NCBI GenBank assembly: GCA_964486045.1
Contig: CAZALK010000011.1
Coordinates: forward strand, 64,001 to 128,000
DNA from: an uncultured archaeon
Lineage (GTDB): Archaea > Asgardarchaeota > Lokiarchaeia > Sigyniarchaeales > SOKP01
Reading direction: 5' to 3'
Length of the DNA stretch: 64,000 bases
Part shown: piece after piece, positions 1-64,000 of the stretch
Layout of the letters: every line of letters begins with the position of its first letter
Position numbering within the stretch: the stretch's first letter is position 1
Notes under the pieces: model-generated
What the model saw: the letters and a program-made list of their open reading frames with translations, nothing else
Database searches by the model: none
What the model was told of the DNA's origin: nothing
Position numbers and translations under genes: made by a program

Positions 1-215
1 ATAGTTATTGATTTGACTTTAAATTAAAAAGGTAGAGAGATTACAGCAAGTATTATACCTATTATAATACTTAAAATAAATAAAACTATAAGGATGAGTC
101 CAAGACCTGCTCTTCTTTTTTGTTTTTTACTGATTTTTGATCGGGATTTCTGAGATGATCTATATCTTACTCGACTCATTATTCCTCATTTATAAAAGAA
201 TATAATTATTTCAAT

Positions 216-899
216 CTAATTGTTTTGATCTTCTTTCTTTTGTAAAAGTTCAGTTAATACAACATTATTATAAGAGAAAAGCATTCTAGGGATATAATCT
301 TCAGCTAAATATGGCCCATCCTCAACTTCTTCCCTTAATGGGAACAATTGTTTTTCTTTAATAACAGAATCCAAATAGACTCTGTCATATTCTTTATAAC
401 CATATATTTTATTCTTTACAATTACCATTTTCCTCTCAAAACCTTCAGGAATTCCAGCCTTCTCTAAAAGTAAGAGAATTTTTTCTCTAGACAAAGATTC
501 AATTAATTCTAAATCTTCCTTTGTTCCCTCGTAAGCAGGACCTGTTTGTGTTTCAGTGTAGTCTACCTCTTTTTCCAGGCCAATCATCGCTTTAAACACA
601 GTAGTTTCACTCCCATCATCAATGGATGTTATTTTAAACGCAATTCCATATCGGTCCCTTATACTGGGAGCTATTCTGGCGGAAATAAATTTCATTCGAG
701 TAGTAGTATTAATTCCCTGCCAGATCCAAACCCTATATCGTATTGGGTCAACGAAAAGAAGTATGAAATCTGAATCTAATAACTCATTCAATGGAATATC
801 TCCTTCTAATTCTAATTCTTGATATTCGCTTAATTCATCACTAAATTGAAAAACTAGGATTTTTTCCTTATCTTCTTGGGGTGGGGTTCCATCTGACAT
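216..899 (-). CDS. Gelsolin-domain protein (single gelsolin repeat plus C-terminal extension)
   Basis: LLDSDFILLFVD...RVWIWQG..TT.RMKF.SAR.A..I.......I..IDDGSET..F matches the gelsolin-repeat pattern. Confidence 0.8.
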   Translation of the reverse strand: MSDGTPPQEDKEKILVFQFSDELSEYQELELEGDIPLNELLDSDFILLFVDPIRYRVWIWQGINTTTRMKFISARIAPSIRDRYGIAFKITSIDDGSETTVFKAMIGLEKEVDYTETQTGPAYEGTKEDLELIESLSREKILLLLEKAGIPEGFERKMVIVKNKIYGYKEYDRVYLDSVIKEKQLFPLREEVEDGPYLAEDYIPRMLFSYNNVVLTELLQKKEDQNN

Positions 900-980
900 A
901 ATACGGGTTTTTTAGTTTTCTTTTATAATACTATATAATTTTTATCTTATATTATTATATTTGTTTTATTAGTAGACTAA

Positions 981-1065
981 TGCGGGAAGGGAGATTTGAA
1001 CTCCCGAACTCCTTCGAGAATGGATTCTGAGTCCACCGCCTTAGACCAGACTTGGCAATTCCCGC
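981..1065 (-). tRNA. tRNA-Leu(CAG), no intron, no encoded CCA
   Basis: Reverse complement GCGGGAA...GTGGA-CTCAGAA-TCCAT, long variable arm, GTTCAAATC T-loop, TTCCCGC-A acceptor end; 85 nt. Confidence 0.95.
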
Positions 1066-1483
1066 AATTTTGAATTTTCTATAATTAAATTAAATTGAAT
1101 AATTATTTAATTTTACCCAATCTTGAATTTATCTATAAAATCTATTGTATTTGAATGTAAAACACCTTCATAAGGATTTTATCCTATTATTTAAAACTTC
1201 AACGGACTAGTCAATTCATCTAATATTATATTTATTAGTTATAATTATATAAAAAATAAATGTTTTATCTCGTTTGGGAGTATTTTATCGTGAAAAATTG
1301 ACGTTCTAATCTTAAAATTGGCAGAGAATAAAGAGAAATAAATTAAAAAAGGAAAATTTTAAAAAATAGGTTTTAATTTTTGGAAAACTTAAGTTTAAAA
1401 CAATAAATTTTTTTATTAAAAACAGTACGGTAAATAAAAAATAATATTCTCACTTTATTCCAAATTCACATGTTATTTTTCAT

Positions 1484-4400
1484 GTGAACACGATTATAAT
1501 AACTAAAATTTATGATTTAGGAATGAAAATTATGGTAGTAAAAAAACTAAAGCAAGATCTTTTAAGCCGAATTGGTTTATCAGAATTAGAAGGTCAAATA
1601 TATTCTACTCTTACTGGTGTGGGAGCAAGGACATTAGAAGAAATATCTGTTTATGTGGGTTCAGATTTAAGCAAAACTGAAGAGGCTCTCAATAATTTAG
1701 GCAAGAAAGATTACATAAATATTATTGAAGGAAAGATACCCCTTTATTTTCCCATAAATCCTCAGATATTATTAACCGCGGAAGCGAAGAATAAATTGGA
1801 AACGGATTTACATGCTATTAATAACAAGGTAAATGTCATTTTAAAGTCTTTAACTTCCATGGTTGAAGATGTTTCTTCTGATTTTGATAACTCAATTAAT
1901 AACATCTCAGAAAATTCCATAAACTCGATTGAAACCACTATATCAACTATTGTAGAAAAGTTAGGTTCTGTTTTTAGTACTTTTCAGGAAGAGATTTCTA
2001 CGCGCTCTAGTGATTCTGGAAAATCAATTGGTACTGAAATTGAAGAAAAATTCAAAAAACTTGATTTAGCATTCAATAAATTACGAGATGATTTAGAAAA
2101 TATCATGAATACCCAAGTTGGAGAGTTAGAAAAAGCGAGTGATAAACTTAAAACTGATTTGGGAAATACTTTAGAAGAAACAAAAACAAGCCGTCATAAA
2201 ATAGTTAATGAACATAAAGATAACTTTCTTTCCATTTTAGATGCTTATTCCGTATCAATTGAGGGGATTATTAAGGAGAATTACGATGAACTTGGTAAAA
2301 TTAATTCTCAGTTTAAAGAAAAGAGTGAATCAGATAAAGCAAATCTTGAGAAATTAACTGAAGAAGTTAGTGGTGTTTCCGAAGAAGATATGAAAACAAT
2401 TATTGAAACGATAAAGGAAAGTTACGAAAAAGCGATTTCTCAAAGTATTAAAAATATCGAATCGAATTGGGCAGATATAAATAAAGAAGCCAAGAGCTTT
2501 TCGAATGGAATTCAGAATAATCTCTCAGATTCAAATAAAAATATTTCTAGTATCCTGGAGTCTGCCTCTTCTAAATCTACTGAGGCTTTCACGAGCTCTA
2601 CCGAGGCGCTAATAAAAAGTTTAGAAAGTTTCAAATCTTTAAGAGCTAAATTAGGAGAAATCTTAAAAAGTAGTACTGAATCTGTCGTATTAACGGGGCA
2701 AAATATCTATTCACCTATTGAAACCTTAATAAACTCAATATTAACAGAGATTTCAGAGTTCATGGAAAAATTTAGATCAAAGGCTCAATCTTTATTGGAG
2801 AATATATCCATTTCAGTCAAGGGAGAAAATAAAAAAGTTTTAATATCTATTGTTGAGGATTACGAGCAAGAAATGGATCAATTTAAAGAATCTACGGAAT
2901 CAAGCTTTTCAGAAGGAAAAGAAAATTTGTTCAACCAATTTTCAGATTTTCAAGCCAATATCACTAATCAATTAGATTCTGGAAATAATAATTTAATTAA
3001 ATCAATTAATTCATTTTCCTCCTCTGTTGAAAAATCCTTAAGTCGAATGAAGGGGGATATCTCAAGTCCTTTAGAAATATTAATGACAGATTATAAGGAT
3101 TCAATTAGAAATTTTGAATTAGGATTTACAGAAGGGATTAACAAATTCTCTGAACTTGTTTCCAACTTCCAAAGTGGCGCTGTGAGTGATAAAAACATAA
3201 ATAAGTGGATTTCGAAGAATCCCGAATTTCAAAAAACTATAGATGATACTGAAGCCGCTTTAATGTCTCGCAAAAATGATTTAAGGAATTTGGTTACAAC
3301 TCATACTGAAAAATATGAGATGGATATCTCAGGTTTTCTTGATATTCTTAATCGTACCTTAACTGGGCATGTAAAGGCAGGACAAAAATCAAAAGCAACA
3401 CAAAATGATCAAGTAAAATTAATTATTAAGGGAGTTAATAAAGAAATAGACACTCTGGGGGATACCTTTAAAATTGCATTCGCAAATCAAGTTGAATCTC
3501 TCTCTCAAGCTAGTAAAACCATATCTGAGACAAGCAAAAATAAAGTGAAATCCAATCTTGGGTTTGCTGAAGATAATTCTCAAGATGATGTGTATTCTAA
3601 ATTGATAAACAATATGATGATTATCTTTAATAACAAAATTGGAGAGATACAAACTGAAACTATCGCAACTTTTAAGGATAAAACTGATGAATTTAATAAT
3701 AGTACTAAGGAAAATATAGAAAAATCCCTAAAAAATTTAAAAACTGAAAGTAGCAAGTTCGAGGAATCAATACCTTCAAACAAAGATTTAGATGACGCGG
3801 TGAATCCTCACATTAAAAACACGGAAGAGGCTTCAAAGACGGTTTCTGATGGATTAGAGCATGTTATTGGTGACCTAGTCAAAGACATTGAAAAGATTCA
3901 AACTACTTTATCTTCTACACTTAGCGAGATTCAAAATATCGAAGGTTCAAGTGTGGCAGATTTGAATGAGTCAAATCTTAAAATTGCAAATCAAATTGAT
4001 TCAGAGGGAGGGGCATTAATTAAGAATTCAACCCAAATAATTGTCGATTTTCGTTCCAAGGTTCTAAGCCTATTGAACCAAGATTCTGAACAAAAAAACT
4101 TAACTATGGATAAATTGCAGAATTCCTTTAAAGAACAAGTTGAAAAATTATTTTCAAAATACAAGGATGAAACAATTGGAAATAAAGAACGCATAGTGAA
4201 GGTCAGTAACGATCATTTAGAATCTGTGGATAGAAATTACAATATTGTAAGTAATACGATTTTAGGAATGGGTGCTGAACCCATCCGCTTAATTAAAAAT
4301 GTGGCCATTGATGCTATGCAAGATTTAACTAATTTAATTAGCCAAAACATCCTCTCAATAAAAGAATTGCTATTTGGCAGCTCAGATGAAATTAAGCGGA

Positions 4401-5098
4401 TTTTAGATGACTTTTCTAAGAATTCTGTAGAAATTCTCTCTACTACCAAGGAGAACAGTGAGCAAAATCTTTTAAATCAAGCAAGTTCTAGTAAAGATCA
4501 ATTACTCGATTTCCGAAAGAAAATAGGTAATGATTTAATGGAAATGAAGGGGGAAGTATCAAATTCACTTAAAAATGCTCTTTCTGATATCCCCCGAACT
4601 ATTGATGAAGCATTAAGCGCGACATCAGAAACCATGAATTTCCTTAATCAGGTGAAACAGATCGCTTTGGATATACAACCACCTGCGATAGAAAATACTT
4701 GGAGAGTAGTTGGATTAGAAGCAGTATATAAAGCAATTTCTTCCATTATTAAAAGAACAGAAAGAAATACAACATTACTAGTTCCAAAAATTGATGCAAT
4801 TCCTGTCGCTCTTTTAAAAGATTTCAACCCGAGAGCACGAATTGAAATCATCAGTGATGTTAAAGAGAATGATCCGCACCTGAAAAAATTAATTGAAACC
4901 TTTTCGGGAAATTTGAAAGTTCGAACTTATAAAAATTTAAATGTAATTGCAGCAGATCGGGATAATGATGAAATATTAATTGGACCATTTGGAAAGGATA
5001 TTGAATCTGAAGCCATTCAAACCACTCACGATAATCTCAGAAAGGTTTTATTTGAGTTAATTCCAACGATAAGAAATAAAGCTCAACCCCTAATTTAA
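1484..5098 (+). CDS. TrmB-type HTH + ~950-aa coiled-coil/amphipathic helical region + C-terminal TrmB sugar-binding/PLD-like domain; real start probably ATG 1523 or 1532
   Basis: N-term IGLSELEGQIYSTL...G.RT.EEI...L..L.KK.YI....GK..LY.PINP is TrmB-like; C-term WRVVGLEAVYKAI..II.R.....L.VP...ADRD..EILIG resembles the TrmB second domain; middle is E/K/S/L-rich and almost proline-free. Confidence 0.75.
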   Translation: MNTIIITKIYDLGMKIMVVKKLKQDLLSRIGLSELEGQIYSTLTGVGARTLEEISVYVGSDLSKTEEALNNLGKKDYINIIEGKIPLYFPINPQILLTAEAKNKLETDLHAINNKVNVILKSLTSMVEDVSSDFDNSINNISENSINSIETTISTIVEKLGSVFSTFQEEISTRSSDSGKSIGTEIEEKFKKLDLAFNKLRDDLENIMNTQVGELEKASDKLKTDLGNTLEETKTSRHKIVNEHKDNFLSILDAYSVSIEGIIKENYDELGKINSQFKEKSESDKANLEKLTEEVSGVSEEDMKTIIETIKESYEKAISQSIKNIESNWADINKEAKSFSNGIQNNLSDSNKNISSILESASSKSTEAFTSSTEALIKSLESFKSLRAKLGEILKSSTESVVLTGQNIYSPIETLINSILTEISEFMEKFRSKAQSLLENISISVKGENKKVLISIVEDYEQEMDQFKESTESSFSEGKENLFNQFSDFQANITNQLDSGNNNLIKSINSFSSSVEKSLSRMKGDISSPLEILMTDYKDSIRNFELGFTEGINKFSELVSNFQSGAVSDKNINKWISKNPEFQKTIDDTEAALMSRKNDLRNLVTTHTEKYEMDISGFLDILNRTLTGHVKAGQKSKATQNDQVKLIIKGVNKEIDTLGDTFKIAFANQVESLSQASKTISETSKNKVKSNLGFAEDNSQDDVYSKLINNMMIIFNNKIGEIQTETIATFKDKTDEFNNSTKENIEKSLKNLKTESSKFEESIPSNKDLDDAVNPHIKNTEEASKTVSDGLEHVIGDLVKDIEKIQTTLSSTLSEIQNIEGSSVADLNESNLKIANQIDSEGGALIKNSTQIIVDFRSKVLSLLNQDSEQKNLTMDKLQNSFKEQVEKLFSKYKDETIGNKERIVKVSNDHLESVDRNYNIVSNTILGMGAEPIRLIKNVAIDAMQDLTNLISQNILSIKELLFGSSDEIKRILDDFSKNSVEILSTTKENSEQNLLNQASSSKDQLLDFRKKIGNDLMEMKGEVSNSLKNALSDIPRTIDEALSATSETMNFLNQVKQIALDIQPPAIENTWRVVGLEAVYKAISSIIKRTERNTTLLVPKIDAIPVALLKDFNPRARIEIISDVKENDPHLKKLIETFSGNLKVRTYKNLNVIAADRDNDEILIGPFGKDIESEAIQTTHDNLRKVLFELIPTIRNKAQPLI

Positions 5099-5244
5099 CC
5101 CAAAATAACTATTATTATTTTTAAAAAATAATTAAAATCTCATTTTTCAAATTTATATTGTTTTAGTTTTACAAATTCTTTTTTAATATCAGTTTTATTA
5201 TTTTTTAAATAATTTTAAAAAAAAACCAAGAAAGAAGAAATTAA

Positions 5245-7035
5245 ATGATTTTGGAAAATCGAGATGTTTTTGTTGGTCGAACAGCTATTTTAAATGAGTT
5301 TCGAGGATCATTTATCGTAAAGCAGCAGAAGGATGTCCCTAGGGTTTATATCATAAAAAGTCAACCCGGAACTGGAAAATCTAAATTGCTTGAGATATTT
5401 GACAAGACCGCTCAATCGGAACGTTTAAAAGTCTTTTCATTTAAGATTCCTATTAGTACAGAAAAACTTAAGTATTTTCCTAAAGTAATCCTGGAAAAAA
5501 TACAGAATATTCTTCCCACTCAACTCAGTAAACAGAAAAAAAAGGAAAGAGATAAAAAATGGAAAGGTAAAAAGCCTCTTACAGAATGGACATTCACTGA
5601 TTTATCCGATAATTTTTTTACTAAACTAGAAGAACAAGATGAAGACCTTAAAATAGCACGGGATGCTGTCGTCCTGTTACTTGATAATGTTGAAAATCTT
5701 GTGTTAAAGCAAGATTTTGTTGAGGAAACGGTTACCTTGATCTTTAAAATGGCGGACTGGATAATGGAGAATAAGGCAAATATAATCATGGTGTTTTCCA
5801 TTGATTCCAACTATTTAGAATCTTTGAAACATGATATCAGTGGATATAAAGTGCATGAACTTCTTGCATTAGATATGAGAGAATCTGAAGTATTAATCCG
5901 AAGATTAGAAAAAGAGATCACAGGAGATGTGATTAATAGAGATATTCATCAGGAAATCATTAAGGTGACTGACCGAACACCATTCTCTCTTATTTCTGTT
6001 TTATCATATATCTCATCTAAGGATAAATCTGAAATCAGTAGCATCTTTGAATTTATAGAATCAACGGAAACAAATGATGATGAGAATTCATCGATGGAAG
6101 AGAATGAAGTAGATGTTGTTGATAGCCTCGCATGGAAATCTTTAAAGGAGGAATTAGCAGGCAATTATATAGAAGACCTTTTAAATCTAAAGAGAACGGA
6201 ATCTAAATTAATTCATTTTTTACTACCCAAATCTCAAGATAATCTCTTTTCTATCTCAGACATGAATATTCCAAAAGAATTAATTCTTGTTATTGATTCT
6301 TTAGTTGAAAAAAAAATTATGTTCAAAGAAGATGATTTTTTTCAATTTGAATCCTCAGCATTATATCACTTTTTAAAGCAAAGATCCTTTAAACCCAATA
6401 TTTTAGCGGAACTTAAAATTTATCTGGACTTAATAAAAACTTATATTTTACAAAAATTGAAAACACCATCTTATTTAATTGCCAGATTAGAAAAAAATAT
6501 TGATTTAATTAACCAACAAGATTCTGCCGATGTTGATAAATCCCTCGCTTACGATATTGCCGTGAAAACGGAGATATATGGTCAAAACCTATTTGAGTTG
6601 AATTATTTTCATGATGCATTCATTTTATTTATTAGCACAGGAAATTTATTTAATTTGGCAGGGGATATAGAAAGAGCGGCTTCGACATTTGAAAATAGTT
6701 CAAAATTATTTATTGAAAATAGTCTTCCAGTATATGGAAAAAAGCTTCTGATTGAAGCATCAGAATTATTCTCTAGCACGGGATTAGATTATAAAGCAAA
6801 AAGTATGGCAAGAGAAGCTTTATGGCTGATTGAAGAAATTGCTGATGACTATTCAAGTAAAGATCTTCATAATCTCGCTAGAGTGTATTATTATCATGCA
6901 CAAAAATTATGCGATATCGCTGATGAGAGCGATAAAAAAATTGAATTAATTGAAAAAGCCATTATTTCTTCCGGAAATTCTAAAATAAGAAAGTCTTATT
7001 TTGAAAAGCTCTTATCAGAAGGTAACAATGATTGA
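5245..7035 (+). CDS. P-loop ATPase (STAND/AAA_16-like) with winged helix and C-terminal TPR/alpha-SNAP-like repeats
   Basis: FVGR..L motif, Walker A SQPGTGKS, Walker B VVLLLDNVE, TDRTP (GxP-like), helical repeats AASTFENSSKLF / LIEASELF. Confidence 0.7.
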   Translation: MILENRDVFVGRTAILNEFRGSFIVKQQKDVPRVYIIKSQPGTGKSKLLEIFDKTAQSERLKVFSFKIPISTEKLKYFPKVILEKIQNILPTQLSKQKKKERDKKWKGKKPLTEWTFTDLSDNFFTKLEEQDEDLKIARDAVVLLLDNVENLVLKQDFVEETVTLIFKMADWIMENKANIIMVFSIDSNYLESLKHDISGYKVHELLALDMRESEVLIRRLEKEITGDVINRDIHQEIIKVTDRTPFSLISVLSYISSKDKSEISSIFEFIESTETNDDENSSMEENEVDVVDSLAWKSLKEELAGNYIEDLLNLKRTESKLIHFLLPKSQDNLFSISDMNIPKELILVIDSLVEKKIMFKEDDFFQFESSALYHFLKQRSFKPNILAELKIYLDLIKTYILQKLKTPSYLIARLEKNIDLINQQDSADVDKSLAYDIAVKTEIYGQNLFELNYFHDAFILFISTGNLFNLAGDIERAASTFENSSKLFIENSLPVYGKKLLIEASELFSSTGLDYKAKSMAREALWLIEEIADDYSSKDLHNLARVYYYHAQKLCDIADESDKKIELIEKAIISSGNSKIRKSYFEKLLSEGNND

Positions 7036-7070
7036 TTTCTATAAAATAAAAAGAAAGAGGTTGAAAAAAA

Positions 7071-8660
7071 ATGAGTGAAAAAATATCTAAAATTATTATA
7101 AAACTAGACGAAGATATTAAAGAAATTACAGCTGTAGAACAAAAAATTGAGACTTCAAGAAAAGACTTCAGTATAGAAGTACAAAATTTAAAAACAAATG
7201 TAATGTCAATCATAGATGGAATAAAAAAAGAGAATGTAACAATCACAGATAATATAATTTCTTCTTCGAATAAATTCATTGATGAATTAAGTCAAGAGGA
7301 ATTAAAGTTAATTAATGATCTTGAAACTGAATCAAAAAATCAAGATTACTGGAATAAATATATTGAGTCTTTGGATGAAAAAAACCAATCTTTAATTTCA
7401 ATGCTTGAAGAAACTAAAGGAACATTACAAGATGTTTCTTCAAATTATGAAAAACAATTGAAAGATCTTTTAATGGGGCTAAACAATACTCAAGAAAATA
7501 ATTCTTTAAACCTAAGTGAAAAATTGTTAAATCATATAAGGAGTGTAATTGAATCAATTAAAAATGCATCAAATGATTTTGAAACAAAGGCTAAAGATTC
7601 TCATCACAATTTAAATGAATCAGTAAGCGCTTTCCTGAAAGAATATTCGTTAAAAATGAATGAAACCTTAGATAATACTACTCAAAACATTGGAGATTCA
7701 TTAAATATGGATGAAATCGATTTAAAAACAATACTTTCTACAAAAATTGAGGATGTTCATGAAAAATTTCAAGAGGGATTATACGGTTCATTAGAAGGTG
7801 TTATAGATTCGTTTACAATGTTTAAAACCATTTTTGAGCAAAATATCGATGATGCAATATCCCGACTCACTGAAGTTGCAAAACAATTAAAAAGTCAAAT
7901 TGATGAGATTTTGTTAAATAAATTAAAGGAATTAGAAAATTTTTCATCAAATTATGAAGAAAAATTTATTACATTCATGAATGAGTCTATTAGTCAAATC
8001 GCCGAGGATGTTACTTCAAAAATGAACCAAACCAATGAAAATTTAACTAATAATGCGAAAAAAATTCAAGAAACATTCAATACAAAAAACTCAGAGCAGA
8101 TGGAAGTGATTCAATCGAATTTTGCATCAACAGATAAGAATATAACGAGTTTAATGAAAGATTTTAGTGAAAAGTTAACTCAAGCAGAGGCGGATGTAAA
8201 AGTTATGATTGACTCAAGTTTGAACGAATCTGAATTAGCAATACATAAATCTGTTGAAGAAACAGAACAGGTTATTGTCAATGAAACTAATGATAAATTG
8301 AAAGAATTAATTGTTTTAATTAGTGAAACAAGAGAAAAAACAGAAAAAATATTTAATATAGTTAAAACTGAATCTGATACAATTCAATCGACATTACAAG
8401 AGGATGTTTCTGCTAGAAAAACTTCAATGTCAAGTCAGTTGGACTCTATTAAAAATTCTACCAATAGCACTTTAAACGGTTTAAAAGAAACAATAATATC
8501 ACATGTAATTAAATTTGACACTATAAGCAAAGAAGGTGAAATTTCAATTCAAGAATTAGATAAAGGCCTTTCAAAAGATATTGATAATATTAAAAAAATC
8601 TTCGGTAGAGCCAAAAAAGCTACAGAAAATATAGCTAAAGAACATAAAAAGACATATTAA
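7071..8660 (+). CDS. Long coiled-coil/amphipathic helical protein, uncharacterised
   Basis: 529 aa, no Pro or Cys, continuous helical periodicity, GAGG RBS upstream, 35 bp after the ATPase gene. Confidence 0.75.
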   Translation: MSEKISKIIIKLDEDIKEITAVEQKIETSRKDFSIEVQNLKTNVMSIIDGIKKENVTITDNIISSSNKFIDELSQEELKLINDLETESKNQDYWNKYIESLDEKNQSLISMLEETKGTLQDVSSNYEKQLKDLLMGLNNTQENNSLNLSEKLLNHIRSVIESIKNASNDFETKAKDSHHNLNESVSAFLKEYSLKMNETLDNTTQNIGDSLNMDEIDLKTILSTKIEDVHEKFQEGLYGSLEGVIDSFTMFKTIFEQNIDDAISRLTEVAKQLKSQIDEILLNKLKELENFSSNYEEKFITFMNESISQIAEDVTSKMNQTNENLTNNAKKIQETFNTKNSEQMEVIQSNFASTDKNITSLMKDFSEKLTQAEADVKVMIDSSLNESELAIHKSVEETEQVIVNETNDKLKELIVLISETREKTEKIFNIVKTESDTIQSTLQEDVSARKTSMSSQLDSIKNSTNSTLNGLKETIISHVIKFDTISKEGEISIQELDKGLSKDIDNIKKIFGRAKKATENIAKEHKKTY

Positions 8661-8702
8661 TGAAAAAATTTGTAAAAAAATAAAGTTAACAAATCAAATC
8701 AA

Positions 8703-10856
8703 TTATCTTAAATCCATTTTATCCTCACAATAAGGGCAGTGAAGTGGAAGCTCTTCGTCACAAGTCTCTAATTCTTCACTACTTAATATACTCTTCCAAC
8801 AAACTAGTTTCTCCCCTTTTTTAACCATATCTCTTCCGTGATGTTGTGGAATAATATCCTTCGTATCACAGTGCTCACAGATGATAAGTTTAGACTCACT
8901 TTCAATTTCTTCGGTTGAGATCTCCTTGTAGAGATATTTATATCTGAAAATTGTCATGCTGTTTATTAAAATTACGAGTGATAGACCCATATCTCCCACA
9001 CCTACTGCAACCCACAGTGTCATAAAGCCAATAACTGTAAGAATTGCAAAGGAGACCTTTATAATTATGGAAGACCAGATGTTTTCTTTAATTTTTTTAT
9101 TTGTTTTTTTAGCTATGTCAATGTAAGTAAGAATTTTCTTTAGATCATCATTAATTATGATTATATCGGCAGTTTCGAGAGTAACATCCGTAGCAGAAGC
9201 ACCTATTGCGATTCCTAAATCTGAAAGAGCTAAAGCGGGAGCGTCATTGATTCCATCGCCAACCATAGCTACCCCCTTATATTGTTTCTTAAGATTTTTG
9301 ACCTCTTCTAGTTTTTGATCCGGTAAATGTTCACCATATGCACGATCTATATCCAAACAAGCACCAATTGAATCGCATACTCTCTGATTATCACCCGATA
9401 TTAAGATAGTTTCATAACCTCTTTTTTTTAATCCTTTTATTAGAATGGGTGCTGATACCCTTAATACATCCCTTATAGAAAGTATTCCTAATAGATTATA
9501 TTTGTTTCCCAGTAGTATTGGAATTGTCCCAGAATTTTCTATTTCTATAATATCCTCAATAGGTAGCTCGTAGTTCAATTCTTCAATGAAGGTTTGACTT
9601 CCCACATAAAAAAATTCCCCATTTATCTTTCCTTTTATACCTTTTCCCTTGATTATTTCAAAATCCTCAACATTCTGAAAAGTTAAATCCATTTTCTTTG
9701 CTTGTTTTACAATAGTTTTGCCAATTGAATGTTCTGAAAGAGCTTCTAAACTTGCCCCTATCCCAATAACATCTGATTTTGATGCTCCATTGTAAGAAAA
9801 AATATTGAATATTTTTAGCTTCCCTTCAGTAAGTGTGCCAGTCTTATCGAATGCGAACACTTCAATATCTTGAATTTTTTCGATAAACTTATTTCCTTTA
9901 ACTAACACCCCCTCTCTTGCAAGTTTTGTCAATGATGCTATATTAGCTAAAGGAGTAGATAATGTTAATGCACAAGGACAAGAAACGACTAGTAGAACTA
10001 ATCCACGATAAAACCACTCATAAAAATTTAAGTTAAACAAAATAGGTAAAATCATAACAAATATAGACGATAGAATGATTAGGGGAGTGTAATACTTTGC
10101 AAATTTTTCAATAAACTTTTCTTGGGTACTTTTATTTTGTTGAGCTACTTTAACACTCTCAGCAATTTGAGCTACTATGGTATTTTTACTCTCACGTATA
10201 ACTTCAATATCCACAAAACTGTCTGAATTTATACTTGCTGCAAAGATTTCTTTACCCTTCTTTTTAAATACGGGAATTGATTCTCCAGTTATCGCGCTTT
10301 CATCAAAATAAGAACCACCTTTAACTATAATACCATCTAGAGGGACTTTCATACCTGGTTTTATCCCAATAATATCTCCAACTTTCACCTCTCTTGAAGG
10401 GGTGTTCTTATACCCATTTTCTATTTTTAGTAAAGACTCATCAGGGGCTAACTCAAGCAATTCTTTAATTGCATTCCTTGACTTATCAGCCGTTAATTCT
10501 TCCAACATTTCTGCTATTGCATATAAAAGTATGGCAGTCGCCCCTTCCTGTCCATGAAAGATAAAAAATGATGCGATACCAGCAATTAACATTAGTATAT
10601 TTGCTGTAATTTTTTTATTTTTAACATCCTCAATAGCTTCCTTCACTACTCCTGAGCTTGAAAGGAGAATTGATATGATAGCTAATAATTGATCGATTAT
10701 TATCAGATCGAGTGTAATTTCCATAAAAATTGAAATTGCTAAAATTATCCCTGCCGGGATAAGGAAATACCAGAAATTTTCTTCAAAAAAAGATTCTTCC
10801 TCTGATTCCTCCTCAATTTCTTCGCAAAAAGATGTTGAACATGCTGTTGTATTTAT
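8703..10856 (-). CDS. Heavy-metal-translocating P1B-type ATPase (Zn/Cd type) with C-terminal Cys/His domain; frame extends 44 codons upstream of the track ORF to ATA 10856
   Basis: TGES, CPC, DKTGT, SEH, GDGIND motifs; extension INTTACSTSFCEE...FWYFLIPAGIILAISIF supplies the first TM helix. Confidence 0.9.
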   Translation of the reverse strand: MNTTACSTSFCEEIEEESEEESFFEENFWYFLIPAGIILAISIFMEITLDLIIIDQLLAIISILLSSSGVVKEAIEDVKNKKITANILMLIAGIASFFIFHGQEGATAILLYAIAEMLEELTADKSRNAIKELLELAPDESLLKIENGYKNTPSREVKVGDIIGIKPGMKVPLDGIIVKGGSYFDESAITGESIPVFKKKGKEIFAASINSDSFVDIEVIRESKNTIVAQIAESVKVAQQNKSTQEKFIEKFAKYYTPLIILSSIFVMILPILFNLNFYEWFYRGLVLLVVSCPCALTLSTPLANIASLTKLAREGVLVKGNKFIEKIQDIEVFAFDKTGTLTEGKLKIFNIFSYNGASKSDVIGIGASLEALSEHSIGKTIVKQAKKMDLTFQNVEDFEIIKGKGIKGKINGEFFYVGSQTFIEELNYELPIEDIIEIENSGTIPILLGNKYNLLGILSIRDVLRVSAPILIKGLKKRGYETILISGDNQRVCDSIGACLDIDRAYGEHLPDQKLEEVKNLKKQYKGVAMVGDGINDAPALALSDLGIAIGASATDVTLETADIIIINDDLKKILTYIDIAKKTNKKIKENIWSSIIIKVSFAILTVIGFMTLWVAVGVGDMGLSLVILINSMTIFRYKYLYKEISTEEIESESKLIICEHCDTKDIIPQHHGRDMVKKGEKLVCWKSILSSEELETCDEELPLHCPYCEDKMDLR

Positions 10857-11082
10857 AACTTCTCACCTATGTAATAATTGTCATTAATTCAATTAGAACT
10901 TAACAATTATTGAGTATAAGAGAATTATCTTATATTTGAAGGCATTTAATTATTCTTCGACATTATTTTTATTTTTAATAAATTTCGGGAAAAAAATCAA
11001 TTCAAATTGTTATTTCAGATTTGAGATATTCTATAATAAAGTCCGGATATATCATTGTTATTTTAAATAATCTTTAAGACGG

Positions 11083-12297
11083 TTAAAAAGAGGATTCTTT
11101 GCTTTTTCGACATAATTTAAGAAATTGAGGTATAATTTCAAATAAATCACCAATGATTCCAAAATCCGCTACTTTAAATATCGGGGCTTCAGGATCATTA
11201 TTTATTGCTATAATAATATCACTCGTTTGCATTCCAACTAAATGTTGAATTGCTCCACTAATACCTAGGGCAATATATAATTTAGGAGATACAGTTTTTC
11301 CTGATTGACCAACTTGAATTGGATATTTTGTCCAACCAAGTTCTACTAATGCTCGTGAGCTTGATACTGTTCCTTTTAGTTCCTGTGCAAGCTCGTAAAT
11401 TAATTTGATATTTTCCTTGCTTCCAATACCTCTTCCAACTGAAACTAAGATGTCTGTATTTTCAATATCTATTAATTCTGTTTTGGAACTAATTTCTTCA
11501 ATAATTTTTGTTCTAATACTTTGTTTTTCTAATTTTACGATTATTTTTTCAATAGAGCCTTTGTTGGGTTGTTTTGATTTAATTTCTGAAAAAGTATTTG
11601 GTCTAACTGTTGCCATCTGTGGTCTTGTATATGGAGATAATATGGAGGCCATTATATTACCCCCAAAAGCAGGGCGAGTTTGAACAAGTTGCTTTTGTTT
11701 GTTAATTGATAAACCAGTACAATCTGCTGTTAATCCCAAACTAAGTCTAGCTGCTATTCTAGGTGCTAATTCACGTCCCTTTATTGTTGCACCGTATAAT
11801 ACGATCGATGGTGTTTTATCTATTATTAATGAAGTAAGTACAGTTGTATATCCATCATTTGAAAACTCTTTTAAAAGTTCATGTTCACAGAGATACACAA
11901 TATCTGTACCATAATAAAATAGTTCATCGATTATTGCTGATATTCCTGGAAGTCCAAGAACAACCACAGAAATTTTTTCTTTAAGTTCTTTATTCAACTC
12001 TAAAGCTTTACTTAATAATTCGTACACTACTTTTTTAAACTGTAATTGTCCATTCTTATTTTCTGTTTCCCCCCATATCATAATCCCTTTAAATTTCTTA
12101 AGATCCTTAACGGATTTCATTATATGCTCTATACTAAGGGCTTTATATCTACAAATATTTACACAAGAACCGCATAATGTGCAATTATCAAGCACTTTAG
12201 CCTTTTTAGTATCTAAATCGATAATTATTGCTCCATAGGGGCATATTTGTTCGCAAATTTTGCATCCAATACAAGTTTCTTCATTAATTTGGAGTAT
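11083..12297 (-). CDS. etfA: Electron transfer flavoprotein alpha subunit with N-terminal 2x[4Fe-4S] domain; start extended to ATA 12297
   Basis: GLTADC, RPAFGG, QVGQSGKTVSPKLYIALGISGAIQH; in-frame upstream CIGCKICEQICP completes the ferredoxin pair with CTLCGSCVNIC. Confidence 0.9.
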   Translation of the reverse strand: MLQINEETCIGCKICEQICPYGAIIIDLDTKKAKVLDNCTLCGSCVNICRYKALSIEHIMKSVKDLKKFKGIMIWGETENKNGQLQFKKVVYELLSKALELNKELKEKISVVVLGLPGISAIIDELFYYGTDIVYLCEHELLKEFSNDGYTTVLTSLIIDKTPSIVLYGATIKGRELAPRIAARLSLGLTADCTGLSINKQKQLVQTRPAFGGNIMASILSPYTRPQMATVRPNTFSEIKSKQPNKGSIEKIIVKLEKQSIRTKIIEEISSKTELIDIENTDILVSVGRGIGSKENIKLIYELAQELKGTVSSSRALVELGWTKYPIQVGQSGKTVSPKLYIALGISGAIQHLVGMQTSDIIIAINNDPEAPIFKVADFGIIGDLFEIIPQFLKLCRKSKESSF

Positions 12298-12317
12298 TAG
12301 ATTTCCACCTTAGTTTA

Positions 12318-13118
12318 TTATAGAATCTTCTTTTTTTTAAGAAACATGAATAATTTTCGTGCAGCAATAATTGAATCACTTCCATCAATAACCTCACCTG
12401 CATCTTTATTAGGAGGACTAAAAATTTTGATCACCTGGGTGAACGAACCATTAAGACCAATTTTGTTTTCATCTATATTCAAAGATTTAGCACTAATAAT
12501 TTCTAACGGCTTTTTTCTCGCTTCCACAATCTCCATCATAGATGGCAATCTTCTAATAGAGGATGGTCCTTTACTTATCGTTACCAGTGCAGGCAACCTC
12601 ACTTCAATAACTTGATAACCTTTTTCAGTTTCTTTTTTGACATTAATTTTCTTATTATCAAATTTTATGTCAAAACCATAATATATATGAGGAATTCCTA
12701 AATTCTCAGCTAATTCAGCAGGTACCTGTGCGGTATCACCATCAATTGCTTGTTTCCCAGTTAAAATTAAATCAAAATCCTCAATTTTTTTTAAGATCCC
12801 TTCTTTTAATGCTAATGCTGTAGCCCAAACATCTGATCCTGCAAAAGCTCTATCTGATAAAATGTATGCCCTGTCAGCGCCTAATTCTAAGCAACGTAAA
12901 AGTGCATATTTTGCCTGAGGTGGGCCCATTGTAATAACAGTAATCTCGACTTTTAGATCAGGATTCTGATTTTTTAATTCCACTGCCATATCTAAAGCAT
13001 ATTCACAAAATGGATTTAAAATTGACTCGACTCCTTCTCTAATTAATGTACCTGTCTTAAGATTGACAGCTACTTTATTTGCCTCAGGAACCTGTTTAAT
13101 TGTTACAACAATTTTCAT
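12318..13118 (-). CDS. etfB: Electron transfer flavoprotein beta subunit
   Basis: MKIVVTIKQVP, TMGPPQA, GKQAIDGDTAQVP. Confidence 0.95.
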   Translation of the reverse strand: MKIVVTIKQVPEANKVAVNLKTGTLIREGVESILNPFCEYALDMAVELKNQNPDLKVEITVITMGPPQAKYALLRCLELGADRAYILSDRAFAGSDVWATALALKEGILKKIEDFDLILTGKQAIDGDTAQVPAELAENLGIPHIYYGFDIKFDNKKINVKKETEKGYQVIEVRLPALVTISKGPSSIRRLPSMMEIVEARKKPLEIISAKSLNIDENKIGLNGSFTQVIKIFSPPNKDAGEVIDGSDSIIAARKLFMFLKKKKIL

Positions 13119-13121
13119 AAT

Positions 13122-14768
13122 TTATTCCGTCTCAGCGTTAAACTTAACTATATTCCCATAATTTAAAATTAATGATGGATCTAAACTTTTTTTTATCGAA
13201 CGCATTTCATCAAGATCTTTCTGACTATACATAATTTTCAAATAGTCTGTTTTGATCTTCCCAATTCCATGTTCTGCAGATATGCTTCCACCATATTCTA
13301 CTGCTTTTCTTGAAAATCTTTCGTAGATTTCCTCCCCTAATTGTAATTCTTTCATATTTTTTGGGAGAATATTAACATGTACGTGATTTTCTCCAATATG
13401 GCCAAAAATGACATATTCTAGATTGGCATTTCGCAAAACAGTATGATAATATTTCATTATTTGTCTGAAATGTTTTCCTGGTACGCATATATCCGTTCCG
13501 AGCTTATGTAATTGTGAAAATTGTTGTTTACGTGTAGCAATTATTGCATTTACATTTTCAGGTAATGCATGTCGAAAATGTGTAAGTCGGGTAACTTCAC
13601 GATTTTCATAGCCTGACCAGCTATTTGACAGACTAGTGTTACATATTTTTGATATTTTATTTATCTCACCGAAAATAATATCAATTTTCTCTTCAGAATA
13701 TGGTACATCAAAAAATATAGCTGATTTTGCATATATTGGAATTTGAGGTATATTTAATGAACTAAATTCTTTTTTTTGAACCTTTTTCAACAGATTTAAT
13801 GCTTCACTAGAAAAAAATTCAATGAATTCTGGGGATATAGTTCTATTATTCCGGATTTGTTCAACAAAGCTTATTGAATCTTCTTCGGTGTCAAAGAATA
13901 AGACGTTAGAAATTAACTGTTTCTTCTTAATAATCCAAATATCAATCTGTGTAATGATTCCTAAAATTCCCTCACTGCCAATAAATAGATCAATTAAATC
14001 CATATTAGGTTTGGAATAAATTCCCGCTGCATTTTTCACTGAAGTGTTGAATATATAATTTGGGATCGTAAAATGCAATATTTCTCCGTTTGGTTTTTTA
14101 ACTATAAAACTTCCTTCTTTTGAAGCAAAATATTCACCACGTTGAATATCTAAAATATCACCAGAAGATAATAAAACTCTTAGTCCTTTAATCCATTTTC
14201 TTGTTGGACCATACTTCAAGGTTCTTGCTCCGGAGGCATTTGTTGCTAGCGTTCCCCCTATTGTTGCGGACATTTCTGTTGGATCAACGGGATAATGAAA
14301 TGGTTCTCTTATCTCTTTAAAGTTTCCAATTGCTTCGGGAGTTAATTCTGGGATATTATCAAGTTCCTTCTTCCTCAATTTATTATTAATTTCATTTAAA
14401 GTGATTCCTGGTTCAAGACGAATGAAATAGTTATTTTTGTTCTTATCATAACCAAATCCAATAAAATTATTCATTTTCTCGAGGGATAAAACAGACCCAG
14501 AAGTTGGAACACACGCACCAACAATTCCTGTACGCGCCGCACTGACATAAGTTCGAATTTTATTTTTGCGCAAGAAATCTAATATTGAAACTATTTCTGC
14601 TTCAGATTTTGGAAAAAATAACCAATCCGCAGTCCCACTTAATTTACTTTCATCCATAAGATATGATGAAAAATTGATAGAAATTTCATCTTTTCCACGG
14701 ACACAATTAATCTCTTTAAATTGAATCTCTTCAGTGGTTTTTTCTGAATTTATAATATGATTAGACAT
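13122..14768 (-). CDS. FAD-binding oxidoreductase, GlcD/D-lactate dehydrogenase family
   Basis: DPTEMSATIGG.LATNASG, FIGSEG.LG.IT, FGHIGENHVH, SAEHGIG; co-directional with etfBA. Confidence 0.85.
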   Translation of the reverse strand: MSNHIINSEKTTEEIQFKEINCVRGKDEISINFSSYLMDESKLSGTADWLFFPKSEAEIVSILDFLRKNKIRTYVSAARTGIVGACVPTSGSVLSLEKMNNFIGFGYDKNKNNYFIRLEPGITLNEINNKLRKKELDNIPELTPEAIGNFKEIREPFHYPVDPTEMSATIGGTLATNASGARTLKYGPTRKWIKGLRVLLSSGDILDIQRGEYFASKEGSFIVKKPNGEILHFTIPNYIFNTSVKNAAGIYSKPNMDLIDLFIGSEGILGIITQIDIWIIKKKQLISNVLFFDTEEDSISFVEQIRNNRTISPEFIEFFSSEALNLLKKVQKKEFSSLNIPQIPIYAKSAIFFDVPYSEEKIDIIFGEINKISKICNTSLSNSWSGYENREVTRLTHFRHALPENVNAIIATRKQQFSQLHKLGTDICVPGKHFRQIMKYYHTVLRNANLEYVIFGHIGENHVHVNILPKNMKELQLGEEIYERFSRKAVEYGGSISAEHGIGKIKTDYLKIMYSQKDLDEMRSIKKSLDPSLILNYGNIVKFNAETE

Positions 14769-14960
14769 ATTAAAAAAGATATATCTTTTAGAAAGTTAAA
14801 ATATGATCATAGAATAAATTTATGACTAAATTGAATTATTACAAATCCTTAGGGTGCATGTGGATCTTTTTGAATCAAAGAGAATAAATTTACTCTCTTT
14901 TTTTCATATTTCCAATTTAACTATTAATTTCAGAGATTGATTTAGTAATAAAAAAAATCA

Positions 14961-15173
14961 AATAAAGTCGCTAATACAAATGATACCAAACCATTTTGGA
15001 ATGATGGGGATGATATAGCACTAAAAATCTCTGTTCTAGCTCCTAGTATTAATCAATTTTTTGGAAGTACCGCCCCAGACTTTACTATCTTAATTACAGA
15101 TTTAAATCTTAATTACATGAAAGTTTTATCACTTCATTACTCTTCTTTAGAATTTTGCTGGAATTTTGAATAA
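14961..15173 (+). pseudogene. Remnant of a surface protein (end of a NosD-like region plus start of an Ig-like repeat)
   Basis: Startless frame reads DTKPFWNDGDDIALKISVLAPSINQFFGSTAPDFTILITDLNLNYM, resembling Ig-like repeats of Lokiarchaeia surface proteins. Confidence 0.45.
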
Positions 15174-15416
15174 GAAAGACATGCCAAAATAAAAAATGCT
15201 TAATTTGTTGAAACAAAGGATTTATAATAATTTACAAACAGGATCTCACACAGTATTAATAAAATTGAGTAGTAATTTAAATATGGAATAAGGAGGATTT
15301 GGCTAAGATAATTGGCTTTTAGAGGAGCCCTAACTTAACCAAATTACCCCCATTCTCAAGGTAGTTTTATTTGAACCAAATTTTCAATAAAAACAACCAA
15401 AAGAATCATGAATATT

Positions 15417-16313
15417 TTATTTAATTACATAAACTAATTTTTCCCCTTCTTCCTCTCTCAGGTTCAATTCTCTTCTTATAGCATTTCTAATTAAGTACCC
15501 ACCTACATGAAGTATTGAATCTTTTAACATTGAATCTTGATCCATTGAAGCATTACAAGGATAAGCATGATGAGCTTTGCTTATTCTTTCATTAAGTGAA
15601 ATATCTCGGCTTTCACCATTCTCAAAATATTTAGCCTTTAGCTGCTGACAAACATAGTAGCTACTTCCACATGGAGCAGATTGTAGAATGCAGCTATCTT
15701 CTATAGACTTTCCATCTTTACTAAGTAAGAAAGAGACTCTTGGAACTCCAATTTTAAAGTAATCAATGAATTCATAAATGAAGTTATGTTCTTTTGACAG
15801 ATGAAACCCTACTTTGTTGTGTTCATTTAAATCTCTACTTAAGGAGCAAAATGGCTTAGGAAATGCTGCTTGTATTCCATATTTTTCAAATTCTTCTAAA
15901 ACTTGAACTTGGAGTCCTGCTGGGACCCATTTAGGATTTTCTATAGGAACAATAACAGCCCGCACCCCATCCCTGTCTTTTAGATAAAAAGGGAGACCAG
16001 ACAACAAATCTTGATGAATACCTACTACCAAGATAAAATCTACGGGAGGAAGATTCTTTGGTAAATACTTTTCAGGTTCTTCAACAAATTCAGGGATATT
16101 CTCACCCACTTTTTCATAGAAATAAATTGCGCTTGAAAAACTTTTTAAATGTTCACGGCATTTATCACATTTTACGTTCTGTTCTAGATTTTCACATGCT
16201 TTACAGAATTCCTCATTATTTATAAGATTCCCAGCAAATTTTTGTGCTAACATTTCAGTATCGGGTTCAGTGCCATACAGAATTCCTATTTTATAATTTT
16301 TATCGGTCACCAT
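15417..16313 (-). CDS. DUF166-family protein
   Basis: PEFVEEPEKYLP, GIHQDL, FPKPFCSL, FKIG.P, SAPCGSS..V, HHAYPC.ASM..D....LH.GG. Confidence 0.75.
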   Translation of the reverse strand: MVTDKNYKIGILYGTEPDTEMLAQKFAGNLINNEEFCKACENLEQNVKCDKCREHLKSFSSAIYFYEKVGENIPEFVEEPEKYLPKNLPPVDFILVVGIHQDLLSGLPFYLKDRDGVRAVIVPIENPKWVPAGLQVQVLEEFEKYGIQAAFPKPFCSLSRDLNEHNKVGFHLSKEHNFIYEFIDYFKIGVPRVSFLLSKDGKSIEDSCILQSAPCGSSYYVCQQLKAKYFENGESRDISLNERISKAHHAYPCNASMDQDSMLKDSILHVGGYLIRNAIRRELNLREEEGEKLVYVIK

Positions 16314-16378
16314 TAGAACAAAACTTATTAGAGTTTTTATTTGTATTTTTAATATTTTATAAAGAATTTAATCCTTTA

Positions 16379-16392
16379 GCTGAACATGTTCA
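16379..16392. repeat. Palindromic repeat GCTGAACATGTTCA, left copy
   Basis: Identical 14-mer at 17606-17619; the pair flanks the methyltransferase gene. Confidence 0.7.
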
Positions 16393-16535
16393 ATTTCAAG
16401 ATTTTGAAAGATTGAAGGTTAGTCCATAGCTCTCAAATTTAAAACCATTTTTCCTACTCACTGACTTTTGAAACATATTTAAATTATTAATTTTATGTTT
16501 ATGTTGATACTATATTATATTGCTATGCGAAAAAA

Positions 16536-17567
16536 ATGCAATGGGAGATGATAATTGAAAAAAAATCTATTACTCCGGATCCAGAAATAATTAACAGATT
16601 AGCGAAATCCGTATACCCTTCTTTCACCTTTTTAACAAGCATGCAGCTAAACGTATTCTCAGTATTGGAGGATAGTGCCAAGACCCCACAAGAAGTAGCA
16701 GAAGTTTTGAATGTTGAAAAAAAACATATTGAACGACTTCTATATGCTTTAGTCTCCATTGGGTTATTAAAAATAGAAAAAAACCAATTTGCCAACTCAA
16801 TTGAAGCAAGCTGTTATCTAGTCCCCGGTAAGCCTTCTTACATGGGGAATAACACTTGGATTAATCCTTACCTCAATTACTATATCTGGGGATCAGCTGT
16901 AAAAACCGCAGAAACAATTCACACAGGAACTCCCCTAGAAAAGTTCGATTATGCGGGAGCATCTGAGGAACAATTAGAAGAACTATTCCGAAGTACTCGT
17001 CCAATAGCCTATAAAGCAGGAGAAGAATTAGCTATAAAATATGATTTTTCGCAATACCAGTCATTTGTAGATGTTGGTGGAGCCTCAGGAGGACTCGCCG
17101 TCGCTGTAAGTGATATTTATCCACATTTGAGGATTACGGTTGTCGACCTTCCTTCAGTTAGTCCTGTTGCTAAACACCTCATAGAAACAGAGGGGGCAAA
17201 TGATAGAGTCCATGTTATGAAGGTTAATATTGTGAAAAATCCCCTGCCAGAGTCATACGACATAGCTGTACTGAGAGCACTTATTCAGGTGCTGTCACCT
17301 GAACATGCCCGTCATGCAATTATCAACCTGGCTACTTCTATTAATTCTAAAGGTAGAATTTTCATTCTTGGTCATTTCATGGATAATTCGAAAACATCAC
17401 CTTTAGAAGAGGTTATATGGTTTCTAAACAATCTAAATTGGGATGATGAGGCTGGTTTCTATACGGAGGATAATCACATAAGCTGGTTGAAAGAAGCTGG
17501 GTTTGTGGATATTAAAAGAGAAATTTTACCCAATGGTGATGGCGTTATCCACGCGATTAAACCTTAG
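16536..17567 (+). CDS. SAM-dependent O-methyltransferase (Methyltransf_2 with N-terminal dimerisation wHTH)
   Basis: VDVGGASG, VVDLP.V, WLKEAGF; N-terminal HTH-like domain. Confidence 0.85.
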   Translation: MQWEMIIEKKSITPDPEIINRLAKSVYPSFTFLTSMQLNVFSVLEDSAKTPQEVAEVLNVEKKHIERLLYALVSIGLLKIEKNQFANSIEASCYLVPGKPSYMGNNTWINPYLNYYIWGSAVKTAETIHTGTPLEKFDYAGASEEQLEELFRSTRPIAYKAGEELAIKYDFSQYQSFVDVGGASGGLAVAVSDIYPHLRITVVDLPSVSPVAKHLIETEGANDRVHVMKVNIVKNPLPESYDIAVLRALIQVLSPEHARHAIINLATSINSKGRIFILGHFMDNSKTSPLEEVIWFLNNLNWDDEAGFYTEDNHISWLKEAGFVDIKREILPNGDGVIHAIKP

Positions 17568-17605
17568 ATCTATTTTTAATAAAATATAAAACTTTTAACA
17601 ATAAC

Positions 17606-17620
17606 GCTGAACATGTTCAG
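17606..17620. repeat. Palindromic repeat GCTGAACATGTTCAG, right copy
   Basis: CTGAACATGTTCAG is a perfect palindrome; duplicate at 16379. Confidence 0.7.
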
Positions 17621-17742
17621 TTTTTTTTAAAATTCCTTATCATCAGTTATTCAAGAAAAAAATTGCTATAGTAAAAATATTTAACAGCAAAATAATATTT
17701 TATAAGAAAAGATTTTCAATTAATTAGATATATTAGATATAT

Positions 17743-18402
17743 ATGATAGATTCTAAGGACGCAAGTGAAAAAGGGTTGTATAAAGATATCCTTGCTGTAT
17801 GTCCTACATGTAAATCAAAAAAGGAGTTGAAGATTCCCACCAAAATTATAAATCAGAGTAAACAATTAACAACTGTTTCTATCCCTTCAGGAACCGTATG
17901 TGAACACAGTTTTCAATCTTTTGTAGATAAGAACTTTGTAGTAAGGGGATATCAAAAAGTCGACTTTGAATTCGCGAAGATGGAATTTTATGAAGGAGGA
18001 GGGGAACTCGCTGAGTCTGAACCGGATGATCAAGCGTCTCAAATAATTTCACAGCCATTATTCCAAGAGATAGTTAATCTTTTAAGAAGTTATGTCGATG
18101 ATAAAGAGATTTTAGGGAGTGGGATGTTTACTGTTGAAGGACATGTACTATATTCCTCACTTCCAAGCAATACACTCTTTTCAATAACAAAAGAATTTGA
18201 AGTTAGAAGTGAGAAGAAGTTAAGTAGCTTAAAAAAGATGTATTTAGAGTTGGAAAATAATCAAAAAATTTGTTCAAATTACATTGAGTTTCAAGATAGG
18301 AGGTTTGCTTTAGTATTATTTTTCTCTCAATTAGTAAAGTTAGGAATGGGCAACTTATACCTTAATGATTTAGTTAAGAAAATTAAGAAATTAGAGGGTT
18401 AA
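17743..18402 (+). CDS. Zn-ribbon + roadblock/longin-like domain protein
   Basis: CPTC...CEH N-terminal zinc site; C-terminal ILGSGMFTVEGHVLYSSLP alpha/beta pattern. Confidence 0.55.
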   Translation: MIDSKDASEKGLYKDILAVCPTCKSKKELKIPTKIINQSKQLTTVSIPSGTVCEHSFQSFVDKNFVVRGYQKVDFEFAKMEFYEGGGELAESEPDDQASQIISQPLFQEIVNLLRSYVDDKEILGSGMFTVEGHVLYSSLPSNTLFSITKEFEVRSEKKLSSLKKMYLELENNQKICSNYIEFQDRRFALVLFFSQLVKLGMGNLYLNDLVKKIKKLEG

Positions 18403-18851
18403 TTCTCAAATTTAATCGGTTTTATTGCTTTTTCAGGACATAGTGCTTCACATCTTAAACATCCTTGACATTTAGCTATTTCTCTAAACGCAAATCTAAT
18501 CCCTTCTACTTCTTGATTTCCTTTGTTTTTTACAATGCCTTTATAAAAAAGATTTTTTAGGCAAAAATTACCACTTTTATCATGGCATTCTTCGCACATT
18601 GAACATTTTTCATGATCGATTTTGATACTAACTATTTGATTTTCAAATTCAATTGATGTAACTTCTACAGCATTCCTAGGACAGACTTGAACACAATTTA
18701 AACATGCTTTACACTTAGTATAATCAATTAACCTAACACTATGCTTAAAATATCTTGCTTGAGCTTTGCATGCTCGTAGGCACCATTCACACCTTAAACA
18801 TAATTCTTGATTTATCTGAACCGGAACGATTTTTTCTTTAATTTTTATCAA
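18399..18851 (-). CDS. Polyferredoxin-like 4Fe-4S protein
   Basis: Four CxxCxxC(xxxC) clusters. Confidence 0.85.
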   Translation of the reverse strand: MIKIKEKIVPVQINQELCLRCEWCLRACKAQARYFKHSVRLIDYTKCKACLNCVQVCPRNAVEVTSIEFENQIVSIKIDHEKCSMCEECHDKSGNFCLKNLFYKGIVKNKGNQEVEGIRFAFREIAKCQGCLRCEALCPEKAIKPIKFEN

Positions 18852-19048
18852 AATCTACCACATGCTTGAATTAAATATTCGATATCTTGGAGAGGAATAA
18901 ATCTTATGCAAATAGGGCAAAATAGGTCAATAACTGCTGTACTATGTTTATTATAATTTATAATTTTGCAGTATTCTCTCCAACTTTGGTTTTTAGATAA
19001 AAAATAGTTTAATAAAAAAATAATTATAAAAAATTGAAAAAAAATGCC

Positions 19049-19780
19049 CTATTGAAAATATTGAGTGTATTCTTTACCAGTGCCTGGTAATTGTTGTTGT
19101 TGTTGATATTGTTGCGCTTTTTGAGCAAGTTCTAGCATTTTTGCTTTAATATCTTTACCTTGTTCAATAAGTTCTGAGGTCTTAATCTCTAAGTTATAAA
19201 TTTTGTTGAGAACTTCAAGAATGCTAGCTGCACCCTCTGGTGTTGGTATTTCAAGAACAGGAGTGAATAAAGCATAAGCTTGCAGTCTGTTTGTTAGTGC
19301 TTCGTTTAATACTGTAGCTTCTGGTCCAACTATTATGCCCCTATCGAGTTTGCTAATGCCAAATTTTTCAAGAGACTCCATCATTGCCTTTTCAGCGGCG
19401 TAATAAACAGGATATTCATCAATGATTCCCCGTTGCGGCATACCTTGGAAAATTACGATTTCCTTTGCCTTAACATCCTCAGATAAAGCCCAATTACATA
19501 GAGTTCTTGACAAGTCATTGTAGGCTGATGGAATTTGAAAAGGAACCTCACAGATACCAATAATCAAGTTATTCAGCGGAGAATAAAGAAGTCTAAAAGG
19601 ATGTTTTAAAACTCCTGAATAGAAAACACTTATTGGAGGAAGATATTCACTAGTTACAAATCCAATTTCTTGAACATCCGTTAATTGCTTTATTAGAGTA
19701 TTGGCAACAATAGGACCAATTAGACCGATCCCTGCAAAACCTAAGATAAATGATGCTCCTTCCTTTATATCAACAGACAA
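19049..19780 (-). CDS. PAC2-family proteasome assembly chaperone; may extend to TTG 19875 via a candidate intron
   Basis: ILGFAGIGLIGPIVA..L, LPP..V...G....PFRL, PTPEGAA..LE.L. Confidence 0.85.
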   Translation of the reverse strand: MSVDIKEGASFILGFAGIGLIGPIVANTLIKQLTDVQEIGFVTSEYLPPISVFYSGVLKHPFRLLYSPLNNLIIGICEVPFQIPSAYNDLSRTLCNWALSEDVKAKEIVIFQGMPQRGIIDEYPVYYAAEKAMMESLEKFGISKLDRGIIVGPEATVLNEALTNRLQAYALFTPVLEIPTPEGAASILEVLNKIYNLEIKTSELIEQGKDIKAKMLELAQKAQQYQQQQQLPGTGKEYTQYFQ

Positions 19781-20110
19781 ATTGTCAATTACAACGGAAC
19801 TTTTTTTGCCTTAAACCTCTATGGTGAAATACCAGATTGTAGAGTTTTTTTACAAATATATTCCTTTTTATCCAATGTAATCACATCTCTTTGTTAATTT
19901 TTTGCTTTTTAATCACTTTAATTTATTTGTAGTATATTTGATATTAGAATTCTACCATATTAATATTAATTCTATTTTTTAAAATATCTACGGATTTTCA
20001 TTTACAAGTTAATAGTTCTATATCTTTATCTTTTATTGTTTTTTTCTTTAAAGAAGCTGTTAATAAATCTTATATGAAATTATACATTAAGCAAAAATAA
20101 AAATTATATC

Positions 20111-20635
20111 GTGAAAATCATGGAGAAAAAAGATTTGAATGAGGGAGATGAAGCCCCGCTGTTTAAGTTAGAATCGTATAATGCCGAGACAATTGATTTG
20201 GCAGAATTTAAGGGACAAAAAGTTGTTTTAATTTTCTCTAGATATTGGGGTTGCCCAATTTGTCAGATTGATTTCAAAATTTTGATGGATCGTAAATCTG
20301 AGATTGAAGATAAGGGAGCAAAGATTTTATACATTACTCAATCAAGTGAAAAAGTAGCAAAAGAATATATTGAAAAGGAGAATATTAACTTTCCCGTTAT
20401 ACCAAGTTCTAAGGATGAATTATATGCAGAGTATGGATTAGGATTGATGAATCCGGAAACTGTTAAACAAATTCCACTTAAATTAAAAGATGTAATGAAA
20501 TATGGCTTTAAACATGGAGAATATGAAGGTTGGGAGAAACAAGGACCGGGGCAATTCGTTATAGATGAGCAAGGTATAATAATTCATACTTTAAAAGGAT
20601 GGCTTGACATTGATAGCTTAATTTCAGTGTTCTAG
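20111..20635 (+). CDS. AhpC/TSA peroxiredoxin-like redoxin
   Basis: GDEAPLF.L, FSRYWGCPIC, PGQFVID..G.I. Confidence 0.8.
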   Translation: MKIMEKKDLNEGDEAPLFKLESYNAETIDLAEFKGQKVVLIFSRYWGCPICQIDFKILMDRKSEIEDKGAKILYITQSSEKVAKEYIEKENINFPVIPSSKDELYAEYGLGLMNPETVKQIPLKLKDVMKYGFKHGEYEGWEKQGPGQFVIDEQGIIIHTLKGWLDIDSLISVF

Positions 20636-20830
20636 TTTTTGGGAAGAAAATATTACTTTTTTTTATTTTCTGGTTCTATATTATTTTTTATGAAGATATT
20701 ACCGGGATATCACTTAATTTCAAAAGAAAAATCATATGTCTTTAGTATATATGTGGATATTTCTCAGCTAATATGAGGTATTCACGATGAATTGAATGAA
20801 TCATATTAAAAACAATAAAAAAATAAGAGA

Positions 20831-21094
20831 ATGTTAAGCTCAAGAATAGAAGATTCAGAAGCCGTTCTTAATCTTACAAATTTATTTTATGAAAAAAAAG
20901 AAAATACTACCATAAAAGAAATACCTGAAATAATACAACAAAAGGCTAAATATGATAATTTTAAACTACTTACCGATATTTCGAGGGTGTTACAAAAATG
21001 CACAAATTTGACAGATAAAGATAGATTAATGTATTGTTCAAGTCAAAGATACTTTATGAAGCTATATTTACGTGAAATTAATAAACGTGAGTAG
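20831..21094 (+). CDS. Hypothetical protein
   Basis: 87-aa ORF, ATG start, fills intergenic gap. Confidence 0.45.
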   Translation: MLSSRIEDSEAVLNLTNLFYEKKENTTIKEIPEIIQQKAKYDNFKLLTDISRVLQKCTNLTDKDRLMYCSSQRYFMKLYLREINKRE

Positions 21095-21118
21095 CTTAAC
21101 TATAAATAATATATTTAA

Positions 21119-22834
21119 CTATAAATAATACTTTTTAACTTCAGTTATTACTAGATCAATTAAATCTTTAGTATTTCTTATTCCATAGAAGGTTACTTTA
21201 TCCATTAGGTTTTTAAATTTATCCTTTGGGATTTTAGATGGTCCTATAAAGAATCCTACAATCTTATGCCCTCTTTGTGCTAAATCTATCATTGTTTTCT
21301 TTGACTTAGTCCAGTTATAAATTCCAAAATCAGTGATTATAAAGATAAGAGATTTGCGTTCTGCTTTTCCGCATTGTTGAGTAATTTGTTTTATTGGTAA
21401 AATAGTGCCCCCTCCTTGATATCTTAATAATACATGTTCTGCTATTTTATAATCTGAAGTCCATTGACAAACATCTGCTCTATTTGAGAAATTAATAATG
21501 CTGAATTTTGCCCCTTTACCCGCAGCATAATGAAGAGCAGCAAACGCGGCTACTGTTGCTATATGATATGGTCCTCTCCCTCTTTCAGATCTTGATGTGT
21601 AATTCCATTTCATAGAACCAGAAGAATCCAGAACAATTAGTAGATCAGGTATTTGTTTTTCTACTAAATGACCAGGTCCTTCTTTGAATGCCCATTTTCT
21701 TGTAGTGAGATTAGGAATAATAACGGGACTATTTAATAAAGTTTGAACCACATCCAAATCTTCGATTCTATCTCCTATACGCCACACTTCTGGATAGACT
21801 GGTAACTGGCCGCCAGGTTTTTCTTCAAATATCTTGATTTCTATGAGATTTTTCGCCAATCCTCTATACCAAGTAGCTAAAGCACTTCCATCAGTCAAGA
21901 TCCCCGCTTGGGTAGCAGGTCCTCCAAATTCAGAGTATGGAATATTTTTGGCAAAATCTTCAGCTTTTTGTCTTAATTCATCCTCATTTCCTTCTTTCAA
22001 TTTATCAGAGTTTTTATTCTCTAAGGGATTATCCATTACCTCTAATATATCCCTTGGAACCTCAATAAATGTTCCCCCAGGACCTTTTCTTTTTTCACTT
22101 CCTTTATCAGTTACCCCATTTTTCCCGAGTAAAGCAAAAGTGTCATTTATCAAATTATTTAAATATCTTGCTACAGTACCTACCTTTTTCTCCCATGTAG
22201 ATTCATCTTCAAAATCTTTGAGGATTACTTTTGTAATTTTCTCGGTCAATGAGTCCATTTCCTTTAATGATTCATCTTCTAAAAGATCGACATCCCACAG
22301 TTTTTCATATGCTCGAAATAAAAATTTGGTGAAATTACTCATTGGTCCTTTACCTTTAATGTGTTTATAAGTAGTTTTTACTTCCCATGATATCAGGTTT
22401 GGGTATCTTTTATATAATTTTGTATCAATAATTAAATCTGCAAAGACATTTACAATTATAGGGGCATAATTCCGATTTACATGTTTCATTGCCGCACTAA
22501 GCAATTTAGCGTGGATTAAACCATCATAAGGAATAATTTCGTAATGTGAAACTTCATGCAGTGAGATAATATGAAAGTAGTCGATATATTCTTGATCTTC
22601 TTTAAATAGTGGAGTATTCGCAAGATTCATAGTTATTTGCCATTGATTTTCTGGATCAATGTAAAATCCCTCTAAATGGGTGTAATCAAAAACATAATTA
22701 GGTTCGTTTAAAGGTGGAAAATAAAATTCTTTTAGAGTAAGACTCCACGCATTTTTTGCTAATTCAACGAATTTTTTCTGCTTTGCAGTTAATTCTTTTG
22801 AAGCCTTGCTTTTTCTTCTTTTAGAATATGCCAA
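21119..22834 (-). CDS. VWA-domain protein with N-terminal HExxH metallopeptidase-like domain (MoxR partner)
   Basis: LHEVSH; MIDAS DSSGSM, GGGT, IITD. Confidence 0.85.
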   Translation of the reverse strand: MAYSKRRKSKASKELTAKQKKFVELAKNAWSLTLKEFYFPPLNEPNYVFDYTHLEGFYIDPENQWQITMNLANTPLFKEDQEYIDYFHIISLHEVSHYEIIPYDGLIHAKLLSAAMKHVNRNYAPIIVNVFADLIIDTKLYKRYPNLISWEVKTTYKHIKGKGPMSNFTKFLFRAYEKLWDVDLLEDESLKEMDSLTEKITKVILKDFEDESTWEKKVGTVARYLNNLINDTFALLGKNGVTDKGSEKRKGPGGTFIEVPRDILEVMDNPLENKNSDKLKEGNEDELRQKAEDFAKNIPYSEFGGPATQAGILTDGSALATWYRGLAKNLIEIKIFEEKPGGQLPVYPEVWRIGDRIEDLDVVQTLLNSPVIIPNLTTRKWAFKEGPGHLVEKQIPDLLIVLDSSGSMKWNYTSRSERGRGPYHIATVAAFAALHYAAGKGAKFSIINFSNRADVCQWTSDYKIAEHVLLRYQGGGTILPIKQITQQCGKAERKSLIFIITDFGIYNWTKSKKTMIDLAQRGHKIVGFFIGPSKIPKDKFKNLMDKVTFYGIRNTKDLIDLVITEVKKYYL

Positions 22835-22849
22835 TTTCTTCTTATTTTC

Positions 22850-24577
22850 TCACACTTGTTTTTGAATATATTCCAATTTATCCATTATCGACCTTAATTT
22901 TAATGCATCTGCTCCTCCAGAGATTTGAATATTAACTAAGGATTCCTCTTCTACCCCAGTAACATTGATTTCGATTAATAAATCTTCAGTACGGATTTGT
23001 TTAGTCTGCCTTTGGGCAAAAGCATCCTTCAATGGTTGATCTAAATTTAAGAATTCTGCGGCAACTTCTGCCCATATATCCTTCCAATAGGAATATTTGA
23101 TTACATAATCGGTGACAGTTTGCTTATATAATTCAAGATTACACCATTCTATTAAATCTCCTCTGTTCGGGAAATCTATTTTTTCTAAAAGATCATTTCT
23201 TATTTCAGCTAATTTGTTTATATCTCCTTTCTTTGCAGCATCTTTTATTTGTTGAGCAACAGGTGAATACTTTTTATTATTGATTGAATTTACAAATGGG
23301 AGTAAATCATATTTCACTATTAAATCATTTTTCTCAAATTTTTTCAATTCCATTAAATCGTTCTCTTTAGGGGCACCTTCGCGAAACCTTTCAGTAATTT
23401 GATAGCACTTTTCACGATTTTTAAATCGTTTTTGAATCGATTTTAGTATATTCTTAGTAAATTCGTACTTATTGCCAAAATATGGTGGTTTATCTAATTC
23501 TCTTTTTACATAAGCTACTCGATGTGAGATGACATATGGTGCAACAGTATTCACGATGTTTACATCAATGTTGTTGATTCCCAGAAGCCATGCGAGAGCT
23601 TTTGAATATCTCAGTAAGTCTTTTGCCACCCTAACGCTTAATATCGTATCAATTTTATTACAGACATTCTGAGCTGTATTAAAATGACAACCAGAACATA
23701 AACCCGCGCTTGGTTTAACATCATCTGTATTACCCTTATCTATTCTAGAACATAAAGTAAATTCTCTAATTATTGCATGAATAAAATTGTTTACTTTAGG
23801 AGTAAATTGGATTCTGTTAACAAAGTACCATATTTCCATTAACTCATCAATGGTCAAAATTTTTGGAACTTGAATTAGCTCATCAAAACTTGAATATTTG
23901 TCATCTTTCCCAGATAAAATTAACTGTAAGTCGTGACTTGTTGGCATTGAAATTGGAACGGAAATACCAAAACGGTCTAGGAATGGTTGGGATAATTCAA
24001 AAGTTCCCACATCATTTGGGTTTATTGTCGCAAAAAGAGAAAACTTACTAATTGTTATTATGGAGTCATAGTACTTCACAGTGCCCTCAGCAAGCAGGGA
24101 TAATAAAATATCTTGAGCATAAGGAGTCAAACGATTTACTTCATCTATAATTTTCCAGAAATTTGTTACAAATTGTCGCCAAACAACTTCTTCCTCACCG
24201 TCTTTCATCAGTTTGCCTAATTTTAAAGTCCCAATCAACTTTTCTTCGGTTAATTGAGGGTGTCCTCTAATAATTGAATTTTCAATATCAGCAAGTGAGG
24301 TAGCAGTAAACATACGGCCTAAAAATTTAGTTATTGAGGTCTTTCCGCCACCGTGGCCTCCAATCAAGAGCATGGCAGAATTAGGAACGATAGCATTTAA
24401 AACACATAAAGATAGTATTTCTGGTAAACTTTTTGATTGAACTTTTTTACTTTTTTCTCCCAAAAATTTAATACTCAATTCTTTATAATGAACGAAAAGT
24501 TGGTTAGCTTGGATTAAATTGATGATTTTCCAAACCTTTTTTCTCAGAATATCCTCTTCTCCTAAATTTGTCGCCAT
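22850..24577 (-). CDS. MoxR-like AAA+ ATPase
   Basis: GGHGGGKT, IIDEVNR, ATIN, PFLDRF, SVR; directly upstream of the VWA gene. Confidence 0.85.
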   Translation of the reverse strand: MATNLGEEDILRKKVWKIINLIQANQLFVHYKELSIKFLGEKSKKVQSKSLPEILSLCVLNAIVPNSAMLLIGGHGGGKTSITKFLGRMFTATSLADIENSIIRGHPQLTEEKLIGTLKLGKLMKDGEEEVVWRQFVTNFWKIIDEVNRLTPYAQDILLSLLAEGTVKYYDSIITISKFSLFATINPNDVGTFELSQPFLDRFGISVPISMPTSHDLQLILSGKDDKYSSFDELIQVPKILTIDELMEIWYFVNRIQFTPKVNNFIHAIIREFTLCSRIDKGNTDDVKPSAGLCSGCHFNTAQNVCNKIDTILSVRVAKDLLRYSKALAWLLGINNIDVNIVNTVAPYVISHRVAYVKRELDKPPYFGNKYEFTKNILKSIQKRFKNREKCYQITERFREGAPKENDLMELKKFEKNDLIVKYDLLPFVNSINNKKYSPVAQQIKDAAKKGDINKLAEIRNDLLEKIDFPNRGDLIEWCNLELYKQTVTDYVIKYSYWKDIWAEVAAEFLNLDQPLKDAFAQRQTKQIRTEDLLIEINVTGVEEESLVNIQISGGADALKLRSIMDKLEYIQKQV

Positions 24578-24745
24578 GTCAACTATTCTCCTTAGAATTT
24601 CAATATTAAATAAAAAGCTGTTGGATTATTTAATTTTTTTCATTCATAAAATATTAGTAGACTAGTTAAGAGGTATTAACCAATGTGAAAAATTAGTAAG
24701 ATGCTTGACACTCTTTCTATTCTTAATGTTCATGAATGAAATTAT

Positions 24746-25099
24746 TTAATAATACCCTATATGACCTAAATTATTTTTTTTCTCATCTAGCGCATAAACC
24801 ATTCCCATTGATAAAGGTTCTTCGTTTTCATCTTTAGTAGATTTAGCAACTTTTTTCAATGTCTCTAGCTTCAAGATAAAAACTCTATTACATTTCTTAC
24901 ATCTTACATGGATTTCTTTGGTCTTTTTTTTATCATCTTCATATTCTTCCTTCTTAAAAGGCTCCAATAATCCTGGATCTTCATTATCACAGTTTTCCAA
25001 GAAACATTGATCTAATGAAATTTTCTCCATCCCTCGTCGTGCAAGAGAAATGTAAGCATCAGGGGGAATTTCTTTTCTTAAATCTTCACTTCCAGTCAT
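24746..25099 (-). CDS. Hypothetical protein, probable zinc-binding
   Basis: CFLENC and CKKC motifs. Confidence 0.65.
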   Translation of the reverse strand: MTGSEDLRKEIPPDAYISLARRGMEKISLDQCFLENCDNEDPGLLEPFKKEEYEDDKKKTKEIHVRCKKCNRVFILKLETLKKVAKSTKDENEEPLSMGMVYALDEKKNNLGHIGYY

Positions 25100-25246
25100 T
25101 ATTAGTTTATAAAATCGTCTAAATTAATTCTTGTTATTATTTAATATAGAATTAATTAGTACAAATCTTATTAAAGTTAGTTATATGGGTCAGATAGTCT
25201 AAAAAGAATAAGCTTAATTAGCAGTTATAATTATTTAAATTGAGCT

Positions 25247-25552
25247 ATGCCTAAAAAAGAAGAATTTTCAAAAGAAACAATTGATCACATTTCTAAGTTA
25301 GCATTATTAGATTTGTCTGAAGAAGAAAAAGAAAAACTCTCAAAGCAATTAGGAGATATTCTCGATTATTTTAGAAAATTAGATGATCTTGATACTAGTA
25401 ATGTTAAACCTACAACCCATCCGATAGATGGTCTCTCCAATGTTTTCAGAGAAGATATTCCTTGGAAATCTCTTTCAAATGAAGAAGCATTAAAGAACAC
25501 AAAATACAAAAAAGATGGTTATTTTAAAGCACCGAGAATTTTAAAGCAATAG
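25247..25552 (+). CDS. gatC: Asp/Glu-tRNA amidotransferase subunit C
   Basis: HISKLALL, ILDYF.KL..LDT.NV.PT, NVFRED, DGYFKAPRI. Confidence 0.95.
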   Translation: MPKKEEFSKETIDHISKLALLDLSEEEKEKLSKQLGDILDYFRKLDDLDTSNVKPTTHPIDGLSNVFREDIPWKSLSNEEALKNTKYKKDGYFKAPRILKQ

Positions 25553-26545
25553 TTATTTCTTATATTCTTCGGTTAATTTTCTTATTGCTTCAGCCATATC
25601 TCTCAATGCTTGTCGTCTTTCTATTGGAGTTAGCGTGTTAAAATCATCTCCAATATTTGTGCCAATTGTAGAAGCCATTGCTTGAAATTTTCTTTGGACT
25701 AATCCTAATACGTATCGCTCGTAATATTCTAACGCTTTAGTTAATTTCGGGTTATCCTTAATTTTCTCCCAAAGTTCCAAGGTTTCCAATGATTTTATAC
25801 CAAGATCTATTCTAAACCAACTAATAGGGAAGAGTAATTCTCTTTCTATCCCCATCTCAATAATCATAAGGTTTTCTTCATCAATATACAGCTCTGGGAT
25901 AACATCATCCTTAAACACAAGGTTATCACTCATGATATACATGTTAGCAGCTCCCCTACTTGTACATACTATACCTGTGGCAAATCCCCTAGCCATTCTC
26001 AGAACTTCACCATAATCCTCTAATTTATTACCGTTTAGATGAAGATTTAACCTTTTTTCTCCTTGAAATTCTATTTTAATCTTATGAGTTCCTTTCGCAT
26101 CTGATAAAATCTTTGGGAATAATTCTAGATCTCTTGTTTTCTTATGTGCTTCAAGTAGTTTATTTATTATTTTATAATCTAATTTTAATCCGGGAATAAC
26201 CGTGTTTTGATTGAGAAACGCATCAACTTCAAAATCGAGTAACCCATAGAATAGTTTTTTCTGATTCATTATATCATAAATAGTATCTACAATAGTTTTG
26301 ATTAGAGCCTCTGGATCTTCTCGAATCGAATCAAATTCTTTGGTTTCAAAAGTGTCAATTTGGTCCGTTAGACCCTCTTCCTGATAGAATGCGCCCCAAC
26401 TTAATTCACTGAAAATCAACCTTTCTGAATAAAGATTATGATGGCCATCAATACTAATGATACTTTTAGAGCCCCCTAATTCCACACCTAATTTAGATCC
26501 AGATGCGATTATCGCAGAAGGAGGATTATAAAATTCTATTGGCAA
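25553..26545 (-). CDS. Hypothetical protein
   Basis: 330-aa ORF, TTG start, normal composition. Confidence 0.7.
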   Translation of the reverse strand: MPIEFYNPPSAIIASGSKLGVELGGSKSIISIDGHHNLYSERLIFSELSWGAFYQEEGLTDQIDTFETKEFDSIREDPEALIKTIVDTIYDIMNQKKLFYGLLDFEVDAFLNQNTVIPGLKLDYKIINKLLEAHKKTRDLELFPKILSDAKGTHKIKIEFQGEKRLNLHLNGNKLEDYGEVLRMARGFATGIVCTSRGAANMYIMSDNLVFKDDVIPELYIDEENLMIIEMGIERELLFPISWFRIDLGIKSLETLELWEKIKDNPKLTKALEYYERYVLGLVQRKFQAMASTIGTNIGDDFNTLTPIERRQALRDMAEAIRKLTEEYKK

Positions 26546-26702
26546 TTTTCAACACTTTTTATTTTAAGTACCCAAATGAATTCAATCAGTTTTTATCACG
26601 TTTTTCTATTGACTATAGAAAGACTTTATATAAAAAATTAGTGGAATCATTAATGAAAAACTAAAAAGAAAGATTTTATTTTAGAGTAGGATTAAATAAA
26701 AG

Positions 26703-26915
26703 CTATGTATCTCTTAATAACGTTATTTCAGCTGAAAACCCGGGGATCATACCTTCATAGTCCACAATTGTTTTTTCCTTTAAATTCTTCAAAATTAATC
26801 TAACTCCTTCAAATTCATCCTGACAAAGGTTTTGTAGTTTTTTATAATTAAGTTGGCCACCATTCTCCTTTAATTTTTTAATAATAAAATTCTCTTCTTG
26901 AGTCAGTTCTGACAT
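26703..26915 (-). CDS. Small winged-helix-like protein
   Basis: LTQEE.FII..L...GG.L.Y..L..L......GVRLIL..L..K.IV pattern. Confidence 0.6.
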   Translation of the reverse strand: MSELTQEENFIIKKLKENGGQLNYKKLQNLCQDEFEGVRLILKNLKEKTIVDYEGMIPGFSAEITLLRDT

Positions 26916-26957
26916 AATGTTATAGTTTCACTTATTATTTATATAATTTTTCAAAAG

Positions 26958-27467
26958 TTATTTTTTTCCAGTACTCCCAAATCCATTCAATCCTCTTTCT
27001 GATCTCGACAAATTATCTGCGTCAATGAATTTATATTCTTCCATTTTCACTAAAATTAATTGACATATTCTTTCTTCTCTTTTCAAGATAATATCTTTAT
27101 TAGAAAGATTAACAACAATTGCCATCCATTCATTTCTATATCCTGAATCAATAGTACCAGGGGAATTAACTATTGATAAACCTTCCCATAAAGCTAATCC
27201 ACTTCTAGGAACAACTTTAAAATAGTATCCTTCTGGTATTGCTGTGGCAAATCCTAAAGAACATCCTACTCTCTCTAATGGTTTTAATATATAAGAGTTT
27301 GATTCGACATCATGTAATTCTCTTTTATTTCCCTCAACAATTATCTTTTTAAATCCTTCAATTCGAGCATCCGCCCCGGCATCACCTGGTTTAGATGGTT
27401 TTGGAATTGTTATATCTTTCCTTATTTTCTTCAATGGTATTAGTAATTTTTTTGCTTTCTTACTCAT
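26958..27467 (-). CDS. dut: Trimeric dUTPase
   Basis: GDAGAD, PRSGLA, NSPGTIDSGYR, ERICQL, RGLNGFGSTG. Confidence 0.95.
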   Translation of the reverse strand: MSKKAKKLLIPLKKIRKDITIPKPSKPGDAGADARIEGFKKIIVEGNKRELHDVESNSYILKPLERVGCSLGFATAIPEGYYFKVVPRSGLALWEGLSIVNSPGTIDSGYRNEWMAIVVNLSNKDIILKREERICQLILVKMEEYKFIDADNLSRSERGLNGFGSTGKK

Positions 27468-27586
27468 TATTTATCATTCATAAATAGTTTGAATTCATAA
27501 AAATACTTCCTATTAAAGAATAATTAAATTCGAATAGAAAAAAAACTTAAACTATTATTCATTTAAACAAAGTAGTAATTCTTCCG

Positions 27587-28054
27587 TTGGTGAAAATGTT
27601 GATAATTATTGATAGATATGATCCTAGAAGTGACAAAGAGCCCTTGAAAGAAATTTTCCAGAACTTTATCCAACATAAATCATATTTCTTCTCACATTGG
27701 CAAAAATTTGAAGAAGAATTGAACAGGAGAACGTTGGATCTCCAATATAGAAATTCGATGGTTGTAGCTAAAGAAGATAGAAAAATTATAGGCTTTGGCA
27801 CATATACATTATTTAGAGACTATTTAGGGAATGATAGAGTTCTTATACATCAAATCTTAACAAAAAAAGAAGACTCTTTTAGAAAAGGTATTGAAGAAAA
27901 AATTATTCGGGAAATTCAATTATATATTAAAAAGACTTTAAAAATTGATAAAGCCTATTTTATTTGCCCGGATGTGGATGGATCATTAAGATCGGTGTTT
28001 TTGAAAATGGGAATTAATAAATCTAGAAATATTTGGTATGAACATGAGATATAA
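27587..28054 (+). CDS. GNAT-like fold protein
   Basis: VVAKEDRKIIGF, FRKGI, FLKMG pattern. Confidence 0.5.
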   Translation: MVKMLIIIDRYDPRSDKEPLKEIFQNFIQHKSYFFSHWQKFEEELNRRTLDLQYRNSMVVAKEDRKIIGFGTYTLFRDYLGNDRVLIHQILTKKEDSFRKGIEEKIIREIQLYIKKTLKIDKAYFICPDVDGSLRSVFLKMGINKSRNIWYEHEI

Positions 28055-28104
28055 CCTATCTCTACATATTGTCTAATTAATTTAGAAGCGTTTTAATCTC
28101 AAAT

Positions 28105-28848
28105 GTGAAAATTTTGAAAGAAACTATTGAAGAATTAATTAATAAAGCGAAATTTTTAACCGATCAAGAAAAATTTAAGGAAGCTGTTGAAATCCTTGAG
28201 GATTTATTTAAAACTAACCCTACTATTAAAAAAGTCCTTGTAGAAACCCTATTCATCTATGGTGGATATATAAATGATGAATATACCCTTCAATATGCTA
28301 AAGCAAAAGAAATATTTAAAAGAATTGTAGATATTGACCCTAATAATTATAGAGCACACTATAACCTTGGAATTGCTAATTTTAATTTAGAAAATATAGA
28401 ACAAGCAAAATTATGTTATGAAGAAGCGATTAAAATTAAACCAGATTACAAATACTGTTTTTATAATATGGGATTAATTTATGAGGGAGAAGGAAGTTTT
28501 CAAGAAGCTTTAAAATATTATGGGAAAGCATTAGAGATAGACCCTAAATTTTCTTATGCTCTAAATGCAAGAAATCATATCCTGACAGATTTAGAAAGTT
28601 TGAAAAACGGAAGTGAAAATATCAGACAACAGAAAAATCTAGACCAACTGAAATCATTACTTGAAATGTCTAAACGTATTAATATCGAGATGATTCAAAC
28701 CTTATTGAATCTTGAGAAGGAGAAATTGGTGAGGTTACTTATTGATTGGGGTGTGAGATACCAATTTGAGATTGATGGTGATTTTTTAATCATAAATAAA
28801 GATACTTTACCAGACTTAATAAAATCTTTTAATATTTTGGATTTATGA
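28105..28848 (+). CDS. TPR protein with C-terminal winged-helix-like domain
   Basis: AHYNLG, CFYNMG..Y...G.F.EAL.YY.KAL.IDP repeats. Confidence 0.85.
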   Translation: MKILKETIEELINKAKFLTDQEKFKEAVEILEDLFKTNPTIKKVLVETLFIYGGYINDEYTLQYAKAKEIFKRIVDIDPNNYRAHYNLGIANFNLENIEQAKLCYEEAIKIKPDYKYCFYNMGLIYEGEGSFQEALKYYGKALEIDPKFSYALNARNHILTDLESLKNGSENIRQQKNLDQLKSLLEMSKRINIEMIQTLLNLEKEKLVRLLIDWGVRYQFEIDGDFLIINKDTLPDLIKSFNILDL

Positions 28849-28893
28849 CATTGCTACTAAGTAGAAGTCCTTTACGCTTTATTAAAAGAATTA

Positions 28894-29022
28894 TTATTTC
28901 GTTAATTTATTATGAATACTATAGCAGATGATGAATACTATAATGAGAATTACACCCCCAATGATATACTGGACAGTTGCGGGGTTACCCAGTAAATCTG
29001 CGAAAAGGTCAGATTGAAACAT
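28894..29022 (-). CDS. 42-aa single-pass membrane protein, not in ORF track
   Basis: MFQSDLFADLLGNPATVQYIIGGVILIIVFIICYSIHNKLTK*; ATG start, one clear TM helix, basic tail. Confidence 0.6.
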   Translation of the reverse strand: MFQSDLFADLLGNPATVQYIIGGVILIIVFIICYSIHNKLTK

Positions 29023-29165
29023 AGAAAAATTTTATTAAAAGTTTTAAAGTCTTAATATTACTAGTCATATTTAAAATTTAACAATTGTTTTCATACGGAA
29101 ATTTCACCGTGAGATAAAAACGAATACACATAAAGAAAAAAAAAATAAATTGTAGTTAATAATTA

Positions 29166-29434
29166 TTATCTTTCCAATTGGAAGTTGACTTGAACTCTCA
29201 CTCTATTCACAAGCTACACGAAAAGTGTCTCTTTATATATGAGCTTGTCAACATCCTCTTTAACTTTAACGTCCGATTCAATTATCTGAATATTTCTAAT
29301 TCCACGTAAAGTTTTTTTAGCTTCTTCATATGCGTTTTTAGTTGAATAAAACATGAGTATTTTTATCCTTTAACCGCATCTGCCCAATTTTTTTCACTAG
29401 TTGATACTAATTGAATTGACTTATAAACTGGCAT
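29166..29434 (-). CDS. Dodecin (flavin-binding protein), split into three exons: 29434-29370, 29337-29235, 29204-29166
   Basis: Joined exons (65+103+39=207 nt) give MPVYKSIQLVSTSEKNWADAVKNAYEEAKKTLRGIRNIQIIESDVKVKEDVDKLIYRVRVQVNFQLER*, fitting the dodecin pattern VYK.I.LV..S...W.DA..NA...A.KTLR.I...YRV....F.LE. Confidence 0.88.
29205..29234 (-). other. Putative BHB-type intron 2 (30 nt) in dodecin
   Basis: GCTC-ATAT-AT^A-AAG..ACAC-loop-GTGT..CTT-GTGA-AT^A-GAGT; contains an in-frame TAG. Confidence 0.75.
29338..29369 (-). other. Putative BHB/BHL-type intron 1 (32 nt) in dodecin
   Basis: GGTT-AA^A-GGATAAAA-loop-TTTTATTC-AACT-AA^A; shifts frame and contains an in-frame TAA. Confidence 0.8.
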
Positions 29435-29646
29435 TCTAGATCACTTTTTTTTTAATATTTTTGGATGTTAATATGTTTTTTTGTAAGATAATTTGTTATA
29501 GGGTACTATTTAAATATTTCTTAGAAAACTCATAATCCTAAAAATTTATAATGAGAAAATATAATCTCATTGATATTATCTTAAATCTAGAAAAAATCAA
29601 AAAAAAAATTGAAAAGTGAATATAATTGTTATCAATAATTCAATGA

Positions 29647-30930
29647 TTAAGCGTCGAGGTTTTCGATTAATGTTGCGACACCCTGACCACCTCCGACACA
29701 AGCATTAGCAACGCCGTATTTTGCTTTCTTATCTTTAAGTATTCGTGCTAATGTGCCTGGTAATCTTACCATTGTTGAGCCCAACGGATGACCAATTGCT
29801 GTTGAGCCTCCCATTACGTTGACTCTCTCTTCTGGAATATTGAAAGCTTTCATACAATTTAATGCTACGATACAGAAAGCCTCGTTAATTTCCCAGTAAT
29901 CTATATCATCAGCAGTCAAACCAGCATATTTTAAAGCTTTTTCAGATGCAGGTACAGGACCTCTACCCATAACAGTGGGATCTACACCTGAAAAACCAAT
30001 TGAAACGATTCTAGCCATCGGCTCAATACCTCTTTGTTTTGCTTCTTCTGCTTCCATTAATAAACAAGCTGTTGCACCAGCATTCAATGGAGAGGAATTC
30101 CCTGCGGTGATAACTCCTTCCTTAGTGCCTTCTCGCTTCTCATAGCCCTCTTTTCCTCCATTTTGTTCTAAAAAGAATGGTCTTGATAACCTACGTAATC
30201 CTGCAACACCTTCTAAAGTAGATTTTCTTGCCGCCATATCCCTATCAATCATCATCTTTTCTTCAACATTTCCCTCAACATGACCTTCAATAGGAATAAT
30301 TTCACCTTTAAACCATCCTTTTTCAGTATTTTCTACTGTTAAATTATGAGCTCGCACACCAAATTTGTCCATATCTTCTTTGGTGAATGCAGGAACTTCT
30401 TGTTCATAAAGTTTTTGAGCTGTTTGAATCATATTACTTGTTGTCAAGAAGTCTTGCCGTGGGCGATACCATTCGCTCTTTTTATCGATTATTTTTAAGT
30501 TTGGAGTGATGTGTGTGTTTTGCATACTAACACGGGTCATATGCTCCACACCAGTTGATAATACACATTTACTAAATCCAGTCATGATTTCCATGATGCC
30601 CATATGCATCCCTGCTCCTGCGCTCCCACATTGTTTATCAAGAAACACTGAGGAAGCTCTAAATGGCATATCGGCTAAAAATGCAGGGGTTCTGCCGCCA
30701 TAACTCCAGTTTTCGCCAACACCCATTGCACTTCCAACAGTGATTTCATCGACATCCTCTTTAGTAATGCCCTTATCTGCAAGTTTTCCCTCAAAGAATT
30801 TTAATAATAGTGTGCCAAGAAGTTCATCTCCACGGATCTCGCCAAAAACATCACGTTCTGGTTGTCTTGGTCTGGATCGCGAAAAAGCGGTTCTCGCATA
30901 ATCAATCATCCATACTTCTTTTAAGTCCAT
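29647..30930 (-). CDS. Acetyl-CoA acetyltransferase (thiolase)
   Basis: KQCGS, TAGNSS, EINEAF, GHPLG, CVGGGQG. Confidence 0.95.
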   Translation of the reverse strand: MDLKEVWMIDYARTAFSRSRPRQPERDVFGEIRGDELLGTLLLKFFEGKLADKGITKEDVDEITVGSAMGVGENWSYGGRTPAFLADMPFRASSVFLDKQCGSAGAGMHMGIMEIMTGFSKCVLSTGVEHMTRVSMQNTHITPNLKIIDKKSEWYRPRQDFLTTSNMIQTAQKLYEQEVPAFTKEDMDKFGVRAHNLTVENTEKGWFKGEIIPIEGHVEGNVEEKMMIDRDMAARKSTLEGVAGLRRLSRPFFLEQNGGKEGYEKREGTKEGVITAGNSSPLNAGATACLLMEAEEAKQRGIEPMARIVSIGFSGVDPTVMGRGPVPASEKALKYAGLTADDIDYWEINEAFCIVALNCMKAFNIPEERVNVMGGSTAIGHPLGSTMVRLPGTLARILKDKKAKYGVANACVGGGQGVATLIENLDA

Positions 30931-31127
30931 TTTTATCCCTCTAAAATTTAAGATATTTTTTGTATTTGATTATTTGATAATACTTGTTGGAAGTTTAAAA
31001 AAATATTAAACCTTTTGATAAAGAAGAGTGTTTTTTTAATACTTGATTTTTTTCGTTTCGAAAATTAGGTGATGAATATTAAGATACTATTAGAATTATT
31101 TTTATTCATAGGATATTTAGATAAAAT

Positions 31128-31553
31128 ATGCCTAAACCAAACGTGGACAGTAATAAGCCATTCCTTATATCAATAATAGCGGGGAGTACTTCAGATAAAG
31201 AAGTTTACAAGAAAACTGAAAAAGTTTTGAATGAAAATGGTATAGCATATGATCTGCAAATTCTTTCCGCACATCGAAATCCCGCAGAATTAGATGAGTA
31301 TATTAAAAATTGTAACTCTCTAATTTATATAGCAATTGCTGGACTTTCTGCTGCTTTACCAGGAGTTATTGCTTCAAAGACAGATAAACCCGTTATAGGT
31401 GTTCCTGTAAGTACAAAATTAGGGGGATTAGATGCTTTATTATCTATAGTACAAATGCCTCCAGGAGTTCCTGTAGCAAGTGTAGGCATAGATAGAGGCG
31501 AAAATGCAGCACATTTGGCAATGAGAATATTAAAATTATCAAAAACTAATTAA
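31128..31553 (+). CDS. purE: N5-CAIR mutase / AIR carboxylase
   Basis: [37 protein letters not shown]. Confidence 0.95.
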
Positions 31554-31567
31554 ATAAAGGGTTTTCA

Positions 31568-32281
31568 ATGAGCGAGAATCTAATTGAGAAAGGCAAAAAA
31601 AACGCTGCAATTAAAGCTGTTGATGAAAATATCAAGGTAGGGATGGTCTTAGGAATAGGAAGCGGTTCTACTGTAGTTTATGCTGTAGAAAAAATAGCAG
31701 AGTTAAACCAAGAGAAAGATTTAAAGTTAAAGTGTATTCCTACATCTTTTCAATCATCTCAATTAATAGTGGAAAATAGATTGACATTAGCTTCACTCGA
31801 CCAATATCCTGAATTAGATCTTGATATTGATGGGGCTGATGAAATAGACAAAAAACTAAATTTGATTAAAGGCGGTGGAGGGTGTTTAGTGCAAGAGAAG
31901 ATCGTGGCTTCAAATTCTAAAAAATTTGTTATTGTTGCAGACTTTAGGAAAAATTCAGTAAATTTAGGAGAAAAATGTGTAAGCGGAGTCCCAATTGAAG
32001 TTATTCCAATCTCTTACGTTCCAATAATGAAAAAATTAGAAAAATTAGGAGGAACTCCCGTGCTTCGGATGGCAAAAGCAAAAGCAGGGCCTTTAGTATC
32101 TGACAACGGTAATTTCATTATTGATGCTAACTTTGGCGTAATAAAAGATCCGGGAGAATTAAACTTAAACATTTTAACTATTCCTGGAGTAGTTGACACA
32201 GGATTGTTTGTTGGTATGACTTCTAAAGCATATATTGGATTAGAAGATGGAAAAGTAACTACACTGGTAAAAAAAAATTAA
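31568..32281 (+). CDS. rpiA: Ribose-5-phosphate isomerase A
   Basis: GIGSGST, DGADE, IKGGGG, DNGN.I.D, GVVDTGLF. Confidence 0.97.
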   Translation: MSENLIEKGKKNAAIKAVDENIKVGMVLGIGSGSTVVYAVEKIAELNQEKDLKLKCIPTSFQSSQLIVENRLTLASLDQYPELDLDIDGADEIDKKLNLIKGGGGCLVQEKIVASNSKKFVIVADFRKNSVNLGEKCVSGVPIEVIPISYVPIMKKLEKLGGTPVLRMAKAKAGPLVSDNGNFIIDANFGVIKDPGELNLNILTIPGVVDTGLFVGMTSKAYIGLEDGKVTTLVKKN

Positions 32282-32307
32282 GATTTAGATAATAAAGATA
32301 AATCATT

Positions 32308-35300
32308 TTATTCTTCCTGATTAAATGTAAGAGATTCTCCACAACTAGAGCAGAATTTCTTTGGTTTTTTTACAAGAAATCCACAGAAGGGACAATAAAT
32401 TGACTGACCTGATGGATCTAATGGCTCAGGTGTTAGATATTCTTCTTCTCTTTCATATATAGCCCTATAATCATAATCTTGATATTCTGGTTGAGTGAAA
32501 GTAATTCTAGGAGCTCTTTTCCTTCTTTTAGAATAAATTAACGCACTAACAATTCCAATTACTGCTACAATCCCTAATATTACAAAGAAAAAAGAAGATA
32601 AATCAACGGGATTCCCAGCTATATTCAAAACAATTATAAAATCCTCCCAACCTCCTTCACTATCATAAACTGTAATGAGTAATACACCCAGATATCCTTG
32701 ATTAGTGACAAAATCAAAGCCTGCAGCGGTTGATACTGTCTTTACACCTTCTAGTGTAGAATATTCAAATGAATTTGGTATACTCAAAAAACCCTCGTAC
32801 ATTTCTGAAAAACTCTGATAACTTAATTCAGTGACCCCAATTGTGCTTGGAAATATGAAAATAAGAAATCCACCATCTATCACTGAAGCCATGAACATGT
32901 TGATAAACACCCTCATATTAGATTTTTCATCCTCATAATTAACTGAATCTTCTACATCAATAAAAAAATTAAATCTTGAACCTTGTTTTGCCGAATATAC
33001 TAAAGAACCATCATCTGATTCAGTTTCCTCAAAGGTAACATCCATGCTACCAACGGAATTAAAAAAAGAACTCGCTTCTAATATTATAGGGGGATTATTT
33101 TTTATTTGAAATGAGTCTCTTGGTGAATTTGGATTCGTATAATTTTCATTTGATGGTATAATATAATATATCGCATAACCAGAGGGGTCGCTAATTTGAG
33201 GAATAAAAGTGGTGTTGTAGTTATTTGAGTTCAAATAACTAAATGATATCGTTTTATTTACAGATTTTTTAGAATTGAAGAAAGAATTAGAATATATAGT
33301 AAGAAAAGCATCTATACTTCCATTTGTTGAGTTATCGACAGTAGCAGTTAAATTCACTTTTTCGCTGTTCTCTCTCGTTATTGATGTTTTATTTGATGAT
33401 AAATTAACTATTGTTGGAACTTTAGAATTATCATAATAGAGCAATTTTGTGGACTTATTATAGGATACCGAACCTATTGTTAAATTTATTGTGAAAGTAT
33501 ATGGAATATAACTTGCAGCTGGTAAATTATAACTATAGTTAAAATAAATTCCATCACTTGCGAGAGTATCATTAATAATAATTTCTTGAGTATAATTTTC
33601 CTTCTCTACTGTTAATTCTAAAGTGTCATAATCTATACTTGCTAGTGGGGTTTCAGAAACTTGATCCTTCATAAATATTGAGAGATTTATTTGGGAATTT
33701 GAAGTACGTTCAGAGCCCAGTTCTAGATTAATTGATACATTTTCTTCTGGTAAGAGAAAATTAACAATATTTTTTAACAAATTATAGTGATCTTGAGAAT
33801 AACTCAGGGTTGTATATCTGTTATAAGCCCAGTGAAAATCACCAAATGCTAAAAAATTCCCTTTTCCTTGTTGAGTCCCATTATATAGTGCGACTACAGA
33901 TTTACCACCTACAGATGCAATTGACTCCGCGTCATTTGAAACTTCGAAGCTATTTCCATAAAGCCATTGAAATTGACTTACATTAGCAAAGATTGATAAG
34001 TTATTAAGATCTATGATACTTTGATAGTTGATCCTTGTATTTATTCCTAACCAGTTATCATCCATTATATTTTCTTCATTTATTTGGATATCAATCCCTA
34101 GTTGCATAAATAGATAATTTACATTGTCGAGTGCCATATCTTGATATCGAGTACCAAAAAACAACAGATTTCCTCCATTATCATAGTAGTTTTTTAAATT
34201 TATTATTTCTAGAGGGCTATAAGGCAAAATAGGAGTTTGTAATAAGATTAGATCATATTGTGCCAATCTTTCTTCCGTTAGTATTGAATTATCTGTATCT
34301 TTATTATAATCGGGTGTCCAATATTCCATCCCGTAATCAATTGATATATTTAGATCATAAATGTCACTCATAACATCATAAAAACCTATTTGATTAAATG
34401 AGACTTCAGGAAACCAATCATTTAAACCATGAAAGGATTCCATTAGCATACGGTATTCTGGTAATTTAATATCTAAATGGATATCAACTGTGTCATATAT
34501 TTTCCCTCCTATTGTTAAGTTAAGTTGAATATCTCTAATACCAGGAATAGCATCTTTATTAACCTCTATATCTATTTCTATAAATCCAATCCCAGAATCA
34601 GAAAAGATTATTGATGTTTTATCTAGATTAAGAGATATTCCTTGAGTATTATTTGATACTTCTATATCATACGTATTTACGATACCAGAAATTACTGTTA
34701 AGTTAAATTTTTGGCGATCTCCCGGAAATCTTATTAAATCGTAGGGTTTTACAGGTAAATTATCAGGAAAAACCTTGGCGGTATCATTATAATCTGGTGT
34801 AATATTACTTAGATAATTCAAAGAGGCAGTTATATTTATTAACCCTGCTCCAGACTTGAGAACGTCATCCTCAGCTTCGTTGAAAAGTTTTCTGGAACCT
34901 TCCAGAAGAGCTATTCTAGCTGTTTCAGGCGTTATGTTAGGATAAGCCTCTTTTAGAATTGCCAATGCTCCTGAAACAACAGGGGCAGCCATGCTTGTTC
35001 CACTTAAAGGGATATAATCGGCATCACCAGAGAAATCAAAAAAATTTCCCATCAATCTCTCTTCCTTCGAAATAGCTGAATCTCTTGCTTCTGCTGAAAT
35101 TATATTTACTCCGGGTGCAACTACATCCGGATATCCTAAATATCCAAAAGTAGGCCCCCAACTGCTAAATGAAGCCAATTTATCATTACTATCACTTGCT
35201 CCTACAGATATCACATCAACCCCCGAAGCGGGTGAAGAGCCTGTAAAATAATCTGGTCCAGAATTTCCAGCTGAGGCAACAAAAATAACTCCATATGCAT

Positions 35301-36306
35301 CCTGGGCGTTTGATATCGCATCAGTTAGTATATCACTTATGTAGGGATAGACTCCACCAAAACTCATTGAAATGATATCGGCTCCAGCACCTCCCAGGCC
35401 AATTGGTTTAGAACTCCAATCAATAGCACTTATAATGTCGAAATCTTCCAAACCACTAGCGTTTCCTGCCCTTGCATTGATTAATGACACTCCCGGAGCA
35501 ATACCTCGATATTTTCCATCAGAACCAGTCCCATCCCCTCCAATAATTCCTGCAACGTGAGTTCCATGTCCTACGTTATCATCAAAATCCGTTTCATTTT
35601 CATCTGTAACGAAATTTTGATTTTCGACAACGTTTAATCCTGGGTGGTTGTAAATCCCTGTGTCTATTACTGCAACTTTTACTCCTGATCCATCATATGT
35701 CAAATTTTCTGCTCCAACTGCTGTTAACCACCAATTAGAATAAGAATTTTTGTTTAAAGCGTTTAGTTGGAGTGAATCATCAATAATATATGGGTTTTCA
35801 AACGTTTCTGATTTATAAATTTTTTTTATTTCTTTTATCCCATTCAAATTCTCTTGCTTTATTAATAGTTCTGAGGGAGATACTTTAATATAAGTTCCGG
35901 GAATAATATCATAATTGTTGATAATTTCGTAATCTTCAAATATTGAGTCGATAATCATAATTCTTTTCGCTTTATTTACATTTTCTTTAAAAAGTAGGAT
36001 TATTTTCAAATAATTTTGATTACTAGGTGAAGATCTGGTCAAATTAAGAAGAGAACTTTGAAGTTTATCATCAAAAACAGATTTAAAGTGTTCTGACATA
36101 GAATCTGATTCAGCTTGGCTTAAATCTGCGTTAATAGGAAAATTAAAGTTTGACATTTCAACTTTGTTAATATATGATTGATTTGTGAGAAAATAATTAG
36201 TATTTTTATCCCCCAATCCCAAAAGTGGAAAAATTTGAAAAGATATCAAAACAAAAATAATAATTAGAAATAAGGTACTTTTTCTAGATTTTCTCATAGC
36301 TAACAC
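32308..36306 (-). CDS. Membrane-anchored S8 subtilase with GATase/DUF4350-like domain, C-terminal TM and zinc ribbon
   Basis: Signal peptide; IDTG, HGTHVAG, AGNSG, GTSMA; TM FFFVILGIVAVIGIVSALIY; CPFC...CSSC. Confidence 0.9.
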   Translation of the reverse strand: MLAMRKSRKSTLFLIIIFVLISFQIFPLLGLGDKNTNYFLTNQSYINKVEMSNFNFPINADLSQAESDSMSEHFKSVFDDKLQSSLLNLTRSSPSNQNYLKIILLFKENVNKAKRIMIIDSIFEDYEIINNYDIIPGTYIKVSPSELLIKQENLNGIKEIKKIYKSETFENPYIIDDSLQLNALNKNSYSNWWLTAVGAENLTYDGSGVKVAVIDTGIYNHPGLNVVENQNFVTDENETDFDDNVGHGTHVAGIIGGDGTGSDGKYRGIAPGVSLINARAGNASGLEDFDIISAIDWSSKPIGLGGAGADIISMSFGGVYPYISDILTDAISNAQDAYGVIFVASAGNSGPDYFTGSSPASGVDVISVGASDSNDKLASFSSWGPTFGYLGYPDVVAPGVNIISAEARDSAISKEERLMGNFFDFSGDADYIPLSGTSMAAPVVSGALAILKEAYPNITPETARIALLEGSRKLFNEAEDDVLKSGAGLINITASLNYLSNITPDYNDTAKVFPDNLPVKPYDLIRFPGDRQKFNLTVISGIVNTYDIEVSNNTQGISLNLDKTSIIFSDSGIGFIEIDIEVNKDAIPGIRDIQLNLTIGGKIYDTVDIHLDIKLPEYRMLMESFHGLNDWFPEVSFNQIGFYDVMSDIYDLNISIDYGMEYWTPDYNKDTDNSILTEERLAQYDLILLQTPILPYSPLEIINLKNYYDNGGNLLFFGTRYQDMALDNVNYLFMQLGIDIQINEENIMDDNWLGINTRINYQSIIDLNNLSIFANVSQFQWLYGNSFEVSNDAESIASVGGKSVVALYNGTQQGKGNFLAFGDFHWAYNRYTTLSYSQDHYNLLKNIVNFLLPEENVSINLELGSERTSNSQINLSIFMKDQVSETPLASIDYDTLELTVEKENYTQEIIINDTLASDGIYFNYSYNLPAASYIPYTFTINLTIGSVSYNKSTKLLYYDNSKVPTIVNLSSNKTSITRENSEKVNLTATVDNSTNGSIDAFLTIYSNSFFNSKKSVNKTISFSYLNSNNYNTTFIPQISDPSGYAIYYIIPSNENYTNPNSPRDSFQIKNNPPIILEASSFFNSVGSMDVTFEETESDDGSLVYSAKQGSRFNFFIDVEDSVNYEDEKSNMRVFINMFMASVIDGGFLIFIFPSTIGVTELSYQSFSEMYEGFLSIPNSFEYSTLEGVKTVSTAAGFDFVTNQGYLGVLLITVYDSEGGWEDFIIVLNIAGNPVDLSSFFFVILGIVAVIGIVSALIYSKRRKRAPRITFTQPEYQDYDYRAIYEREEEYLTPEPLDPSGQSIYCPFCGFLVKKPKKFCSSCGESLTFNQEE

Positions 36307-36419
36307 AAGATAAAGTAGGTATTTAATGTTTCTTTTAATAACTAAAAAACTATTATTTTAAAAAATTATAGATTCGACAAATCTAGAATTATTAGGAAGA
36401 AGCAAGAAACCATAATCCC

Positions 36420-37676
36420 CTATTTTTCTGAAAGGATTTTTTTAGAAATAGAAAGAGCACAATGTTTCCCACACATAGTACATACTCCATGCTCTACTAT
36501 GTCTCTTTTCTTTGGTTCTTCGGGATCAATGCAATGTTCAAACTGTTTATTCCAGTCTTTCTGAAATCGATATTTTGAAAGCTCTAAATCGTCACGAAAT
36601 AGATGATTTAATCCGAACTTTAGAGAGTCTCCTACATGGGACGCAATTTTGCACGCAATCAAACCGTTTTTAATATCTTCTATTGTAGGTAGGCAGAGAT
36701 GTTCTGCAGGTGTAATCGCACATAGATAATCTGCTCCAAATCCAGATGCAAAAGCACCTCCAATAGCGGCAGCAATATGATCATACCCTACAGCATTATC
36801 AATAGGTATTGGTCCTGAAACAAAAAGTGGACGGTTATTTGTCAGTTTTTTATGAATTTTTACCCATTCTATTAAATCACCCACATTAACATGGCCACCT
36901 AGGCTCTCTAAAATCACTTGAATTCCATATTCATTTGCCTTTTTAGCAAGTTTACTATTCATGAGGATTTCTTCAAGTTGTAACTCGTCAACCTTATCAT
37001 GGATACATCCACTTCTCATGGCGTTACCTAAATTTAATACGGGATCATAATCTTTAAGCATCTCTAAAATATACTCAAAATTACTAAAAAAAGGATTTTC
37101 AACATGGTTTTCACTCATGATGGAAGCTGTAAAGCTACCCCCCTTTGAAACCATTCCCATTATTCTTTTTCCTTTCATTTTTTCAAGCATCTTTAGGTTA
37201 AAACCCGCGTGAATTACAATCGAACTAATCCCATCCTTTAATTGTTTCTCAATTACGTTCCATAATAAATCTTCAGAAATATTGGTTAGAGAGTCTGCTT
37301 CAATAACCGTCTGGTAAATAGGAACTGTGGTTATGGGAAGATTTGAAGAATTCAAAATCCTTTTTCTAATGCTATCAATATCACCACCCATTGAGAGATC
37401 GGATAAGGTGTCTGCACCATATTTTTGAGCAATTTTCACTTTTTCCATTTCATTTTCAGTATTAATCGTGGATGAGGAGGTTCCCAAATTAACGTTAATC
37501 TTAGTTCGTAAAGGAAATCCTATACCCAAGGGGTTATTACTGTCTCGTTTCATAATTACAATCTCCCCCTTTGAGATTCCTCTCATGATTTTATTCACTT
37601 TAATTTTCTCCATCTCAGCGACACGTTTAACCTCTTCCGTAATATTTCCGTTTAAAATTTCCTTAAGAATCGTCAT
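36420..37676 (-). CDS. thiC: Phosphomethylpyrimidine synthase ThiC (or ThiC-family paralogue such as BzaA/B/F)
   Basis: TKINVNLGTS, GADT..DLS.GG, TVPIYQ, GYDHI, TPAEHL, CTMCG..CA. Confidence 0.8.
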   Translation of the reverse strand: MTILKEILNGNITEEVKRVAEMEKIKVNKIMRGISKGEIVIMKRDSNNPLGIGFPLRTKINVNLGTSSSTINTENEMEKVKIAQKYGADTLSDLSMGGDIDSIRKRILNSSNLPITTVPIYQTVIEADSLTNISEDLLWNVIEKQLKDGISSIVIHAGFNLKMLEKMKGKRIMGMVSKGGSFTASIMSENHVENPFFSNFEYILEMLKDYDPVLNLGNAMRSGCIHDKVDELQLEEILMNSKLAKKANEYGIQVILESLGGHVNVGDLIEWVKIHKKLTNNRPLFVSGPIPIDNAVGYDHIAAAIGGAFASGFGADYLCAITPAEHLCLPTIEDIKNGLIACKIASHVGDSLKFGLNHLFRDDLELSKYRFQKDWNKQFEHCIDPEEPKKRDIVEHGVCTMCGKHCALSISKKILSEK

Positions 37677-37869
37677 ATCTAAATAATTTGTTAATAATTT
37701 TCATCAAAATAATAAAAAACTTTATGATAAAAATTAAAAATATTGAATTCTATTGAATTTTTCCACAATAATTATACAGTCTGATTTCTCTTTCTCGCCA
37801 TTCTTGTAAAAGAGCCTATTAATGCTCAAAATTTTTATAGAACTATAATTTAACTAAATTTGATTAAAA

Positions 37870-39039
37870 ATGACAGTACGTGATGAAGAAAATCCGGATC
37901 AAAAATTTGTTAGAGCAGCTGAAATTTTGACTGGAGCAAAAATTGGTACTAAAATGCCGGATGAATTAGTTGGAATTTTAAAAATTGCTGTTGGGGAAGA
38001 CAATGCTGATTTTTTAGAGGCATTTGCTGAGAAAACCTCATTCACTATGGAAGAATTAAAGGAAAGCCTAAAAAATAAAGGTATTGAATTAACTGAAGAC
38101 GAAATCTTAGCTAAGGTTGATTTCCTCGCAAATAATGGTGTAATGATGGATCAGCCTACAAGTCAAGGTGTAAAAATTTACCGTACACTCGGTATAGCTA
38201 GAATATTTGATTATATTTTTATGAGAGATGTTGATGCAGAGGATGAAGATATTAAGAAGCTAGCTAAATTACAGCATGATTGGATGGAGAGAAGAAGAAA
38301 AAATGTTCAAAATAAATACGATATCTTTGAATCTACAATTAATAAAGTCATGCCAATCGACAGAACAATAATCAGTAGCTACGAGAATCAGAATACTGGT
38401 GATGAGATTGAGATAAAAATTGATAAGACAATAGAGACACCCCAAGAGATGATTTTACCGAGTCAAACAGTCCAAGAAATTATTGATAAATACGATGACA
38501 TCGCTGTAGGTTATTGTTACTGTCGGAACCATGCAAAAGTTCTTGGAGAGCCATGTGAACAAACACACATCAAGGAAAGCTGCTTTACCTTTGGAAAGAG
38601 TGCACTACATACAGCTAAATATGGTTTTTCGAGACTTATATCCAAAGAAGAAGCATTGGACATTTTTGCGAAAATTCGTGATGATGGGTTAGTACATAAA
38701 GTTATGCATTTACGAGCTAATCCAGAGCTCCGTGAGGACGCTATATGTAATTGCTGTACTGATTGTTGCCCTCAAAGTAGAGGATTTATGCTAGCACCAA
38801 CAGCTAATTATACCAATTACTTAGCAGAGATTAATCCAGAATTATGTACCGGTTGTGGTATATGTGTAGAAAAATGTCATCAATTGATAATAGAACTTAA
38901 TGATGATGATATCGCTGAAAGGGATGAAGAAAGTTGCATAGGTTGTGGTGTTTGTGCATATTTTTGCCCTGAAAATGCCATTTCTATGGTTAAAACTCCA
39001 TTAAGAATTGTTCGAATGATGCCTCCTCTTCGAAAATAA
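37870..39039 (+). CDS. 4Fe-4S dicluster protein (CxCR / CNCCxxCC family)
   Basis: CYCR, ICNCCTDCC, two CxxCxxCxxxC. Confidence 0.85.
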   Translation: MTVRDEENPDQKFVRAAEILTGAKIGTKMPDELVGILKIAVGEDNADFLEAFAEKTSFTMEELKESLKNKGIELTEDEILAKVDFLANNGVMMDQPTSQGVKIYRTLGIARIFDYIFMRDVDAEDEDIKKLAKLQHDWMERRRKNVQNKYDIFESTINKVMPIDRTIISSYENQNTGDEIEIKIDKTIETPQEMILPSQTVQEIIDKYDDIAVGYCYCRNHAKVLGEPCEQTHIKESCFTFGKSALHTAKYGFSRLISKEEALDIFAKIRDDGLVHKVMHLRANPELREDAICNCCTDCCPQSRGFMLAPTANYTNYLAEINPELCTGCGICVEKCHQLIIELNDDDIAERDEESCIGCGVCAYFCPENAISMVKTPLRIVRMMPPLRK

Positions 39040-39087
39040 GTGATATCCCCCCCATAAATTATAAAACAACATATCATAAAGGTAAAA

Positions 39088-40128
39088 ATGATGTCTGACG
39101 AATCTTATGTAGAATTAAGAGAGTATATAAATAAAAACTCAATTGGATTTCCTGACACCCCCTCTGGTGTTGGAGTAAAAATATTGAAAAGACTTTTTTC
39201 GGTAAAAGAAGCAGAAATCGTTTTAAAATTGAAACCTTCTCGAAAAAGGGAAACTGCAGATCAAATAACAAAACGAACCGGCTTAGATAAAAATGAGGTC
39301 GAAAAAGAATTGGAATCCTTATCTAAGAAAGGACTACTTTTCCGAATCCGACGAGGTAATACAACCATCTATAATTTAGCACCTTTCATGATTGGACTAT
39401 ATGAATATTCAGTGCAAAACGTAGATGAGGAACTAGCTCAATTATATCGAGAATATTTTGATACAACATATATTTTTGAACTGGGCAAATTTAATGTACC
39501 GGGCTTTAAGGTTATCCCGATCGAAGAAACAATTGAAACTGATACAGTTCTTTTACCTTACCAAAACCTTAAACAGAGTATAAAAAATGCTAGAATAATC
39601 TCTGTTGCTGAGTGCATTTGCAGAAAAGAAGGTAAGCTCGTTCAAAGTGACCATAATGAGGATCACCCTATGGAAACTTGTCTAAGTTTTGGTGCTGCTG
39701 CGGAGTATTATATTGAAAACGATATAGGACGAGAAATAACTGCTGATGAAGCGATAAAAATTATCGATGAAGCCGACGAAGCGGGATTAGTTCACGCGGG
39801 AGCTAATAAAACACATTTATCCAATATTTGCAATTGCTGTCCGTGTTGTTGTGGTTTGATGAGAGGTATAACCCAATTTGGTCTTGATAAACATAAGTTC
39901 ATGAATGCATTATTCGAATCGATTATTGAAAAAGATCTATGTATTGGTTGTAATGCTTGCGTTGAAAGGTGTCCTGTTGGTGCAATTTCTTTAGAAGAAG
40001 ATTTTGCTGTAGTTGATCGGAACAGGTGTCTTGGTTGTGGTTTATGTCATAGAACTTGCCCTGAAGAAGCAATAATTTTACAATTAAGAGAAGATAGGGT
40101 GGAACCCTTCGCAAGTTTAAAAATCTAA
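39088..40128 (+). CDS. 4Fe-4S dicluster protein, same family as upstream gene, N-terminal HTH
   Basis: CICR, ICNCCPCCC, two CxxCxxCxxxCP. Confidence 0.85.
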   Translation: MMSDESYVELREYINKNSIGFPDTPSGVGVKILKRLFSVKEAEIVLKLKPSRKRETADQITKRTGLDKNEVEKELESLSKKGLLFRIRRGNTTIYNLAPFMIGLYEYSVQNVDEELAQLYREYFDTTYIFELGKFNVPGFKVIPIEETIETDTVLLPYQNLKQSIKNARIISVAECICRKEGKLVQSDHNEDHPMETCLSFGAAAEYYIENDIGREITADEAIKIIDEADEAGLVHAGANKTHLSNICNCCPCCCGLMRGITQFGLDKHKFMNALFESIIEKDLCIGCNACVERCPVGAISLEEDFAVVDRNRCLGCGLCHRTCPEEAIILQLREDRVEPFASLKI

Positions 40129-40259
40129 ATTTATTTACAATTCTTTTAATTTGTTATCGAAAAAATCAGAGAAAAAAATTATTTATTCACATGATCCAGA
40201 AATGCTTTAACTACCATTTTGAATTTTGGATCACAAACTACAGTTATATTGTCTTTTCA

Positions 40260-40304
40260 GAATGGAAAGGTAAATTCAGAGTCCTATTTCAATGAAAATT
40301 TAGT
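40260..40304. repeat. Dispersed palindromic repeat, copy 1
   Basis: GAATGGAAAGGTAAATTCAGAGTCCTATTTCAATGAAAATTTAGT. Confidence 0.75.
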
Positions 40305-40603
40305 GAAAATTACATAATAACTGGCGATTTTTTAATAATAGAAGAAAATATAAGACCGATAGTATGTATTTAATTTGAAGAGAAGGTAATGAATAATCGT
40401 GAAAATATACTTAGAAACTTCGGTTATTATTCATAATAAGAAGATGACCAAGTAAGAATTTGACATTCTTGATGTCCCATTAATAAAACAACTTCCAATT
40501 AAATAAAACTTGTTTTTCTAGCATTTTATTAATTAAAAATTGAGGACTTTACTATATTTAAAGGATATTATCAATTAAATTGATGGAAACAGAGAATGGG
40601 CAA

Positions 40604-40675
40604 TGGACCCAGCGGGAATTGAACCCGCGGCCTTTTCCATGCCAAGGAAACGATCTTCCACTAATCCATGGGCCC
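40604..40675 (-). tRNA. tRNA-Ala(GGC)
   Basis: GGGCCCA/TGGGTCC acceptor with G3:U70, anticodon arm TTTCC-TTGGCAT-GGAAA, GTTCAATTC T-loop. Confidence 0.95.
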
Positions 40676-40796
40676 TATACTGTAAATTAAAAAACGTTCC
40701 CAAATAATTAAATTTTTTTGTTTTGGGGTTTTGAAACTAGCAATTTCCAAAAAAAAGGAAAAAAAATGAGATTATTAAAAAGTAAAAAAGATTTTT

Positions 40797-41720
40797 TTAT
40801 TGATCTTTATAAACTGGTGAACCGGCTTTCATATACCTATTCATATGGCGCATTGACGCAACTAATTTCCCTGTTTCCTTTTCTTCTAAGCTGGAATCGA
40901 GCCAATAATACTCAGTTTTACGGGAAACACCCGCACAAGCGATCTTACCCTTTGCAATATAAGGCACATCAACAAGTATTGGTCCATTTATATATCGTAC
41001 TTCGGTAGCACCAAAAAAAGGAACACCTTTATCCCATGTCTTATTATATGCTGTTAAACCCATTGTCATTACACCAAACGACGCAGTTGGAGATAGAATA
41101 GAATTCCCCCATGGAGATCCTCCCTTGTAATATTCAAGTCTATCGGTGATACCTGGTAATCCCTTAATAGCAGCATCCTGAGTGACTAAAACCTCTTTTG
41201 GACCAAATTCATCCCCTACATTATAACCCTCTAAAATACGCAATTCTTCTGGTTTACTGTTTTTTAGCTCAATTGATTGTAAATACGAAGGTTCTTTTGG
41301 ATTCCCTATAGATACCGTTCCTGTCATGATTTGTTGACCGCTTTTTAGTTCCCCCCAGGCTTTAAATTGAACATTATCTGCTGTAATGGGTAAGGAATCT
41401 TCTGTGGTACCTTCGGGTAATTCAAAAATTGCTCTAACCTCCTCCTTATCGATAGTTGCATAAGTATAATACATACTCACAGCCCCTTTCTCAAACCATC
41501 TATCACCAAATATTTTCTGCGCTATCGGTGCAAATAAACTTAAATGTATCGTACCAGGGATTGTTCCACCTCGCATTCCAACTTTTTTTGCCACCGAATC
41601 ATCATGAATCGAGGTTGCTAAACCCCTATATAGGTTTTCGGGTGCTCTCCAGCCCCCATAAATTTTTCCATCTTTTATTTCAATATCATCCATTATAATA
41701 CACATCTCCTTTTTTTTCAA
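40797..41720 (-). CDS. Double hotdog-fold protein
   Basis: SIHDD.VA.K.G.RGG.IPG..H MaoC-like motif; next to a MaoC gene. Confidence 0.6.
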   Translation of the reverse strand: MKKKEMCIIMDDIEIKDGKIYGGWRAPENLYRGLATSIHDDSVAKKVGMRGGTIPGTIHLSLFAPIAQKIFGDRWFEKGAVSMYYTYATIDKEEVRAIFELPEGTTEDSLPITADNVQFKAWGELKSGQQIMTGTVSIGNPKEPSYLQSIELKNSKPEELRILEGYNVGDEFGPKEVLVTQDAAIKGLPGITDRLEYYKGGSPWGNSILSPTASFGVMTMGLTAYNKTWDKGVPFFGATEVRYINGPILVDVPYIAKGKIACAGVSRKTEYYWLDSSLEEKETGKLVASMRHMNRYMKAGSPVYKDQ

Positions 41721-41800
41721 AAATTTTAGAAATTCATTCAGTTCTTAATTAATTGCATTTCAATATTAATCTTATATCCATAAAAAAAGTATCTGATAAA

Positions 41801-42634
41801 TTATTCCACAATTGCATAACCATTGCTTATTACAACACTTTTCTCTGTGTGTGCTTGAATGATAAACCTTCCGTTATCTTTCCAACCTTCTGTAGTAATT
41901 GTGTCACCAGGATAAACAGGTAAAGAAAATCTTGCACTAAATTCTTTAAACCGATTCACATCACCTTCACAAGCTCCATACAATACTGCTCGAGCAGCAA
42001 AGCCATATGTACATAACCCATGAAGAATAGGATCATTAAATCTACCACTCAATTTAGCATAACTTGGATCTAAGTGTAAAGGATTGAGATCTCCATTTAA
42101 TCTATATATAGCTGCTTGATTCTCTGTAGTTTTATAAGATATGCTAAAATCAGGCTTAACACCCTCTGGAGGATTCAAAGATTGGGCTTTTGGTCCAGAT
42201 TCTCCACCAAATCCTCCACCATCTAATAAAACATGTACCCATTTTGCATCAAATATGTGTTCTCCTTTCTCATTAAACCCTTGCCTTATTGAATGAATTA
42301 CTGCATTTCTTCCTTTATCATAAATATTAGTTATTGTTCCTTTTCTCCTGATTTTTCCTTGCGGTGGAAAGGGACGATAAAGCTTTATACATTGCTCTCC
42401 ATGAATAAATTTCGCCCATTCAACGTTTCCAAGCTTTTCAAAGGGCGCAGCACCATCACCAGCAATAACTGCATAGCTTGGAAATACCTTTACTCCTCCT
42501 TGTGTTCTTTCATAAAGAAATGGTAATTCATTAGTTTGAGCGCCAATTCCTAATGCATAGAGCACTACATCTTTCCACTTATATTCAAATATGCTTTCCC
42601 GTGTTTGACCTACTGCGTTTATATCTATTGTCAT
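41801..42634 (-). CDS. MaoC/enoyl-CoA hydratase 2 family dehydratase
   Basis: LYALGIG, IHGEQ, YRLNGDLNPLH.DP, PILHGLCT. Confidence 0.92.
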   Translation of the reverse strand: MTIDINAVGQTRESIFEYKWKDVVLYALGIGAQTNELPFLYERTQGGVKVFPSYAVIAGDGAAPFEKLGNVEWAKFIHGEQCIKLYRPFPPQGKIRRKGTITNIYDKGRNAVIHSIRQGFNEKGEHIFDAKWVHVLLDGGGFGGESGPKAQSLNPPEGVKPDFSISYKTTENQAAIYRLNGDLNPLHLDPSYAKLSGRFNDPILHGLCTYGFAARAVLYGACEGDVNRFKEFSARFSLPVYPGDTITTEGWKDNGRFIIQAHTEKSVVISNGYAIVE

Positions 42635-42788
42635 AATTTATCTTTCTTATAAAATAATGTAATAAAAAATGTAATATATTTAAAAAATCTTTTTTATGTG
42701 AAAGTTACCAAAAACTTCCAAATGACAAAAAAAAAAAAGTTATTACTTAAAGGATTAATTAAATACTTAAAAATATTGTTTTAGTTTG

Positions 42789-42834
42789 GAATGGAAAGGC
42801 TAAATTCAGAGTCTGATTTCAAAGAAAATTTAGT
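42789..42834. repeat. Dispersed palindromic repeat, copy 2
   Basis: GAATGGAAAGGCTAAATTCAGAGTCTGATTTCAAAGAAAATTTAGT. Confidence 0.75.
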
Positions 42835-42906
42835 TTTATAAATCTCATAATAAAAAAATATATGACACCTTATTATCCTATTTATAAATACCGAATGAAT
42901 TGGTGA

Positions 42907-43473
42907 ATGATTATTATTTTAAATCGGTTGAAAGTGAGTGGTAGATTCAGAACTAATTGTTATCTTTTTGGGGATGAAATTACAAAAGAAATTGGAATTA
43001 TTGATCCCGGGATTGATTCAAACTATGTTGAAAGCATTATTACTAGAGAAGGCTATAAGCCGGTTTATTTAATAGGTACACATGCACACCATGACCATAT
43101 TCAATGCGCTATTGATATCATGGATTACTATAATATTCCATTCTTGATCAAGAATTTTGGGAGAGGAAAAGTTGAATATTTAAACTATATTAATGAAGAT
43201 GACGTAATAGAAATAGGAGCAGAGCGTCTTCATGTAATTGAGACGCCAGGTCACACCAGAAACGACGTGATGCTGATAGATTATAAAAATAGGCTTATCT
43301 TTACCGGAGATACTCTACTGCGGGGCAGAATCCCAAGGCAGCTTACAAATTATACTAATTTGATGACTAGTATTAGAAAAATATTATATTATCCGAAAAT
43401 TTCGGAAGAGTTCAAAATCTATCCAGGTCATGGGAGTCATTCTACAATAGGTGAAGAAAGGTTGAACTACTAA
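42907..43473 (+). CDS. MBL-fold metallo-hydrolase (glyoxalase II-like)
   Basis: TNCY, IIDPG, THAHHDH, TPGHT, FTGD, YPGHG. Confidence 0.9.
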   Translation: MIIILNRLKVSGRFRTNCYLFGDEITKEIGIIDPGIDSNYVESIITREGYKPVYLIGTHAHHDHIQCAIDIMDYYNIPFLIKNFGRGKVEYLNYINEDDVIEIGAERLHVIETPGHTRNDVMLIDYKNRLIFTGDTLLRGRIPRQLTNYTNLMTSIRKILYYPKISEEFKIYPGHGSHSTIGEERLNY

Positions 43474-43636
43474 GATATTGATATGTTCAAGAAGAAATTA
43501 TATAAAAAAAATCGAATAGAATAATCTTCTAGGTTGAAATATACCAAGTTATCAAACCTATAGGAATCCGAGAGGGAAACAAGATTTGATTTTTAAAACT
43601 TCAAAAACTAATGTTAAATGTTAAAAAACACACGAT

Positions 43637-44389
43637 ATGAAATTATTTATGGTAAAATATAATCATTGTGAGAAGTGTAAAAAGATATATAATACAGAAG
43701 TATGGATAGGTGAGGTACATATATATGACGGGTTTTGTTCTTCATGTATGCCAGTAGAAAAAGAAGAAAACCAAATGAAGCAAGAAAGTGCTAAAGATCA
43801 TATCGTGGCTAAACATGATAGGGAACATATCGAGAGAATAGAGGATTATCATGAAATTGCTCAATCTTCACCTATAGAAATTGAAAGAAATCTACTTCTA
43901 TGTTTGGAACAGAAAGTTAATGACGTTTTATCTAGTAATGGTTCAATAAATGTTCTAATTAAGGAAATCAAAGACGATCTTGTAGATAAAGCAAAGGAAA
44001 GGATTGAAGAAACATTTCAGAGTTTTGACGTGAATAAAATTGATGCTCAAAAAGTTGTTGATTATGCTGATAATATTTTGGCTTATTTAAGTGAATATAA
44101 AGATTATATGGATAACGTAAATATAAAAATTCAGGCTAAGCCTAAAATGAAGGTAAAAACTGCAATAGATAAAGTCTTCAAAGAATCAATGGCAAATTTA
44201 CCGAGACATGTTACAAAGGATATCCTCATTAATGAGAAAGAAATGTTGAAAATTGTTTCCGAAAGAGCATCAAATTTTTATAAAATTTACTCAGGTATGA
44301 AGGAGCCATTTGAAATCACCAAAAAAATGGTTTTACACCCATTTACCGAAATCCAAAAGAATCTCAGAACTCTTCCCTTCTACGACTAA
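43637..44389 (+). CDS. Hypothetical protein with N-terminal zinc finger
   Basis: CEKC...CSSC then helical domain. Confidence 0.65.
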   Translation: MKLFMVKYNHCEKCKKIYNTEVWIGEVHIYDGFCSSCMPVEKEENQMKQESAKDHIVAKHDREHIERIEDYHEIAQSSPIEIERNLLLCLEQKVNDVLSSNGSINVLIKEIKDDLVDKAKERIEETFQSFDVNKIDAQKVVDYADNILAYLSEYKDYMDNVNIKIQAKPKMKVKTAIDKVFKESMANLPRHVTKDILINEKEMLKIVSERASNFYKIYSGMKEPFEITKKMVLHPFTEIQKNLRTLPFYD

Positions 44390-44438
44390 AGAAACTTTAG
44401 ATAAAAGGTTTTAATTTTAAAATCGAATTTCCTGAACC

Positions 44439-44476
44439 TGAAAGGTAAATTCAGAGTCTGATTTCAATGAAGTTTC
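44439..44476. repeat. Dispersed palindromic repeat, copy 3
   Basis: TGAAAGGTAAATTCAGAGTCTGATTTCAATGAAGTTTC. Confidence 0.75.
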
Positions 44477-44530
44477 ATCTTTATGGTTTATCGAAAAAAT
44501 AGATATACAAAGATAAGCTTAAGGATTTAT

Positions 44531-45589
44531 TTAATTTAGTGAGATCATGGTAAATGGATTATGAAGAGGACTTCCCTTAGTAATATGCATTACTTTCTGG
44601 TTCAAGTCCATCAAAATTGTGCATACTGTGCCAACTTTTTCCTTTACTCTACCAGGGATATATTTTCTACATATTGGTAATTCAGAATCAGTATCATCCA
44701 ATAATATACTTTTCATAAGTTCTAATGACTGTGGGTGGGAATTTTTTGCCAAATTGCTTGCAAGTTTGTACCTATTAAATGAGCTAAGCAATAATTCTGG
44801 TTTTGAATTTAGTTTTTCATTCTTCAAAAAATGGTTAGTATGAATAAAATGATTATTTTCAACCTCTAAAAGATAGACTTCACTACCTCCAAATTCAATA
44901 TCCTGGTATTTTCCGTTTTTATCACCCAATAATATATTCCCAGATCGCCCTTTACCCACACTCTTAGCTAAGATTTTAGCTTCTTCAATAGATTTACTAT
45001 CTAGCATGGCACGAAGAATAATATGAATTGGTAACCCGTTTAATTCTTCGTTTACACTAAGGAAATTTAAACAAACTCCCAAACCGGAATTATTAAAACC
45101 AATTTTACCAATCATCCCTGGTTCAGTTACTTGAATTATTTTGTGACCATCTGGTTTGGTCAATCTCATAATAAAGGCTAATTCTTCAAAATCTGCAGCC
45201 CAATCCCAATTTTGACCCAGAACACGTGGATTTTTGAAGTATAATGCAGTACACTCAGTACTCCCATTTTCCATATTCGACATAATTTCACTTCTTGAAT
45301 TAATTGCATAAATCCATAGAGGATCTACATCTGATGCTTCAGCAATAGATTCAATTTCAATTGAATAATCTGAATTATAGGCATGAATTATCTTTTTAAA
45401 ATTTCTAGCTGAATTTAAAATATATTTTCTATTACTCTCCCGACCATCTTCATCTAAATTCTTGGTTACATCACTATAAAATTCAATTACACGGTTTATT
45501 CTTGTTTTCAATAATTTTCCATGCTGTGTCCCTATTTCTTCAGGACTCCCAGTTACATCTATTAGTGGAAATTTTTCTTCCTTATCCAT
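44531..45589 (-). CDS. Peptidase C45 / acyl-CoA:6-APA acyltransferase family (Ntn hydrolase); start likely ATG 45589
   Basis: G..HG..L, N.RSE, ECTA nucleophile, GQNWDW, IGFN..G, HTNHF. Confidence 0.88.
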   Translation of the reverse strand: MDKEEKFPLIDVTGSPEEIGTQHGKLLKTRINRVIEFYSDVTKNLDEDGRESNRKYILNSARNFKKIIHAYNSDYSIEIESIAEASDVDPLWIYAINSRSEIMSNMENGSTECTALYFKNPRVLGQNWDWAADFEELAFIMRLTKPDGHKIIQVTEPGMIGKIGFNNSGLGVCLNFLSVNEELNGLPIHIILRAMLDSKSIEEAKILAKSVGKGRSGNILLGDKNGKYQDIEFGGSEVYLLEVENNHFIHTNHFLKNEKLNSKPELLLSSFNRYKLASNLAKNSHPQSLELMKSILLDDTDSELPICRKYIPGRVKEKVGTVCTILMDLNQKVMHITKGSPLHNPFTMISLN

Positions 45590-45757
45590 TGTATTGATTG
45601 ATAAATTCTTTCTTACCATCTTTGAATAGTGCATTTTATTTAAGAATTTAAGAATTATATCGAAAAAAAGCTGAAAATAAGAAGGAGGAGAGAATGGTAC
45701 AAAATCTCGAAGATAAAATAATATTTGTTCCAATTTTCTGTGAAAATGGATTGGTTA

Positions 45758-45790
45758 GGGAAATTCAGAGTCTGAATTTCATGAGAATTC
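45758..45790. repeat. Dispersed palindromic repeat, copy 4
   Basis: GAAATTCAGA-G-TCTGAATTTC perfect inverted repeat. Confidence 0.7.
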
Positions 45791-45865
45791 CATTGAAAAA
45801 CTAAGGAAAATTAGAAGATTTATTTATATCTTGAATGATAAAATAATTATTTAGTTTTAAAATAA

Positions 45866-48640
45866 ATGATTAAAATGAAAGGGACTAAAAATAATTATCT
45901 CGTTGGTTTAGGTGAGGATACTTCAACAGATCTTGATGTGGTGGGGGGAAAAGGGGCTAGTTTGGGCCGGTTGTTTAAGGCTAATTTCCCTGTCCCGTCT
46001 GGATTTGTTGTTACTACGCGCGCCTATATTGCGTGCCTTCGTGAAAATAATGTTGAGGCACAGATCGAAAAAATGCTAAAGCGGCTTGATTACGGGAATC
46101 TTGATGAGTTAGAAAAGGACACGGCAAAGATAAGGGAGATTATCCTCGATTGTACCTTCTCCGACGGCTTAGCTAATGAGATCGTGGAGGCTTATGGAAA
46201 GCTGGGCGATAAATCCTACGTCGCTGTTCGTTCTTCAAGTATAGCCGAGGATCTAGAGGGTTCTTCCTTCGCTGGACAATACGATACATATCTTGACGTT
46301 AAGGGTAGTAGTGCACTGTTGGATGCAGTGCAACGATGTTGGGCGTCCATGTGGACTGCACGAGTGACGGCATATCGTCAGAACAAGGGCTTCGACTATA
46401 ATGATCTTAGCATCGCCGTTGTAGTCCAATTAATGGTCGAACCAGATGTTGCTGGTGTAATGTTCGTTGGAAACCCCATTAATGCCAGGGCCGATGAGAT
46501 CGTTATCAACGCGAGTTGGGGACTAGGCGAGGTGGTGGTATCGGGCAGCGTCACACCAGATGAGTTTATCGTTGCCCGAGAAACACTTCAGATTAAGCGT
46601 CGCACTCTCGGTTCGAAGGAGTTTCAGGTGATACGGAATAAGGAGACCGGGATTGGTACGGCTGAGGAACCTATACCCGGCAATCTTCAAGATGTGTATA
46701 GTCTTTCGGATGATCAGATACGTAAAATAACAGAGCTGGGCCTAAAGGTCACGAATTATTACGATGGATTACCCCAGGACATTGAGTGGGCGTTGGTGGA
46801 TAGTTCCTTCTTCTTGCTCCAGTCCCGACCCGTGACTGGTGTGGAATTCACCTGGGAAGAAGAACTTGACCTGTGGCCGTCAATCCCGGAAGATAACAAC
46901 ATCATTTGGACCCGATCATGGGCAGACGAAGTGTGGACTGGTGCTATCACACCTTTAATGTGGTCAGTCCGAGGTCGTTGGATGCGTGATGGGGGTTCCG
47001 CTAACTACCGGCACTTCGGTATGGGCAATCTCGCTGAGCTACGAGCGTATAAGTATCATCATGGCACCGTCTATTACAACACAAGAGCGGATGAACTAAT
47101 GGCCGAATATTGTCTTCCCCCTAACCTTAGAGCACACTTTCTCAGTCGTCTTCACCCGTCTCAGCTAGAAAAAGCTATAAATGCACCCTTCGATCTTTGG
47201 CGAACCTTGAAGATGTTCGTTAGGATCGAGGAAACGCAACCTGGGATGGGTATCGGAAATTTTTCTATAGGGAATAAAGTGTTCACACAAAAACCTAAGA
47301 GCGGGAAAAAATACGAATTAAGACGTGCGACGGTAAATGCAGCATTTCCTGATCTTGACCAAATCAAACAGGAGATCCAAGCCCTGAAAGACGAGGAATT
47401 GAGACCACGCGTAATGCAATATAACAATATCTTTGCGAATGGCGTCGCGAGAGGTGCTTGGGGTATCATTCACATCTATGCACCAGTTATTCGTGCCCTT
47501 CTCGATGGTGTATTACGATATTGGTATAATGGTGACAATCCAGACGCCTTTATAGAAATATTAAGTGGAATTCCTGAGCAAACTCAACAGTTTAATGACG
47601 ACTATTCTTTTTGGGAACTTGCAGAAATGATCAGACATTCCAAGAAGCTACGCACGCTGTTCGAGGAATTCAAAGGAGCAGTATTCTTCGAGGAACTCAA
47701 GAATCACGAAGAAGGACGTGCCTTCCTTGCCAAATATGAGGAATTTTTGGAGGTAGCCTTTTACCGGGGTCACGCTGATCGAGATATATACTTTGACCGA
47801 CGTATCGAGGATCCATCTCTCGACTACGAAGCTTTGCGGGTGCTCTTAAAATCGGAAGAGATAGTCTCACCGGATGAAAGGGAGGAAAAATTGAACCAGC
47901 GACGAGAAATCGCAACTGCTGAGGTAATCGAGAATCTCGTCAAGCAACAAATGGGAGATTTAAAAGTAGCCATCTTTAAGTTCTTAGTGAACTATAGTTT
48001 GAAATTCTTCACGGGACGTGATGACTCGCGCCCGATGTCCGATATTGTAACCTTCCAAAAGAAGCTTGTGCTCTGCGAGTATGGTAGCAGAACTGTCTCT
48101 CGAGGTCTGTTAAAGGGAGAGGATGATTTTTATTTCCTTTCGCTGGATGAACTTGACGGATTACTTAAGGGGAACGAGCCACAAGCACTTACCAGGGCAA
48201 AAGTTGCTGCCCGTAGGAAAGCTTTTGACCTTTTCCTTACACATGAAAAGGATCCACCCCTCTTTCTCAAGAATAATATACCTTTGGACGAAGGTGAGGC
48301 AATAGGTGGTGATAATGATGGTATATTGAAAGGTGTTGGGATGAGTCGCGGGTTAGCTACTGGACGAGCCCGAGTTATTCCTACTCTGAAGGACATTGGT
48401 CGTTTGGAGAAAGGTGATATCCTTATCTGTCACGGCACAGATCCGGGATGGACTTCGGCGTTTAGTATTGTTGCTGGTGTAGTTGCGCAAACCGGGGGTA
48501 TGCTCGCTCATTTTTCCTGCCTTTCTCGGGAATATGGTTTACCGGCGGTATCACTTCCAAACGCCTTAAAACTCATCAATGATGGATCTATTATTTCTCT
48601 TGACGGCAACAGTGGTGAAATTCGGTTAATTTCCGAGTAG
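45866..48640 (+). CDS. PEP-utilising enzyme family protein with rifampicin-phosphotransferase-like architecture
   Basis: VGGKGASL, AVRSS..AED...SFAGQYDT, DIEWA, LQSRP; C-terminal His domain TDPGWT...GGMLAH...REYG. Confidence 0.85.
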   Translation: MIKMKGTKNNYLVGLGEDTSTDLDVVGGKGASLGRLFKANFPVPSGFVVTTRAYIACLRENNVEAQIEKMLKRLDYGNLDELEKDTAKIREIILDCTFSDGLANEIVEAYGKLGDKSYVAVRSSSIAEDLEGSSFAGQYDTYLDVKGSSALLDAVQRCWASMWTARVTAYRQNKGFDYNDLSIAVVVQLMVEPDVAGVMFVGNPINARADEIVINASWGLGEVVVSGSVTPDEFIVARETLQIKRRTLGSKEFQVIRNKETGIGTAEEPIPGNLQDVYSLSDDQIRKITELGLKVTNYYDGLPQDIEWALVDSSFFLLQSRPVTGVEFTWEEELDLWPSIPEDNNIIWTRSWADEVWTGAITPLMWSVRGRWMRDGGSANYRHFGMGNLAELRAYKYHHGTVYYNTRADELMAEYCLPPNLRAHFLSRLHPSQLEKAINAPFDLWRTLKMFVRIEETQPGMGIGNFSIGNKVFTQKPKSGKKYELRRATVNAAFPDLDQIKQEIQALKDEELRPRVMQYNNIFANGVARGAWGIIHIYAPVIRALLDGVLRYWYNGDNPDAFIEILSGIPEQTQQFNDDYSFWELAEMIRHSKKLRTLFEEFKGAVFFEELKNHEEGRAFLAKYEEFLEVAFYRGHADRDIYFDRRIEDPSLDYEALRVLLKSEEIVSPDEREEKLNQRREIATAEVIENLVKQQMGDLKVAIFKFLVNYSLKFFTGRDDSRPMSDIVTFQKKLVLCEYGSRTVSRGLLKGEDDFYFLSLDELDGLLKGNEPQALTRAKVAARRKAFDLFLTHEKDPPLFLKNNIPLDEGEAIGGDNDGILKGVGMSRGLATGRARVIPTLKDIGRLEKGDILICHGTDPGWTSAFSIVAGVVAQTGGMLAHFSCLSREYGLPAVSLPNALKLINDGSIISLDGNSGEIRLISE

Positions 48641-48840
48641 GTGATGAATTTGGAAAAATTAATTTAATAAAAGAGAAAATAAATGTGTATTGAATATGGG
48701 TTTAGAGTGCCATTATGAATATTAGCAGGTAGAAATGTATTTATTACAAACGATGGAGGAAAAGAAACTTGACAATTCTTTTGAAATAAATTAATTACAG
48801 ACCAATCAACGACCCATATGCTCATGAATATTGTCAGTTG

Positions 48841-49179
48841 CTAGAATCTCCACCCAGAACAGAACATACATTTCTCTTGCTCTGCGATCCAAGCTTCAAT
48901 TCCGAGTTCTTTCATCCTTTTCATATTTTCTACAGTTTGTTCGTGGTGATCATAGCCATCGGAAGCAAAATCCTCCAGCTTCCGACAAAGAAACTCATCA
49001 CAGTCGATACAATATCGATGACCCTTTTCTCGTGCACAAGGCAATATTACACAATCAATGCTCTCGTGAACCTCAAGCGGACGACTTCCACACTCGATTT
49101 CACATTTCTTGGTGTGATAATCAGGACATTTCGCACAGTTTAATCCACAAATAGATATATCCCATTCTTCAGTTCCCAT
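48841..49179 (-). CDS. DUF3795-family Cys-rich protein
   Basis: CGLNC.KC, C.I..CA..KG..YC.DC.EF.C. Confidence 0.75.
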   Translation of the reverse strand: MGTEEWDISICGLNCAKCPDYHTKKCEIECGSRPLEVHESIDCVILPCAREKGHRYCIDCDEFLCRKLEDFASDGYDHHEQTVENMKRMKELGIEAWIAEQEKCMFCSGWRF

Positions 49180-49269
49180 GAATCCAATTCATTTCGTTTT
49201 GTATTTTTGTATGATTTTAATGATTTTATTAGTTTTCTACTATAATATGATTTTCGATATTAACACCTA

Positions 49270-50079
49270 TTACTCTAAACCTACGACATCTAAAGGTGCG
49301 CGAGGAGGAGTGCGATAATATTTGACTGCAGGGTAACCAATTGTCATTACTCCATTAAGTTGCCCCTCTAATCCGATAACTTTCATCATTTCTTTATTCA
49401 TTCCTAAACCATGAGCATTTCCTATCCAACATGTTGCTAAACCGAGTGTGTGTGCGGCAAGCTGACCATATGTGAGCACAATTCCTGCATCATGTGGGGG
49501 CATCGAAGCCCACTTACTCGTAGCATGAAATATTACTGTTGGAGCACCAAGAAAAATGGGATCACTATCAACTGAACTAAAATATTTCAATGCCGCTTCT
49601 GCAGAAGGCCATCCTAAATAACGATACATTATTTTAATTGATTCCTGACTTAATGTTTTTATTGTTGAAGGGTCAGAAATTACTGAAAATTTCCATGCTC
49701 TCCGATTATCCGCACTTGAAGCATAACGCATAGCTTCAAAAACTTTTTTAAGTAACTCTTGGGGAACATTTTTAATTTTATATTGGCGTATAGATCTCTT
49801 AGCTCTTAATAATTGCATTAATTTTTCATAAGATACATTATATTCGTAGTTTTCTACACCCGGATAAGATTCCACATCATCTTCCCAGTTTCCTTCCCAC
49901 AATATAGCATTCTCTTTACAAATCGCGACACATTTTCCACAAAAATTACATCGCTTCATTTCATCAGCAAGACGAATTATTTTCCCAGAAGAATCTTCCT
50001 TAAAAAGACCTCTAGTGCAATCAGATACGCATCTTTTACAAACAGAGCATTTTTCATAATTTATTCCAACTATAGACAT
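49270..50079 (-). CDS. Nitroreductase family protein with N-terminal ferredoxin domain
   Basis: Two CxxCxxCxxxC; KRSIRQY, ASSADN..W.F, GLATCWIG, IGYP. Confidence 0.9.
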   Translation of the reverse strand: MSIVGINYEKCSVCKRCVSDCTRGLFKEDSSGKIIRLADEMKRCNFCGKCVAICKENAILWEGNWEDDVESYPGVENYEYNVSYEKLMQLLRAKRSIRQYKIKNVPQELLKKVFEAMRYASSADNRRAWKFSVISDPSTIKTLSQESIKIMYRYLGWPSAEAALKYFSSVDSDPIFLGAPTVIFHATSKWASMPPHDAGIVLTYGQLAAHTLGLATCWIGNAHGLGMNKEMMKVIGLEGQLNGVMTIGYPAVKYYRTPPRAPLDVVGLE

Positions 50080-50384
50080 AAGAATTAAGTCGGTTTTAAA
50101 TGATTTAAACTTTTTCTTAAAGTTTTATGACATATTTCGATGGGGAACCTGTAATTTTTTATTGAAACTATTAAAGAATTTAAGCTTTGAAAAAGTGGAT
50201 TTAATTGATTTTAAAATTGAGTCTAGATTAAACTTTTTATTTCCTAAAAGCTATTTATTTTAGGAATTTGAATTAAGGTGTAGAAATTATAATTTATTAA
50301 AGGTAAAAATAAGTATTTAGTATTTTTCGCATATAATAATTTATTTCAAAATCAATTAAATTTTGAGTAAAGAGGCTAAAAATT

Positions 50385-51572
50385 ATGAAAAGTAATAGTA
50401 GATGGCAACTGAAATGCATTTTAGCCCTAATTCTTTTTATTAACTTCACATTCTATTTTTCAAATATATATCTGTATAAAAACGGTGTAGTTTCAGTTAA
50501 ATACCCTAAATCCCAAAATATTTTAGATAATCGCATATTTTCTGAAAGCAGTCCATTTAATATTAAAATTCCTGAAAATGTAGCAATAGATTCTTTTTCA
50601 GAGAGTTATGTGAATGCTATTACTGATTCTTTTACTGATATGCTTGTAGTAGCTTTAGGAAATTGGTCAGTTCCTATATTTTTCGCAGATTCTTCTACAA
50701 CTTCTTATGATGTAAACATAACGGATCCCAATTGGGGGTTTATAATGGATGGTGTGCCAATTCCAGATAATGCAGCTCCAGATCCTGAGGAAGACGGACA
50801 TATGTGTATCATTGATAACTCATCAGGGATCGAATATGACTTTTGGCAAGCGGAAAAACAAGGGAATACGTGGAGTGCCTCTTGGGGAAATAATATCTCT
50901 ATTTATAGTACTGGAACATATCCATGGGGTGCTGGAGCTAGAGCTTCAGGTTTTGCTTTAACTGCTGGTTTAATTCTTCCTAAAGAATTTGAGCAAGGAA
51001 TTATTGACCATGCCTTAGTGTTTTCACTTGATCCATCTCTTGTAAAACAAGGTGGTCCTATACTACCTGCAACCGATAGTGATGGATATTCATCTGATCC
51101 TTTTGCTCTCCCCGAAGGAGCTCGTTTGCAGCTTGATCCTTCAATTAATTTAGATTATCGTAATTTAACGTCCAGTGAAAAAATAATCGCTAAAGTATTG
51201 CAGGAATATGGCATGATCCTTGGAGACATCGGGGGTGGAAGTCCAGAAATCTATGCTGCTAATCCGATCGGGGATACAGGAGGTTGGGAAAATTTCCTAA
51301 GCGTTGATTCAGATGGACTTGTATATTTATTTGAAGATAAAATCTCTATCGCCGAATTTAGAGTTCTAAAAATGAGTCAACAATATCCAAATCCACCAGA
51401 TGATCCCTGGGAAGATGAACCACTCCCTCCTTATGAAATTTATATAACATCACCAGAGTCAATTCCAGGATACAATACATCATTATTTTTTTTATTTCTT
51501 TTACTAGGTATGATAGTTAAAATAAAAAACCCCCGCAATAGAAAAAGTGTGGTTCTTGACGAAATAACTTAG
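50385..51572 (+). CDS. Secreted/surface protein with IPGY + TM C-terminal anchor
   Basis: N-terminal hydrophobic segment; DGHMCIID...EYDFWQA, GARASG, IDHAL, PEGARLQL; ends SIPGY-TM-basic. Confidence 0.7.
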   Translation: MKSNSRWQLKCILALILFINFTFYFSNIYLYKNGVVSVKYPKSQNILDNRIFSESSPFNIKIPENVAIDSFSESYVNAITDSFTDMLVVALGNWSVPIFFADSSTTSYDVNITDPNWGFIMDGVPIPDNAAPDPEEDGHMCIIDNSSGIEYDFWQAEKQGNTWSASWGNNISIYSTGTYPWGAGARASGFALTAGLILPKEFEQGIIDHALVFSLDPSLVKQGGPILPATDSDGYSSDPFALPEGARLQLDPSINLDYRNLTSSEKIIAKVLQEYGMILGDIGGGSPEIYAANPIGDTGGWENFLSVDSDGLVYLFEDKISIAEFRVLKMSQQYPNPPDDPWEDEPLPPYEIYITSPESIPGYNTSLFFLFLLLGMIVKIKNPRNRKSVVLDEIT

Positions 51573-51621
51573 TTTATACTATTTATGAGGTCAAATAAGA
51601 ATTAAAGAAAAGAAGTTAGAA

Positions 51622-52131
51622 TTGATGGTAGTAAAGGAAGTATTAATGCTGGGTAACCCTAAATTAAGAGAAATATCATCTGATATTAATAAATTCAACG
51701 ATGAATATAGAAAAAATCTTCAAGATCTGCGGGAGACACTTATATATCTCCAAGATACAAAAAAATTAGGGAGGGCTATCGCAGCACCGCAAATTGGTGT
51801 TATGAAGAATTTAATATATTTTCAATTAGCAGAAAGAAAATTTTATATGTTAAATCCTAGAATTACATGGAGAAGTGAGGAATTGATTAATGTATGGGAC
51901 AGTTGTTATAGTTTTGATATCAGGTTCTTCGTAGAAATTACAAGGAATAAAAGTATAAGAGTTGAATATCAAGATGAAAATGGTAATTCTATTAGTAAGG
52001 ATTTTTCAGATGATCTTTCTGAATTAGTTCAGCATGAAATAGATCATCTTCATGGGATACTAGCAACGGATCATTTAAAAGATGTAAAAGGAATAATAAT
52101 GAGAAGTGAATGGGAAAAGAGGTTTAAGTAA
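51622..52131 (+). CDS. def: Peptide deformylase-like protein
   Basis: GNP.LR, GRAIAAPQIG, WDSCYS, QHEIDHL.G. Confidence 0.8.
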   Translation: MMVVKEVLMLGNPKLREISSDINKFNDEYRKNLQDLRETLIYLQDTKKLGRAIAAPQIGVMKNLIYFQLAERKFYMLNPRITWRSEELINVWDSCYSFDIRFFVEITRNKSIRVEYQDENGNSISKDFSDDLSELVQHEIDHLHGILATDHLKDVKGIIMRSEWEKRFK

Positions 52132-52132
52132 T

Positions 52133-52819
52133 GTGAAAAGAATAGGAATTTTAGGTGGTATGTCTTATGAATCTACCATAAAATATTATAAATTAATACT
52201 CCAAAAACATTATGAAAAATTCAGTGACTATAATTATCCTGAAATTATTATTTTTAGTCTAAACTTTCAACAAGTTATTGATTATGAACTGAGTGATGAT
52301 AAAATTGCTTACATAGAGTATCTGATCAGTGCTATTAAATCATTGGAAAATGCTGGTGCTAACTTCGTAATAATGGCCGCAAATTCACCACACGCTGTGT
52401 ATGAGGAATTAGAGGGATTTGCTAAAGTCCCGATTCTAAGCATAGTTAAAACTACAATAAAAAAAGCACTAGCTGAAAATATGAAGACTCTACTCTTATT
52501 GGGTACAAAATTTACAATGCAATCTACATTTTATCAAGAGTATTCAAGAAGGTTAGGTATCAATGTTATTACACCGTCACTTCAAGAGCAGGGTGAAATA
52601 GATAAAATTATATTTAGTGAATTAGTAATAGGTATTAATAAACTCGAATCTAAGAAGAAAATACTTGAAATAATTGACTCCTATAATATAGATGGAGTGA
52701 TTTTAGGATGCACTGAATTACCTTTAATTTTAAGTCAAAAAGACACAAAAATCAAGCTGTTAGACACTCTAGAGCTTCACGTGGAAGCTGCTTTTACCTA
52801 CTATTTATTTATCCCATAG
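52133..52819 (+). CDS. Aspartate/glutamate racemase family protein; start likely GTG 52133
   Basis: KRIGILGGMS.EST..YY, AANSPH, LLGT.FTM, ILGCTELP. Confidence 0.85.
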   Translation: MKRIGILGGMSYESTIKYYKLILQKHYEKFSDYNYPEIIIFSLNFQQVIDYELSDDKIAYIEYLISAIKSLENAGANFVIMAANSPHAVYEELEGFAKVPILSIVKTTIKKALAENMKTLLLLGTKFTMQSTFYQEYSRRLGINVITPSLQEQGEIDKIIFSELVIGINKLESKKKILEIIDSYNIDGVILGCTELPLILSQKDTKIKLLDTLELHVEAAFTYYLFIP

Positions 52820-52882
52820 TTGTTTATAAGTTTTTTTAACTTCCAAATCTTATCTATTATACTCAAATATTATTGGTAATCT

Positions 52883-55153
52883 ATTATCAAACGATCTAAA
52901 CTTACTGCTGTAAAATTCAAGGATCTAGCACCTATTATAATAGTAATGCTATTGCTTTTTATTTCAACCTCAGTTTCTAGTATGTTGATTCCTAGTTATG
53001 CTACAATTCGAATTGAATTTAATATTCCAGAAGCATTAATAGCAATCCCAGATGCATTTTTTGTATTAATAAGTGCATTTTTTGCTCTATTTTGGGGATA
53101 TTGGGCCGATAAAATTGATAGAAAGAAAGTAGTAATCGCAGGAGCGTTTTCTTGGACAGTTGGGATGATAATAACGGCATTTTCCCCAAATTTTTTAGTG
53201 CTTGTAATTTCTAGAATGTCAAGTGGAGCAGGACTGGGTTGCGTATTGCCTGTTGGATATTCAATTATTTCAGATGCAATTCCTGCAGAAGAAAGATCAG
53301 GTTGGTTTGGTACACTTGCGATATTAAGCTCCATATCAAACGGTGCTGGTCAGGGTTTATCAGCTTTTTTAGGCCCTATTTTATCCTGGAGATTTCCATT
53401 TCTTTTACTTGCAATAATTAGCGTAATTATTATCATTATTCTCTTCTTTGTAAAAATACCTCAACGTGGGGCAAGTGAAGGTGAACTATTAGATTTAATG
53501 GAATTAAATTTAGAATATAGTTATCGAATTTCAAAGGAAGACATAGGAGTTATCATAAGAAAGAAGACAAATCTCTATTTAATAATGCAAGGATTTTTTT
53601 CTGTGATCCCCGGAACCGTGCTTGTTTATTTTACAACCTCAATGTTAATTACTGATTTTTTTAATAATATACCTAATCAAATTCAACTACAAACGGCTAC
53701 AATCTTTGCTGGTATGATCGGTGTAGGTTATCTTCTTGGTAACGCTGTTTTTGCTCGTTTAGGGGATAGTTTATTCCGTAGAAATAAAAAAAATAGGGCT
53801 AGATTGGCAACATTTTGTCTCATTTTTTCTATTCCTTTTGCAATTATATTACTGATTTCTTTACGTCCAATCAATGTTGGTAACTTAAATATTAATTATC
53901 CCATTCCTATTCCCCCAGATCAAGTAGGAGCCTTCATTCTTCAGACTATTGGGGCGATATTCGTGGCTTATCCCTCATATATTATTTTTTTCATATTTGC
54001 TATAATGGCTTCGATGTTGGGGGCAGGACCAGTTGCTAATAGAAATGCAGTGATGATAGATGTTAATATGCCTGAACATAAGGGGTCCGCAGCTTCTTTT
54101 TTCAAACTTTCAGAACAAATAAGTAAGGGTATAACCCTTCTAATATCCTATACTCTCATTTCGATACTCGGTAGTATTTTTAATATGATGTTTATAACAA
54201 TCTTCTTTTGGCTTCCCGCAGCTTTATTGTGGTTTCTTGCAAGCAAAAACGTGGAAAAAGATATGACTTATAAATCAAGAATTTTATCAGAAAGAAAACA
54301 GGTAAGTTTAATAGATTACATTTTTGAATTAGAAATCCAGATGGATAGAGCTATTCAAAAAGTACAAGATTCAAAATATTATATTCGAACAAACCAAGAT
54401 AAATTTAATAAATTACTCGATGATGCATTAATAATCTTTAAATTTTGCGAACGTGAAGGTGTATTAAGAAGTATCACAAATATAGAGAAGAAAGCACACA
54501 TAATGCACTTGAGAGTTCTACTAATTAAACATGAGACCAATATTATATATAAAAACCTTAAGAATCCAAATTTAACTGTCAATGAAATAGACAATTTGAT
54601 AAAAGAACTAAGTCAAAAATATACTAAGATTAGTGAATGGGAAAAAAGTACATTTGGAGAAATCCAAACCTATTATGAGGATGCGAGCTTAAAAATCATT
54701 GAAGCGAGATTAAATCGGAAAAAACATTTACTTGTAGGTTTGAGGAAAATATCCGAAGCAATTAAAATCTATGAGCGAGTGAAGTATTTGCTTAATGAAC
54801 GACTCGAAATTGTTGAGGAAAAACCTGAATTATCTGAGGATGAAGCGATAATAAAAGATAAGGAACAAGAACTTCTTAATAACTGTGTTCAATACTTGAA
54901 TGCAACAACAAAACTAAAGGAAGAAATAGAATTTACTTTTAAACAATTAGAACAAAAAGGCATTGAGGTTGAAGATTTAAGAAAAATTTCTGATCTTACT
55001 CAAGAGTATAATGTAGATCTTTATGATATCATTTTGGATACATTCAAGCAAGATCCTCTAACAAAATATGCTCTCCTCGATACATTAGAAACAATAGATG
55101 ATATATTTAAGCAGTATGATAACTGGAAGGAACTAGATCAAACTGTATTTTAA
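52883..55153 (+). CDS. MFS transporter fused to a ~290-aa C-terminal helical domain; start uncertain (ATT 52883 or ATG 52946)
   Basis: WGYWADKIDRK motif A, ~12 TM helices, soluble helical tail. Confidence 0.85.
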   Translation: MIKRSKLTAVKFKDLAPIIIVMLLLFISTSVSSMLIPSYATIRIEFNIPEALIAIPDAFFVLISAFFALFWGYWADKIDRKKVVIAGAFSWTVGMIITAFSPNFLVLVISRMSSGAGLGCVLPVGYSIISDAIPAEERSGWFGTLAILSSISNGAGQGLSAFLGPILSWRFPFLLLAIISVIIIIILFFVKIPQRGASEGELLDLMELNLEYSYRISKEDIGVIIRKKTNLYLIMQGFFSVIPGTVLVYFTTSMLITDFFNNIPNQIQLQTATIFAGMIGVGYLLGNAVFARLGDSLFRRNKKNRARLATFCLIFSIPFAIILLISLRPINVGNLNINYPIPIPPDQVGAFILQTIGAIFVAYPSYIIFFIFAIMASMLGAGPVANRNAVMIDVNMPEHKGSAASFFKLSEQISKGITLLISYTLISILGSIFNMMFITIFFWLPAALLWFLASKNVEKDMTYKSRILSERKQVSLIDYIFELEIQMDRAIQKVQDSKYYIRTNQDKFNKLLDDALIIFKFCEREGVLRSITNIEKKAHIMHLRVLLIKHETNIIYKNLKNPNLTVNEIDNLIKELSQKYTKISEWEKSTFGEIQTYYEDASLKIIEARLNRKKHLLVGLRKISEAIKIYERVKYLLNERLEIVEEKPELSEDEAIIKDKEQELLNNCVQYLNATTKLKEEIEFTFKQLEQKGIEVEDLRKISDLTQEYNVDLYDIILDTFKQDPLTKYALLDTLETIDDIFKQYDNWKELDQTVF

Positions 55154-55158
55154 ATGAT

Positions 55159-55425
55159 CTAGTTGTTGCACTCCCCTCTTAATAATTCAAACATCTGAAA
55201 TCTTTCATTTTCTGTTAGCTCCTTAGGTTTTTTTCCCCTTTTATCTAAATAATCACCGTACCCTTCATTAAAACTTAAGTTAACTAGAAATAACAAACAA
55301 TTTCTGACTCTCAAAGCGTTTGATAATTCATCTTCGAGATCTTTCATTAGCTCTATGATAACCTTATATTTCGTTACCCAACCGTTGCTATTTGCCTCTA
55401 AGATTTTATCGAAACAATCTCCCAT
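55159..55425 (-). CDS. Hypothetical protein
   Basis: 88-aa ORF, ATG start. Confidence 0.6.
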   Translation of the reverse strand: MGDCFDKILEANSNGWVTKYKVIIELMKDLEDELSNALRVRNCLLFLVNLSFNEGYGDYLDKRGKKPKELTENERFQMFELLRGECNN

Positions 55426-55592
55426 TTTTACGATGTAATTTTAAATTATTTTCCTAAAACTATACCATCTAAAGATCCTAAGCAATCACATAAAGATTCG
55501 TGAATTTAAAAGTATCTGTTGTCGTTTTAGTCAAATTACAAAGTGAAAAAAAAAATAGTTTGCAAAAATAGGTCATAAAATATTTATCGCAA

Positions 55593-56144
55593 TTAAAATG
55601 CTTCAATATCTTGAACAAAAGTTTCTATTTTTTGCTCTAAATCAACAATATCATCAACATCCTTAATTTCTGATGAGGCGAGTTTGTTTAAAAACTCTTT
55701 CAATAATTTTTCTTTCCCCTTATCTGTTGGAAACAAAAGGCTACTTTTATAATGCTCCCAATCTAAGATATTAGTAAAAATTAAAAATAAAACTTCGATG
55801 TGGCTAAAATCTAATAGTCTTTGGAGCTTATCTTTAGTTATTAATAATTTTGTGTGATCCGTATAAAAATCTGACAAATCATCATAATAATTAGTAATCC
55901 TGGCAATATTATCTAACTGAGAACGCAGTGCTGCTTGGTTAATGGGGCTTTCCTCATCCTTATACAAGATATCAAAGTAATTCATAATAAACTCTTTTAA
56001 TCTTTGTAGTTTGGTTTGGAAAACTCTAGTTTTTACAATACGCTCAAACATTGGTGATTCACGATCAGAATAGAATTTTAACTCGAACTTTACTATATCT
56101 AAAATGTCAAAAAACAATTCTCTTATGTCAATCTCTTCACTCAT
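55593..56144 (-). CDS. Hypothetical protein
   Basis: 183-aa helical ORF, GTGA RBS upstream. Confidence 0.7.
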   Translation of the reverse strand: MSEEIDIRELFFDILDIVKFELKFYSDRESPMFERIVKTRVFQTKLQRLKEFIMNYFDILYKDEESPINQAALRSQLDNIARITNYYDDLSDFYTDHTKLLITKDKLQRLLDFSHIEVLFLIFTNILDWEHYKSSLLFPTDKGKEKLLKEFLNKLASSEIKDVDDIVDLEQKIETFVQDIEAF

Positions 56145-56311
56145 AATCAGTCACTATCAGATTCTAAAACTAGCAGTATTACAATTCTAAATAAATTCAC
56201 AGATATTTATATTTTTATATTTAAGAATTAATTCTCTTTATCATTAAATTCTTAACGGAAAAGTGCGATCAGGAATGATTGGTTCTATTTTCCTAGAGAT
56301 AACATGTGAAC

Positions 56312-57214
56312 TTATTTTTCATTTATTAATTTTTGATAGGCTATAGCTTTCAAGTGAATTTTAACAATTCGAATAGGGCACCGGAGCATAAAGTTCATAT
56401 CATCAATAGGTGCTTTCCTGAAATTTATGAATTTTGAGTAGAACTTTTTTGCTCTTTTTTGAGACCTAGGTTTTTCCAAAGAAATAAACCTTTTGGTAAT
56501 TGTTTTCAGTGGTTTCGTATCTCTATAACAATAAAAGTTAGAAGCTTTCAAAGCCCATTTTATAGCCTCTAACTGATATTTCGTGGGATCAAGCTTTCTA
56601 AACAAAGATATGATGATTGAGAAAAATGAAATCATAAGGTTCATTATCGTACTTTTAATCATTTCAAAAAAAGTAATTTGAATTTTAGACCTGAGTTTCT
56701 CTCTTAGATCCTCTCCGTACAAAGTCGTGCTATTGGAGAGAATAATGCCCAAAACTATATTACGCGGAGCAAAAGCAGCTGAAAATACTTTATTGACTCT
56801 AAAAATTTTATGAAAATTCCCTTCCTCCCAATATTTTTTTTTGGTTAAAAAATGGCTAACAAAAATACCTGTGGTTTGCTGGATTACACCCATAATCTTC
56901 TTGGTCAACTTAGTGTTAAACTCTCGGAATTTATGTTTGATTTCCAGAGCAATAAAATATTTTTCAATCTCTTTTATATGATGATTAGTGACTCGATCCT
57001 TGAATATTATAAGTATATCACAATCAGATACTTCAGTGACTTCACTTTTTGCTCTTTGACTTCCAAAAAGGATCATTGATAATATCTTATTTATTCCAAT
57101 CTCTTTATTAACAAGATTCAGAATATCCTTAATATAATTGCGTGATTGTTCATTTATATCTCTTAAATTCTCTTCAATCTTTTTTGTGCTCTTTATAATG
57201 CTCGTATCTTGCAC
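56312..57214 (-). CDS. Pol-beta-like nucleotidyltransferase domain protein
   Basis: ILFGS...SDCDILI motif. Confidence 0.75.
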   Translation of the reverse strand: MQDTSIIKSTKKIEENLRDINEQSRNYIKDILNLVNKEIGINKILSMILFGSQRAKSEVTEVSDCDILIIFKDRVTNHHIKEIEKYFIALEIKHKFREFNTKLTKKIMGVIQQTTGIFVSHFLTKKKYWEEGNFHKIFRVNKVFSAAFAPRNIVLGIILSNSTTLYGEDLREKLRSKIQITFFEMIKSTIMNLMISFFSIIISLFRKLDPTKYQLEAIKWALKASNFYCYRDTKPLKTITKRFISLEKPRSQKRAKKFYSKFINFRKAPIDDMNFMLRCPIRIVKIHLKAIAYQKLINEK

Positions 57215-57316
57215 TTCGAATCAATTATCCATTGTAATTGTACTTGATGAGAATTATTACGTTTATTAATAATAAAAAAATTAATTAAAGATATAATTTG
57301 AATAAATCTTTCCATT

Positions 57317-57715
57317 TTATTTATCAAGATTGTAGGCTGTTTGAAATCCTTCGTGTATCGCATCCATCATTGTACGTTTTTTCTTATCTTTGTCGTTACA
57401 ATCTCCCACTCTATATATCTTATATGATGGATTTGAAGCTTCTGCTTTATCGTATAGATCGGTATTGGGTTTTACTCCAGTCGCTAAAATAAATGTATCA
57501 ATATCATCTAGTGTATTCTTTTCACCTTCAAGTTCATATTCTATGGATTTTCCTTCGAGTTTTGTGATATTTGCTCCCGTAATAGTCTTTATACCCATTT
57601 TCATCGTATGGCCAATCATGAAACCACGGGTGGTCCTACCGAGATTAAGTCCTAATTTAGGAAGTTTTTCAATAATAATTTCCCCTTTTTTCTCAAGAAT
57701 CGTTACATTATGACT
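57317..57715 (-). pseudogene. Truncated inverted copy of the 3' end of the FadH-like gene
   Basis: IIEKLPK.GLNLGRTTRGFMIGH.MKMGIKTIT...DTFILATGVKPN...TA.NLDK closely matches the C-terminus of 58986-61013. Confidence 0.85.
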
Positions 57716-58985
57716 AGCGGTGGTAAAATGTGCATTTTCTGTATGAAAGGTATAATCACTCAAACTGTTTTTGGTATTTTAGATTTTGTTAATTTATTAT
57801 AAATTTTAGGTAGTGAAACTATATTAGCTTTTCTTTTTGTAGCAAGTCAAACAAGAACGATTATACAATTTCTTTTATCGGACTTCCTTAATTTAAGCTT
57901 CCTCATTATCAAGTTCATAAGTCTTTGAACTTATCTTCTGATAAATTTAAAAGAGAAGGCTAGAAGAATATTGGAATTCGGTTTTGAGGATCTTTATTAT
58001 TACTCTTTTGTGCTTGGTCCTAACCGTTATTATGAAAAACGATTAAGCAAAGCTGAAAAGATTAAAGTTGTAATGTCTAATATGGAATTTAATATTAGAA
58101 TGTATGAGAAATATAAAAAACATAAAAACAATAGATATGATAAAAAAGAATTAAACTATAATCAATGGATTCTAATCTCCCAAATCGAATATATTAAGAA
58201 AAATAATTGAAATCACTTTCTTTTTTTTTCCTTTTTCTTCCTGTAATAAGCTATAATTTTTTGAAAGCGTTAAACAAAAACAGAATGATAAAATCCCTTT
58301 CTAATACTGTAATAAAGGAAGGACGATGGGAACTAAGATAAAAAATTAATCTTAATTATCTCAACTTTTACGGCTTCAAATCGTGGTTTAGGTAAAGTCT
58401 TGGTTAATATTGGGCTTGGGAGAGAAATATTAACATCTACCCCATGGCGTGGGGATATCATAGAAAAGGAGAAGGTTAAATTGTAAACTATTAATTCCTC
58501 CTGAACTTATATCTTTTTTTTATTCTCGAAGCACAAAACAAACAAAATAGAATGATAAAATCCTTTTTAATATTTAAAGAAGAACAAAGGGGAATAATAT
58601 GAATTATGTTCCTATCTTTCTTCTTGCATTGATTACTAATTCTAAGCGCATTAGGTAGTGATTTTTATCGATACAAAGCTTGAAAAATTTTAACTATTAA
58701 GTTTATCGGCTAATGAATTTATATGACTCTCTCTTGAAAAATTCTTTGAAGATGACATCAGAAAATATGGCTTAAATAGAGTCTCTGTAGAGAATTTAAA
58801 ATTACTAATATTTATAATATTTAATGGGGTATGTGTAAAATCCTATCAATTTTTGCTTTACATGGGGTATAATTAGGAAAAATAGTAAATGGTGATCGTA
58901 AACACTAAAAATTTTAAAAAATTTAAAACTCATTGAAAATTTAAAGCTAGTAATAATTGAAAATTAAAAAGGAAAAATGTAAATT

Positions 58986-61013
58986 TTGAAGTTTGTTAAA
59001 CTTTTTGAACCTTTAAAATTAAGAAATGTAGAGATTCGCAATAGAATTGTGATGCCTGCTATGGCGCTCAATTTTTCACCCGATAGATCTGTAAATGATA
59101 AAACTATTGATTTTTATGAGGAAAGAGCTAAGGGAGGTGTAGGGTTAATAATCCTTGGAGGGTGTTCCGTAGAAGATAGAGGTGGTGGTCCGACAATGTT
59201 ATCGATCGCTGAGGATAAATTTGTACAAGGTTACACAGCTTTCGCGGAAAAAATGCACAAACATGGAGCCAAAACGATTGTCCAATTATACCATGCGGGG
59301 GCATATTCAGGTATGCCGGGAATGGTTTCATCCTCAGCTGTAATGTCAAATTTAACTAGAAGAGTTCCCGAAGAATTAACGATAGAAGAGATCAAAATTG
59401 TTCAAGAAAGTCATGCCAAAGCGGCGGAGCGGGTAAGAGAAGCGGGCTTCGATGGAGTAGAGTTATTGGGATCGGCAGGCTACTTAATAAATCAATTTCT
59501 TAGTCCGATGACAAACAAACGAACTGATGAATATGGAGGTTCATTAGAAAATCGTCTTAGATACCCTTTAGAATTAATAGAATTAGTCAAGGAAAGAGTA
59601 GGAAGAGATATTTTGGTAGGAATGAGAGTCGCTGGAGATGATTTTGTACCGGGGTCTAACACTTATAAGGAAAGTGCATTGTTTGCTAAACATTATGATG
59701 AGGCAGGTGTAGACTTCATAAATGTGACTGGGGGCTGGCATGAAACTAGGATTCCCCAGCTTCCAATGTTAGTACCGCCAGCAACTTATGTGTATTTAGC
59801 TGCAAACATAAAGGAAAACTTAAATGGACCCGTTTTTTCTGCGAACCGAATTAATGATCCCATACTAGCCGAGAGAATTTTAAGAAATGAATGGGCAGAC
59901 GCAATAGCCATGGGAAGGGGACTTATTGCTGATCCTTACTTACCCAATAAGGCTAAAGAAAACAAATTATGGGACATTAAGAAGTGTTTAGCGTGTAACC
60001 AAGGATGCTTTGATAAAATCTTTACCGGAAAATCGGTAGAATGCTTGCGAAATTATCAGGCTTCACGAGAGGGTAAATTTGACCTCGATCAAAAAACAAA
60101 ATCTCCTAAGAAAGTGGTGATCGTTGGAAGCGGACCTGGAGGATTAGAAGCAGCTCGTGTAGCGACAATACTGGGCCATAAAGTCACGATCTTAGAAAAA
60201 AAAGAGAAGATTGGAGGTCAAGTTAATGCCGCTTTTGTCCCACCTGGACGCGGTGAGATGCAAGAGATTATTAAGTATTACAAATCACAAATAAAACACC
60301 GAAATATTGATGTACGACTTAACACTGAAGCGACATTAGAGAAAATTAATGAACTCGACCCTGAAGTAGTTATATTTGCTACTGGAGTCAAGTTTAGTAT
60401 CCCAGATATTCCAGGCATCGATGGTAGCCTTGGAAGTACAGTATATTTTGCTGATGATGTGCTTACTGGGGATTACCATATTGGAAAAAATGTAGTCGTA
60501 GTAGGAGGATCAGCTACTGGAATGGAAACGGCAATCTGGGTAGCGGACCTTGGGGCCTTAGATTCAGAAATAGCAAGGTTTATAAGTCTTTATGAATTGG
60601 TTCCGCGTGACGAAATCTTTAGCAAGTGGCTTCGGGGTAATAGAGATGTTACCATCATTGAAAAACTTCCTAAAATAGGACTTAATCTTGGGAGAACTAC
60701 TCGTGGATTCATGATTGGTCATTCAATGAAGATGGGTATAAAGACTATAACTAATGCAAACATAACAAAATTCGAAGGAAAAACTGTGGAATATAAAATA
60801 GGAGATGAAAAGAATACATTAGAAAATATTGATACATTTATATTAGCAACGGGTGTAAAACCTAATACAGAACTTTACGACAAAGCCATAGCTTCGGATC
60901 CAATATATAAAGTATATAGAGTCGGAGACTGTGACGACAAGAAACCAGAAAAACGTAATATGCTGGAAGCAATACACCAAGGATATTTGACAGCTTTCAA
61001 CCTAGATAAATAA
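58986..61013 (+). CDS. NADH:flavin oxidoreductase / 2,4-dienoyl-CoA reductase (FadH-like)
   Basis: RNRIVMPAM, QLYHAG, GFDGVE...GYLI.QFLSP.TN.RTDEYGG, CLACNQGC, GSGPGG. Confidence 0.9.
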   Translation: MKFVKLFEPLKLRNVEIRNRIVMPAMALNFSPDRSVNDKTIDFYEERAKGGVGLIILGGCSVEDRGGGPTMLSIAEDKFVQGYTAFAEKMHKHGAKTIVQLYHAGAYSGMPGMVSSSAVMSNLTRRVPEELTIEEIKIVQESHAKAAERVREAGFDGVELLGSAGYLINQFLSPMTNKRTDEYGGSLENRLRYPLELIELVKERVGRDILVGMRVAGDDFVPGSNTYKESALFAKHYDEAGVDFINVTGGWHETRIPQLPMLVPPATYVYLAANIKENLNGPVFSANRINDPILAERILRNEWADAIAMGRGLIADPYLPNKAKENKLWDIKKCLACNQGCFDKIFTGKSVECLRNYQASREGKFDLDQKTKSPKKVVIVGSGPGGLEAARVATILGHKVTILEKKEKIGGQVNAAFVPPGRGEMQEIIKYYKSQIKHRNIDVRLNTEATLEKINELDPEVVIFATGVKFSIPDIPGIDGSLGSTVYFADDVLTGDYHIGKNVVVVGGSATGMETAIWVADLGALDSEIARFISLYELVPRDEIFSKWLRGNRDVTIIEKLPKIGLNLGRTTRGFMIGHSMKMGIKTITNANITKFEGKTVEYKIGDEKNTLENIDTFILATGVKPNTELYDKAIASDPIYKVYRVGDCDDKKPEKRNMLEAIHQGYLTAFNLDK

Positions 61014-61065
61014 GATGGAGAGCAAAAAAAAGCTTATTATTAAATAAAATTTTTTAACTAAATTT

Positions 61066-61434
61066 TCAATATTCTAATCTCGCTAACCCCCTCATTAAGC
61101 TTGGCCTCCGAGATCGCTTATAACAATCGGTGCAGAACCAAGAATTATGTTTACGTACGTATATCATGTCCTGATCGGTCCTACGACATGATGGGCACAT
61201 GCAAATGGAATTTCTGAGCACCCTATCTATTTCGTAATTCTCTTCTACTAACTTTTTATATCGGCTATCTTCATGAGGCTTCCACCCACTCTTTAAATAT
61301 TTTAATAAATAAGTTTGCTCGTTTTGATTAACACCTCGCCTAACGTTAGCGACGCTGATCCACAACAGCCGGAGATTGTTCCTTACTTTTCGTAAAAAAT
61401 CAGTACGCAGTTCAATTTTTTTTTTGTCCTTCAC
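61066..61434 (-). CDS. Hypothetical zinc-finger protein
   Basis: CPSC...WFCTDC. Confidence 0.55.
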   Translation of the reverse strand: MKDKKKIELRTDFLRKVRNNLRLLWISVANVRRGVNQNEQTYLLKYLKSGWKPHEDSRYKKLVEENYEIDRVLRNSICMCPSCRRTDQDMIYVRKHNSWFCTDCYKRSRRPSLMRGLARLEY

Positions 61435-61831
61435 AATAATTAAAAAAAAGTTATGATATTTAAATTAATCATTCAAAAAGTCTCGTCTTTATCAAGTTCG
61501 ATCCCTTGGCTGAAATCAAAATACTTAAGGAGGGCAGTTCTATCCGCAAATCCCGGAATTCTTACGAGCATTGAATATACACCATCTCCATCCGTATGTT
61601 GGAAAAACCTCTAGTGAGTAGAATGAGTTTTAAATCTTTTAATAAAATTGAAATTGTTCAAAGAGTAAAATATATCTTATTATAATCAAAAAAGAAGAAG
61701 ATTATAAGGCCCCAGATTAAAAAGAGAACCATCAGTGAAAATAGGAAACTGGATTTTTAAAGAGTTTTAAATTTTTTATAAAAGCAATAGTATTCTGATT
61801 AGAGTTCTCTGGTGTTTAATAAACTTATTAT

Positions 61832-62632
61832 TCAACGAAAGTAAGAATCTGCCCCTTTATCGTCCTGAGGTGGTTTCATAAATTGATCTGTTTGTTTCTT
61901 AAAAGATTCAAAAACATGTTCCATTTCTTTAATTTTCTCATCTAACTTACTAAAATCCATATCTAGGGTAAAATAATCCTTTATTAAAGAAACGAGGGCT
62001 TTTGATGAACGGGGATCTAAAGTCATCATTGGTAAAGGAATTGTCTCAGCTAGTAAACAAACGCCTGGAGCAAAGTTATTAGACCCAGCATAAGCGGGAA
62101 TTATTCCATTTGCTCCTGAAATATATCCACTCTCATACAATTTGGTATTTTCAAACTCTAGGAATGACTTAACAAGATCTTTTTTAGTACCGCATACATA
62201 AACTAAAGGATTATCATGAACTCTATCAGAAATCATAGCACCTGTACTTACATACATTTGGATATTTCCTCCTGTAATCTTTTCCATTTCTTCACAAAAG
62301 ACTTTTGAAAATTCAAAGACCCCCTCGGGAGTTTGAGGTTGATAAGAGGCCGTTAAAATAAATAGGTCATTTTCCTCTTCTATTTTCGCTGGTTTATAAT
62401 ACAATTTTGCGGTTGGAATTTCTAAAGAACCCTTTTCTACAATTGCTTTAGGTGAAAAATCAAAATATTGAATATTTAACAGTTCCTTGGCATCAAGAGA
62501 TTCAATTATAGATGTTATTGCCAATTTTGCTACTAGTGCGATTCCAGGCCACCCAATCAACACAATAGGGTTTTTAATGCTCTTTTTTTCTAAACTAAAT
62601 TTTTTTTCTATATTTATATGCATTTTTCTCAC
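61832..62632 (-). CDS. PAC2-family proteasome assembly chaperone
   Basis: LIGWPGIALVAKLA, QP, ISGANG, CLLAET, DPRSS. Confidence 0.85.
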   Translation of the reverse strand: MRKMHINIEKKFSLEKKSIKNPIVLIGWPGIALVAKLAITSIIESLDAKELLNIQYFDFSPKAIVEKGSLEIPTAKLYYKPAKIEEENDLFILTASYQPQTPEGVFEFSKVFCEEMEKITGGNIQMYVSTGAMISDRVHDNPLVYVCGTKKDLVKSFLEFENTKLYESGYISGANGIIPAYAGSNNFAPGVCLLAETIPLPMMTLDPRSSKALVSLIKDYFTLDMDFSKLDEKIKEMEHVFESFKKQTDQFMKPPQDDKGADSYFR

Positions 62633-62643
62633 TTATTTAATAA

Positions 62644-63672
62644 TTATTTATTTAAAGTGGAAAGATTTTCCCCGCAACGAGGACAAAATCTCTTTCTTCT
62701 ATCTATTAAAACACCACAATATGGACAATAAAATCTACCTTCATTTTGCAAAATTAATGTAGGTTCATCTTTTATGGAATAATAACTTCTTTGAAATTTT
62801 ATTTCTAAATCTTTTTTAGTTTTTAATGAAGCAAATAATACTGTTAATAAACATATAAACAAGGGTGCAAGAAGGATATTAACTAGATTTAGTAAAAATT
62901 GATACAGAATAATCATACCATAATTTCTCGTACTTGGTTCTAGCCATATGTTGTAATTATATGATATAACACTAGGATCCACAAAGAAATCGATAATGTA
63001 GTTGAATATAAAACTAAAAATGAAAACTATACTAAAATTGAAAATAAAAACACCGATAATTTTAAGTTTGTTGTTAGTTCCTTTCGCAATTACTCTTGCT
63101 TCCGAAATTGGCTTTTTTATTTCTTCAATATTGTATGTGAATACTAAAAAAATAAACATGGTAAATACAACAATCGCAGGAATATATAATAAAATGGAAC
63201 TGATTGGCAAACATATGCCAACTATAAATATCACAATAAAAATTTTCTTATTAAAAGCTGATTTAAAAGAATTGGAAAAGCTTGTTTTATCATGCATATA
63301 TTTTTTTAAAACATAGTTACTGACAGAACACATCGCTATTGTAATTATAATTGCTCCAATTAGGTTTTGGAGGAAAAGTAAAACAACACTCAATAGCATA
63401 AAAAGAGATATTAAATTCCACTCGCCTGCAGTTAGAGGTGTATCCTCAACGATCTGCGCCATTAAATCAACTACATTAATTCCTATCGAATCGATATATA
63501 CTTTAAGATCGGTGAGTAAAAAAGTATCGAACATAATTAATATTAGCTGAAAAAAGGCAAGTGGAAGAATTATTGCTCTGTAACATTGAAAAAACAATCT
63601 AATCCCCTCCGATAGAACTTCGCTGAATCTTTTATTTACGAGGTTTACCAATCTTTGGGAATTTTTTTCCAT
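62644..63672 (-). CDS. Multi-pass membrane protein with C-terminal zinc ribbon
   Basis: About 6 TM segments; CPYCG...FCPRCG. Confidence 0.75.
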   Translation of the reverse strand: MEKNSQRLVNLVNKRFSEVLSEGIRLFFQCYRAIILPLAFFQLILIMFDTFLLTDLKVYIDSIGINVVDLMAQIVEDTPLTAGEWNLISLFMLLSVVLLFLQNLIGAIIITIAMCSVSNYVLKKYMHDKTSFSNSFKSAFNKKIFIVIFIVGICLPISSILLYIPAIVVFTMFIFLVFTYNIEEIKKPISEARVIAKGTNNKLKIIGVFIFNFSIVFIFSFIFNYIIDFFVDPSVISYNYNIWLEPSTRNYGMIILYQFLLNLVNILLAPLFICLLTVLFASLKTKKDLEIKFQRSYYSIKDEPTLILQNEGRFYCPYCGVLIDRRKRFCPRCGENLSTLNK

Positions 63673-63790
63673 ACTGTCTATAAAAAAGTATTTTATTATA
63701 ATTTTATTATATTTTCATAGATAACGATATGTTAATACGTTTATTCACTATTATTGAAGGTAATTACTCAATTAAGTATTTCTAACAATA

Positions 63791-64000
63791 ATGTCTTTTA
63801 TTGGAGAGTCAAGGTATATAAGGAAACAATCTTCACGTCAAATTCCAGGAATAATTTCATATTTAGAATTGTTTTCTTCAAAAAAATTAGCGTATTCAAT
63901 ATTTTTTGTCATACCTTTACTTTTTGGCTTCATCTCATTAATTATTCATACCTCTTTAATAGGTTATTTAGAAGTTTTCCATTTTTTTAGGTTTGTAATT
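63791..64000 (+). CDS. 5' part of a membrane protein running off the window (possibly DUF2070-like)
   Basis: ATG 63791 opens MSFIGESRYIRKQSSRQIPGIISYLELFSSKKLAYSIFFVIPLLFGF... with no stop to the window end. Confidence 0.6.
   Translation, partial: MSFIGESRYIRKQSSRQIPGIISYLELFSSKKLAYSIFFVIPLLFGFISLIIHTSLIGYLEVFHFFRFVI

What the first reader, a model, noticed from the sequence alone, without database searches (positions are those of the whole stretch)
29166..29434. Protein-coding gene (dodecin) with two tRNA-type BHB introns: candidate mRNA splicing in an Asgard archaeon
Seen: a region with no ORF in the track encodes three colinear pieces of a dodecin separated by 32-nt and 30-nt inserts. The exons have no other stop or frameshift and keep an ATG preceded by a GTGA RBS. 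Both inserts are hairpins bounded by a 4-nt helix and bulges. Established: the archaeal splicing endonuclease EndA cuts after the 2nd nt of each 3-nt bulge of a BHB and RtcB ligates the exons; the well-supported archaeal mRNA example is the single intron in crenarchaeal cbf5. Applying that cut rule at both sites gives exactly 207 nt, a 68-aa full-length dodecin. Inference: this is a multi-exon archaeal gene that needs EndA splicing, since unspliced RNA stops after 23 codons. That would allow splicing-level control of flavin storage and suggests similar genes are being missed or miscalled as pseudogenes in these genomes.
Basis: partly seen in the sequence, partly recalled or inferred. Interest (0 to 1): 0.95.

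Follow-up and report, generated by a model that had tools for sequence, protein, structure and literature searches.

The report
Two mini-introns split Asgard dodecin
A tiny flavin-binding protein gene of a Loki-type Asgard archaeon is broken by two ~30-base hairpin inserts shaped like tRNA introns; related genomes show the broken gene stays under strong selection and that such inserts sit at seven different places in it, so the message is almost certainly cut and re-joined by the tRNA-splicing enzymes, though no RNA data were available to show this.

Summary
On the minus strand (29434-29166) three colinear pieces are separated by a 32-nt and a 30-nt insert. Joined, they give a 207-nt ORF, a full-length dodecin (Pfam E 3e-17) and the genome's only copy.

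- **Orthologues:** at the same thiolase-dodecin-TPR locus, 34 same-genus genomes carry an uninterrupted orthologue (85-94% identical). Ten carry 30-34-nt inserts. With one further MAG, that makes seven insert sites in a 68-codon gene.
- **Shape:** every site fits one plan: a 4-bp helix between exon and intron 3' end, cuts 2 nt downstream on both strands, an inner hairpin, and mostly A-rich bulges. The chance rate is 0.046 per site.
- **Selection:** interrupted copies evolve under strong purifying selection (dN/dS about 0.03-0.06). One differs from an intact gene by 36 synonymous and no amino-acid changes.
- **Enzymes and other genes:** the genome encodes a two-subunit EndA and RtcB. A motif-free comparison found about 10 similar inserts elsewhere, including aEF-2 and single-copy uS10.

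Best reading: EndA/RtcB-spliced mini-introns of the relaxed HBh' type. No RNA data exist for this organism, so splicing is inferred. The suggested regulatory role is untested. This scan has noted similar mini-introns on other Asgard DNA.

The parts
29439..29444 (-). Shine-Dalgarno-like GTGATC, 4 nt upstream of the ATG
   Evidence: Read from the sequence. AAGTGA(A/T) is conserved upstream of the ATG in the orthologue alignment. The match to the 16S 3' end is from general knowledge, not tested.
29370..29434 (-). Exon 1 (65 nt; codons 1-21 plus 2 nt of codon 22), ATG at 29434-29432
   Evidence: tblastn to orthologues covers residues 1-22.
29372..29375 (-). H_a of intron 1: exon nucleotides GGTT, pairing with intron AACT (29340-29343)
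   Evidence: Compensatory GGTC/GACT in G013.
29338..29369 (-). Intron 1 (32 nt, canonical register). It consists of the last bulge nt A, an inner hairpin at 29344-29368 (8 bp, 9-nt loop), H_b AACT at 29340-29343, and the first two nt of the 3' bulge (AA). It carries an in-frame TAA for the exon-1 frame.
   Evidence: The same site and a related sequence occur in G013 and G049.
29236..29337 (-). Exon 2 (102 nt; last nt of codon 22 through 2 nt of codon 56)
29238..29241 (-). H_a of intron 2: exon nucleotides CATA, pairing with intron TGTG (29208-29211; one G-U pair)
29206..29235 (-). Intron 2 (30 nt, canonical register). The inner segment 29212-29234 folds as 2 bp + a 2x2 internal loop + a 4-bp hairpin. 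H_b TGTG is at 29208-29211. It carries an in-frame TAG.
   Evidence: It was seen only in this genome among those searched, and in near-identical metagenome contigs.
29166..29205 (-). Exon 3 (40 nt; last nt of codon 56 to TAA stop at 29168-29166)
29136..29145 (-). T10 run 20 nt downstream of the stop, a likely archaeal oligo-T terminator
   Evidence: A T-run at the same place is conserved in all orthologues. The terminator function is inferred.

Best explanation
The dodecin gene is a three-exon gene whose transcript carries two archaeal mini-introns of the bulge-helix-bulge class.

Each intron supplies almost the whole motif itself. It has a 23-25-nt hairpin (h') and then four nucleotides (H_b). 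These pair with the four exon nucleotides that lie 2 nt upstream of the 5' junction (H_a). This forms the 4-bp central helix. The splicing endonuclease would cut 2 nt 3' of that helix on each strand.

Here the endonuclease is a two-subunit alpha-beta enzyme, encoded on contigs C7 and C10. RtcB (C1) would then join the exons to give a 207-nt ORF for a 68-aa dodecin.

Shown here:
- the anatomy of the inserts;
- exact frame restoration;
- comparative presence/absence of inserts;
- covariation in the helices;
- purifying selection on interrupted copies;
- presence of the enzyme genes.

Inferred: that cleavage and ligation happen on the RNA, and that EndA and RtcB are the enzymes.
For: 1. **The spliced product is a dodecin.** It is a full-length dodecin and the only dodecin found in a 99%-complete genome.
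2. **Orthologues at one locus.** The thiolase-dodecin-TPR locus is conserved in all 36 loci fetched with enough flank to test. In the genus, 34 genomes have the uninterrupted 204-nt gene. Ten have 30-34-nt inserts at six sites, and one more MAG has a seventh site. After removal, every copy reads as an intact 68-aa protein.
3. **One geometry fits all.** In all 13 instances one of the equivalent registers places a 4-bp helix exactly 2 nt upstream of both cuts (12 of 13 with 4/4 pairs), with an end-to-end inner hairpin. Random 30-34-nt deletions in this genome reach that in 4.6% of cases. That gives roughly 1e-9 for seven sites if they are independent. Sliding the 3' strand by 1-6 nt makes the true geometry strictly best in 10 of 12 dodecin instances.
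4. **Compensatory changes.** At site C, GGTT/AACT becomes GGTC/GACT. At site D, hairpin pairs switch from A-T to G-C.
5. **Selection while interrupted.** G000 vs G013: dN 0.039, dS 1.18. G000 vs G049: 0.059 / 1.05. G048 vs G061: 0.035 / 0.68. Interrupted G061 differs from an intact metagenomic gene by 36 nt and 0 aa.
6. **Enzymes.** There are two EndA paralogues. The C7 copy is closest to the A. pernix catalytic chain 3p1z_B. The C10 copy has Asp in place of the catalytic His. RtcB is also present. Asgard (alpha-beta)2 EndA with the L1 loop is reported to have broad specificity (PMC5829648).
7. **Same class of insert in other genes.** A motif-free comparison with 1.2 Mb of G006 found 29-32-nt inserts in aEF-2 (P-loop), single-copy uS10, a CO-dehydrogenase subunit (two inserts), a nucleoside/AMP phosphorylase-family gene, an AAA ATPase, a Roadblock/LC7 gene and a Ras-family GTPase.
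8. **Not an artefact.** The inserts are present in DNA contigs from several samples.
Against: - No RNA data are available, so splicing itself has not been observed.
- The outer exon-exon helix h is weak or displaced in both introns. In intron 1 the 3' bulge is effectively 6 nt before ATGC/GCAT pairs.
- Intron 2 has a 5-nt 5' bulge if its 2-bp h' is used, and one slid control scored as well as the true geometry.
- Intron 2 has no homologue in other genomes, so it has no covariation support.
- The G013 copy begins with ATA instead of ATG, so at least one interrupted copy may be decaying.
- A genome-wide structure-plus-ORF scan gave no significant excess over decoys. It was uninformative rather than contrary.
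- The MAG has 7.8% estimated contamination.
Confidence: 0.8

Rival explanations
1. The inserts are removed from the RNA, but not by EndA/RtcB. Another endonuclease/ligase pair or an unknown RNA-guided activity recognises the hairpin.
For: The outer helix of the canonical motif is missing, and intron 2 is relaxed. No enzyme assay is available.
Against: The cut positions needed to restore the frame coincide in 13 of 13 instances with the EndA rule of 2 nt 3' of a 4-bp helix on both strands. EndA alpha/beta and RtcB are encoded. HBh' motifs are known substrates of heterotetrameric EndA (PMC5829648).
Confidence: 0.08
2. The gene is a pseudogene, a dead dodecin disrupted by two small insertions.
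For: The unspliced frame stops after 23 codons. The G013 copy has ATA at the start. No expression data exist.
Against: - There are no other lesions in any of the 11 interrupted copies.
- dN/dS is 0.03-0.06 between copies that share an insert, at dS of about 1.
- One interrupted copy differs from an intact gene by 36 synonymous and 0 non-synonymous changes.
- It is the only dodecin in the genome.
- The same kind of insert sits in single-copy uS10 and in aEF-2.
Confidence: 0.05
3. Ribosomes bypass the inserts during translation, as in the phage T4 gene 60 hop.
For: Several inserts are flanked by short direct repeats (AAA...AAA at site C; a 7-nt repeat at site D). A hop between matching codons would therefore give the same protein.
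Against: Site B in G004 and the aEF-2 insert each have a single possible register, with no matching take-off and landing codons, and the junction lies inside a codon. At site F the in-frame codons would be TAT and AAT. Seven sites all sharing one 4-bp-helix geometry are not expected for bypassing.
Confidence: 0.03
4. The inserts are cut out at the DNA level, or they are assembly artefacts.
For: None was found.
Against: Contigs from the source run and from other samples carry the inserts, and no joined form appeared in the DNA runs laid. Independent assemblies of 11 genomes carry inserts of this class.
Confidence: 0.02

Closest known systems
cbf5 pre-mRNA intron of Crenarchaeota (Watanabe 2002; Yoshinari 2006; Yokobori 2009; summarised in PMC10485636)
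   Same: A small intron inside an archaeal protein-coding sequence with a relaxed BHB motif. It occurs in lineages with a heterotetrameric (alpha-beta)2 EndA, and intron presence/absence varies among relatives.
   Different: The gene is different. There are two introns in one 207-nt gene and seven positions across relatives. The compact plan here has the intron supplying everything but 4 exon nucleotides. The host is a Loki-type Asgard archaeon, and many other genes of the same genome are affected. Splicing of cbf5 is shown experimentally; splicing here is not.
HVO_1309 mRNA of Haloferax volcanii, cleaved by the alpha'2 EndA (PMC10485636; the source study appears to be PMC7714728, listed, which I did not read)
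   Same: A non-tRNA, non-rRNA EndA substrate in an mRNA whose spliced form is the major product.
   Different: It is a euryarchaeon with a homodimeric enzyme and a single case in that genome. It is not a polymorphic family of coding-sequence introns.
Multiple non-canonical tRNA introns of Thermoproteales and Asgard archaea (bioRxiv 10.64898/2026.10.13.758758)
   Same: Short BHB introns gained repeatedly at many positions, tolerated where the exon allows the motif. This genome's tRNA set is also heavily interrupted: Aragorn recognises only 31 tRNAs, 20 of them with introns.
   Different: The hosts here are protein-coding genes. That preprint does not treat mRNAs.
IRE1/RtcB unconventional splicing of XBP1/HAC1 mRNA in eukaryotes (own knowledge; RtcB role mentioned in PMC8718801 abstract)
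   Same: A protein endonuclease plus RtcB-type ligation removes a tiny intron from an mRNA, outside the spliceosome, and changes the reading frame.
   Different: The endonuclease (IRE1) and its recognition motif differ. That pathway is regulated by stress, and no regulation is shown here.

Membership tests
Archaeal BHB (EndA-dependent) intron | 4-bp central helix with one cut 2 nt 3' of it on each strand (symmetric cuts in two 3-nt bulges) | tested here: met
   Intron 1: GGTT/AACT with AA^A on both strands. Intron 2: CATA/TGTG with TA^T and AA^T. These cuts remove exactly 32 and 30 nt and restore the frame. The same holds at all 13 instances of 7 sites. The null rate is 0.046 per site.
Archaeal BHB (EndA-dependent) intron | Inner helix h' (intron-intron) adjoining the 5' bulge | tested here: met
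   Intron 1 has 8 contiguous bp. Intron 2 has 1 bp directly, or 2 bp + an internal loop + 4 bp if the bulge is 5 nt.
Archaeal BHB (EndA-dependent) intron | Outer helix h (exon-exon) adjoining the 3' bulge (strict hBHBh') | tested here: not met
   Intron 1 has 0 contiguous bp; ATGC/GCAT pairs only after 3 extra nt. Intron 2 has 2 bp. The motif is therefore of the relaxed HBh' type, a known substrate class of (alpha-beta)2 EndA (PMC5829648).
Archaeal BHB (EndA-dependent) intron | Cognate machinery encoded: EndA and RtcB | tested here: met
   PF01974 hits on C7 (102 bits) and C10 (67 bits). The C7 copy is closest to A. pernix alpha chain 3p1z_B. The C10 copy has Asp at the catalytic His position. 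RtcB is on C1 (557 bits).
Archaeal BHB (EndA-dependent) intron | Cleavage and exon ligation observed on RNA | not testable with these tools
   No RNA run was listed for this DNA. The exact spliced protein is not in the 15-billion-protein collection.
Dodecin (Pfam PF07311) | Full-length match to the family profile above the curated threshold | tested here: met
   63 bits against a cut-off of 22.5, covering profile positions 1-64 of 64, for the spliced product only. The unspliced genome gives no hit.
Dodecin (Pfam PF07311) | Flavin binding and dodecamer assembly | not tested
   No structure prediction or assay was run.
Pseudogene | Neutral evolution of the coding sequence and accumulation of other lesions | tested here: not met
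   dN/dS is 0.03-0.06 among interrupted copies, and no other frameshift or stop is present.
Programmed translational bypass (T4 gene 60 type) | Matching take-off and landing codons flanking the gap | tested here: not met
   Site B in G004 and the aEF-2 insert have no repeat at their borders. Site F would need TAT to land on AAT.

The most novel reading that the evidence does not exclude
Loki-type Asgard archaea carry a turning-over population of about 30-nt self-contained BHB mini-introns in roughly 1% of their protein-coding genes. These include essential single-copy genes such as uS10 and aEF-2.

The introns need only four complementary exon nucleotides, so they can settle almost anywhere in a coding sequence. 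They are gained and precisely lost on short time scales: seven positions in one 68-codon gene, with sister genomes differing.

EndA/RtcB would then act as a general mRNA-splicing system in the closest prokaryotic relatives of eukaryotes. Current gene calls for these genomes would systematically break or truncate such genes.
Probability: 0.55. Interest if true: 0.9.

Novelty: new variant of a known kind. Interest (0 to 1): 0.8.

Why it matters
- **State of the literature.** Endonuclease-spliced introns inside archaeal coding sequences are documented for essentially two genes: cbf5 in some Crenarchaeota and HVO_1309 in Haloferax. A 2023 review expected that more remain to be found (PMC10485636).
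- **What is added here.** A single 68-codon gene has two such introns in one genome and seven intron positions across close relatives. The gene is under purifying selection throughout, and the same genome has similar introns in ribosomal protein uS10 and elongation factor 2.
- **What follows if RNA work confirms it.** Multi-exon protein genes and intron gain and loss would be a regular feature of the archaeal lineage closest to eukaryotes. The dodecin locus would offer a compact natural series of intron-plus and intron-minus alleles for studying how such introns arrive and leave.
- **Practical consequence.** Gene callers split, truncate or drop these genes. Here no ORF was called at all, and Pfam finds no dodecin in the raw genome. 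Metabolic reconstructions and completeness estimates of Asgard MAGs are affected.

Tried and rejected
- **RNA evidence:** no RNA holder was listed for the 3-kb stretch or for the gene alone. Nothing follows from that.
- **Exact look-up of spliced proteins:** of seven spliced products, only the G061 product is in the collection, and it comes from intact genes of another species on DNA contigs. This gives no RNA-derived evidence for G000.
- **Genome-wide scan of G000:** I combined canonical geometry (H 4/4, h' of 3 or more, length 26-39) with an ORF-merging test. It gave 2199 hits against 2097-2153 in four slid-geometry decoys, with no length class standing out. The scan cannot discriminate in this AT-rich genome, so I dropped it in favour of the motif-free comparison with G006.
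- **blastn-short of six dodecin introns against G000:** no significant similarity elsewhere. They are not copies of a repeated mobile element.
- **Aragorn intron calls for tRNAs:** too unreliable here to compare tRNA and mRNA introns in detail. Only one clean 30-nt case (a tRNA-Leu) fitted the geometry.
- **Split-protein idea:** intron 1 holds an ATG in frame with exon 2. The ATG is GTG in G049 and ACG in G013, and exon 3 has no start, so I rejected it.
- **TAG read as pyrrolysine in insert 2:** rejected as a general explanation, because other inserts carry TAA or shift the frame.
- **Literature searches for mRNA BHB introns in Asgard or Lokiarchaeota:** no report was found in the library searched.

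Full report
**What is in the window.**
The gene lies on the minus strand.
- It starts at ATG 29434, preceded by GTGATC at 29444-29439. Read unspliced, the frame runs 23 codons and stops.
- Three colinear pieces separated by a 32-nt and a 30-nt insert join into a 207-nt ORF.
- The 68-aa product matches Pfam Dodecin over the whole profile (63 bits, E 3.2e-17).
- The raw genome (5.18 Mb, 45 contigs, 99% complete, 7.8% contamination) gives no dodecin hit. A search with the spliced protein finds only these pieces. This is therefore the only copy found.
- A T10 run follows the stop.
- Titles of related loci place the organism in Promethearchaeota/Promethearchaeia, the Loki-type Asgard archaea, from marine sediment.

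**The inserts are real DNA.**
- Logan contigs of the probable source run cover both inserts without a difference.
- A contig of a second sample spans the whole stretch.
- Contigs from two other studies cover insert 2 or insert 1.
- One contig of a relative runs straight from exon 3 into exon 2 without insert 2.

**Comparative evidence.**
- In 54 genomes of the genus, 46 have the gene.
- 34 carry an uninterrupted 204-nt coding sequence whose product is 85-94% identical to the spliced product. Two are cut by contig ends. Ten are interrupted.
- All 36 loci fetched with enough flank to test sit between the same thiolase and TPR genes.

| Site | Position | Insert length | Genomes |
|---|---|---|---|
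| A | codon ~12 | 31 nt | G047 |
| B | codons 15/16 | 30 nt | G004, G048 |
| C | codon 22 | 32 nt | G000, G013, G049 |
| D | codon ~45 | 31 nt | G061, G043, G048 |
| E | codon ~52 | 30 or 34 nt | G016, G046 |
| F | codon 56 | 30 nt | G000 only |
| G | codon 57/58 | 30 nt | one further MAG |

- G048, like G000, has two inserts.
- After removal, every copy reads as an intact 68-aa dodecin.

**One structural plan.**
- For each instance I listed all registers that give the same spliced sequence. I then asked whether any register puts a 4-bp helix (exon nt -6 to -3 with intron nt -6 to -3) exactly 2 nt upstream of both cuts. That is the geometry of the BHB central helix with cuts after the second bulge nucleotide.
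- All 13 instances have such a register, 12 with 4/4 pairs.
- Between the 5' bulge and H_b lies a 23-27-nt segment that folds as a hairpin closing at or within 2 nt of its ends.
- The bulges are mostly AA^A.
- For G000, intron 1 is 29369-29338: H GGTT/AACT and an 8-bp h'. Intron 2 is 29235-29206: H CATA/TGTG, with h' of 2 bp + internal loop + 4 bp.
- Random 30-34-nt deletions in this genome have an equivalent register with a 4/4 helix in 4.6% of trials. Seven independent sites all meeting it is of the order of 1e-9.
- When the 3' strand is slid by 1-6 nt, the true geometry scores strictly best in 10 of 12 dodecin instances.
- The outer exon-exon helix is weak (0-2 contiguous pairs in G000). 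These are therefore relaxed HBh' motifs. Site G is a full hBHBh' with 5 outer pairs.

**Covariation.**
- At site C, G013 has exon GGTC (a synonymous change) matched by intron GACT, where G000 and G049 have GGTT/AACT.
- A G-U pair in h' of G000 is A-U in the others.
- At site D, G043 keeps the hairpin with G-C pairs where G061 and G048 have A-U pairs. Its H changes on one side at two pairs without losing pairing.

**Selection.**
- Copies sharing intron C give dN/dS of 0.039/1.18 (G000-G013) and 0.059/1.05 (G000-G049).
- Copies sharing intron D give 0.035/0.68.
- Means are 0.050 for interrupted-interrupted pairs and 0.037 for intact-intact pairs.
- The spliced product of G061 is letter-for-letter identical to a protein encoded by intact genes on three metagenomic contigs of another species. 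The two coding sequences differ at 35-36 of 207 nt.
- Pseudogenes would not behave so.
- One caveat: the G013 copy has ATA in place of the start codon.

**History.**
- On a tree of the neighbouring thiolase, the three intron-C genomes lie in one well-supported 13-genome clade. They are not each other's sisters. G049's near-identical sister G019 lacks the intron.
- Intron D occurs in one sister pair and in a distant genome. Intron E occurs in two different clades.
- In the dodecin coding sequence itself, the three intron-C alleles are mutual nearest neighbours.
- This pattern needs repeated gain, precise loss, or movement of intron-bearing alleles by recombination. A single-gene tree cannot decide which.

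**Machinery.**
- G000 encodes two ~200-aa EndA-domain proteins.
- The C7 protein aligns best to the catalytic alpha chain of the Aeropyrum pernix heterotetramer (3p1z_B, E 1e-33) and keeps the His.
- The C10 protein aligns best to M. jannaschii EndA but has Asp at the catalytic His position.
- This fits the (alpha-beta)2 type that the literature assigns to Asgard archaea and links to relaxed substrates and to cbf5 splicing (PMC5829648; PMC10485636).
- RtcB is present.
- Aragorn recognises only 31 tRNAs, 20 with introns, in this near-complete genome. This fits a heavily interrupted tRNA set, as described for other Asgard classes.

**Not only dodecin.**
I compared ORFs of 1.2 Mb of the complete relative G006 with G000 without using any structure. 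About ten further inserts of 29-32 nt (one of 38) interrupt well-conserved G000 genes.

| Gene in G000 | Location | Insert | Note |
|---|---|---|---|
| aEF-2 | C13:92018 | 30 nt | Between AH and IDHGKTT; 87% identical to G006; the only close homologue in G000 (next best hit 33% identical) |
| Ribosomal protein uS10 | C9:148816 | 31 nt | Only locus in G000 |
| CO-dehydrogenase-family subunit | C22 | 30 and 32 nt | Two inserts |
| Nucleoside/AMP-phosphorylase-family gene | C7:186752 | 30 nt | |
| AAA ATPase | C3:187692 | 32 nt | |
| Roadblock/LC7 gene | C23:7094 | 31 nt | |
| Ras-family GTPase | C1:29536 | 30 nt | |
| Small zinc-ribbon-like protein | C21:17232 | 30 nt | Unnamed ORF; the label rests on a CxxC pair only and Pfam found nothing |

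- Five of eleven candidates have a 4/4 central helix at the canonical place. Three more have 3/4 with a long h'.
- G006 itself showed fewer such inserts in the same 1.2 Mb.

**Rivals.**
- A pseudogene is contradicted by selection and by the absence of any other lesion.
- Ribosomal bypassing would give the same protein at sites with flanking repeats. It fails where the junction has a single register inside a codon (site B in G004; aEF-2).
- DNA-level excision or an assembly artefact has no support.
- Removal by an unknown enzyme cannot be excluded without an assay, but the cut geometry is that of EndA.

**Literature.**
- In the library searched, mRNA BHB introns are reported for cbf5 and HVO_1309 only.
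- A 2026 preprint on Asgard introns treats tRNA genes only.
- No paper on coding-sequence BHB introns in Asgard archaea turned up.
- Earlier notes of this scan describe the same kind of mini-intron in other genes of this genome and in other Asgard genomes. Some have follow-up reports of RNA-derived contigs lacking the intron. I did not check those RNA claims. I did independently re-find the uS10 and phosphorylase cases.

**Verdict.**
The core interpretation is supported by strong indirect evidence.
- Direct RNA proof and any regulatory role remain open.

Noticed in passing
G000 contig C13:92018 (+), outside the window: The aEF-2 orthologue (87% identical to G006) carries a 30-nt insert with three in-frame stops between AH and IDHGKTT of the P-loop. 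It has a GCGC/GCGT helix at the canonical place.
   Followed up: partly
G000 contig C9:148816 (+), outside the window: The only uS10 gene of the genome is split by a 31-nt frame-shifting insert.
   Followed up: partly
G000 contig C22:24777 and C22:24582 (-): A CO-dehydrogenase-family (Prismane) subunit gene, 84-88% identical to G006, carries two inserts of 30 and 32 nt. Each has a long inner hairpin and a 3/4 central helix.
   Followed up: partly
G000 whole genome: Aragorn finds only 31 tRNA genes, 20 with introns and several with implausible calls, in a 99%-complete genome. Most tRNA genes are probably interrupted at non-canonical positions.
   Followed up: partly
window 29344-29368 (-), intron 1: Intron 1 contains an ATG in frame with exon 2, giving the 46-aa ORF 29214-29354. 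The codon is GTG in G049 and ACG in G013, so it is probably incidental.
   Followed up: yes
L019 (G013), start of the dodecin gene: This intron-C copy has ATA where all others have ATG, GTG or TTG. This could be early decay, an assembly error or an unusual start.
   Followed up: no
window 29204-29258, run X2: A related strain from a second sample has many substitutions and small indels (net +3 nt) around intron 2 and the end of exon 2. Intron 1 shows no listed difference. The sequence could not be retrieved to see whether its intron 2 keeps the motif.
   Followed up: no
L042 (G049) versus L013 (G019): The neighbouring thiolase genes are near-identical sisters, but the dodecin alleles are not nearest neighbours and only G049 has intron C. 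This suggests allele replacement by recombination or very recent intron loss.
   Followed up: partly
G006 (CP070831.1) about 337485 and 691068: Two copies of a small Cys-containing gene in G006 each carry the same 30-nt insert relative to the G000 orthologue. Mini-introns therefore also occur in this complete genome, though fewer were seen.
   Followed up: no

What the first reader, a model, noticed from the sequence alone, without database searches (positions are those of the whole stretch)
29338..29369. Dodecin intron 1: 32-nt bulge-helix-loop-type motif
Sense RNA reads AUGC-GGUU-AA^A-GGAUAAAA-(AUACUCAUG)-UUUUAUUC-AACU-AA^AAAC-GCAU. It has an 8-bp inner stem, a 3-nt AAA bulge, a 4-bp central helix GGUU/AACU and a larger 3' bulge before an AUGC/GCAU exon stem. 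Canonical cuts rejoin GCG GUU AAA AAC GCA (A-V-K-N-A). The relaxed 3' side suggests a broad-specificity endonuclease (inference). The A-runs make the exact junction ambiguous from sequence alone, but the removed length of 32 fits.
Basis: partly seen in the sequence, partly recalled or inferred. Interest (0 to 1): 0.8.

Follow-up and report, generated by a model that had tools for sequence, protein, structure and literature searches.

The report
tRNA-type mini-intron inside dodecin gene
A 32-base hairpin that breaks the small dodecin gene of this Asgard archaeon has the RNA shape that the tRNA-splicing enzyme cuts, and comparison with relatives strongly suggests it is a spliced intron in a protein-coding gene, which has been proven in archaea for only one other gene (cbf5).

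Summary
On the minus strand, a 68-codon dodecin gene (29434..29166) is interrupted at 29369..29338 by a 32-nt insert that carries a TAA and shifts the frame.

Removing exactly these 32 nt gives A-V-K-N-A and an unbroken full-length Pfam Dodecin match. About 35 same-genus genomes carry this sequence uninterrupted.

The same insert sits at the same codon in two other species genomes and four distinct metagenome contigs. In these alleles:
- the exons are under strong purifying selection (dN/dS 0.03-0.12, dS 0.5-1.5);
- the insert diverges three times more slowly than third codon positions;
- one change in the 4-bp central helix is compensated.

The fold is a relaxed bulge-helix-bulge of the HBh' type. 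The 5' bulge, central helix and 8-bp inner stem are canonical. The outer exon helix is displaced by 3 nt.

The genome encodes a catalytic EndA with the crenarchaeal-type specificity loop, a His-less EndA paralogue and RtcB.

Within the genus this 204-nt gene carries such inserts at six different sites, all with the same geometry. No RNA data could be found, so splicing remains inferred.

This scan has noted similar mini-introns in other Asgard and DPANN genomes. I found no publication on them for Asgard protein genes.

The parts
29370..29434 (-). Dodecin exon 1: ATG 29434 through the first two bases of the Lys22 codon. It encodes beta-strand 1 and the first half of the helix.
   Evidence: ORF list and sequence. 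Matches Dodecin profile positions 1-20. Orthologues are about 85-94% identical.
29441..29444 (-). GUGA ribosome-binding motif, 6 nt upstream of the ATG.
   Evidence: Read from the sequence. AGTGA/GGTGA is conserved at this position in the orthologue alignment.
29338..29369 (-). Intron 1, 32 nt, the finding itself: last base of the 5' bulge, 8-bp inner stem with a 9-nt loop, 3' strand of the central helix (AACU), and the first two bases of the 3' bulge.
   Evidence: Absent to the exact nucleotide from about 35 intact orthologues. Present at the same site in G013, G049 and metagenome loci L073, L074/L075, L079, L080. Pairing counted. Diverges at 0.11 per site against 0.35 at third codon positions.
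29372..29375 (-). 5' strand of the central 4-bp helix H (GGUU, exon 1). It pairs with AACU at 29343-29340.
   Evidence: Four of four pairs in all six distinct alleles. GGUC/GACU in G013 is a compensated change. The Ala20 and Val21 codons are fixed as GCG GTT/GTC in intron-bearing alleles but vary freely in intronless ones.
29330..29333 (-). 3' strand of the displaced outer exon helix (GCAU). It pairs with AUGC at 29379-29376 and is separated from the 3' bulge by 3 extra unpaired bases (AAC).
   Evidence: One allele (L080) breaks one of the four pairs, so this helix is the least supported element.
29235..29337 (-). Dodecin exon 2: third base of the Lys22 codon through Tyr56.
   Evidence: Matches Dodecin profile positions 21-48. 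Colinear with orthologues.
29205..29234 (-). Intron 2, 30 nt, with an in-frame TAG. The same geometry, with a well-formed outer helix GCUC/GAGU and a weak central helix AUAU/GUGA.
   Evidence: Absent from orthologues. Shared with metagenome locus L080, where U.G becomes U-A in the central helix. Geometry tabulated.
29166..29204 (-). Dodecin exon 3 (RVRVQVNFQLER plus TAA).
29647..30930 (-). Thiolase gene immediately upstream. It is a conserved neighbour and served as the phylogenetic marker for the locus.
   Evidence: ORF. Syntenic in 60 related loci. Tree.

Best explanation
The 32 nt at 29369..29338 (minus strand) are an archaeal bulge-helix-bulge intron in the pre-mRNA of the genome's only dodecin gene.

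In the transcript, the last bases of exon 1 (GGUU) pair with the 3' end of the intron (AACU) to form the 4-bp central helix. An AAA bulge and an 8-bp intron hairpin follow on the 5' side. On the 3' side there is an A-rich bulge whose outer exon helix is displaced by 3 nt, which makes this a relaxed HBh'-type motif.

The heterotetramer-type splicing endonuclease (catalytic EndA with the L1/CSL loop plus a non-catalytic paralogue) would cut after the second base of each bulge. RtcB would then join the exons to give GUU-AAA-AAC (V-K-N).

Together with removal of a second 30-nt intron, this yields a normal 68-aa dodecin.

Shown here: the structure, the exact colinearity with intact orthologues, selection on exons and intron, and the presence of the enzymes. 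Inferred: that cleavage and ligation actually occur, and at which phosphodiester bonds.
For: 1. Exact excision restores the gene. Exon 1 matches profile positions 1-20 and exon 2 matches 21-48. The spliced product scores 63 bits over positions 1-64 in one stretch.

2. Of 46 same-genus genomes with the gene, about 35 have it uninterrupted and colinear with the spliced form, at 85-94% identity.

3. A homologous 32-nt insert lies at the same codon in G013, G049 and four distinct metagenome contigs.

4. Among the six distinct intron-bearing alleles, dN/dS is 0.03-0.12 at dS 0.5-1.5. The coding sequence on both sides has therefore stayed under selection.

5. The intron diverges at 0.11 per site, against 0.35 at third codon positions, and most changes fall in the loop.

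6. The central helix shows a compensated U-A to C-G change, and 97.9% of cells are paired, against 35-42% when the partners are slid.

7. The synonymous positions of Ala20 and Val21 that form the exon half of the motif are fixed in intron-bearing alleles (GCG in 5 of 5). In intronless alleles they are free (GCG in 5 of 40).

8. Five further insertion sites in the same gene in other species have the same h-H-B-h' geometry. At each, the canonical cut reproduces the conserved protein. At site A the cut splits a codon, and only the canonical cut gives the conserved Asn16.

9. The required enzymes are encoded. One EndA is catalytic and carries the Lys-bearing L1/CSL loop. A second EndA paralogue has Ser in place of the catalytic His. 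RtcB is intact. PMC5829648 ties this arrangement to cleavage of relaxed motifs.

10. This is the only dodecin match in a 99%-complete genome.

11. DNA contigs from other samples carry the insert, so it is not an assembly artefact.
Against: - There is no RNA evidence of any kind.
- Folding energy is not better than shuffled sequence (z = -0.6).
- Formal covariation for this intron is thin. There is one compensated pair and one G.U/A-U change. There are also two uncompensated breaks: an inner-stem C.A in G013 and an outer-helix A.A in L080. In the shuffle control, 82 of 500 shuffles reach the observed score.
- The outer helix does not stack directly on the 3' bulge, so the 3' cut site is not in a canonical 3-nt bulge.
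- The high similarity of the intron among diverged alleles could partly reflect recent lateral spread or recombination instead of selection. The neighbour-gene tree needs at least 3 changes for its distribution, and G019/G049 have near-identical thiolases but very different dodecin alleles.
- The G013 allele starts with ATA, which may mean that copy is decaying.
Confidence: 0.85

Rival explanations
1. The gene is a pseudogene. A small hairpin-forming insertion (or two) inactivated dodecin, and nothing removes it.
For: The insert carries a stop and shifts the frame. One allele with the insert (G013) has ATA in place of the start codon. No RNA evidence of removal could be obtained.
Against: Six distinct intron-bearing alleles have saturated synonymous divergence (dS 0.5-1.5). 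Even so, they keep intact exons, with dN/dS 0.03-0.12 on both sides of the insert. The insert is itself conserved three times better than third codon positions. Eleven of 46 genomes carry such inserts at six sites, with no other lesion in the gene. It is the only dodecin in the genome.
Confidence: 0.05
2. The insert stays in the mRNA and is handled by the ribosome. This would be either a -1 frameshift at GUU-AAA-G, giving an 11-aa insertion, or translational bypassing from the AAA take-off codon to the downstream AAA, as in phage T4 gene 60.
For: The exon-2 frame is open through the whole insert in the three species-genome alleles inspected by eye (own, G013, G049). AAA occurs at both ends, a stop follows closely, and a hairpin lies just downstream, which formally resembles a bypass or frameshift site.
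Against: The frameshift product breaks the Dodecin match into two stretches and lowers the score to 48 bits. It would also insert 11 residues into the middle of helix 17-31. There is no X XXY YYZ slippery heptamer. The sister inserts cannot be explained this way. Sites A, C and D are in frame and carry one or two stops. At site A the junction splits a codon, so a matched take-off and landing pair cannot give the conserved Asn16. Site D has no matching landing codon. Changes in the insert follow stem and loop, not codon positions.
Confidence: 0.03
3. The insert is removed from the RNA, but not by EndA and RtcB. The agent would be another nuclease and ligase, a guide-RNA-dependent activity, or excision linked to a mobile-element mechanism.
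For: The 3' half of the motif is non-canonical. All inserts share strikingly uniform A-rich boundaries (A-N^A), and some are flanked by 4-8 nt direct repeats (site E). This could point to a dedicated insertion and excision system.
Against: The geometry is met at all six sites: a 4-bp helix flanked by two bulges on opposite strands, with cuts after the second bulge base. That is exactly the EndA substrate definition (PMC2738675). The required enzymes are present. No other copy of the insert exists in the genome.
Confidence: 0.06
4. The insert is an assembly or sequencing artefact.
For: The genome is a metagenome-type assembly with 7.8% estimated contamination.
Against: Contigs from a second sample (X2, spanning the whole stretch) and from a different study (X5, 29219-29403, no gaps) carry the insert. 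Independent assemblies of other species and metagenomes carry it at the same site.
Confidence: 0.01

Closest known systems
cbf5 pre-mRNA intron of Crenarchaeota (Aeropyrum, Sulfolobus, Desulfurococcales; Watanabe 2002; Yokobori 2009, PMC2738675)
   Same: Both are short introns inside a protein-coding gene, bounded by a mostly relaxed bulge-helix-bulge motif. Both have predicted cuts between the second and third bulge bases. In both lineages the endonuclease is hetero-oligomeric with relaxed specificity. Both show patchy gain and loss among related species.
   Different: The gene (dodecin) and the lineage (an Asgard genus) differ. The cbf5 intron sits at one conserved site in the catalytic Asp codon. 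Here a 204-nt gene carries inserts at six sites within one genus and two in one genome. Splicing of cbf5 was shown by cDNA and in vitro cleavage; here it is inferred.
Non-canonical (HBh'-type) tRNA introns of Crenarchaeota/TACK and Asgard archaea, cut by (alpha-beta)2 EndA with the L1/CSL loop (PMC3241643, PMC5829648; bioRxiv 10.64898/2026.10.13.758758)
   Same: The motif architecture, intron size range and predicted enzyme are the same. ARAGORN finds only 31 tRNA genes in this genome and reports an intron in 20 of them. That fits the heavy tRNA interruption reported for Asgard archaea.
   Different: The host RNA is an mRNA, so the exon half of the motif is coding sequence, and this constrains synonymous sites. 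No tRNA body is available to help recognition.
Dodecin family (Pfam PF07311), small flavin-binding beta-alpha-beta-beta proteins
   Same: The spliced product matches the full profile. A 93%-identical intact orthologue is predicted to fold as E3-13, H17-31, E39-50, E53-66.
   Different: Nothing unusual in the protein itself. The interruption of the gene is the novelty.

Membership tests
Archaeal EndA-dependent (bulge-helix-bulge) intron | [quoted passage not shown] | tested here: met
   H is GGUU/AACU with 4 of 4 pairs. The 5' bulge AAA lies between H and an 8-bp h'. The 3' bulge is A-rich, but the outer helix h is offset by 3 nt, so the motif is relaxed HBh' and not strict.
Archaeal EndA-dependent (bulge-helix-bulge) intron | Cuts after the second base of each bulge give a functional, in-frame junction | tested here: met
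   AA^A and AA^A remove 1+25+4+2 = 32 nt and give GUU-AAA-AAC (V-K-N), as in intact orthologues. This was tested in silico only.
Archaeal EndA-dependent (bulge-helix-bulge) intron | Structure maintained in evolution (covariation or conservation) | tested here: inconclusive
   One compensated pair in H, one G.U/A-U change and two breaks; 82 of 500 shuffles reach the covariation score. Conservation is clear: 0.11 against 0.35 at third positions. Exon-side synonymous sites are fixed.
Archaeal EndA-dependent (bulge-helix-bulge) intron | Host encodes a splicing endonuclease able to cut relaxed motifs, and an RtcB-type ligase | tested here: met
   Two EndA paralogues were found. The one at L070:1168-1770 is catalytic, and its Lys59 aligns with A. 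pernix Lys44. The one at L071:1207-1806 has His replaced by Ser. RtcB matches at 557 bits.
Archaeal EndA-dependent (bulge-helix-bulge) intron | Spliced RNA (and usually a circular intron) detectable; cleavage by EndA in vitro | not testable with these tools
   No RNA run holding the locus could be listed.
Dodecin (PF07311) | Full-length match to the family profile above the curated cut-off | tested here: met
   63 bits against a cut-off of 22.5, profile positions 1-64 of 64, after removal of both inserts. Unspliced DNA gives only sub-threshold fragments.
Repeated mobile element (MITE-like) | Multiple similar copies in the genome | tested here: not met
   blastn-short of both inserts against the 5.18-Mb genome finds only the inserts themselves; the next-best matches are 16 nt or a 21-nt stretch with mismatches.

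The most novel reading that the evidence does not exclude
Endonuclease-spliced mini-introns are being gained and lost actively in protein-coding genes of this Asgard genus.

A 204-nt gene carries them at six different sites in 11 of 46 species, and up to two per gene. All have the same A-N^A boundaries, and the 3' end of each intron is complementary to the exon bases just upstream of the insertion point. Some are flanked by 4-8 nt direct repeats.

That would imply a still unknown insertion mechanism, for example reverse splicing or integration guided by pairing with the target. It would operate on mRNA genes in the closest prokaryotic relatives of eukaryotes.
Probability: 0.4. Interest if true: 0.85.

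Novelty: new member of a known kind. Interest (0 to 1): 0.68.

Why it matters
Endonuclease-dependent splicing of a protein-coding mRNA has been demonstrated in archaea only for cbf5. PMC2738675 states that there was no confirmation for any other gene. I found no paper describing such introns in Asgard protein genes.

If this reading is right, three things follow:
1. Gene callers silently miss or truncate real genes in Asgard genomes. The six-frame Pfam search of this genome found no dodecin at all.
2. The tRNA-splicing machinery of the closest archaeal relatives of eukaryotes routinely processes mRNAs.
3. The presence and absence of introns at six sites in one tiny gene offers a tractable natural system for asking how such introns are gained.

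Tried and rejected
- RNA evidence: no RNA holder was listed for the locus in either search. Only DNA contigs could be laid.
- Folding energy as a test: z = -0.6, which is not informative in this A+U-rich context.
- Genome-wide count of such introns. I scanned for the structural motif (4-bp H plus a 5-bp h', introns of 20-60 nt) and added an ORF-fusion criterion. This gave 102,868 motif hits. ORF fusion was equally frequent at the canonical cut (9,364) and at cuts shifted by +1 (9,725) or +2 (9,869). The approach therefore cannot separate introns from short intergenic hairpins between tandem genes, and I abandoned it. A homology-based census is needed.
- Repeat or mobile-element family: no second copy of either insert in the genome.
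- Rfam: only two tRNAs in the window, and nothing at the locus.
- Relationship between the site-B and site-E introns. Both follow GGUUAA and end in AACUAA, but their inner hairpins are not alignable by eye, so no common origin could be shown.

Full report
**What is in the sequence**

The window is part of contig 11 of a 5.18-Mb, 30% G+C, 99%-complete genome. The genome encodes several eukaryote-like actins (441 and 421 bits to Pfam Actin) and two Snf7/ESCRT-III proteins. It is therefore an Asgard (Loki-type) archaeon.

On the minus strand an ATG at 29434, preceded by a GUGA ribosome-binding motif, opens a frame reading MPVYKSIQLVSTSEKNWADAVK. After one more codon the frame runs into TAA. Thirty-two bases further on, in another frame, the text continues NAYEEAKKTLRGIRN...

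It has an 8-bp stem GGAUAAAA/UUUUAUUC closing a 9-nt loop and an AAA bulge 5' of it. A 4-bp helix GGUU/AACU forms between the end of exon 1 and the 3' end of the insert. An A-rich stretch AAAAAC lies 3' of that, and an AUGC/GCAU exon-exon stem lies outside. RNAfold finds the inner and outer stems, but the energy is unremarkable (z = -0.6). Structure prediction alone proves nothing here.

**Is it one gene?**

- Exon 1 alone hits Pfam Dodecin positions 1-20 and exon 2 alone hits 21-48. The two pieces abut in the profile exactly at the insert.
- With this insert and a second 30-nt insert (29234..29205, in-frame TAG) removed, the 68-aa product matches the whole profile in one stretch. It scores 63 bits, E 3.2e-17.
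- A six-frame search of the genome finds no other dodecin.

**Relatives**

In 54 genomes of the same genus, 46 have the gene, always just downstream of the same thiolase. About 35 carry it uninterrupted, at 85-94% identity to the spliced product. Nucleotide alignment shows they lack exactly the 32 nt and the 30 nt.

A homologous 32-nt insert sits at the same codon boundary (Lys22/Asn23) in two other species genomes, G013 and G049. It is also in metagenome contigs L073, L074/L075, L079 and L080, and L080 shares intron 2 as well. DNA contigs from a second sample and from a separate cold-seep study carry the insert too, which excludes an assembly artefact.

**Is the interrupted gene still working?**

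- Among the six distinct intron-bearing alleles, synonymous divergence is near saturation (dS 0.5-1.5). Non-synonymous divergence is 0.03-0.09, giving dN/dS of 0.03-0.12. A gene dead since the insertion would not look like this.
- The insert differs at 0.11 per site between alleles. Third codon positions differ at 0.35, and first plus second positions at 0.06. Most changes in the insert lie in the loop.
- The exon bases that form the 5' half of the motif are frozen in intron-bearing alleles. Ala20 is GCG in 5 of 5 distinct contexts, against 5 of 40 in alleles without the intron. Val21 is GUU, or GUC in G013, where the partner in the intron has changed from A to G.
- Formal covariation is modest. 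There is one compensated pair, one G.U/A-U alternation and two uncompensated breaks. Overall 97.9% of cells are paired, against 35-42% for slid partners, and 82 of 500 shuffles reach the covariation score.

**Geometry and cut sites**

The order along the RNA is: exon helix h, central helix H (4 bp), bulge, intron helix h', loop, h', H, bulge, h. This is the topology of a tRNA intron at position 37/38.

The archaeal endonuclease cuts between the second and third bulge bases (PMC2738675). Applying that rule removes 1 + 25 + 4 + 2 = 32 nt and yields GUU-AAA-AAC. The A runs make four junctions equivalent in this genome. In L080 the 5' bulge reads AAU, so keeping the universally conserved Lys22 requires that at most two of these three bases stay in the exon. 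That fits the canonical cut.

The 3' side is not canonical, because three extra unpaired bases separate the bulge from the outer helix. In addition, one allele breaks a pair of the outer helix. The motif is best described as HBh'.

**The same rule holds at five other sites**

Other species of the genus carry 30-34-nt inserts at Gly11/Thr12, Lys15/Asn16, Val46/Lys47 and Lys53/Leu54. This genome and L080 carry one at Tyr56/Arg57.

All have a 4-bp H (4 of 4 pairs at five sites, 3 of 4 at the sixth). All have bulges of the form A-N^A and A-N^N, and an intron hairpin. In every case the canonical cut reproduces the conserved protein. At Lys15/Asn16 the junction splits a codon, and only the canonical cut gives the conserved Asn. 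The plain alignment gap would give Ser.

Orthologous inserts at the same site in distant species differ in sequence but keep the stems. At Val46/Lys47 the stem is UUGGG/CCCAA in one and AAGG/CCUU in another. At Lys53/Leu54 it is AUCU/AGAU against CUCU/AGAG.

This pattern argues strongly against ribosomal explanations such as frameshifting or bypassing. The -1 frameshift product at this site would put 11 residues into the middle of helix 17-31 and lowers the family score to 48 bits.

**Enzymes**

The genome has two EndA paralogues.
- The first keeps the catalytic Tyr/His/Lys. Its closest solved relatives are the alpha subunits of the heterotetrameric enzymes of Aeropyrum pernix and Sulfolobus tokodaii. 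It aligns Lys59 with A. pernix Lys44 in the specificity loop.
- The second has Ser in place of the catalytic His.
- RtcB is intact.

PMC5829648 reports that Asgard archaea have the (alpha-beta)2 enzyme with this L1 loop. It also reports that the loop's lysine confers cleavage of relaxed HBh'/hBH motifs. ARAGORN finds only 31 tRNA genes and reports an intron in 20 of them, so the genome has a heavy intron load (compare).

**History**

On a tree of the neighbouring thiolase, all holders of this intron fall in one well-supported clade of 17 (99/96). Three intronless genomes are nested among them, and the distribution needs at least three changes. G019 and G049 have nearly identical thiolases but very different dodecin alleles, one without and one with the intron. 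Recombination at the locus therefore blurs the history. Neither insert has another copy in the genome.

**Comparison with what is known**

The closest precedent is the cbf5 intron of Crenarchaeota. It is the only archaeal mRNA intron with experimental proof, and it is also mostly relaxed in motif and patchy in distribution. The present case is a new gene in a new lineage, and it has many polymorphic sites in one tiny gene.

I found no publication on such introns in Asgard protein genes. Earlier notes of this scan describe similar mini-introns in other Asgard and DPANN genomes. I did not test those.

**Verdict**

- Observation: confirmed.
- Interpretation: supported by comparative evidence. I put the probability that this is an EndA/RtcB-spliced intron at about 0.85. 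The missing piece is RNA.
- Class: a new member of a known kind.
- The six-site polymorphism is the most interesting by-product.

Noticed in passing
L069 (G047), L027 (G004), L067 (G048), L062 (G061), L066 (G043), L026 (G016), L061 (G046); sites aligned: Within one genus the 204-nt dodecin gene carries 30-34-nt hairpin inserts at six different codon positions. Eleven of 46 genomes are affected, and G000 and G048 have two each. All inserts share the same helix-bulge geometry and A-N^A boundaries.
   Followed up: yes
L062 and L067, insert at Val46/Lys47: The insert is flanked by an 8-nt direct repeat (UAAAGAAG). L066 has 4-5 nt at the same site, and site B in G049 has AAAG. These could be target-site duplications or traces of how the inserts arise.
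   Followed up: partly
window 19811-19845 (minus strand): A 35-nt insert after a 10-codon exon (TTG at 19875) fits a canonical motif when read by hand. The outer helix is UUUGU/GCAAA and the central helix is AAAA/GUUU. The bulges are AAA and AAG, and the inner stem is CUCUA/UAGAG. Canonical cuts leave an open frame. Earlier first-reader notes assign the gene to PAC2. I made no homology check.
   Followed up: partly
L028 (G013) and L065 (G049), start of the dodecin gene: The G013 allele has ATA where the others have ATG, and G049 has GTG. ATA may be a near-cognate start or a sign of decay in that copy.
   Followed up: no
L065/L079 (G049), 3' end of the dodecin gene: A 20-nt tandem duplication (CCAATTAGAG plus a 10-nt spacer, then CCAATTAGAG again) changes the C-terminus to ...QLEV. 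L080 ends ...QLESQT.
   Followed up: no
whole genome G000: ARAGORN finds only 31 tRNA genes and reports an intron in 20 of them, some of them doubtful calls. This suggests many tRNA genes are too interrupted to detect, as a 2026 preprint reports for Asgard archaea.
   Followed up: no
window 29204-29250, run X2: The strain in a second sediment sample matches the region of intron 1 with no listed difference (32 further differences were not shown). It differs by many substitutions and small indels across intron 2 and the adjacent exon, so that part of the gene is polymorphic between co-occurring strains.
   Followed up: no
G019 (L013) versus G049 (L085): The two genomes have nearly identical thiolase genes but very different adjacent dodecin alleles, one without and one with intron 1. 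This suggests recombination or allele replacement at this small gene.
   Followed up: partly

What the first reader, a model, noticed from the sequence alone, without database searches (positions are those of the whole stretch)
29205..29234. Dodecin intron 2: 30-nt BHB with an in-frame amber stop
Sense RNA reads GCUC-AUAU-AU^A-AAG-AG-ACAC-(UUUUC)-GUGU-AG-CUU-GUGA-AU^A-GAGU. Both bulges are 3 nt and the outer and inner helices are paired. The central helix is weak (A.A, U.G, A-U, U.G). The insert is a multiple of 3 but carries TAG, so retention would remove the last beta-strand. Cuts restore L-I-Y-R-V-R-V. Its sequence is unrelated to intron 1, implying an independent insertion. The weak helix could make this the slower or regulated splice (inference).
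Basis: partly seen in the sequence, partly recalled or inferred. Interest (0 to 1): 0.75.

Follow-up and report, generated by a model that had tools for sequence, protein, structure and literature searches.

The report
tRNA-type mini-intron in Asgard dodecin gene
A 30-base insert that breaks a small protein gene of a Lokiarchaeon (an Asgard archaeon) is very probably a real intron cut out of the mRNA by the tRNA-splicing enzymes, because relatives keep the same insert, its imperfect cutting signal and the coding sequence behind it; papers confirm this kind of intron inside a coding sequence for only one archaeal gene.

Summary
Confirmed. Removing 29234-29205 (minus strand) and the upstream 32-nt insert gives a 68-aa dodecin. 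I found six distinct orthologous introns at the same site. Behind them exon 3 shows 10 synonymous and 0 amino-acid changes, even where the insert is 31 or 37 nt and shifts the frame. So it is removed from the RNA, not read through. The weak central helix is inherited (A.G in relatives, A.A here), not decay. The amber codon is incidental (TAA in most). Other intron bodies with perfect helices use the same site, including in Lokiarchaeum GC14_75. Across 126 dodecin genes, 24 inserts of 30-34 nt occupy 8 sites, all BHB-shaped. The genome has a heteromeric EndA and RtcB, and no PylS. No tRNA-intron donor was found. Slower or regulated splicing is untested, and no RNA reads were available. This scan found the same class before on other DNA (histone, SelD, thiolase, Elf1); in print only cbf5 (coding) and HVO_1309 (5' UTR) are documented.

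The parts
29205..29234 (-). Intron 2 (30 nt): hairpin AAG/CUU, 2x2 AG/AG loop, ACAC/GUGU, 5-nt loop; 3' central strand GUGA; in-frame TAG at 29216-29214
29237..29244 (-). Exon half of the BHB: outer helix strand GCUC (29244-29241) and central strand AUAU (29240-29237); 5' bulge AU^A follows, cut between 29235 and 29234
29200..29206 (-). 3' bulge AU^A (cut between 29205 and 29204) and outer helix strand GAGU (29203-29200)
29180..29256 (-). Long exon 2/exon 3 stem around the intron (GGA-GUUGAC-AGCUC with GAGUU-GUCAAC-UCC), -16.1 kcal/mol vs -4.8 +/- 2.3 in 121 genes without this intron
29370..29434 (-). Dodecin exon 1 (ATG at 29434)
29338..29369 (-). Intron 1 (32 nt, frameshifting, BHB with central GGUU/AACU); its internal ATG makes gene callers report a false 46-aa ORF
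29235..29337 (-). Dodecin exon 2
29166..29204 (-). Dodecin exon 3 (RVRVQVNFQLER*), the C-terminal strand; only synonymous changes among intron-2 carriers
29441..29444 (-). GTGA Shine-Dalgarno-like motif upstream of the ATG, present in most relatives
29483..29514 (-). TATA-like box TTTAAATA (29514-29507) and conserved downstream element TAACAAAT-A-CTTAC (29498-29483)
   Evidence: read directly; conserved in relatives; function inferred

Best explanation
The insert is a protein-dependent, tRNA-type intron in the dodecin pre-mRNA. The transcript folds so that the last exon-2 bases (AUAU) face the intron's GUGA, with 3-nt A-led bulges on either side, closed by an intron hairpin inside and an exon-exon stem outside. 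The heterotetrameric EndA cuts after the second base of each bulge and RtcB joins the exons, restoring Tyr56-Arg57. Both introns must be removed to make the 68-aa protein. The central helix has only three pairs, a trait of the whole intron family; it is tolerated by a broad-specificity EndA, probably helped by the flanking stems. Shown: sequence, frame restoration, orthologues, covariation, selection on exon 3, presence of the enzymes. Inferred: that the cut and ligation happen in vivo, that EndA and RtcB do it, and that the exon stem compensates for the weak helix.
For: Arg57 in 104/104 intronless homologues fixes the junction. Six distinct orthologous introns at the same site (L247-L250, L259, L260; 24-26 of 30 identical for the 30-nt ones) show 10 synonymous and 0 amino-acid changes in exon 3, where 24% of neutral changes would be synonymous (p about 7e-7, sequences related so optimistic). 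Two of them are 31 and 37 nt long and shift the frame. Over 12 site-168 carriers the structure has 84.8% paired cells and 20 two-sided changes, against 25-53% paired when slid. The outer helix is 4/4 paired in 14/16 carriers vs 19/121 non-carriers. 22 of 24 dodecin inserts have a 4/4 central helix exactly in the protein-restoring register. A homology-first scan of this genome gave 20 disruptive inserts of 13-70 nt, 11 of them exactly 30 nt and BHB-like. EndA alpha has the Tyr/His/Lys triad and the crenarchaeal-type loop with its Lys (best PDB match 3P1Z); a second, His-less subunit and RtcB are present. Asgard EndA is reported as (ab)2 with the L1 loop that gives broad specificity (PMC5829648).
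Against: No spliced RNA or peptide was seen; the exact 68-aa product is absent from 15 billion predicted proteins (expected, since these come mostly from DNA). The BHB is not the minimum-energy fold and costs 4.8 kcal/mol to form, among the highest of the set. The central helix has one mismatch and two U.G pairs. Selection on exon 3 is measured across the family; a very recent loss of function in this one genome cannot be excluded.
Confidence: 0.88

Rival explanations
1. The intron is spliced, and its conserved suboptimal helix makes it a rate-limiting or condition-dependent switch for dodecin output (retention gives a 62-aa product without the last strand). This adds to the best explanation rather than replacing it.
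For: The first-pair mismatch is kept in all 7 family members while other parts of the intron vary. The BHB cost is 4.8-6.7 kcal/mol in the family vs mostly 0.4-3.5 for other introns and 2.8 for intron 1. A competing fold pairs exon ACAAGCU with intron AGCUUGU.
Against: About 90% of genomes in the family have no dodecin intron, and other bodies at the same site have perfect helices (L065 group, L255-L257). The same first-pair mismatch occurs in unrelated introns (L117 at nt 47; C22:-58742), which suggests tolerance. A single ancestral mismatch inherited by kin is one event. The energy model ignores non-canonical pairs and enzyme binding.
Confidence: 0.2
2. The dodecin gene in this genome is a pseudogene: an intron-like insert whose helix has decayed and is no longer removed.
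For: Weakest central helix among the site-168 introns (A.A, U.G, A-U, U.G); no RNA evidence; a rare Ser at position 11.
Against: Exons intact; dN 0.04-0.06 vs dS above 1 against the nearest intron-1 carriers; no amino-acid change in 24 codons around the intron vs six orthologues; promoter and GTGA motifs conserved; it is the only dodecin found in the genome; its BHB cost is the lowest in its own family.
Confidence: 0.06
3. The insert is translated through: TAG read as pyrrolysine or suppressed, giving a 10-aa insertion.
For: Length is a multiple of 3; the only in-frame stop is TAG; ARAGORN lists CUA-anticodon tRNAs.
Against: No PylS above cut-off. The CUA calls are inside intron-containing tRNA genes and are probably mis-parses. 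Orthologues have TAA, two stops, or 31/37-nt lengths. Intron 1 shifts the frame and needs removal anyway. No homologue has a stop-free insertion here.
Confidence: 0.01
4. The insert is bypassed or removed by a route other than EndA/RtcB (ribosomal hopping over the hairpin, DNA-level excision, or another nuclease).
For: A 3-nt ATA repeat flanks the insert; the hairpin is compact; the central helix is poor.
Against: Bulge-helix-bulge geometry with A-led bulges recurs at 8 sites and in all reading phases, matching EndA geometry and the cbf5 precedent (PMC2738675). Several introns lack a terminal repeat (L014 has a single possible register).
Confidence: 0.05

Closest known systems
cbf5 pre-mRNA intron of Crenarchaeota (Watanabe 2002; Yokobori 2009, PMC2738675)
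   Same: Short intron inside a coding sequence, relaxed BHB built partly from exon, cuts between the second and third bulge bases, host with hetero-oligomeric EndA, patchy gain and loss.
   Different: cbf5 has one intron at one position in one gene, with splicing shown by cDNA. Here two introns lie in one 207-nt CDS, at least 8 positions are used across one family, several bodies share a site, lengths cluster at 30 nt, other genes of the genome carry them too, and the host is an Asgard archaeon. Splicing is not shown here.
HVO_1309 BHB intron of Haloferax volcanii (PMC7714728; review PMC10485636)
   Same: An mRNA processed at a BHB by the tRNA splicing endonuclease.
   Different: It lies in the 5' UTR, does not interrupt the reading frame, and is cut by a homodimeric enzyme.
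Non-canonical BHB introns of Asgard and Thermoproteales tRNA genes (PMC11291895; bioRxiv 10.64898/2026.10.13.758758)
   Same: Same motif and enzyme, repeated independent gains, no clear donor; this genome's tRNA genes carry inserts of similar size.
   Different: Those are in tRNA; neither paper reports introns in protein-coding genes. No tRNA intron here resembles intron 2.
HAC1/XBP1 non-spliceosomal mRNA intron (own knowledge)
   Same: An mRNA intron removed by an endonuclease and sealed by the tRNA ligase, changing the protein product.
   Different: Cut by Ire1 at two stem-loops and signal-regulated; here EndA/BHB, and regulation is only a possibility.

Membership tests
Archaeal BHB (EndA-type) intron | Two 3-nt bulges on opposite strands around a 4-bp central helix | tested here: met
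   Met in relaxed form: 3 of 4 pairs (A.A, U.G, A-U, U.G; A.G, U-A, A-U, U.G in orthologues); 4 of 4 in other bodies at the same site
Archaeal BHB (EndA-type) intron | Flanking helices (exon h, intron h') supported by covariation | tested here: met
   Outer helix 93.8% paired; inner helix has 5 pairs with two-sided changes; slid controls much lower
Archaeal BHB (EndA-type) intron | Cuts after the second bulge base restore the functional product | tested here: met
   Restores L-I-Y-R-V-R-V; Arg57 invariant in 104 homologues
Archaeal BHB (EndA-type) intron | Host encodes EndA able to cut relaxed motifs, and RtcB | tested here: met
   Catalytic and structural EndA subunits, loop with conserved Lys aligned to 3P1Z, intact RtcB; breadth of specificity taken from PMC5829648
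Archaeal BHB (EndA-type) intron | Exon junction present in RNA; cleavage depends on EndA | not testable with these tools
   No read-level data; exact spliced protein not in the collection
cbf5 intron family | Located in cbf5 at the catalytic Asp codon | tested here: not met
   Host gene is a dodecin; it works like the cbf5 intron but is not one
Group I / group II self-splicing intron or other Rfam RNA | Ribozyme core of hundreds of nt | tested here: not met
   30 nt; no Rfam match at E<=1
Pyrrolysine/amber read-through | PylS present and TAG conserved in frame | tested here: not met
   No PylS over cut-off; stop identity and frame vary
Dodecin (PF07311) | About 64-70 aa family profile over the full length | tested here: met
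   Intact 94%-identical homologue 61.3 bits; PDB dodecins match residues 2-67
Flavin-binding dodecin | Flavin-stacking Trp and the Gln of the last strand (own knowledge) | tested here: not met
   Position 37 is Asn and 57 is Arg; best PDB match is M. tuberculosis Rv0379, 3ONR; ligand unknown

The most novel reading that the evidence does not exclude
Lokiarchaeia of this family run a genome-wide, non-spliceosomal mRNA intron system of about 30-nt BHB elements that spread and are lost quickly, reuse favoured exon sites, shape synonymous codons around them, and in cases such as this one keep a suboptimal helix so that EndA supply controls protein output by intron retention, a prokaryotic counterpart of regulated unconventional splicing.
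Probability: 0.18. Interest if true: 0.88.

Novelty: new variant of a known kind. Interest (0 to 1): 0.63.

Why it matters
If spliced, multi-intron protein genes exist in the closest prokaryotic relatives of eukaryotes and use the tRNA machinery, which the papers I could search document for one coding sequence (cbf5). The dodecin gene gives a compact test system for intron gain and loss: 8 sites in 207 nt, several bodies at one site, and all four presence/absence combinations of two introns. It also shows an annotation blind spot: a Pfam search misses this gene, gene callers report a 46-aa fragment, and the original Lokiarchaeum GC14_75 gene Lokiarch_40590 is recorded as a 65-aa product that ends in intron-derived residues. 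Intron 2 in particular maps how imperfect a central helix can be and still be kept by selection.

Tried and rejected
Spliced DP in pure Python timed out (redone in 15, 21). A de novo genome scan for BHB plus coding potential showed no excess in the frame-restoring class: too noisy, replaced by homology-first scans. A donor for intron 2 was sought by ungapped search, a family PWM and alignment to 24 tRNA loci; nothing beat shuffles (the tRNA list is incomplete). Register 167 was rejected (not conserved, U-led bulge, higher cost). Register 170 was rejected (gives Lys57, never seen). Register 163 was rejected (gives LMNR). A recent recombination patch from the GC14_75-like lineage was considered because exon nt 135-207 resemble that group (permutation p<=0.001), but the intron bodies are only 14/30 identical and true orthologues exist elsewhere, so structural constraint or older exchange is as likely; left open. 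The two flanking-gene trees disagree on this genome's nearest kin. An exact look-up of two spliced proteins found nothing. Rfam and bacterial promoter/terminator scans were uninformative. One region fetch failed on contig length. Nine literature searches found no report of coding-sequence BHB introns in Asgard archaea; the library lacks most subscription papers.

Full report
Setting. The window lies on contig C11 of a 5.18-Mb, 31% G+C genome. Its relatives are titled Promethearchaeota (Lokiarchaeia), and Loki_b32 falls in the same genus. The finding sits in a small minus-strand gene between a thiolase and a TPR protein.

Observation. Three colinear pieces encode a 68-aa dodecin only when a 32-nt insert (29369-29338) and this 30-nt insert (29234-29205) are removed. 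Retaining insert 2 alone gives 62 aa ending LIYKETLFV*. Residues 55-67 align to the C-terminal segment of solved dodecins, which is the last beta-strand (own knowledge), so retention removes it. A separately assembled Logan contig has the same letters. Shuffles of the insert reach its pairing features in 0.12% of cases. The region as a whole is not unusually stable and its minimum-energy fold is not the BHB.

Which cut. An ATA repeat makes CDS registers 166-169 equivalent at the mRNA level. Arg57 is present in 104 of 104 intronless homologues, which excludes 170 (Lys) and 163. It alone has A as first base of both bulges, as in all 23 other dodecin inserts scored without that criterion.

Relatives. 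Most homologues are an uninterrupted 207-nt CDS, and none has a translated 10-aa insertion. Of 114 genomes of the family with a dodecin match, 12 carry inserts (two more are cut at contig ends). With metagenome loci, 24 inserts of 30-34 nt in 22 of 126 genes occupy eight sites (nt 14, 34, 47, 65, 143, 156, 168, 170), and 22 have a fully paired central helix in the protein-restoring register. Some metagenome loci are near-duplicates, so these are not 24 independent events. Intron 1 shows a U-A to C-G change in its central helix between this genome and G013. Outside the family the dodecin matches listed were almost all full length (two weak ones not examined).

Orthologues of intron 2. Searching with the truncated 46-aa ORF recovered products ending in KDTLVV, KETHIE, KETLLV and similar. 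Their DNA shows the same intron at the same site: AAG/CUU and ACAC/GUGU stems and a 3' central strand GUAG, i.e. A.G, U-A, A-U, U.G. The mismatch at the first pair is therefore inherited; this genome's GUGA is a variant, and its BHB cost is the lowest of the family (4.8 vs 5.2-6.7). Lengths are 30, 31 and 37 nt; the stop is TAG, TAA, two stops or a frameshift. Behind all of them exon 3 has 10 synonymous and no amino-acid changes, against a neutral synonymous share of 24%. That is the strongest argument that the insert leaves the RNA before translation. L247, L250, L259 and L260 carry both introns, L248/249/251/254 only intron 2, L008 and L118 only intron 1, so the two assort separately.

Same site, other bodies. 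L065/066/069/076 and L255-L257 have 30-nt introns at nt 168 with 4/4 central helices and 12-15 of 30 identity to intron 2 (p 0.04-0.08 for the L065 group). The L065 group includes Lokiarch_40590 of Lokiarchaeum GC14_75, whose annotated product is identical to the unspliced L065 product. All share the geometry and an invariant closing C-G pair. On 12 carriers the structure has 84.8% paired cells and 20 two-sided changes; no shuffle reaches that, and slid versions give 25-53% (related rows inflate the shuffle test). They may be diverged descendants of one old intron or separate arrivals at a favoured site; I cannot decide.

Exon constraint. The outer helix is fully paired in 14 of 16 carriers and 19 of 121 non-carriers. 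A longer exon 2/exon 3 stem folds at -16.1 kcal/mol here, -11.5 to -14 in most carriers, and -4.8 +/- 2.3 in non-carriers. This genome and the L065 group build it from GUUGAC/GUCAAC and GUUGAU/AUCAAC; most of the closer orthologues use UGGAC/GUCCA. I infer that synonymous sites are held to clamp a weak motif. The exons also look mosaic and the flanking-gene trees conflict, so exchange of alleles probably contributes.

Machinery and context. The genome has a catalytic EndA subunit with the Tyr/His/Lys triad and a loop aligned to the A. pernix enzyme including its Lys, a second subunit without the His, and RtcB. Asgard EndA is described as (ab)2 with the loop that permits relaxed motifs (PMC5829648). 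PylS is absent. A homology-first scan, blind to BHB, found 20 disruptive inserts; 11 are exactly 30 nt and BHB-like, in two histone genes (two each), two small GTPases, and SelD-, GH57- and thiolase-like genes by peptide resemblance. This is a lower bound, limited to genes with a paralogue or a sampled orthologue. It agrees with earlier notes of this scan, which I treat as leads. No donor for intron 2 was found among tRNA loci or elsewhere in the genome.

Mechanism. Most likely (0.88) EndA cuts both bulges and RtcB ligates, as for cbf5 (PMC2738675). The RNA step itself is inferred. That intron 2 is slower than intron 1 is plausible from the energy cost (4.8 vs 2.8 kcal/mol) and a competing exon-intron pairing. 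That it is a regulatory switch is less likely (0.2): most relatives have no intron, other bodies at the site are perfect, and the same mismatch occurs in unrelated introns.

Comparison and verdict. It works like the cbf5 intron and meets every sequence-level test for an archaeal BHB intron; the RNA-level test could not be run. Papers name cbf5 and the HVO_1309 5' UTR as the archaeal mRNA cases (PMC7714728, PMC10485636), and Asgard intron papers cover tRNA only. I class it as a new variant of a known kind. The class has been seen repeatedly by this scan, so the added value here is the orthologous family, the inherited imperfect helix, the exon constraint and the eight-site hot spot in one tiny gene. 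Interest 0.63.

Noticed in passing
G000 C6:+146615 and +146775; C12:+112768 and +112898 (contig coordinates): Two histone-like genes, each broken by two 30-nt BHB inserts.
   Followed up: partly
G000 C1:+29542 and C1:+354340: Two Rab-like small GTPase genes broken by 30-nt BHB inserts with perfect central helices.
   Followed up: partly
G000 C1:+759271, C22:-58742, C7:+54809, C5:+195271, C3:+186169: Further 27-30-nt BHB-like inserts in SelD-like, GH57-like, dehydratase-activator-like, unnamed and thiolase-like genes; C22 has the same first-pair mismatch as intron 2; the C3 register is unresolved.
   Followed up: partly
window 29498-29483 (minus strand): A 16-nt element just downstream of the dodecin TATA-like box is conserved in nearly all relatives although the spacer around it varies; possible regulator site.
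   Followed up: no
window 29434-29166 (minus strand): This dodecin subfamily has Asn37 and Arg57 where flavin-binding dodecins have Trp and Gln, is closest to M. tuberculosis Rv0379 (3ONR), and usually follows a thiolase gene; its ligand may not be flavin (CoA is a guess).
   Followed up: partly
L027 (G019) versus L118/L155 (G100): Two genomes nearly identical in both flanking genes carry clearly different dodecin alleles, one with intron 1 and one without, suggesting whole-gene replacement.
   Followed up: partly
dodecin CDS nt 65 and nt 143 in relatives: Two different insertion sites share the exon context GGTTAA, and their introns end in AACTAA or GACTAA, hinting at a preferred target or copying between sites.
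   Followed up: no
L008, L092 and about 20 intronless loci: Many dodecin genes appear to start with ATT or ATA instead of ATG, behind a normal GTGA motif.
   Followed up: no
G107 C185/C299 and G094 C96: Assemblies break inside the dodecin gene; mixed intron-plus and intron-minus alleles could cause this.
   Followed up: no
L255, upstream part of the gene near CDS nt 34: A further two-intron dodecin: an extra insert near the start in addition to its site-168 intron.
   Followed up: no
G000 tRNA genes, e.g. C1:126761-126862 and C1:626229-626331: ARAGORN calls tRNA-Pyl and tRNA-Stop genes that look like ordinary tRNAs mis-parsed because of about 30-nt non-canonical introns.
   Followed up: partly
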